Source of the DNA: a virus
Lineage: Duplodnaviria; Heunggongvirae; Uroviricota; Caudoviricetes
Reading direction: 5' to 3' (one strand)
DNA length: 4,104 bases
IMG/VR virus record: IMGVR_UViG_2778261572_000005
Location: 1 to 4,104 of that record
Below, in pieces: positions 1 through 4,104 of this stretch. A program made the position numbers and the translations under genes. A model generated the notes under the pieces. That model was not told where the DNA came from. It worked only from the letters and a program-made list of their open reading frames with translations, and searched no databases. Numbering within the stretch: position 1 is the first letter of the stretch; every line of letters starts with the position of its first letter.

Positions 1-1
1 G

Positions 2-361
2 CACATCAAACGCGTAGGCCGCAATTTCCGGGCGGCTGTCAGGACCATAAAAACGAACGTAACGTTTGAGTGAACCAGAAGCCCGGTATTCGCCGGATAT
101 GTAACACTCGACACCGAAGGCTTTACAGACCAGGTCACACAGGATGTGCATATAACGCGGCGGTGTACTGGCGTCACTCGGCGCACCCGCGCTGGCAGCT
201 TCCTGAATGTCGAACAATTCAGCGTCGTTTTCGCTGATGCCATGCTGGCGCATATAAGCCTGGGCTTTTGCAATAGCGTTAGCGGCTTCTTCCGGGCTTG
301 ATGTCCCTCTGGCAAGGCGTAACAGTTTTTTGATTTTGGCGATGTATTTATTTTTGCTCAT
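2..361 (-). CDS. Partial CDS (N-terminal 120 codons; 3' end lies beyond window position 1), DUF2786-like protein
   Basis: ATG at 361..359 preceded by SD-like GAGGGAG (minus-strand ...GAGGGAGTAGACA-ATG). Hand translation gives MSKNKYIAKIKKLLRLARGTSSPEEAANAIAKAQAYMRQHGISENDAELFDIQEAASAGAPSDASTPPRYMHILCDLVCKAFGVECYISGEYRASGSLKRYVRFYGPDSRPEIAAYAFDV with no stop to the window edge. Not in the ORF track because it is open-ended. The N-terminal K-I-K-K-L-L-x-L-A pattern followed by EEA/AKAQ resembles DUF2786 proteins as I recall them; assignment from memory, not a search. Confidence 0.6.
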   Translation of the reverse strand, partial: MSKNKYIAKIKKLLRLARGTSSPEEAANAIAKAQAYMRQHGISENDAELFDIQEAASAGAPSDASTPPRYMHILCDLVCKAFGVECYISGEYRASGSLKRYVRFYGPDSRPEIAAYAFDV

Positions 362-713
362 TGTCTACTCCCTCTAACAACGTGGTGATGAAATGTCCAG
401 CCATTACTCCGGCATCACGATAAGCGCATCGTGTTTTGCTTTCTGATTGTTTACGCCGGGGAACGGAATAAGCTGATGCAAACATCTCCGCCCTGAATTG
501 CTGCATTGTCAGGACTTTCAATTGCAGGAGACGCTCTTCATCGCTGCATACTGTGCTCATTAATCCATCAAGGATGACATTAAAAGCCCGGTATACCGGG
601 TCATCTTTTGTTCGTTTTGTCAGGGCCACAGCACTGATTATTGACAATGCGCGCTCAAGCTTTTTCAGCTCTGAATTTGGCCATTCAACAGGTGACCAGA
701 CTTTATCTTTCAT
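348..713 (-). CDS. Hypothetical protein, 121 aa from the ATG (MKDKVWSPVEW...); first 6 codons identical to the upstream neighbour
   Basis: ORF track 348..719; the track start is a TTG, but the ATG at 713..711 has a well-spaced SD (AAGGGG, 8 nt upstream), so I call the start there. Stop overlaps the next gene's start by 14 nt (operon-style packing). No recognisable family. Confidence 0.6.
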   Translation of the reverse strand: MKDKVWSPVEWPNSELKKLERALSIISAVALTKRTKDDPVYRAFNVILDGLMSTVCSDEERLLQLKVLTMQQFRAEMFASAYSVPRRKQSESKTRCAYRDAGVMAGHFITTLLEGVDNEQK

Positions 714-763
714 ATACAAATCCCCTTAATTCAGGCGTAAGCCAGCCCCGGCGGGTTTACGCC
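696..763. repeat. 68-bp perfect direct repeat, copy 1 (partner at 1309..1376)
   Basis: CCAGACTTTATCTTTCATATACAAATCCCCTTAATTCAGGCGTAAGCCAGCCCCGGCGGGTTTACGCC is identical at both sites (offset 613 bp), checked base by base. On the minus strand it contains a GC-rich stem, the SD AAGGGG, the ATG and the codons for MKDKVW. Confidence 0.95.
734..763 (-). promoter_or_regulatory. Predicted RNA stem-loop in the 5' leader of the 121-aa gene (7-bp stem GGCGUAA/UUACGCC, GC-rich 16-nt loop), about 20 nt upstream of the SD
   Basis: Minus-strand transcript: GGCGUAA-ACCCGCCGGGGCUGGC-UUACGCC then UGAAUUAAGGGGAUUUGUAU-AUG. The U-rich tract lies 5' of the stem, not 3', so it is not a canonical intrinsic terminator. 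Function inferred, not demonstrated. Confidence 0.35.
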
Positions 764-792
764 ATATACAAATAAAATTAAAAACAGACTTA

Positions 793-1326
793 TTAACTAC
801 GACGTTTAGCTTTCCGGTAATGACGGTCAACAGACTTAACGAACGCCTTCACATCACGGGCAATCAAATCCAGCGGATAATATTCATCCAGCAGTTCCAT
901 TCCGCTGAATCGAATCTGAAAAAAATCAGGCTTATCTTTATATGACTCCATCAGGCCAATAAACCGCAGCTGACGCGGGAGGGATTCCTGCACACCTGAA
1001 ATAGTGAGCAAATCATCTTCAAGGATGTATCCGAGGTTTTCCATACCCTCGCTACATATTCTTGTCAGCATGTTCCGTGTCGCGAGGTACAGTGCCACCG
1101 TGTCATTCGCCATCATGGCGAACAAATCCCCCTGAATATAAGCCCCCTTACTGGCCACAGCATTTCCGGCAATCTGCGCATCAAGTACCACATGCATAAA
1201 ATCGGCAGGTGCTCCCAGATGGCCCAGCAATGATGACGCCCATAACGTTACATTGGTTAACTTCTCAGATGAACGGGTAGCAAAACCTTCAGGAGTAACA
1301 ATAAAATCCCAGACTTTATCTTTCAT
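793..1326 (-). CDS. Hypothetical protein, 177 aa from the ATG (MKDKVWDFIVTPEGF...)
   Basis: ORF track 793..1332; ATG at 1326..1324 with the same SD and leader as the 348..713 gene because both sit inside the 68-bp repeat. Stop TAA at 795..793. The body is unrelated to the downstream paralogous start. No recognisable family. Confidence 0.6.
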   Translation of the reverse strand: MKDKVWDFIVTPEGFATRSSEKLTNVTLWASSLLGHLGAPADFMHVVLDAQIAGNAVASKGAYIQGDLFAMMANDTVALYLATRNMLTRICSEGMENLGYILEDDLLTISGVQESLPRQLRFIGLMESYKDKPDFFQIRFSGMELLDEYYPLDLIARDVKAFVKSVDRHYRKAKRRS

Positions 1327-1376
1327 ATACAAATCCCCTTAATTCAGGCGTAAGCCAGCCCCGGCGGGTTTACGCC
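1309..1376. repeat. 68-bp perfect direct repeat, copy 2 (partner at 696..763)
   Basis: Identical 68-mer; includes the start region of the 177-aa gene. The AT-rich sequence 5' of each copy (minus strand) is also similar but degenerate (GTTTTTAATT in both). Confidence 0.95.
1347..1376 (-). promoter_or_regulatory. Predicted RNA stem-loop in the 5' leader of the 177-aa gene (same element as 734..763)
   Basis: Same sequence as the 734..763 hairpin; sits between the stop of the 63-aa gene (1408) and the SD/ATG at 1326. Confidence 0.35.
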
Positions 1377-1407
1377 TGTTTTAAATAACAATTAAAAACA
1401 AATTAAA

Positions 1408-1599
1408 TTAATGCGGTGCTTTCAGTGTTTCGACTTTTACGAAATAAGGCTCGACATTAATTTCAACCACACAACCACATTTAAAATCTCTGGCTGGCGC
1501 AACAGTTTTCACCACACGACCACAACCAAACACTGCGCTGTCGGTATGTGTAAAACGAGTCCCCACCGGATATAGCTGATTAAAGTTCTTCGCGTTCAT
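1408..1599 (-). CDS. Hypothetical small protein, 63 aa
   Basis: ATG at 1599..1597 preceded by GGAGG (7-nt spacer); stop TAA at 1410..1408. Overlaps the 3' end of the upstream gene by 20 nt. No recognisable family. Confidence 0.5.
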   Translation of the reverse strand: MNAKNFNQLYPVGTRFTHTDSAVFGCGRVVKTVAPARDFKCGCVVEINVEPYFVKVETLKAPH

Positions 1600-1813
1600 G
1601 AGGCGGCCTCCATCCTTTCAGGTGAGCATTGGCACAGAACTGTGCCCGGTGTTCAGCCCAGATGCGGCGCAGGGTGCTACACGGGCTTTGCGCTGCCTTA
1701 CGCCACAGTTTTTCAGCCTCAGCATAATCGCCGCGTTGTTCTGCTCTGGACGCGCCCAGCGAATACGCCGCGCAACTATTTCCGGCTCTGTACTCTTTGA
1801 TATCCTGATGCAT
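1580..1813 (-). CDS. Hypothetical small protein, 77 aa from the internal ATG (MHQDIKEYRAGNS...); weak resemblance to ANR-type small regulators (tentative)
   Basis: The track ORF (1580..1903) begins inside the upstream gene. The ATG at 1813..1811 lies 1 nt after that gene's TAA (TAA-C-ATG) with a GGGG SD about 7 nt upstream, so I call the start there. The W/R/C-containing helical stretch (EKLWRKAAQ...RRIWAEHRAQFC) recalls ANR-family small proteins; low confidence, from memory. Confidence 0.45.
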   Translation of the reverse strand: MHQDIKEYRAGNSCAAYSLGASRAEQRGDYAEAEKLWRKAAQSPCSTLRRIWAEHRAQFCANAHLKGWRPPHEREEL

Positions 1814-1814
1814 G

Positions 1815-2459
1815 TTAAACCCCTGCAATATCCAGCGGGATTGCGCGGTATTCATCAGAATCACCGACGCGCTCATACACGCGGATATAGCTTTTGCTGC
1901 CAATCACCTGGACCGCTTCGCCAATCAGCGTCATGGCGTTATTCCAGCGTTCGTCCTCAATTTCAAGGCGACGCAAGGCCAGAACGCGCCCGGTGTTAAT
2001 GTTGCCTTCCTTGTCCGTGCTGAATGCCTCGCTGATGATGGCTTTGATTTCAGGGCGTGCACCTTCCGTCCAGTCAGCCAGGCAATCATCAATCAGCGAC
2101 TTCGCGGTCTGAATGCGTTCATCAAACGCAATACGGTCCTGCATGGCGCGCTGAATCTTGTAACGCCCGTCAAAGCTGTAAAGCGTGATATTCCCTTTTT
2201 TACCGCCTTTCACAGCGCCGTATTTCTCCGCCGACAGGTCAATAAACGCCTGAATATCACCAAACGCACGCAGTTTCAGTTCACGCAGTGAGGCAGAGGC
2301 AGCAATCACCATCTCCACAAGCTCACCGACCAGCTGCTCACGGTCGCGGTCAATATCTTTGATAAGGCTTTCAGGTGTCATTACGCCACGGGCATCCACC
2401 CAGTAACCTTCAGGCGCTTGAGTTTTCGTGTATTGCTTAACTTTATTTTCAGTCGTCAT
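1815..2459 (-). CDS. DUF3164-family protein (conserved hypothetical of Mu-like transposable phages), 214 aa
   Basis: Complete ORF, ATG at 2459..2457 with GAGG upstream. Motifs GGKKGN, SFDGRY, FDER and RVYER match my recollection of DUF3164 proteins found next to B in Mu-like prophages; not verified by search. Confidence 0.7.
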   Translation of the reverse strand: MTTENKVKQYTKTQAPEGYWVDARGVMTPESLIKDIDRDREQLVGELVEMVIAASASLRELKLRAFGDIQAFIDLSAEKYGAVKGGKKGNITLYSFDGRYKIQRAMQDRIAFDERIQTAKSLIDDCLADWTEGARPEIKAIISEAFSTDKEGNINTGRVLALRRLEIEDERWNNAMTLIGEAVQVIGSKSYIRVYERVGDSDEYRAIPLDIAGV

Positions 2460-2488
2460 AATTAAATTACCTCAGTGATATTTACAGA

Positions 2489-2704
2489 TTAATTTGTGTT
2501 ATGTGCGCGAGGCGCAACGTTTTCAGAAAAAATATTCACGCCGTTGTAGTCATTTCTCAGTGCTTCCTTGATAACATCATGTAATCCTGTTGCCACCTGA
2601 AACTCCCTTTCGGAAGTGCCGTCCTCCAAATAACTTCCTGTAATCTGGGTTAAAACCCTGCCTTTTTCATTGGTATAGATAATTACTTCTAATTTAACCG
2701 CCAT
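2489..2704 (-). CDS. Hypothetical small protein, 71 aa
   Basis: ATG at 2704..2702 with a good SD (AGAGGAA, about 7-nt spacer); stop TAA at 2491..2489. Sequence looks globular (MAVKLEVIIYTNEKGRVLTQITGSY...). No recognisable family. Confidence 0.55.
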   Translation of the reverse strand: MAVKLEVIIYTNEKGRVLTQITGSYLEDGTSEREFQVATGLHDVIKEALRNDYNGVNIFSENVAPRAHNTN

Positions 2705-2716
2705 TCTGATTTCCTC

Positions 2717-2941
2717 TCATTGCCATACGACGGTACAGCCGTCGATACAGGACGTTTTCACCACACGGCGCAGGCCGCTGAATGTCTGGACGATTTCCGT
2801 TACCGGCCATACCGGACCGCCAGCAGGTGGGCAGGCATAAACCACAGGTAAACGGTGATGTTGCCACGTTACACGACCGCCAGTGGTGTGGATGGCCACA
2901 CGGGCACGGGAACGGACGGCGTTAATGGTCTGCTTGTCCAT
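2717..2941 (-). CDS. Hypothetical small protein, about 74 aa (MDKQTINAVRSRARV...); start uncertain (alternative ATG at 2956)
   Basis: The track ORF (2717..3034) begins with a non-ATG start inside the upstream gene's tail. In-frame ATGs at 2956 and 2941; the one at 2941 has GGAG 9 nt upstream. Only long ORF on either strand in this interval. Confidence 0.45.
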   Translation of the reverse strand: MDKQTINAVRSRARVAIHTTGGRVTWQHHRLPVVYACPPAGGPVWPVTEIVQTFSGLRRVVKTSCIDGCTVVWQ

Positions 2942-2955
2942 CGTCTTGTTCTCCA

Positions 2956-2977
2956 TCAGTGAATTAACATTTCTGCG
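2956..2977. repeat. 22-bp perfect direct repeat, copy 1 (partner at 3329..3350); intergenic relic of the B-gene 3' end
   Basis: TCAGTGAATTAACATTTCTGCG at both sites. On the minus strand it reads CGCAGAAATGTTAATTCACTGA, which at 3329..3350 encodes the B C-terminus (A)EMLIH-stop. At 2956..2977 the same frame is closed by a TAA just upstream, so it is non-coding there. Confidence 0.9.
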
Positions 2978-2982
2978 CTGCA

Positions 2983-3315
2983 TTATCTGAGTGCAAACGC
3001 AAGTCGTGGCTGATAACGGGGAAGGCGGGCACACATACGCGCAAGACGATAAGCCCGACGAAATCCCTGTAAATTCTGCTCAAAAGGAATAATCATTAAT
3101 CGCGCACAGCATTCATCAACGTCCCAGTCATCGCTGGTATTTCCGGTTCCATTGATTTCTCTTTCCCGGGAATACAAATCAATGCGCAGTTCACCCGGCA
3201 CGAAGCAATCAACAAACGGAATAATTTCACCAGGGGTCCCATTAGAATAAATACAACCATTACGACTGATATTCCGTAGCGCTTTAATTTCTTTTCTGAC
3301 GACAACCTGTTCCAT
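2983..3315 (-). CDS. Hypothetical protein, 110 aa, immediately downstream of the B-like gene and bracketed by the 22-bp repeats
   Basis: ATG at 3315..3313, 13 nt after the B stop, with AAAGG/AGG upstream. The C-terminal 30 residues are Arg-rich, so the true 3' end is uncertain. A nested 69-aa ORF (3096..3305, TTG start) is an alternative reading. Confidence 0.45.
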   Translation of the reverse strand: MEQVVVRKEIKALRNISRNGCIYSNGTPGEIIPFVDCFVPGELRIDLYSREREINGTGNTSDDWDVDECCARLMIIPFEQNLQGFRRAYRLARMCARLPRYQPRLAFALR

Positions 3316-3328
3316 ACCTGGCCTTTAC

Positions 3329-3350
3329 TCAGTGAATTAACATTTCTGCG
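3329..3350. repeat. 22-bp perfect direct repeat, copy 2 (partner at 2956..2977); overlaps the last 7 codons and stop of the B-like gene
   Basis: Identical 22-mer, offset 373 bp from copy 1. Confidence 0.9.
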
Positions 3351-4093
3351 AATTTATCAATGGCCTGCACACTGACCGGTGCATCGCTGATATCACAAAT
3401 CCGGTACACACCGCGCGCCAGTTTGAACAGGCGGCGGGCATTACCCAGTGAGCGTGCGTAGAGCGCCTCGCTGATTTCCGGTTCTGCTGCTTCCGGCATC
3501 AGCCCGGTAGCTATCTGGTTAAAATCTTCCTGCGACAGCGTATCGCCCAGGTTAAGCGCCAGCGCCACACGGCTGTATAACTGGGCGAACTCACCGCGAC
3601 GTCCCTTGAGGTTAATCAGAAGGCGTGGCATACCCGCCAGGACAATCCCGATACCCGCTTTGTCATGCAGACGGCGCAGAACCTCCAGTGCGCGATAGGG
3701 GAGCAGTTCAGCCTCGTCCACCATCAGCAGGCGACCGGAATCACGCAGTTCTCGCACACATGCATCAATCAGTTCGTGGATATTGCCGCGAACTTTTACC
3801 CCCAGCTGGCGGCACAGCTCCTCAAGCAGTGTTCTGGCTGTATAGCCCGGGTCGGCTTCAATCAGGACCGCATCCCGGTTTCTGCGGGCGTATTCACGCA
3901 GAATCATTGTTTTGCCAAGACCTGCCGCGCCATACAGTACGCAGATTTCACATTCCAGATGAGCATAGGCCAACACCTCCAGTCCTTTGGCAGCCATACC
4001 GGTGGCAACAAATTTCGCTTTAATACGGCGGCTATTTTCCTTTTCCCGCTCACGGGTCACAAAGGCAGAAATGCGTTCTTCAATATCAGCCAT
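3329..4093 (-). CDS. MuB/TniB-like AAA+ ATPase (DNA transposition protein B-like), 254 aa as drawn; 5' end may extend beyond the window
   Basis: Walker A GAAGLGKT (nt 3908..3931) and Walker B LLMVDEAE (nt 3707..3730). Overall pattern resembles Mu B / TniB-type transposition ATPases. ATG at 4093 is preceded by AGGG, but the frame stays open to the window edge at 4104. Confidence 0.85.
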   Translation of the reverse strand: MADIEERISAFVTREREKENSRRIKAKFVATGMAAKGLEVLAYAHLECEICVLYGAAGLGKTMILREYARRNRDAVLIEADPGYTARTLLEELCRQLGVKVRGNIHELIDACVRELRDSGRLLMVDEAELLPYRALEVLRRLHDKAGIGIVLAGMPRLLINLKGRRGEFAQLYSRVALALNLGDTLSQEDFNQIATGLMPEAAEPEISEALYARSLGNARRLFKLARGVYRICDISDAPVSVQAIDKFAEMLIH

Positions 4094-4104
4094 ATCGCCC
4101 TGAT

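Follow-up and report, generated by a model that had tools for sequence, protein, structure and literature searches.

Two independent, dispensable orphan genes in the early region of a BcepMu-like E. coli prophage

Two orphan genes and a 68-nt direct repeat

The stretch of DNA analysed here (the window; 4,104 nt) contains two adjacent orphan genes on the minus strand. The first, P1 (positions 348–713, minus strand, stop codon at 348–350), encodes a protein of 121 aa, and the second, P2 (793–1326, minus strand), encodes a protein of 177 aa that is a member of PHROG 7741. These coordinates correspond to the ATG starts. The list of open reading frames (ORFs) gives TTG starts (348–719 and 793–1332, minus strand), and in both genes the ATG lies two codons downstream. 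E. coli TUM1881 carries the same DNA, and its RefSeq entries (WP_089600757.1 and WP_089600755.1) are the ATG-start forms. Both genes lie in a variable slot, the left border of which is p63, a conserved early gene of 63 aa (phrog_5591; 1408–1599, minus strand), and the right border of which is a DUF2786/DUF7168 gene, the 5' part of which is present (2–361, minus strand) before the gene runs out of the window.

The initial annotation placed P1 and P2 behind a shared junction encoding MKDKVW and described this junction as exchangeable. The shared junction is real. The window contains a direct repeat (696–784 versus 1309–1397), the first 68 nt of which are identical (696–763 and 1309–1376), and 68 identical nt within 4.1 kb cannot be attributed to chance. 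In the sense orientation, the 68-nt repeat consists of a 30-nt hairpin, GGCGTAAACCCGCCGGGGCTGGCTTACGCC, followed by a 20-nt leader, TGAATTAAGGGGATTTGTAT, and by ATGAAAGATAAAGTCTGG, which encodes MKDKVW. The leaders of P1 (714–733, minus strand) and P2 (1327–1346, minus strand) have the same sequence and comprise TGAAT, the Shine-Dalgarno sequence AAGGGG and an 8-nt spacer that separates AAGGGG from the ATG of each gene.

The hairpin (hairpin A) is a 30-nt inverted repeat with a folding energy of -13.9 kcal/mol as RNA. One copy follows P2 (734–763, minus strand), and the ancestral copy follows p63 (1347–1376, minus strand), a position at which the hairpin is conserved in prophages of 11 other genera of Enterobacterales. 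An AT-rich 3' tail precedes each copy. The tail at 764–792 (minus strand) is specific to P2 and was found after P2 in every locus, whichever gene came next, and that at 1377–1407 (minus strand) belongs to p63.

Beyond the first six residues, P1 and P2 have nothing in common, as the annotation had stated; a profile-profile comparison aligned the N-terminal residues only (probability of 1.6%). Further, blastn and tblastn comparisons of the two genes returned only chance words of 8–11 nt, and the idea that P1 is P2 read in another frame was rejected for lack of similarity.

P1 and P2 are optional cargo of a transposable prophage

The genes that surround the slot agree with the transposable-phage setting that had been proposed. 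Genes encoding a Mu B-type AAA ATPase, a Kil-like protein, DUF3164 and DUF2786 are located on the same strand, and the full prophage in TUM1881 is annotated with a transposase, GemA and Mor. From the transposase gene to GemA/Mor, the genes are tightly packed on one strand, and P1 and P2 lie in this early operon between the B/kil/DUF3164 genes and the DUF2786/GemA/Mor genes. The backbone resembles BcepMu and phiE255 (DUF3164 is 67–69% identical) and is not that of Mu proper. P1 and P2 lie, as the annotation had proposed, in a variable early region, which is of the semi-essential type.

We detected this backbone in 58 of 5,426 complete E. coli genomes, of which 28 carried P2 and only 2 carried P1. 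The P1 family was present in 191 blocks of an assembly collection. Most related prophages lacked both genes, as did all 80 related loci in other species. We observed nine different slot states, with the invariant order p63-[DUF7448]-[P2]-[P1 or 60-codon ORF or nothing]-DUF2786, and most combinations were encountered. P1 occurred without P2 in four loci (L016–L018 and L020), and P2 without P1 in eight (L002–L009); P2 was found alone as well as with other partners. Thus, the phyletic distribution shows that P1 and P2 are optional cargo, which some prophages carry and others of a similar kind lack. The two genes are dispensable and independent of each other, and they occur only in this lineage of E. 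coli prophages.

This distribution bears on whether P1 and P2 are the two components of one system, such as a toxin-antitoxin-like module or an effector with its partner, and function only together. In the window, the genes are adjacent, have a common leader and encode products of opposite net charge (pI 8.9 and 5.9). However, each gene was found without the other in many prophages, the counts in complete genomes are highly unequal, and co-occurrence is not obligate as it would be in a two-gene module of this kind. The distribution contradicts obligate pairing, which we consider extremely unlikely.

Searches for homologues and structural relatives

The statement that neither protein can be assigned to a known family held in all of the family searches. 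Neither P1 nor P2 matched Pfam, NCBIfam or PADLOC, which holds defence systems, at E<=0.1. P1 had no match in PHROGs. P2 matched phrog_7741 (E=8.6e-108; residues 1–177 on profile positions 1–181 of 181), a family without a functional annotation that, according to the exhaustive HMMER search, is made up of just this E. coli prophage protein. Searches of the PDB by sequence and by profile gave only chance matches to designed helical proteins. Word-indexed searches of 5.8 billion clustered proteins with P1, P2 and a P1 profile returned close E. coli relatives only, and an exhaustive HMMER search of 1.84 billion representative proteins with a P2 profile returned only its own E. coli cluster and a fragment. 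A repetitive eukaryote-like protein in the latter search (E=3.7e-4) was rejected as a chance match.

The relatives of P1 form only four E. coli clusters, in all of which the protein is 131 aa long; the 121-aa copy in the window therefore carries an in-frame deletion of 10 aa. The relatives of P2 form approximately 17 E. coli clusters of 177–181 aa. The annotation had named homology to Mu early proteins as evidence that would speak against its reading, and tblastn searches with P1 and P2 against 50,697 phage records yielded no match. Nor was homology to Mu, BcepMu or any other deposited phage protein detected, and a megablast search with the whole window had no match in the phage records. The Kil-like, DUF3164, ANR and DUF2786 matches fell in the neighbouring genes alone.

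P1 is predicted to be a soluble, alpha-helical protein (pI 8.9) without a transmembrane segment, and P2 a soluble, all-helical protein (pI 5.9) whose C-terminal tail is basic. Neither is strongly acidic or resembles the known DNA-mimic anti-restriction proteins. The AlphaFold2 models of both proteins were unusable (pLDDT of 39.8 for P2 and 50.3 for P1). Such very low confidence was expected because the alignments are shallow, and the same outcome would be obtained for proteins that fold poorly or are very young. The P1 model contained four helices, and its comparison with the PDB using Foldseek gave a meaningless best E-value of 1.8. The literature on DUF3164 and DUF2786 and on anti-defence functions of Mu-like early regions contained nothing specific to P1 or P2 that we could find.

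These results also concern the possibility that P1 and P2 are auxiliary housekeeping factors of the phage that modulate transposition, replication or the regulation of early to middle genes, comparable to the poorly defined semi-essential (SE) functions of Mu. Their position among the early genes is compatible with such a role. Further, P1 and the start of the DUF2786 gene always overlap by 14 nt, suggesting translational coupling, and the first codons, and with them the N-terminus, of DUF2786 vary with the cassette that precedes it. However, most related prophages and all of the related loci in other species lack both genes, and neither protein has a homologue in Mu, BcepMu or other deposited phages. 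We therefore regard a housekeeping role as unlikely.

Coding status and selection

The ORFs were intact in six distinct alleles of P1 and ten distinct alleles of P2, in which protein divergence reached approximately 20%, the indels were in frame and the ORFs stayed open at dS values up to approximately 0.2. The pooled dN/dS was 0.40 for P1 and 0.38 for P2. When neutrality was examined using a binomial test on the most divergent allele pairs, dN/dS was significantly below 1 for both P1 (p=0.005) and P2 (p=0.0016). P1 and P2 thus appear to be genuine protein-coding genes, and both ORFs are under purifying but relaxed selection. Core neighbours had dN/dS values of 0.04–0.11. For kil, DUF3164, ANR and DUF2786, the pooled values ranged from 0.04 to 0.09, and those of P1 and P2 were approximately four times as high or more. 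Several closely related allele pairs of P1 and P2 had values at or above 1. Strong functional constraint on a protein would normally give a dN/dS lower than 0.4. The G+C content of P1 and P2 was 45–46%, compared with 52–59% in the B, kil, DUF3164, ANR and DUF2786 genes. Two exceptions to intactness were found for P2: the allele of locus L009 is frameshifted, and that of P0023 is truncated and fused to another gene through a deletion. Loss of P2 is therefore tolerated.

An alternative is that P1 and P2 are proto-genes, either recent or in decay, that do little or nothing, that are kept open mainly by a ready-made translation leader within an operon and that hitch-hike with the prophage. Several observations point in this direction: both proteins are strict orphans with relatives in E. 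coli only among the billions of proteins searched, their AlphaFold confidence is very low, their dN/dS is elevated with some close pairs at or above 1, the P1 copy in the window has lost 10 aa, P2 is disrupted in two loci, and P1 occurs in just 2 of the 58 carrier genomes. On the other hand, dN/dS below 1 for both genes, ORFs that remain open across divergent alleles with the remaining indels in frame, the retention of P2 in about half of the carriers, and the 191 assembly blocks with the P1 family all speak against this explanation. We consider the proto-gene explanation unlikely.

Anatomy of the cassettes

Comparison of the loci showed how the slot is built. Each cassette consists of a TGAAT-Shine-Dalgarno leader, the ORF, a gene-specific AT-rich tail and then the hairpin. 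The tail and hairpin move with the upstream gene, and the leader moves with the downstream gene. At every cassette border in 18 loci, the hairpin was followed by TGAAT and a leader. Thus, the element common to the whole slot is the hairpin with TGAAT instead of the MKDKVW junction, and in this respect the earlier description did not hold. In the IMG/VR and JGI metagenomes, the MKDKVW leader was found in eight contigs, always with P1 or P2 behind it, and the notion that it serves many different cargos was rejected. As the leader with its six codons precedes only these two families, it is a 5' module of two genes and does not serve generally as a junction for exchange.

In the prophages of the 11 other Enterobacterales genera, the conserved hairpin marks a hypervariable position, and its stems GGCGTAA/TTACGCC are invariant. 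An exact search for the hairpin plus TGAAT in the GTDB representative genomes gave no match, as the flank differs outside E. coli; a looser pattern found the hairpin there. Covariation provided a weak test of the structure, in which most pairs were invariant, one double change was present and the shuffle controls were not exceeded. A match of the Rfam family "Lnt RNA" over the hairpin was not credible (26 bits versus a threshold of 55), and no other Rfam family was credible.

A consensus scan of both strands predicted no sigma-70-like promoter and no intrinsic terminator in the two junctions (714–792 and 1327–1407). We rejected an intrinsic terminator as the identity of the hairpin, since neither strand has a T run after it in the copy between P2 and P1. 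An integron-type gene cassette was also rejected: no integrase is annotated in the 19 kb around the slot, where only a Mu-type DDE transposase is present, and by inspection the hairpins lack attC core sites.

The junctions are also where P1 and P2 would be expected to carry regulatory sites if they were lysogenic-conversion morons, expressed from the repressed prophage to the benefit of the host. As in lambdoid morons, the genes are present or absent between conserved neighbours and their base composition deviates from the backbone toward lower G+C. Further, an ANR-family regulator gene lies 200 bp upstream, and the ANR family is tied to the regulation of host virulence. Unlike morons, P1 and P2 have no promoter-like or terminator-like site of their own by the consensus scan, in which the junctions lacked the former and the hairpins the latter on either strand. 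They are also tightly packed on the same strand within the early operon, which in Mu is repressed in lysogens (PMC3325207). We consider a moron function very unlikely.

Comparison with known accessory regions of phages

The SE region of Mu is non-essential and shares a single long early transcript with A and B (PMC3325207), and the SE regions of transposable phages are poorly conserved and contain small uncharacterised genes (PMC8705779). The setting of P1 and P2 is similar to the Mu SE/SEE region: on the early transcript they come after the genes for the transposase and the B ATPase, in a run of small, non-essential and poorly conserved ORFs, most of which have no known function (PMC3325207; PMC8705779), and this prophage also has a Kil-like gene. 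In contrast, neither gene has sequence similarity to any Mu SE ORF.

In Pseudomonas Mu-like phages, accessory ORFs, some of which encode anti-CRISPRs, occupy fixed plasticity regions of low G+C content (PMC4378225). The slot resembles these regions in phages of the D3112, MP29 and JBD types, in which the accessory ORFs at fixed positions are mostly lineage-restricted, low in G+C and variable among otherwise similar phages (PMC4378225). However, the known anti-CRISPR region of those phages is in the head-gene module, whereas the slot of P1 and P2 is in the early operon. Further, the flanks of the Pseudomonas regions were not analysed (PMC4378225), whereas the flanks here are a defined hairpin and leader.

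An anatomical parallel is that of the PeSL (promoter-early stem-loop) cassettes of T4-type phages, in which an intergenic stop codon, AT-rich stretch, stem-loop, Shine-Dalgarno sequence and start codon are repeated. PeSL cassettes border optional orphan genes, and indels among close relatives start and stop there (PMC2839356; PMC4122927). The cassettes of the slot likewise have an intergenic stem-loop and a Shine-Dalgarno/start module at the indel borders. They differ in that, by the consensus scan, the motif has no sigma-70 promoter and the hairpin is not terminator-like, and in that this is a temperate transposable phage and not a virulent myovirus.

Proposed role of P1 and P2

The explanation that we favour, with some reservation, is that P1 and P2 are genuine, independent and dispensable genes, located in an early region of the semi-essential type in a BcepMu-like E. 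coli prophage, and probably act as effectors. As cargo, they are an ordinary pair for such a region, with a tidy cassette anatomy. Recombination between the repeated hairpin/leader sequences may account for the gain and loss of cassettes; direct repeats could undergo homologous deletion, or excised circles might be inserted, by analogy with PeSL cassettes. As P1 and P2 lack a promoter and a terminator of their own, they are presumably transcribed within the long early transcript. Their products would then be made only after infection or induction, as small, soluble, helical proteins of the cytoplasm. Each of them alone might bind a protein of the host or of a competing element during lytic development, leading to host takeover, counter-defence or exclusion. 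Such binding is the most likely action of P1 and P2. A host-interaction or counter-defence role, which had been suggested from the location of the genes, is likewise one that we infer from context. The dN/dS of approximately 0.4, the low G+C content and the patchy distribution fit a counter-defence role and any dispensable accessory gene equally.

A more far-reaching interpretation, which we regard as doubtful, is that the slot is a landing pad delimited by stem-loops across the transposable prophages of Enterobacterales. Early genes would be captured or created there behind a ready-made leader, P1 and/or P2 would be effectors with new folds directed against host defences or functions, and the GGCGTAA/TTACGCC hairpin would serve both as a recombination site and as an RNA signal.

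As they stand, P1 and P2 are ordinary hypothetical proteins already present in RefSeq, and their cassette anatomy is ordinary for such a phage region. If either were a counter-defence or host-takeover factor, it would represent a new family without recognisable relatives, and the p63-DUF2786 slot of BcepMu-type prophages would be a place to mine for such genes. More generally, this phage group packages its optional early genes as leader-ORF-tail-hairpin units, and the conservation of the hairpin across at least 12 genera far exceeds that of the genes around it. This anatomy provides a testable handle on how accessory genes are acquired at fixed positions in transposable phages, a question that is open for the Pseudomonas Mu-like phages (PMC4378225). 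A second optional ORF of the prophage, which lies between B and kil, likewise has an exact repeat on its flanks, in this case of 22 bp.

Genomic context of P1 and P2

All credible genes in the ORF listing of the window lie on the minus strand. Family scans identified, in the order of transcription, a Mu B-type AAA ATPase (3329-4093), a 110-aa ORF of no family (2983-3315), a Kil-like protein (2717-2944, phrog_2679), a 71-aa protein between the Kil-like and DUF3164 genes, the DUF3164 protein (1815-2459), an ANR-family regulator (1580-1813; NF033650, E=8e-16) and, between the latter and P2, the conserved 63-aa protein p63 (1408-1599). P2 (177 aa, 793-1326) and then P1 (121 aa, 348-713) follow, before a DUF2786/DUF7168 gene of which only the start is present (2-361). 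DNA identical to window 300-1420 is present in E. coli TUM1881 and TUM9812, in which the region is part of a complete transposable prophage. In this prophage, genes for a repressor, a Ner-like protein, the transposase and B are followed by those for GemA and Mor and then by lysis and head genes. The DUF3164 protein was 67-69% identical to BcepMu gp05 and phiE255 gp36, and the backbone is therefore BcepMu-like, not that of Mu proper. The window DNA matched none of the deposited phages.

The ANR-family (AraC negative regulator) gene forms part of the early operon and shares 20 nt with the start of p63. Regulators of this type are mostly discussed for the control of enteric virulence; here, one is carried by a transposable prophage.

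P1 and P2 are coding genes without a recognizable family

The initial annotation could assign neither protein to a family, and family, structure and protein searches likewise revealed nothing recognizable. Scans of P1 and P2 against Pfam, NCBIfam and PADLOC gave no match, and the sole match in PHROGs was that of P2 to phrog_7741, which is annotated as of unknown function. Searches of the PDB by sequence and by profile returned chance matches only. Among 5.8 billion proteins, we found 4 clusters for P1 and approximately 20 for P2 (identities 76-99%), the named members of which were all from E. coli. A profile search with P1 added nothing to the clusters found with its sequence. An exhaustive HMMER search, in which the P2 profile was run against 1.84 billion representatives, returned the cluster of P2 itself and a fragment; the only other match, a repetitive protein, was judged spurious. 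Neither P1 nor P2 had a tblastn match among 50,697 phage genomes, a set in which Mu-type phages should be represented. AlphaFold2 models from shallow alignments were unusable (pLDDT 50.3 for P1 and 39.8 for P2), and Foldseek with the better model, that of P1, gave a best E=1.8.

Both ORFs lie where they were first placed. Their ATGs, at 713 and 1326, are the starts taken by the RefSeq annotation, and the TTG starts of the ORF listing are two codons upstream. Among the distinct alleles gathered with their DNA (P1, n=6; P2, n=10), all were open except one of P2, and length changes were in frame. The pooled dN/dS was 0.40 for P1 and 0.38 for P2, and the shortfall of non-synonymous changes was significant in the most divergent pairs (p=0.005 and p=0.0016, respectively). 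Thus, P1 and P2 are both coding and constrained. This constraint is about 4 times or more weaker than that of the kil, DUF3164, ANR and DUF2786 core genes in the same loci (0.04-0.09); other small early ORFs were similarly relaxed (p63, 0.27; the 71-aa gene, 0.47). The G+C content of P1 and P2 was 45-46% versus 52-59% for the core genes. A transmembrane segment was detected in neither protein, and both were predicted to be helical by the AlphaFold2 models.

Ten residues (KNAEIKNDNL) found in 4/4 homologous clusters are missing from the P1 of the window, which shares this deleted form with TUM1881, TUM9812 and a single metagenome contig. Decay of P2 was observed in an IMG/VR contig with a frameshifted allele (L009 4001-4545). 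Further, in a 173-aa protein (P0023) the first ~95 residues of P2 are joined to the C-terminal portion of a late DUF1804 protein, implying a large internal deletion of the prophage.

P1 and P2 are independent cassettes of a variable slot

The BcepMu-type backbone was present in 58 of 5,426 complete E. coli genomes; 28 of these 58 carried P2 and 2 carried P1. P1 was commoner in draft assemblies, and its main cluster occurred in 191 blocks of the collection. At 26 loci, the slot between p63 and DUF2786 held an optional DUF7448 gene, then optionally P2, and then P1, a 60-codon ORF or nothing. P1 was found alone, with P2, with DUF7448 or with both; the 60-codon ORF alone, with P2 or with DUF7448 and P2; and P2 and DUF7448 each also alone. 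The order of cassettes never changed. P1 and P2 are therefore independent of each other, as optional occupants of a single slot in the variable early region in which the initial annotation placed them.

The DUF7448 gene, the third optional cassette, was always first (L003 3094-3480, L010-L013, L021, L025). The 60-codon ORF (MNIAKQKKFAREINL...) takes the position of P1 in some prophages (L002 3709-3891, L003 4171-4353 and equivalents). It may be a non-coding spacer, because it is low in complexity and lacks annotation in some RefSeq records.

The repeat noted before P1 and P2 is real: the 68 nt at 696-763 recur exactly at 1309-1376, with weaker similarity extending to 89 nt. On the sense strand, a hairpin of 30 nt (GGCGTAAACCCGCCGGGGCTGGCTTACGCC) is followed by a leader of 20 nt (TGAATTAAGGGGATTTGTAT), which has a good Shine-Dalgarno sequence, and by the first six codons (ATGAAAGATAAAGTCTGG). 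Profile-profile comparison and comparison of the DNA in any frame confirmed that the genes have nothing else in common. The AAGGGG leader with the MKDK(V/F)W start was common to P1 and P2 alone; divergent P1 alleles start with MKDKFW, MKDEFW or MKDKDR. When IMG/VR and JGI metagenomes were searched for the leader pattern, it turned up on 8 contigs, and the gene behind it was P1 or P2 in 8/8.

At each junction, the upstream gene supplies its own AT-rich tail and hairpin, and the downstream gene its own leader behind a common TGAAT. Hairpin A follows p63 and P2, and a different hairpin, GGCGCAGGTAAACAGGTCTGCGCC, follows DUF7448. Because tail and hairpin go with the upstream gene and the leader with the downstream one, the exchange unit is leader-ORF-tail-hairpin, with breakpoints at hairpin/TGAAT. 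The element common to the cassettes of the slot is thus a hairpin with TGAAT; the MKDKVW leader of the initial annotation is limited to P1 and P2. Behind P1, the DUF2786 gene starts with MSKNK, and 14 nt of it are shared with the end of P1. Its start in phages that carry the 60-codon ORF is ATGAAAGATAAA (MKDK...), a sequence common to the P1 and P2 starts, and the protein then reads MKDKYIAK. The hairpin of DUF7448, GGCGCAGGTAAACAGGTCTGCGCC, has the same GGCG..CGCC ends as hairpin A and is likewise followed by TGAAT.

Cassettes may be gained and lost via recombination between the repeated stem-loop/leader modules. A like recombination logic is known for the promoter-early stem-loop cassettes of T4-type phages (PMC2839356); in contrast to these, the motif here includes no promoter, nor is its hairpin a terminator.

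The 110-aa ORF (2983-3315), which had no match in four family libraries, is an optional 373-bp insert between B and kil (window 2956-3350). On both sides of it lies an exact direct repeat of 22 bp (2956-2977 and 3329-3350), which consists of the last seven codons of B and the stop; loci without the ORF have a single copy of this 22-mer. As the insert is repeat-flanked, like P1 and P2, duplicated junctions around optional genes recur in this phage.

Possible roles of P1 and P2

The semi-essential (SE) region of Mu is dispensable and belongs to one long early transcript with A and B (PMC3325207). Together with the lack of predicted promoters or terminators at the P1/P2 junctions, this suggests that P1 and P2 would be produced only after infection or induction. 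Both are small, soluble and helical, evolve fast, are restricted to this lineage and can each be absent, a profile that points to accessory early proteins that may bind host or competitor proteins in host takeover, counter-defence or exclusion. An equivalent case has been argued for the plasticity regions of Pseudomonas Mu-like phages, whose ORFs of this kind include anti-CRISPRs (PMC4378225). The SE regions of transposable phages have been described as long, poorly conserved and filled with small uncharacterized genes (PMC8705779), and P1 and P2 are, as it stands, an ordinary case of two more orphans. RefSeq already lists both as hypothetical proteins, and PHROGs includes P2. The original observation was correct and its caution, that function was inferred from context only, was fitting. 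What this analysis adds is the evidence that P1 and P2 are real genes under selection, the proof that they are independent optional cassettes, the corrected identity of their common junction and a strongly conserved hairpin that marks the hypervariable slot across Enterobacterales prophages.

Hairpin A is conserved in other Enterobacterales

We compared 80 loci from other species, each encoding a DUF3164 relative. P1, P2, DUF7448 and the 60-codon ORF were found in 0/80 (tblastn, E<=0.1). Hairpin A was located directly 3' of the p63 homologue in 21 of the 80, from Photorhabdus, Xenorhabdus, Buttiauxella, Trabulsiella, Yersinia, Kosakonia, Serratia, Erwinia, Pantoea, Mixta and Phytobacter (L029-L053, L081 and L108, at about 5.7-6.1 kb; in the window, 734-763 and 1347-1376, sense = minus strand). 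In these loci p63 was 46-67% identical and the flanking genes 46-77% at the protein level, and the basal 7-bp GGCGTAA/TTACGCC stem of the 30-nt inverted repeat (GGCGTAAAC..GCTTACGCC) was invariant. By inspection, the ORF after the hairpin varied by species, with at least 12 different N-termini, and was DUF2786 itself in three of the non-E. coli loci.

All hairpin variants fold (-11.7 to -18.2 kcal/mol). Hairpin A was not terminator-like on either strand and matched no Rfam family. Covariation was sparse, with too few changes to prove an RNA structure. One-sided changes were G-U compatible on the sense strand in 6/6 cases and would give A-C mismatches on the other strand; a hairpin in the early mRNA is thus mildly favoured. 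The hairpin may serve as a signal for RNA processing or stability, as a translational operator, or as the site of recombination.

In Buttiauxella and Trabulsiella (L033, L039, L041), the first ORF after the hairpin starts with a CxxC motif (MNILLDSTCPRCE..., MEHLTGSMCPSCE...), which we take to be reminiscent of small zinc-finger translational regulators such as Mu Com.

What the first reader, a model, noticed from the sequence alone, without database searches (positions are those of the whole stretch)
696..1376. 68-bp perfect direct repeat supplies an identical leader, SD and first six codons to two adjacent, otherwise unrelated genes
Copies at 696..763 and 1309..1376 are 100% identical. Each holds a GC-rich hairpin, the SD AAGGGG, the ATG and codons MKDKVW, after which the 121-aa and 177-aa proteins diverge completely. 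The AT-rich sequence 5' of each copy is similar but degenerate. This is the signature of a modular junction: one of the two genes was probably inserted or swapped by recombination at this linker. Perfect identity implies a recent event or ongoing gene conversion. Variable cargo behind a conserved junction in a phage accessory region is where anti-defence, host-takeover or exclusion genes tend to sit.
Basis: seen in the sequence. Interest (0 to 1): 0.7.

Follow-up and report, generated by a model that had tools for sequence, protein, structure and literature searches.

The report
Conserved stem-loop flanks swappable phage genes
The 68-base repeat is real: it joins a 30-base stem-loop, conserved across a whole lineage of Mu-like (BcepMu-type) prophages, to a start region shared by two unrelated orphan genes, and relatives show accessory genes gained and lost exactly at this stem-loop.

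Summary
Window 696-763 and 1309-1376 are 68/68 identical. On the coding (minus) strand each copy holds a 30-nt stem-loop, a 20-nt leader with SD AAGGGG, and ATG plus MKDKVW. The 121-aa and 177-aa proteins are otherwise unrelated.

The window is the early region of a BcepMu-like transposable prophage. The repeat is composite.

(1) The stem-loop GGCGTAAACCCGC..GCTTACGCC is an old, position-fixed element. It lies 22-45 nt after the stop of a 63-aa gene in 121 of 125 loci, from E. coli to Photorhabdus, Yersinia and a Pseudomonas phage. It stays about 89% identical where the flanks are about 60% identical, and its inner stem covaries.

(2) The leader plus six codons is the native 5' end of both orphan families in every relative.

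In the E. coli clade the slot between the 63-aa gene and DUF2786 shows 10 arrangements of five gene families in 39 loci. These include single-gene and empty states, and the indel borders fall inside the stem-loop. This fits unequal homologous recombination at a functional intercistronic hairpin, much like T4 PeSL cassettes.

What the hairpin does (RNA stability, processing or an operator) is inferred. The cargo functions remain unknown: no family hits, and the structure models have low confidence.

The parts
1347..1376 (-). Stem-loop HP1, copy 2: GGCGTAAACCCGCCGGGGCTGGCTTACGCC on the minus strand. It lies 31 nt after the stop of the 63-aa gene. This is the ancestral, lineage-wide copy.
   Evidence: Covariance model R1 scores it 68.6 bits. 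The same element follows the 63-aa gene in 121 of 125 loci.
734..763 (-). Stem-loop HP1, copy 1. It is identical in sequence to copy 2 and lies 29 nt after the stop of the 177-aa gene. It belongs to the 3' end of the p177 cassette.
   Evidence: R1 scores it 66.9 bits. HP1 follows p177/p181 in every locus that has that gene.
1309..1346 (-). Shared translation-initiation module of p177: a 20-nt leader TGAATTAAGGGGATTTGTAT followed by ATG and codons 2-6 (MKDKVW).
696..733 (-). The same translation-initiation module in front of p121. It is native to the p121/p131 family in all relatives.
1377..1407 (-). AT-rich tail (10% GC) between the stop of the 63-aa gene and HP1.
   Evidence: The TTTAAA(N)AT motif 5' of the hairpin is conserved in alignment A2.
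764..792 (-). AT-rich tail (14% GC) between the p177 stop and HP1. It is a diverged copy of the tail above and shares TGTTTTTAATT(G)TTATTT with it.
   Evidence: (D1 and D3).
793..1326 (-). p177, cargo gene 1. It is an orphan family (phrog_7741, 177-181 aa) found only in this E. coli prophage group.
348..713 (-). p121, cargo gene 2. It is an orphan family that is normally 131 aa; this copy has a 10-aa in-frame deletion. Its 3' end overlaps the DUF2786 start by 14 nt.
1408..1599 (-). 63-aa gene (phrog_5591), the conserved upstream partner of HP1.
1..361 (-). 5' part of the DUF2786 gene, which is the fixed downstream border of the variable slot.
2956..3350 (-). A second cassette of the same logic. 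The 110-aa orphan gene (2983..3315) is bracketed by a perfect 22-nt direct repeat (2956-2977 and 3329-3350). The repeat is the last 22 nt of the B-like ATPase gene.
   Evidence: (D4), which shows filled and empty sites in relatives.

Best explanation
The window is the early operon of a BcepMu-like transposable prophage, with all genes on the minus strand.

A 30-nt GC-rich stem-loop (HP1) sits in the long intercistronic gap after a conserved 63-aa gene. The next gene's ATG lies 19-21 nt after the hairpin in the E. coli clade and about 15-25 nt after it in more distant relatives. HP1 is an old, selected cis element of this phage lineage. Most likely it acts on the sense early mRNA as a structural punctuation mark: a barrier to decay or processing at the border between the core early genes and the accessory genes, or an operator for a specific binding partner. 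That role is inferred.

HP1 is kept nearly invariant, and in the E. coli clade the p177 cassette carries a second copy at its 3' end. It therefore provides 30-35 nt of perfect homology between non-allelic positions. Where the shared p177/p121 start module is added, the homology reaches 68 nt. Unequal homologous recombination, or Campbell-type insertion of an excised circle, at these copies adds, removes and re-pairs promoter-less accessory genes between the 63-aa gene and DUF2786. This is shown by comparative data; the enzymology is inferred.

The 68-nt perfect repeat in the window is the product of such an event. It joined p177 (with its tail and HP1) to p121 (with its own HP1 and start module). 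The two orphan families share that start module, 20 nt of leader plus six codons (roughly a ribosome footprint), because an older exchange replaced the gene body behind an intact translation-initiation region.
For: SHOWN
- The repeat and its anatomy.
- Prophage context (Mu-type transposase, B-like ATPase, DUF3164, GemA, Mor). The nearest isolated phages by DUF3164 are BcepMu and phiE255.
- The junction has three parts. The tail goes with the upstream gene, the hairpin is shared, and the leader goes with the downstream gene.
- There are 10 arrangements in 39 complete E. coli-clade loci. HP1 always follows p63 and p177. A different hairpin, HP2, follows DUF7448.
- Filled and empty pairs differ by exactly one cassette plus one hairpin: L011 vs L002, L003 vs L001, L019 vs L018.
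- The same leader alleles (tgaattaagggg, tgaatcaagagg) occur in front of both p177 and p131.
- HP1 conservation: 121 of 125 loci that carry p63 have it 22-45 nt (mode 31) after the stop.
- 55 of 58 distant IMG/VR loci have exactly one sense-strand hit. The three without a hit are L071, where the contig ends inside the 63-aa gene; L079, which has a different hairpin at this place; and L094, which has no 63-aa gene homologue.
- An exact-pattern scan of GTDB species representatives gave 26 stretches. 24 are from Enterobacterales. 22 of these show the flanking 63-aa gene and/or DUF3164; in the other two the hairpin lies at the very start of the fetched stretch, so the upstream genes are not in it. 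The remaining two matches look like chance.
- HP1 is also present in Pseudomonas phage VW-6B and in two Klebsiella phages.
- Where p63 genes are 61% identical in nucleotides, the hairpin is 89% identical, and the flanks are 62% and 58%.
- Structure: 85% of cells are paired, 3 pairs show double-sided changes, and 0 of 500 shuffles reach the observed covariation score. Slid controls give 16-44% paired.
- Where HP1 is missing, a different stable hairpin sits at the same place (L079; HP2).
- HP1 occurs nowhere else in the 43-kb TUM1881 prophage region. It is found only in E. coli genomes that carry this prophage.

INFERRED
- The RNA-level role.
- The recombination pathway.
Against: - No transcript data exist. 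The strand on which the hairpin acts is not settled. For most variants, including the window copies, the antisense strand folds better (z = -5.1 and -2.2, against -0.7 and 0.0 for the sense strand). G.U versus A.C asymmetry points both ways.
- The strong conservation of primary sequence (outer stem invariant, a GGG-containing loop in all variants) exceeds what a simple decay barrier needs. It hints at a specific partner that has not been identified.
- Gene order in the slot is always DUF7448 > p177 > (p131 or p60) > DUF2786. Much of the diversity could therefore come from deletions out of one ancestral array and not from repeated gains.
- A second cassette in the window (the 110-aa gene) is bracketed by a 22-nt repeat with no hairpin. 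The hairpin is therefore not required for this kind of exchange.
Confidence: 0.6

Rival explanations
1. Ordinary tandem gene duplication. On this reading p121 and p177 are paralogues whose bodies have diverged beyond recognition, while the 5' end was kept.
For: The two genes are adjacent and in the same orientation. They share 68 nt, including six codons.
Against: - BLASTP finds nothing beyond the first residues, and the lengths and predicted helix patterns differ.
- Each gene occurs alone in the same slot in relatives, and each can follow a different upstream gene.
- A perfect 68-nt block next to completely unrelated sequence does not fit gradual divergence.
Confidence: 0.03
2. HP1 is an intrinsic terminator for transcription running against the early genes, that is, on the window + strand. 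On this reading it protects the transposition genes from antisense or read-in transcription.
For: - The + strand folds better (-18.2 vs -13.9 kcal/mol; z = -5.1 for copy 2).
- Copy 2 on the + strand extends to CAGGCG..CGCCTG and is followed by TTTTAAAT.
- In L010 an opposite-strand 86-aa ORF ends 43 nt before the hairpin.
Against: - The consensus terminator scan does not call it on either strand.
- On the + strand copy 1 is followed by ATATACAAAT.
- The Pseudomonas and Klebsiella variants are followed by ATAATTAAAT and ATTTAAAAAG.
- The replacement hairpins HP2 and the one in L079 have no T-run on that strand.
- No conserved antisense promoter or gene exists downstream.
Confidence: 0.1
3. HP1 is the operator of a specific RNA-binding protein that controls translation or stability of whatever gene is plugged in behind it. 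The candidate is the co-conserved 63-aa protein encoded just upstream, or a host factor.
For: - The outer stem is invariant, there is a constant A.C mismatch, and all variants have a GGG-containing loop, while the inner stem covaries.
- The distance to the next ATG is fixed at 19-21 nt in the E. coli clade and about 15-25 nt elsewhere.
- HP1 strictly co-occurs with the 63-aa gene: all three phages in the phage collection that have the gene also have HP1. BcepMu has neither.
Against: - The co-occurrence is between physically adjacent features, so it is weak evidence.
- The 63-aa protein has no known RNA-binding family or solved relative.
- L079 keeps the protein but has an unrelated hairpin.
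Confidence: 0.15
4. HP1 is a site for a dedicated site-specific recombinase (like an integron attC) or a small mobile repeat (REP- or MITE-like).
For: It is an imperfect palindrome with constant mismatches, repeated between promoter-less cassettes that all face the same way.
Against: - No tyrosine or serine recombinase and no RAYT is annotated in the whole prophage.
- HP1 is absent from the rest of the prophage and from E. coli genomes that lack the prophage.
- Outside the E. coli clade there is exactly one copy, always in the same syntenic place.
- The cassette order is fixed.
Confidence: 0.04
5. The perfect identity is only a sequencing or assembly collapse, or a chance similarity.
For: None beyond the general risk that repeats carry.
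Against: The same arrangement is found in two complete genomes and, with a 1-nt difference, in two further assemblies.
Confidence: 0.01

Closest known systems
PeSL (promoter-early stem-loop) cassettes of T4-type phages (Arbiol et al. 2010, PMC2839356; Comeau et al. 2014, PMC4122927)
   Same: Both are short conserved regulatory motifs containing a stem-loop that flank orphan genes in hyperplastic regions. Insertions, deletions and replacements between close relatives have their borders in the motif. Direct repeats around a cassette fit excision and insertion of small circles.
   Different: HP1 has no sigma-70 promoter next to it and no U-tract on the sense strand, so it is neither a promoter nor an evident terminator. 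Ancestrally it is a single copy at one fixed position in a polycistronic operon, not dozens of copies. The host is a transposable (BcepMu/Mu-like) temperate phage.
Linker or boundary sequences at mosaic joints of lambdoid phages (modular theory of Susskind and Botstein; HK97/HK022/HK620 comparisons; from my own knowledge, not re-read here)
   Same: These are short conserved sequences at gene borders where mosaic joints fall. Alternative, unrelated genes occupy the same slot.
   Different: HP1 is a structured element with covariation. It is conserved far beyond the group of phages that exchange the cassettes.
Morons (from my own knowledge; summarised in PMC4378225)
   Same: A moron is a single extra gene inserted between two genes that are adjacent in relatives, often an orphan and often with lower GC content. 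Here the cargo has 45-46% GC against 50% for the whole window.
   Different: Morons carry their own promoter and terminator. These cassettes have neither, and depend on the early operon and a shared ribosome-binding module.
Intercistronic stabiliser or processing hairpins, such as REP in malE-malF and the RNase III sites between T7 early genes (from my own knowledge)
   Same: A stable stem-loop in a long intercistronic gap of a polycistronic mRNA, close to the next ribosome-binding site.
   Different: No cleavage or stability data exist for HP1. It is too short for a canonical RNase III substrate, and its sequence is unrelated to REP.
Integron attC sites
   Same: An imperfect palindrome lies between promoter-less cassettes in the same orientation.
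   Different: There is no integrase and no attC core motifs. The cassette order is fixed, and most phages carry a single copy.

Membership tests
PeSL regulatory cassettes (T4-type phages) | A strong sigma-70-like early promoter within the motif. | tested here: not met
   The consensus scan finds no promoter-like site near 714-800 or 1327-1410 on either strand.
PeSL regulatory cassettes (T4-type phages) | A stem-loop that works as a transcription terminator. | tested here: inconclusive
   A stable stem-loop is present. There is no U-tract on the sense strand. On the antisense strand only copy 2 has one.
PeSL regulatory cassettes (T4-type phages) | The motifs flank non-essential orphan genes in variable regions, and indel borders between relatives fall in the motif. 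| tested here: met
Integron attC / gene cassette array | An adjacent integron integrase (tyrosine recombinase). | tested here: not met
   No recombinase other than the Mu-type transposase is annotated in the whole TUM1881 prophage.
Integron attC / gene cassette array | Many cassettes in variable order, each ending in its own attC of variable sequence. | tested here: not met
   There are at most three cassettes, the order is fixed, and p60 and p121 have no hairpin after them.
REP/BIME or MITE-like dispersed repeats | Many copies dispersed in intergenic regions of the host chromosome. | tested here: not met
   Matches occur only in the 59 of 5426 E. coli genomes that carry the prophage, with 1-4 places each. 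No further copy is found in 43 kb around the prophage.
Moron | Own promoter and terminator flanking a single inserted gene. | tested here: not met
   No promoter-like or terminator-like sites are found at the cassette borders.
Any Rfam family | A score at or above the family's gathering threshold. | tested here: not met
   The best overlapping match is Lnt RNA at 26 bits against a gathering score of 55, E = 0.98.
BcepMu-like transposable prophage (genomic context) | A Mu-type DDE transposase, a B-like AAA ATPase, DUF3164, GemA and Mor in one early operon next to Mu-like head and tail genes. | tested here: met
   Annotations. DUF3164 Pfam hit at 2.9e-81. The nearest phages by DUF3164 are BcepMu and phiE255 at 67-69% aa identity.

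The most novel reading that the evidence does not exclude
HP1 is a portable regulatory socket: a sequence-specific RNA operator recognised by the co-conserved 63-aa protein encoded just upstream, or by a conserved host factor. The operator sets the stability or translation of whatever accessory gene lies behind it. Cassettes that carry a copy, together with a shared ribosome-binding module, are therefore wired into early-operon control the moment they recombine in. This would be a previously undescribed cis/trans pair shared by BcepMu-like phages of Enterobacterales and Pseudomonas.
Probability: 0.15. Interest if true: 0.7.

Novelty: new variant of a known kind. Interest (0 to 1): 0.5.

Why it matters
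How Mu-like transposable phages gain and lose accessory genes is an open point. A comparison of Pseudomonas Mu-like phages found no common sequence flanking the variable regions and called for a detailed analysis of those flanks (PMC4378225).

Here the flanks are visible. A conserved stem-loop, and in a second case a 22-nt gene end, bracket orphan cassettes, and relatives preserve both filled and empty sites. This gives a concrete, testable route for gene flux in the early accessory region of this lineage.

The work also defines a new cis element. It is a 30-nt stem-loop that is far better conserved than the proteins around it, from E. coli prophages to a Pseudomonas phage, and its function is unknown.

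Practically, the slot is a precise place to look for host-takeover or anti-defence genes. The hairpin is also a handy marker for finding that slot in new genomes.

Tried and rejected
- Megablast of the whole window against the phage collection found nothing. Relatives had to be reached through E. coli genomes and through proteins.
- Rfam gave no credible family.
- Pfam, PHROGs, PADLOC and NCBIfam gave no functional hit for p121, p177, p60, p63 or p110. The only result was unnamed PHROG families.
- The PDB sequence search found nothing significant.
- AlphaFold2 on the available shallow alignments gave mean pLDDT 50.3 for p121 and 39.8 for p177. Fold searches were therefore not run, because the matches would have been meaningless.
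- The exhaustive HMMER search with p177 found one full-length family cluster, one 74-aa N-terminal fragment and two weak hits (E = 1.7e-6 and 5.7e-5) that were not followed up.
- I tried to decide the functional strand from G.U versus A.C asymmetry. There were 12 sense-only wobble cells in 5 columns and 30 antisense-only cells in 4 columns, 24 of them in a single column, so the result is inconclusive.
- A frameshift signal (TTTAAAN followed by a hairpin) was considered and rejected. The motif lies after the stop codon of the 63-aa gene, and the spacer is only 2 nt.
- tRNA-like (RNase P substrate), Chi site, Mu strong gyrase site, IHF site and CsrA site were considered from memory. Nothing in the sequence supported any of them.
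- A first fixed-length, substitutions-only search for the 68-mer missed most copies because of a 1-nt indel in the loop. It was replaced by pattern and covariance-model searches.
Full report
OBSERVATION. Window 696-763 and 1309-1376 are identical over all 68 nt. Similarity continues at 91% to 89 nt (D1; re-checked). All genes in the window lie on the minus strand. In that sense each copy reads as follows:
- hairpin GGCGTAAACCCGCCGGGGCTGGCTTACGCC (734-763 and 1347-1376);
- leader TGAATTAAGGGGATTTGTAT (714-733 and 1327-1346);
- ATGAAAGATAAAGTCTGG, encoding MKDKVW (696-713 and 1309-1326).
After that point the 121-aa ORF (348..713) and the 177-aa ORF (793..1326) share nothing (BLASTP). The same arrangement is 100% identical over window 680-800 in two complete E. 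coli genomes, where PGAP calls the same starts.

CONTEXT. The window has no megablast match among deposited phages. It matches a prophage in 58 of 5426 complete E. coli genomes at 92-95% identity. The annotations show a transposable prophage. In order it has a repressor, a ner-like HTH gene, a Mu-type transposase, a B-like AAA ATPase, small ORFs, DUF3164, an ANR regulator, a 63-aa gene, a variable slot, DUF2786, more small ORFs, GemA, Mor, lysis genes and Mu-like head and tail genes. By DUF3164 the nearest isolated phages are Burkholderia BcepMu and phiE255 at 67-69% aa identity.

ANATOMY OF THE JUNCTION. I printed every intergenic junction of the slot in 24 loci. There are three parts.
- An AT-rich tail that goes with the upstream gene. 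One version follows the 63-aa gene, a diverged copy of it follows p177, and a third follows DUF7448.
- A hairpin. HP1 follows the 63-aa gene and p177. A different hairpin, HP2 (GGCGCAGGTAAACAGGTCTGCGCC), follows DUF7448.
- TGAAT plus SD plus start, which goes with the downstream gene.
The hairpin ends 19-21 nt before the ATG of five different downstream families: p177/181, p121/131, a 60-aa gene, DUF7448 and DUF2786.

THE SLOT IS POLYMORPHIC, WITH BORDERS IN THE HAIRPIN. The 39 complete E. coli-clade loci show 10 arrangements:

| Loci | Arrangement |
|---|---|
| 4 | 63 \| HP1 \| DUF2786 |
| 9 | 63 \| HP1 \| p60 \| DUF2786 |
| 4 | 63 \| HP1 \| p131 \| DUF2786 |
| 1 | 63 \| HP1 \| p181 \| HP1 \| DUF2786 |
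| 6 | 63 \| HP1 \| p181 \| HP1 \| p60 \| DUF2786 |
| 4 (including the window) | 63 \| HP1 \| p177/181 \| HP1 \| p121/131 \| DUF2786 |
| 5 | 63 \| HP1 \| DUF7448 \| HP2 \| p131 \| DUF2786 |
| 4 | 63 \| HP1 \| DUF7448 \| HP2 \| p181 \| HP1 \| p60 \| DUF2786 |
| 1 each | two further arrangements |

Pairs such as L011/L002, L003/L001 and L019/L018 differ by exactly one cassette plus one hairpin. The border cannot be placed more precisely than somewhere within the 30-35 nt (or 67-68 nt) of identity. That is the footprint of recombination between repeats, or of Campbell-type insertion of a circle. The gene order is always the same, so deletions from a fuller array may account for much of the variety.

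THE HAIRPIN IS OLD AND SELECTED. I collected 80 IMG/VR loci by DUF3164 similarity alone (64-100% aa identity). Nearly all carry HP1 on the gene-sense strand just after the 63-aa gene.
- Covariance model R1 finds exactly one sense-strand copy in 55 of 58 distant loci. The three without a hit are L071, where the contig ends inside the 63-aa gene; L079, which has a different hairpin at this place; and L094, which has no 63-aa gene homologue.
- R1 finds only the two junction copies in 43 kb around the TUM1881 prophage.
- An exact-pattern scan of one genome per GTDB species gave 26 hits. 24 are from Enterobacterales, including Photorhabdus, Xenorhabdus, Yersinia, Pectobacterium, Pantoea, Edwardsiella, Citrobacter, Kluyvera, Kosakonia and Trabulsiella. 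22 of these show the flanking 63-aa gene and/or DUF3164. In the other two the hairpin lies at the very start of the fetched stretch, so the upstream genes are not in it. The remaining two matches have non-complementary interiors and look like chance.
- Klebsiella phages Kp4852-3 and ST405-OXA48phi1.1 and Pseudomonas phage VW-6B also have HP1 after their 63-aa homologues. BcepMu has neither the gene nor the hairpin.
- Of 125 loci with the 63-aa gene, 121 have HP1 22-45 nt (mode 31) after the stop. Two of the exceptions are cut by the contig end inside the hairpin. One is found by the model but not by my regular expression. The last, L079, has a different GC-rich hairpin at the same spot.
- In pairs where the 63-aa genes are 61% identical in nucleotides, the hairpin is 89% identical. 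The tail is 62% identical and the next 30 nt are 58% identical.
- In a 30-variant alignment the outer stem GGCGTAA/TTACGCC is almost invariant, and the inner stem varies with compensation. 85% of cells are paired, 3 pairs have double-sided changes, and 0 of 500 shuffles reach the covariation score. Slid controls give 16-44% paired.
- The loop always contains GG(G) on the sense strand.
Identity of the 30 hairpin bases between the two window copies is therefore expected and carries no information about age.

WHICH STRAND, AND WHAT FUNCTION. For the window copies and most variants the antisense (+) strand folds better, because A.C on the sense strand becomes G.U on the antisense strand. Other variants show the reverse, and the wobble asymmetry is not decisive.

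As a terminator HP1 is unconvincing:
- there is no U-tract on the sense strand;
- there is a usable U-tract on the antisense strand only for copy 2;
- there is none in the Pseudomonas or Klebsiella variants, nor after the replacement hairpins.

Different hairpins (HP2 and the one in L079) occupy the same place. This argues that a stem-loop as such is needed between the stop codon and the next ribosome-binding site. The invariant outer stem, the constant mismatch and the G-rich loop suggest an additional sequence-specific partner. I therefore favour a sense-strand RNA role: a decay or processing barrier at the border between core and accessory early genes, or an operator. This step is inference.

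THE SHARED START MODULE. The p121 family has only four 90%-identity clusters, all 131 aa long. The window copy carries a 10-aa in-frame deletion. All members start MKDK(V/F/D)(W/R)S and all carry the same leader. This holds where p131 is the only gene in the slot and where it follows HP2. The same leader alleles occur in front of p177 and p131.

The 38 nt after the hairpin are thus the native 5' end of both families. The stretch runs from -20 to +18, roughly a ribosome footprint. I read this as an older body swap behind an intact initiation region. In the four genomes with both genes the two junction copies differ by 0-1 nt and share the same hairpin length variant. In p181+p60 genomes the hairpin copies often differ. 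This is consistent with recent formation or with conversion over the longer homology.

CARGO. p177 (phrog_7741) and p121 are orphan families confined to this E. coli prophage group. Both are predicted to be all-helical, but the models have low confidence. There are no family, defence-system or PDB matches. Their GC content is 45-46%, against 50% for the window. Their function remains unknown.

A SECOND CASSETTE IN THE SAME WINDOW. The 110-aa orphan gene (2983..3315) is bracketed by a perfect 22-nt repeat (2956-2977 and 3329-3350), which is the end of the B-like ATPase gene. Relatives without the gene have one copy of this sequence and go straight on to the next gene. Exchange at short direct repeats is therefore a general feature of this region, and it does not depend on the hairpin.

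COMPARISON AND VERDICT. The closest described system is the PeSL cassette of T4-type phages, where promoter plus stem-loop motifs flank orphan genes and mediate modular shuffling (PMC2839356; PMC4122927). HP1 shares the position and the shuffling footprint. It fails the promoter criterion and is not an evident terminator. It also resembles lambdoid boundary sequences. It fails the defining tests for morons, integron attC sites, REP elements and every Rfam family (see the membership table). For Mu-like phages, a published comparison found no common flanking sequence around the variable regions (PMC4378225).

I rate this a new variant of a known kind. The hairpin itself, conserved from E. coli prophages to a Pseudomonas phage and of unknown function, is the most interesting residue.

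Noticed in passing
window 2956-2977 and 3329-3350 (bracketing 2983..3315): A perfect 22-nt direct repeat, equal to the last 22 nt of the B-like ATPase gene including its stop, brackets a 110-aa orphan gene. Relatives without the gene have a single copy. This is a filled/empty site like the 68-mer case, but without a hairpin.
   Followed up: yes
L005:5019-5082, L012:4937-5000 and equivalent positions (after DUF7448): The DUF7448 cassette ends in its own hairpin, GGCGCAGGTAAACAGGTCTGCGCC. It is unrelated to HP1 in its interior but has the same GGCG..CGCC ends and the same TGAAT after it.
   Followed up: partly
L079, about 4840-4870: This is the one locus in which the 63-aa gene is followed by an unrelated GC-rich hairpin (CAGCGCAGGACTGCCTGCGCTG) and not by HP1. 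The hairpin lies 15 nt before the next ATG.
   Followed up: partly
alignment A2, columns 7-15 (for example L133:2718-2726): In most variants outside the E. coli clade the bases before the hairpin make ATG or TTG, followed by GCG and TAA. This is a two-codon mini-ORF overlapping the 5' arm of the stem. The E. coli copy after the 63-aa gene has CAG at that position and so lacks it. It could be coincidence in AT-rich sequence.
   Followed up: no
window 348-713: The window's p121 lacks 10 residues (KNAEIKNDNL in the closest relative, P0001) that are present in all four other clusters of the family. This is an in-frame deletion.
   Followed up: partly
L010:4736-5068: In E. coli AVS0151 the slot holds a degenerate 55-aa remnant of p177 plus an 86-aa ORF on the opposite strand. 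That ORF ends 43 nt before HP1, which on that strand is followed by TGTTTTAAAT.
   Followed up: partly
L045, L124 and L129 (gene after HP1): In some Photorhabdus-type loci HP1 is followed by a 124-aa gene. After a short N-terminal extension (from about residue 8) its sequence resembles the start of the 63-aa protein (MTVKEFNKKYPIGS), which suggests a second paralogue.
   Followed up: no
L007:7400-8097: An IS1A element is inserted in the early region of the RM9088 prophage, between DUF3164 and the small ORFs that follow the ATPase gene.
   Followed up: no
window 1580-1813: The 77-aa gene overlapping the start of the 63-aa gene matches the ANR family of negative regulators (NF033650, 8.4e-16). 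That is an unusual regulator to find inside a transposable-phage early operon.
   Followed up: no

Follow-up and report, generated by a model that had tools for sequence, protein, structure and literature searches.

Two identical hairpins in the early region of a Mu-like prophage

We analyzed a window of 4104 nt in which the minus strand carries every gene. By gene content and relatives, it belongs to a Mu-like E. coli prophage, of which it represents the "semi-essential" early region. This assignment was made because related E. coli loci flank the block with genes for a Mu-type transposase and Ner-like/repressor-like HTH proteins on one side, and for GemA and Mor on the other; a B-like ATPase also occurs within the surrounding gene set of these relatives. 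In the window, a gene for a MuB-like AAA ATPase (4093-3329) comes first in transcription order, with small ORFs next. The genes downstream of it include a 110-aa gene (3315-2983), a gene for a DUF3164 protein (2459-1815), an ANR-like 77-aa ORF, and a 63-aa gene (1408-1599) that is conserved in DUF3164-type Mu-like prophages. They are followed by gene X (793-1326; 177 aa, MKDKVWDF...), gene Y (348-713; 121 aa, MKDKVWSP...), and lastly the start of a DUF2786 gene, which Y overlaps by 14 nt. No Pfam domain was found in X or in Y. When the phage collection was searched by megablast with the full window, no match was returned; positions 300-800 are 100% identical in two E. coli chromosomes, TUM1881 and TUM9812.

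The genes of the window abut or overlap, except at two long intercistronic spacers, one between the 63-aa gene and X and the other between X and Y. Both spacers hold the same 30-nt hairpin, GGCGUAA-ACCCGCCGGGGCUGGC-UUACGCC in minus-strand RNA, so that X is a cassette with a hairpin on either side. Copy 1 (734-763) lies in the X-Y spacer, and copy 2 (30-nt core 1347-1376) lies behind the 63-aa gene; the hairpin pattern thus matches the window twice, against a chance expectation of 0.02. An initial annotation of this DNA had pointed out a duplicated stem-loop 5' of the Shine-Dalgarno (SD) sequence of both MKDKVW genes, and we find it there, embedded in an exact 68-nt direct repeat (696-763 and 1309-1376). 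Each repeat unit comprises the hairpin, a leader and the first six codons of Y or X, respectively (AUG AAA GAU AAA GUC UGG, encoding MKDKVW). The leader, UGAAUUAAGGGGAUUUGUAU, occupies 714-733 ahead of Y, with its SD core GGGGA at 721-725, and recurs with the same SD at 1327-1346 ahead of X. The hairpin had been placed about 20 nt before the SD; its end is actually 8 nt from the SD core and 20 nt from the AUG. On the 5' side, an A/U-rich tract connects each hairpin to the preceding stop codon, that of X (764-792) or that of the 63-aa gene (1377-1407), and in relatives each tract accompanies its own upstream gene.

Folding of the leader confirmed that the stem forms, with predicted free energies of -13.9 and -15.1 kcal/mol for the two copies, though with z-scores of only -1.3 to -1.4. 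The GGCGUAA/UUACGCC stem (hereafter P1) was as originally described, but the supposed 16-nt loop pairs further, forming an inner CC.GC/GC.GG helix under a CGGG tetraloop. In copy 2, an additional CA/UG lengthens P1 to 9 bp (1345-1378). Predicted formation probabilities in context are ~1.0 for P1 of copy 2 but only 0.38 for copy 1, the latter in a 161-nt context. By its z-scores, the single-sequence fold is unexceptional, and the significance of the hairpin rests on its duplication and on its conservation elsewhere.

As previously suggested, the hairpin is not terminator-like. The U/A-rich tract is 5' of the stem and the sense 3' flank is UGAAUUAAGG; neither strand shows a consistent U-tract, and a terminator scan made no call at either copy on either strand. 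A consensus scan detected no promoter-like site at 700-800 or at 1310-1410.

The hairpin recurs in Mu and its enterobacterial relatives

Scanning IMG/VR with the hairpin pattern, we recovered approximately 60 Mu-like loci with the same architecture, consisting of a stop codon, an A/U-rich tract (often UUUAAAU), the hairpin, (U/A)GA or AAA, an SD and an AUG, and with several different inner sequences. Since such a scan fixes the basal stem P1 by construction, we built a covariance model, R1, which scores copies 1 and 2 of the window at 72.9 and 73.6 bits, and ran it on loci picked solely by protein homology. The first set comprised 80 DUF3164-anchored loci from species-representative genomes, a sample unbiased with respect to the hairpin. 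The model matched the sense strand 200-500 nt 3' of DUF3164, just after the DUF3164-ANR-63aa block, in 24 of these loci. All 24 belong to Enterobacterales, across the genera Photorhabdus, Xenorhabdus, Yersinia, Serratia, Pantoea, Erwinia, Mixta, Kosakonia, Trabulsiella, Morganella, Buttiauxella, Phytobacter, and Lonsdalea; no match came from the DUF3164 loci of Pseudomonas, beta-proteobacteria and others among the 80.

Phage Mu itself carries a copy at 6358-6408, UUUUAAUUAU-GGCGCGA-UACGUCAGGAGAUUGC-UCGCGCC-UGAA (39 bits, E ~1e-9). This copy lies inside the 98-nt gam-gp11 spacer, the sole long spacer in the Mu early operon, for which the Mu record annotates only the gp11 ribosome-binding site (RBS), leaving the hairpin unannotated. 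The model detected no further copy in the remaining 25.7 kb of Mu, which is thus a single-copy genome. Among 60 Gam-anchored IMG/VR loci, 28 contained a full-length match right behind gam, and in one more the match was clipped by the contig end; together, these account for every locus whose Gam is at least 90% identical. Where Gam is 73-80% identical, the corresponding position is taken by a diverged hairpin, and at ~60% identity no comparable hairpin was seen 3' of gam, where the next gene mostly follows immediately.

In the full 43-kb prophage region, including host flanks, the covariance model finds only the two copies of the window, and a megablast search with a 501-nt query containing the hairpin matched 57 of 5426 E. 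coli genomes, invariably in a prophage.

We compiled 117 non-redundant junctions to examine the position of the hairpin relative to its neighboring genes. The distance from the stop codon to the hairpin ranges from 15 to 61 nt (modes 23 and 31-32), and that from the hairpin to the start codon from 13 to 28 nt (mode 19). Approximately 43 different N-termini lie downstream versus approximately 18 C-termini upstream, the latter mostly from the 63-aa family or Gam. The first copy always sits behind a conserved early block, namely Gam in Mu and DUF3164-ANR-63aa in the window type. The hypervariable cassette region begins at this first copy, and extra copies trail individual cassettes.

Searching Rfam 15 yielded nothing at or above the gathering score, only chance-level hits such as Lnt on the plus strand (26 bits, with a gathering score of 55; E = 0.98). 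We found no description of the hairpin in the Mu GenBank record, in Rfam or in the searchable literature, of which older (pre-2000) Mu papers, where an earlier mention is possible, are largely not a part. A hairpin family between early genes of Mu and its enterobacterial relatives has thus apparently not been described.

The stem is maintained by compensatory changes

Conservation and covariation of the stem in relatives had been named beforehand as a test of the element; the stem is conserved and shows compensatory changes. Pairing statistics were computed on an alignment of 45 distinct hairpins, in which the 7 bp of P1 are paired in 96.8% of cells. The basal pairs 1-4 (GGCG/CGCC) are nearly invariant, while pairs 5, 6, and 7 (three of the seven) change doubly, giving the variants UAA/UUA, CGA/UCG (Mu), CAG/CUG (termed hairpin F), and UGA/UCA (Pantoea). 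We counted 33 double-change cells, compared with 14.6 +/- 2.6 in shuffled alignments (0 of 500 shuffles), a statistic that overstates independence, as the hairpins are phylogenetically related and were in part gathered with a fixed P1. When the pairing partners were slid out of register as a control, just 35-47% of cells paired.

An apical stem is present in each class of hairpin, in differing sequences (CC.GC/GC.GG, GCGUC/GAUGC, C.GUC/GAC.G, and others) whose register is not the same between classes, with a G-rich loop above it. Position A8 and a GGG in the loop are, like GGCG/CGCC, near-invariant across genera. The resulting module consensus is a basal GGCG-NNN/NNN-CGCC stem, a small internal loop, a short apical stem, and a G-rich loop, set between 15-45 nt of A/U-rich spacer behind the stop codon and the 13-28 nt that hold the SD ahead of the start codon.

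Cassette exchange as the probable origin of the exact repeat

Relatives of the window carry the same upstream flank and hairpin ahead of at least eight different leaders and genes. Megablast homology between the window and its E. coli relatives stops at 696, 702, or 729, within or beside the repeat. The module is conserved, its stem is kept by compensatory changes, and it is located at gene-content breakpoints.

The two genes that follow the hairpin copies of the window illustrate this behavior. Homologues of Y are 131 aa long, 79-91% identical, with a native start of MKDK[VFD][WR]S and a common leader. Their prophages show a DUF7448 gene, hairpin F (GGCGCAG-GUAAACAGGU-CUGCGCC), the same leader, and then Y. 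In three loci (L003, L004, and L072), X fills the slot of Y behind hairpin F and the same leader; an MKDK[VF]W start, too, is common to both genes in such prophages. Since X and Y thus occupy the same slot and show no homology past residue 6, they are alternative cassettes with a common 5' junction.

This suggests how the 68-nt repeat could have arisen. One homologous crossover inside the 30-nt hairpin, joining the copy that lies 3' of X in one genome to the copy that lies 5' of Y in a second genome, would yield an X-Y tandem together with an exact 68-nt repeat. As the crossover model predicts, copy 1 has on its 5' side the flank that constantly follows X. An origin of the duplication in homologous recombination within the hairpin, which would have put X and Y in tandem, is thus well supported by sequence comparison. 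The exact duplication had originally been read as a sign of a cis-acting RNA element. The notion of such an element is borne out by the conservation of the hairpin with compensatory P1 changes, including in Mu, but not by the duplication, which recombination explains better. Because the hairpin precedes approximately 40 different genes, homology breaks at it, and X and Y are alternatives, the duplication is best explained as the footprint of gene-cassette recombination rather than as a special translational switch.

A second footprint of cassette gain is found elsewhere in the window. The 110-aa gene, which has no counterpart in relatives, lies between two copies of a 22-bp direct repeat derived from the 3' end of the B gene; this repeat is plain and contains no hairpin.

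A proposed role in the early mRNA

Our best explanation, which as a whole we hold with roughly even confidence, is that the stem-loops of the window are copies of a conserved intercistronic module in the early operon of Mu-type transposable phages of Enterobacterales. As for its function, we propose more tentatively, at somewhat below even confidence, that the hairpin punctuates the early polycistronic mRNA, acting as a barrier to decay, as a structured end after cleavage, or as both. Punctuation in this sense could also take the form of a processing mark or of a binding site for a factor. Because its spacing from the stop and start codons places it just beyond the footprints of both terminating and initiating ribosomes, the hairpin would be expected to stay folded even on a heavily translated mRNA. 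There, it would block 3'-to-5' exonucleolytic decay arriving from the variable distal part of the transcript. Alternatively, or in addition, it could form the structured end left by an endonucleolytic cut in the neighboring A/U-rich tract, for which RNase E is a more plausible putative nuclease than RNase III. In either case, the stability of the conserved upstream genes would be uncoupled from that of the variable downstream cargo, and the conserved hairpin sequence would double as a portable homology patch for cassette exchange.

Alternative explanations

Several observations could also be explained if the hairpin were purely a recombination linker or scar, homogenized by exchange and devoid of any RNA or protein-binding function. 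Gene-content breakpoints fall at the hairpin, many unrelated cassettes are flanked by it, and its identity across genera is very high though the neighboring proteins are only 65-77% identical; moreover, the 110-aa cassette shows that a direct repeat can flank a gene without any hairpin. However, a passive homology patch need not be palindromic, whereas here pairing has been kept through the double substitutions in P1, and the apical stems differ yet still pair. The position of the hairpin is also constrained relative to both the stop and the start codon, and in Mu, which has one copy, intragenomic exchange is impossible. We therefore regard a pure linker as unlikely, albeit the least unlikely of the alternatives considered here.

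The conservation of GGCG/CGCC, A8, and the loop GGG exceeds what a generic exonuclease barrier would need, and for this reason points to either a binding factor or homogenization by recombination. A binding factor would make the hairpin an mRNA operator, at which a host or phage RNA-binding protein such as CsrA acts on the translation or stability of the downstream cassette; a regulator binding site was also among the options of the initial annotation. The near-invariance of these positions and the short, fixed spacing upstream of the SD are consistent with an operator, as are the GGA-containing, SD-like loops (CAGGAGA or CAGGGGA) of Mu and classes B, C, and E, where a GGA is loop-proximal. 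CsrA leaders carry a GGA in a hairpin loop and a second GGA overlapping the SD. The window hairpin was rejected as such a leader: its SD, AAGGGGAU, has a GGA, but its CGGG loop, closed by C-G, does not, and neither does the loop region CCGGGGCU as a whole. The hairpin is not tied to any one gene for a candidate protein, as the gene ahead of it encodes Gam in Mu but the 63-aa product in the window, and the modeled RBS accessibility described below is indifferent to the hairpin.

A regulator from within the Mu family, Com, had been offered as a speculative precedent, given that both cases involve a small hairpin 5' of a start codon in this phage family. Com recognizes CC(N2-3)GAG in a hexaloop; an adjacent inhibitory structure, which opens upon binding, sequesters the start codon of mom (PMC6483171). 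The analogy did not survive inspection. The inner sequence of the window hairpin lacks GAG, and the Mu copy reads UCAGGAG with a single C only; the thermodynamic model predicts no start-codon-sequestering structure near the window hairpins; and no com or mom gene is annotated in the complete E. coli TUM1881 prophage, the one identical to the window over 300-800. The window hairpin, moreover, lies in the early operon, and the Com target in the late one. Altogether, we consider an operator improbable, slightly more so than a pure linker. An equally improbable, more far-reaching reading is that the hairpin defines, in Mu-type phages, a novel family of cis-regulatory RNAs. Here, the GGCG/CGCC base and G-rich loop would form a factor-bound operator gating the expression or stability of the accessory region 3' of gam, and the element would in addition be a dedicated site for swapping promoterless cassettes between phages, functioning like an integron attC array but independently of a recombinase.

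The palindrome could instead act as a DNA site or cruciform for a DNA-binding protein of, for example, prophage chromatin, transposition, or replication, or act on an antisense RNA, for example as a plus-strand terminator. The evidence on strand is mixed. In classes A (that of the window), G, and I, the antisense fold is predicted to be the more stable one (e.g., -18.2 versus -13.9 kcal/mol), because an A.C mismatch on the sense strand becomes a G.U pair on the antisense strand. Read on the plus strand, copy 2 has UGUUUUAAAU after its 9-bp stem, a position where some relatives show AUUUUUAAAA. However, downstream of the antisense stem, copy 1 (AUAUACAAAU) and Mu (AUAAUUAAAA) lack a U-rich stretch, and the scans neither called a terminator nor predicted a promoter that would drive an antisense transcript. 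Pairing is restricted to the sense strand in classes B, E, and H and with the one-sided P1 changes GGUGUAA (L002) and UUACGUC (L120), which produce G.U pairs there. The apical stems, though variable, are palindromes in themselves, a feature more in keeping with intramolecular pairing than with a pair of protein half-sites. A role in DNA or in an antisense transcript is conceivable but, in our view, distinctly improbable.

Less probable still is that the hairpin serves as a translational enhancer, as an insulator that shields the downstream RBS from upstream sequence, or, together with the SD and AUG-AAA-GAU-AAA, as a portable initiation region. The start codon is indeed 13-28 nt away at all junctions, and the 68-nt repeat runs from the hairpin to +18, approximately the footprint of an initiating ribosome. 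The initial annotation had likewise named the hairpin a candidate for translational control. We used ensemble folding to estimate how accessible the SD-to-AUG segment is when the hairpin is intact, broken, shuffled or deleted. In the thermodynamic model, the mean unpaired probability of this segment is 0.40 for copy 1 and 0.57 for copy 2; deleting the hairpin lowers the former to 0.16 and has no effect on the latter, so that the two copies are inconsistent. Across the 117 junctions, mean accessibility is 0.475 with the hairpin intact, 0.474 with P1 broken (p = 0.97), and 0.479 with the hairpin shuffled (p = 0.65), with only a small shift, to 0.450, upon deletion. These modeled values lend no support to translational control as such, and both an SD-occluding switch and insulation of the RBS were rejected on the same grounds.

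Finally, a mini-ORF (AUG-GCG-UAA) over the 5' arm occurs in copy 1 and many relatives (with UGA kept in L113), yet was rejected as it is not conserved, being missing from copy 2 (CAGGCG), class D, and the Gam-type loci L233-L239, and giving way to a long read-through frame in Mu.

Implications and comparison with known systems

Mu is a classic model phage, yet the sole long spacer of its early operon, between gam and gp11, holds a conserved structured element. If the hairpin controls mRNA processing or stability, as we propose, it would explain how the expression of transposition genes is kept independent of a fast-changing accessory cargo. Should it serve chiefly as a recombination linker, cassette turnover in the semi-essential region, which tends to gather anti-host and anti-defense genes, would gain both a concrete mechanism and a marker to search for. 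Either way, the annotation of Mu-like prophages can use the motif as a practical landmark.

Stem-loops of the REP/BIME type, such as that between malE and malF, stabilize upstream mRNA as a barrier to 3' exonucleases. They resemble the Mu-type element as GC-rich intercistronic hairpins located behind a stop codon with no U-tract after them, and the action proposed here is the same. REPs, however, are palindromes dispersed in intergenic regions of the host chromosome, with hundreds of copies and a consensus of their own. A relationship was rejected on distribution, the hairpin having been found only in Mu-like prophages, in 57 of 5426 E. coli genomes and with two copies in 43 kb; it has only ~9 nt (GGCGUAAAC) in common with a REP variant.

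Phage T7 carries RNase III processing hairpins between its early genes, just upstream of ribosome-binding sites. In both phages, related hairpins punctuate an early polycistronic transcript just 5' of these sites. RNase III sites span about two helical turns (~20 bp) of interrupted duplex, whereas the Mu-type hairpin has only ~12-14 bp in total (7-9 basal and 3-5 apical), and its short duplex makes RNase III an unlikely nuclease.

Integron attC sites are imperfect palindromes that carry the core sites RYYYAAC and GTTRRRY and lie close to a gene for an integron integrase. Such a site was rejected, as GTTRRRY is found on neither strand of the hairpin (GTTTACG fails at RRR) and the recombinase of these phages is a Mu-type DDE transposase.

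The Mu-type hairpin is real and conserved, with a putative mechanism, and we place it among intercistronic phage hairpins that serve as recombination linkers. In T4-type phages, PeSL (promoter-early stem-loop) cassettes combine a strong sigma-70 promoter with a terminating stem-loop, and recombination between copies explains insertions, deletions, and replacements among related phages (Arbiol et al. 2010, PMC2839356; PMC4122927). Both systems consist of short, conserved, repeated intergenic stem-loop motifs, with small, non-essential genes or ORFans of hyperplastic regions between them. The Mu-type hairpin, similarly, occurs in near-identical copies that flank variable genes, with the breakpoints of indels and replacements at the copies. 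It differs in that it has no predicted promoter or 3' U-tract and lies inside a long early operon, immediately 5' of an RBS; a PeSL proper was rejected, as neither stretch scanned around the two window copies contains a sigma-70-like early promoter. In evolutionary behavior, PeSL is the closest described system to the hairpin family of Mu and its relatives.

Hairpin copies, classes and loop sequences

Consecutive copies of the hairpin bracket short cassettes in related prophages (L025; L003/L004/L072), and a single phage in this group can mix hairpin classes A, E and F, class A being that of the window. Some prophages carry three consecutive copies, as in locus L025, where they span 1969-2937 with spacings of about 459 nt. 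An enterobacterial-type hairpin (62.9 bits) was also detected at 6019-6069 of "Pseudomonas phage VW-6B" (L096, MF975721), whose recorded host is Pseudomonas fluorescens. The hairpin was found in 0 of the Pseudomonas prophage loci sampled via DUF3164 homology, and the host assignment or the origin of this phage may be worth re-examining.

A GGG in the hairpin loop is nearly invariant (L005, L021, L037, L098 and L186, among others). The loop reads GUCAGGGGA or GUCAGGAGA in many hairpin classes, resembling a Shine-Dalgarno (SD) sequence or a CsrA GGA site that precedes the real SD by about 25-30 nt. No GGA is present in the hairpin loop of the window itself (CCGGGGCU).

At the 5' arm, a preceding AU (or UU) creates a two-codon frame, AUG-GCG-UAA, in most relatives as well as in copy 1 (window 764-768 with 757-763). 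The stop of this frame is retained as UGA in the Pantoea variant of the hairpin, and in Mu the frame turns into a long read-through frame. It is missing from copy 2, from class D and from distant Gam-type relatives. The frame is probably incidental.

Genes neighboring the hairpins and a second cassette-gain footprint

Downstream of copy 1, the start of the DUF2786 gene overlaps gene Y (121 aa, 348-713, minus strand) by 14 nt (348-361). Because the identical overlap recurs for Y homologues of other prophages (L180-L183), the gene arrangement suggests that Y and the DUF2786 gene are translationally coupled and that they travel as a pair. Gene Y also contains a perfect GC-rich palindrome, GCCCGGTATACCGGGT (586-601), which a consensus scan scored as terminator-like on both strands.

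Elsewhere in the window, a gene of 110 aa (2983-3315) is an insertion when set against the E. coli relatives L003 and L179. On both sides it is bordered by an exact 22-bp direct repeat, CGCAGAAATGTTAATTCACTGA (2956-2977 and 3329-3350), whose sequence is that of the B-like ATPase gene at its 3' end. The GC content of the inserted gene is 0.45, compared with 0.55-0.59 in its neighbors. This gene with its direct repeats is a second footprint of cassette gain in the window, here without a hairpin. The inserted gene also contains an inverted repeat, CATTGATTTCTCTTTCC / GGGAATACAAATCAATG (3150-3184), with 17-nt arms separated by 1 nt; the Rfam mir-74 match that it produced was at chance level (24.6 bits vs a gathering score of 57).

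The hairpin of phage Mu

Phage Mu itself (L098, AF083977) carries a homologous hairpin, GGCGCGA-UACGUCAGGAGAUUGC-UCGCGCC, at 6358-6408 in the gam-gp11 spacer of its early operon; the AF083977 record does not annotate this hairpin. The loop region of the Mu hairpin reads AGGAG and is SD-like.

Follow-up and report, generated by a model that had tools for sequence, protein, structure and literature searches.

In phage Mu, the early region is ordered A, B, then kil and a number of small semi-essential early genes, and in Mu-like phages of Pseudomonas pilus-blocking and anti-quorum-sensing proteins are encoded in the early region. In the Mu-like phages of P. aeruginosa, variable genes are found in so-called RGPs, fixed slots of the early arm that contain zero to few short accessory ORFs and are often GC valleys; flanking sequences indicating a mechanism were not found for them and the acquisition was called "mysterious" (Cazares et al., 2014, PMC4378225). 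A second concept is that of the moron, derived from the lambdoid phages HK97 and HK022 and, as quoted in the same article (Cazares et al., 2014, PMC4378225), describing an extra gene with its own promoter and terminator and a deviant composition. Established explanations for the mosaicism of temperate phages are homeologous or short-homology recombination and the exchange of modules at short conserved stretches (Martinsohn et al., 2008, PMC2327257, and work cited there). Here, we describe a locus at which a gene of 110 aa (g110) has quite probably entered the junction of B and kil by recombination with a g110-bearing Mu-like genome, a 22-bp repeat being the scar of this event.

Results and Discussion

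Judged by its gene content, the window, i.e., the whole stretch of 4,104 nt that was analyzed, represents the early (transposition) operon in a Mu-like Escherichia coli prophage, since in relatives genes for a Ner-like HTH protein and a Mu-type A protein lie upstream and genes for GemA and Mor downstream. All genes of the window are located on the minus strand and follow each other, from right to left, in the order B, g110, a Kil-family gene, a 71-aa gene, a DUF3164 gene, the gene of an ANR-family regulator, a 63-aa gene, a 177-aa gene, a 121-aa gene, and the start of a DUF2786 gene. Of B, which encodes a Mu B-type transposition ATPase, the window contains the 3′ three quarters (3329–4104), the gene running off its end; the protein, annotated with 297 aa in relatives, matches PF13401 (AAA_22, 5.6e-23) and phrog_296 ("DNA transposition protein", 3e-84). 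A Mu-type transposase A gene (Mu-transpos_C) is located directly upstream of B in all relatives inspected. The Kil-family gene (2717–2941, minus strand, 74 aa), in the following called kil, matches phrog_2679 ("Kil protein for bacterial septation inhibition", 4e-33) and, together with the small early genes downstream, including those for DUF3164 and DUF2786, it complements the B ATPase and the upstream A to a Mu-like early gene set. No deposited phage has a B protein with more than 64.5% identity, the best match being a Klebsiella prophage-derived phage, and tblastn searches with g110 and Kil against 50,697 phage records yielded no match for either.

The slot of the DUF3164 gene (1815–2459 of the window) is occupied by a Phage_Mu_Gam gene in the Salmonella-type loci L008 (5385–5909) and L010 (5418–5942), and Phage_Mu_Gam, in some Salmonella-type relatives, and DUF3164, in the window and most relatives, apparently substitute for each other at this position. 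An exact 14-mer, GTTTTCACCACACG, which encodes RVVKT on the minus strand, is common to the 63-aa gene and kil (1505–1518 and 2754–2767). Paralogy of the two proteins was considered and rejected, BLASTP revealing no similarity beyond the shared 14-mer, and the match is probably due to chance.

The 22-mer CGCAGAAATGTTAATTCACTGA is present twice on the minus strand, at 2956–2977 and 3329–3350, with zero mismatches and a spacing of 373; coordinates, strand and description of this repeat in the earlier note were all correct. No third copy was found in the window, even with three mismatches allowed. Copy 1 (3329–3350) comprises the C-terminus of B and its stop, i.e., the last seven codons (..F-AEMLIH-stop), the initial C belonging to a TTC codon as its third base, and the same 22-mer forms the 3′ end of B in two relatives with an empty site (L001 and L004). 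Copy 2 (2956–2977), in the following called the relic, is non-coding, as had been noticed before, its frame being closed two codons upstream by the TAA of g110 (2983–2985); from this stop into copy 2 the sequence reads TAA TGC AGC GCA GAA ATG TTA ATT CAC TGA. The repeat ends sharply, with the flanks of the two copies differing at once on both sides, and g110 (2983–3315, minus strand) is indeed the only conserved gene between them. That the copies match by chance can be dismissed, since two matches were reached in 0 of 200 dinucleotide-preserving shuffles and the polymorphism among relatives described below is exactly one repeat period.

All parts of the junction can be assigned on the minus strand. 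Copy 1 is followed by the 13-nt leader of g110, GTAAAGGCCAGGT (3316–3328), which contains a Shine-Dalgarno-like AAGG 6 nt before the ATG and is homologous to the leader GTAAGGATTTATGT of the Salmonella type. The accessory gene g110 itself is followed by the spacer bases TGCAG (2978–2982), which travel with it, being also present after g110 in Salmonella-type loci. The relic consists of two parts. Its first 9 nt, CGCAGAAAT (2969–2977), match the B 3′ end at 9/9 positions and the spacer of the putative donor type, CGGAGAAAT, at 8/9; its remaining 13 nt, GTTAATTCACTGA (2956–2968), are non-coding, are not present in Salmonella-type and Cedecea loci and can be derived only from the B 3′ end. The relic borders on TGGAGAACAAGACG (2942–2955), the native B-kil spacer with the GGAG ribosome-binding site of kil, which is found in identical form directly after the B stop in empty-site relatives. 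After g110, the window reads TGCAGCGCAGAAAT-GTTAATTCACTGA-TGGAGAACAAGACG-ATG(kil). One repeat period corresponds to a unit of 373 bp (2978–3350), which relatives either have in full or lack altogether.

Prophages of the E. coli type have an ATG in the kil reading frame that overlaps with the TGA of B or of the relic, TGATGGAGAACAAGACGATG (2951–2955 of the window, TGATG on the minus strand), and the same TGATG bases are present at the B/kil junction of empty-site relatives. To judge from these bases, a Kil protein longer by five codons is possible, the stop-start overlap being typical of translational coupling; the kil start that is conserved across other lineages is the downstream ATG. The RefSeq annotation of Kil differs between relatives, with 228 nt (75 aa) in L002 and L003 and 225 nt (74 aa) in L001 and L004.

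Relatives in which B is directly followed by the homolog of the gene at 2717–2941, with a single 22-mer, had been predicted, and such relatives do exist. A junction query of 901 bp was compared by megablast with 5,426 complete E. coli genomes, 58 of which matched. Ten of these are filled, i.e., they contain g110 and two copies of the 22-mer, and 48 are empty; among the complete E. coli genomes the cassette is confined to these ten and is always located at the post-B site. In 41 of the 48 empty genomes, the query matched in two pieces with a genomic span equal to the query minus exactly 373 bp. The other seven matched on the kil side only, their B allele being too diverged for megablast, and for two of these seven the annotation was checked and places kil directly after B. 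In these seven genomes the matches do not extend past query position 278. The possibility that the 22-mer marks a mosaic boundary there was considered and rejected, the stop being trivial, since the query runs on into g110, which is missing there, and B is too diverged for megablast.

In the empty form, as aligned for L001 and L004 (alignment A1; strains 20KM0223N and E2348/69), B ends with ...CGCAGAAATGTTAATTCACTGA, followed by TGGAGAACAAGACG and the ATG of kil, and the 22-mer is single. Adjacency of kil and B was found in L001, L004, L017, L018, L023, L050, and L051. The closest comparison is provided by the near-isogenic pair L005 (filled) and L051 (empty), which share one B protein accession and one Kil accession and whose junctions differ by one exact gap of 373 bp between flanks that are 97–100% identical. 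The 22-mer does not occur at many unrelated loci: exact matches in IMG/VR were located only at B 3′ ends or relics, on 13 contigs representing nine empty and four filled prophages. Nor do all relatives have the same arrangement, most of them having the empty form. Elsewhere in the Enterobacterales, B and kil are direct neighbors in L017, L018, L023, and L032 (Erwinia, Mixta, and Pantoea being empty), and in L020 and L022 the slot holds members of an unrelated 131/160-aa family. The B-kil spacer of the Mixta locus L018 is homologous and 14 nt long (TGGAGTAACGGGTC), and from this similarity the empty junction looks old.

Some of these genomes showed additional features. Downstream of kil, L005 and L051 are distinguished by another indel, of 446 bp (L005, 2771–3218), which contains two small genes and marks another plasticity slot of the same operon. 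Two of the ten filled-site matches (NZ_OZ547097.1 and NZ_OZ547049.1) are on records of ~249 kb that are classed as plasmids; the Mu-like element can thus sit on large plasmids besides chromosomes. The prophage of E. coli RM9088 (L003) is interrupted by two copies of IS1A, one in the transposase A region (2163–2860) and one beside the 71-aa gene (4936–5633), and this copy is probably defective.

Direct repeats around a single inserted gene are a classic signature of transposition, and a transposable or homing element carrying g110 might accordingly have produced the repeat by duplicating its target site. At 22 bp the repeat is, however, far longer than the target duplications of known IS elements or of Mu, which amount to 5 bp in the case of Mu. 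In addition, g110 has no signature of a transposase, nuclease or integrase in Pfam, PHROGs or NCBIfam, the 373-bp unit lacks terminal inverted repeats, g110 was seen only directly after B, and relic-free copies of it occupy the same site, which makes this explanation highly unlikely. An integron gene cassette was also considered and rejected, the 22-mer not being palindromic and the junction RNA/DNA being without a significant fold. No integrase was found near any locus examined.

As an alternative to an insertion, it had been suggested that the 22-mer is a functional site that constrains the B C-terminus. In this case it would be a protein-binding site, an RNA structure or a translation-initiation context upstream of both g110 and kil, which overlaps the C-terminus of B by chance. 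A start codon does follow each copy after 13–14 nt, with a ribosome-binding site just downstream of the TGA, and B alleles that are otherwise diverged hardly differ in their last ~20 nt. In the L002-type prophages of E. coli, the stretch at 2969–2977 reads CAGAGAAAT and the relic matches the 22-mer at 20 of 22 positions; these two differences between the window type and the L002 type are fewer than expected from synonymous sites of g110 (P ~0.03), so some constraint on the relic is possible. The same two differences show, however, that the relic does vary, and its divergence is as expected from the adjacent kil. Moreover, kil homologs of Salmonella-type, Cedecea and Erwinia loci have quite different upstream sequences without the 22-mer, and at the B terminus it is the amino acids MLIH that are conserved, whereas the synonymous sites vary in other Enterobacterales (CTC ATT CAC, CTT ATT CAT, TTG ATC CAT). 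The RNA of either junction folds no better than shuffled sequences (z +1.8 to −1.2), and a search of Rfam with the window gave no credible match, the two hits below E = 1 reaching about half of their gathering thresholds and overlapping neither copy of the 22-mer. The suggestion of a functional site found little support, and we consider it quite unlikely. A weaker role of the relic, as a mild upstream context of the kil ribosome-binding site, is conceivable.

The origin of the repeat becomes apparent from loci that contain g110 in another arrangement. In Salmonella-type prophages (L006–L010 and L149), g110 is located between B′ and kil′ and followed by the spacer TGCAGCGGAGAAAT(C/T)AT(C/T)-ATG(kil′), without GTTAATTCACTGA and without a second copy of the repeat; this spacer resembles the CGCAGAAAT of B. 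The Cedecea locus L015, with a 46%-identical homolog of g110, has no relic either. At the protein level, the identity between window and Salmonella type is 75–80% for g110 as compared to 50–53% for B and 61–64% for Kil, so the histories of the genes disagree, whereas identities to Cedecea are similar for g110, B and Kil (46, 52, and 56%). In 30-nt windows, the identity to three Salmonella-type loci is 0.73–0.93 from ~3350 to ~2969, as opposed to 0.33–0.43 just outside this block in B and 0.2–0.6 in kil. The left edge (~3350) coincides with the first base of the B copy, the right edge (~2969) lies in AGAAAT inside the relic, and the block of raised identity is bounded by CG[C/G]AGAAAT at both edges. 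From these edges it follows that the unit moved between the lineages equals one repeat period. The left boundary can be placed no finer than the last ~21 nt of B, because the amino acids AEMLIH are conserved anyway. A 15-nt scan of IMG/VR for the 3′ end of g110 returned mostly chance matches, with five real loci left after a tblastn filter and no new junction type among these five.

The relic is not a copy of the resident B. In three loci (L003, L040, and L049) it ends with ..TTCACTGA (CAC-TGA) even where the B of the same prophage ends with ..TTAAGTGA (AAG-TGA), the B end of RM9088-type prophages being ..ATGTTAATTAAGTGA; since the relic kept its CAC-TGA next to such a B, it has to be regarded as an inherited fossil.

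The duplication is most likely the scar of a short-homology, off-register recombination between two Mu-like genomes. The donor would have been of the type still seen in Salmonella-type prophages, B′ - g110 - TGCAGCGGAGAAAT CATC - kil′ without a repeat, and the recipient of the type ...TTCGCAGAAATGTTAATTCACTGA-TGGAGAACAAGACG-kil. At the right-hand crossover, the donor spacer CGGAGAAAT would have paired with the look-alike CGCAGAAAT inside the B 3′ end of the recipient, missing the homologous GGAGAA ribosome-binding site located 22 nt further on. We place the crossover at 2969–2977, because this stretch matches both the B 3′ end and the donor-type spacer. As the right joint would have been out of register, the last 13–22 nt of the recipient's B would have been kept 3′ of g110 as a non-coding relic; by sequence comparison, the 13 nt of GTTAATTCACTGA are probably the only ones that must derive from the B 3′ end, the first 9 nt coinciding with the donor spacer. 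The left-hand joint would lie within the last ~21 nt of B, which are common to both parents. The two copies of GTTAATTCACTGA would hence stem one from each parent and not from a copying of recipient DNA. Subsequently, the 373-bp unit would have spread or been lost among E. coli-type prophages, either through ordinary homologous exchange within B and kil or through deletions with end points in the 22-bp repeats, and all or some of the empty E. coli-type sites could in principle be secondary losses of the latter kind.

In this scheme, the repeat, its presence or absence by one period, the relic-free sister clade and the boundaries of the identity block are direct observations, from which we infer the order of events, the crossover point and the kind of recombination system that acted; a recognizable recombinase of the Red-beta/RecT type was not found within the window. 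The closest relic-free copies of g110 are 77–80% identical in DNA, no near-identical donor having been found. The insertion of a cassette directly after B by recombination, as proposed in the earlier note, is supported by the single-copy relatives, the 373-bp difference and the lower GC content of the cassette. Its second proposal, that the insertion duplicated the junction, holds insofar as the repeat is a recombination scar; a copy-paste of recipient sequence is probably not what happened, with one copy coming from each parent.

The order of events can also be turned around. In that case, g110 would have been inserted together with the duplication of the B 3′ end in a common ancestor, and the Salmonella type would have lost the relic later by a small deletion between the 6–8-nt direct repeats GCAGAA and GGAGAA; the repeat would still be a recombination scar, only an older one, with the relic-free form being of opposite polarity. 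The junction sequences alone fit this reverse history equally well: the Salmonella-type spacer GCAGCGGAGAAATCATC can be written as the left end of the relic fused to the kil ribosome-binding site, and a deletion between short direct repeats at a distance of 22 nt is plausible. However, a gain and a loss make two steps instead of one. According to the g110 identity matrix, the sister group of the E. coli clade, whose members always have the relic, is formed by the two Salmonella types, in which it is never found, and Cedecea, also without relic, stands outside, so that a single gain in the E. coli clade is the shortest history. Furthermore, dS of g110 between the E. coli and Salmonella clades is saturated (~1.0), yet the relic is still identical to the B 3′ end of the window at 22/22 positions. 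A neutral copy as old as this split should have decayed, and the relic therefore appears to be younger than the split, which renders the reverse order unlikely and leaves the recombination of a relic-free donor with an empty recipient as the preferred reading.

A second duplication of a junction is present in the window at 696–784 and 1309–1397, with 68 nt of exact match plus a diverged extension and a spacing of 613 bp. It brackets the 177-aa accessory gene, the minus-strand genes concerned being located at 793–1326 and 348–713. Each copy contains a hairpin and a ribosome-binding site and includes the first six codons (MKDKVW) of the next gene; these six residues are the only ones that the 177-aa and 121-aa proteins have in common. 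Relatives contain neither extra gene, the 177-aa gene alone or both, and the copy number of the repeat matches. The scar is of the same kind as that formed by the 22-mer, except that here it is the downstream gene whose 5′ end is duplicated, and the presence of such a scar around another accessory gene indicates that the process recurs.

The hairpin core, GGCGTAAACCCGCCGGGGCTGGCTTACGCC (minus strand, ~733–763 and 1346–1376), is also present 3′ of the 63-aa gene in L001–L014 and L016. The core shows 100% identity in loci of the Salmonella type and of Kluyvera, where the genes around it reach only 70–76%, and 94% identity in Edwardsiella. Its fold is only moderately stable, and the search of Rfam gave no credible match for it, a sub-threshold Lnt hit (E 0.98) overlapping the hairpin. 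The element is strongly conserved and non-coding, and might perhaps represent a signal for RNA processing or termination or a recombination joint. On a broader reading, the early region would exchange accessory genes via dedicated "linker" sequences, serving as the recombination joints of a cassette-shuffling system, with g110 as one cargo with a so far unrecognized early function. Candidates for such linkers would be the conserved B 3′ terminus and the 30-nt hairpin, which is fully identical across lineages with genes of 70–76% identity, and the function of g110 may be, for instance, host takeover, exclusion or anti-defense. We regard this reading as speculative and rather doubtful.

With regard to g110 itself, a dN/dS of 0.09–0.14 against four homologs and the existence of a protein family argue that it is a real gene. 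An exhaustive profile-free search yielded a family of 19 cluster representatives at 50% identity with 86–111 aa, one of the 19 being a 573-aa protein with several short matches, and the motifs EIxALR, PGxLxVDxYS, DWDVD, and FRRAYRLARL are conserved. Index entries of the exact protein exist for 224 blocks of the assembly collection; its near-identical homologs are from E. coli. Directly after B, homologs are encoded by Salmonella-type prophages (75–80% protein identity), by Cedecea neteri (46%) and, with 130 aa and ~35% identity in the aligned part, probably by Edwardsiella hoshinae; among the loci examined g110 was not found at any other site. The gene thus occupies a variable slot, not in every prophage but repeatedly, and did not enter the phage gene pool from outside as a single import.

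Profile searches with g110 in Pfam, PHROGs, PADLOC, and NCBIfam gave no match, i.e., neither to a known anti-phage defense nor to an annotated phage family, and there was no significant match in the PDB by sequence or profile and no significant fold match in PDB or BFVD. g110 would be translated from the early transcript via its own AAGG ribosome-binding site. An early host-takeover or other host-directed role, or one in exclusion, is a guess from the position after B. Since this post-ATPase position often holds early host-directed functions, the family, which is small, conserved, wholly unannotated and encoded right after the transposition ATPase, is a candidate for testing.

The earlier note had taken g110 for an inserted moron, a claim that applies in part. 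The gene is inserted between genes that are adjacent in relatives (48 of the 58 E. coli genomes and several other Enterobacterales), and its composition is unlike that of the adjacent genes: GC and GC3 are lower in g110 (45 and 37%) than in B (55 and 56%) and kil (59 and 60%). Other variable small genes of the window are GC-poor as well. A promoter and a terminator of its own were not found in a consensus scan of 2600–3600, in which a single weak promoter-like site lies inside g110 and points to kil, compared to 1.3 sites expected from shuffles, and no terminator-like site is present. For this reason g110 is not a strict moron, and with a gene family that recurs after B, the term in-operon accessory gene of a plasticity slot fits it better.

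Comparison With Known Systems

The acquisition of single genes by phages usually remains invisible, because the joints carry no signature. At the B-kil junction, both parental arrangements and the recombinant survive, and the joint can be read to ~9 nucleotides. The locus is thus a clean worked example of a known process; it establishes no new principle and leaves the current understanding unchanged.

In its gene content, the locus is like phage Mu, with transposase A, ATPase B, a Kil-family gene and a run of small early genes. In contrast to Mu and other deposited phages, its B protein stays at or below 64.5% identity, and g110 and Kil are without tblastn match. The lambdoid morons resemble g110 in being single extra genes of differing composition between neighbors that are adjacent in related phages. 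Unlike them, g110 is placed inside an early operon, is presumably read from the early transcript, and belongs to a family that recurs at the same slot in several lineages; moreover, the g110 locus has a visible junction scar, which the moron concept does not include. The B-kil slot also behaves in the same way as the RGPs of P. aeruginosa Mu-like phages (Cazares et al., 2014, PMC4378225), although these phages are unrelated at the sequence level and the flanks of the B-kil slot carry a readable scar. A further parallel is the exchange of modules among temperate phages (Martinsohn et al., 2008, PMC2327257), which likewise leaves a block of high identity in diverged flanks, with borders in short sequences common to both parents; what sets the B-kil junction apart is that one joint is 22 nt out of register, and hence the duplication.
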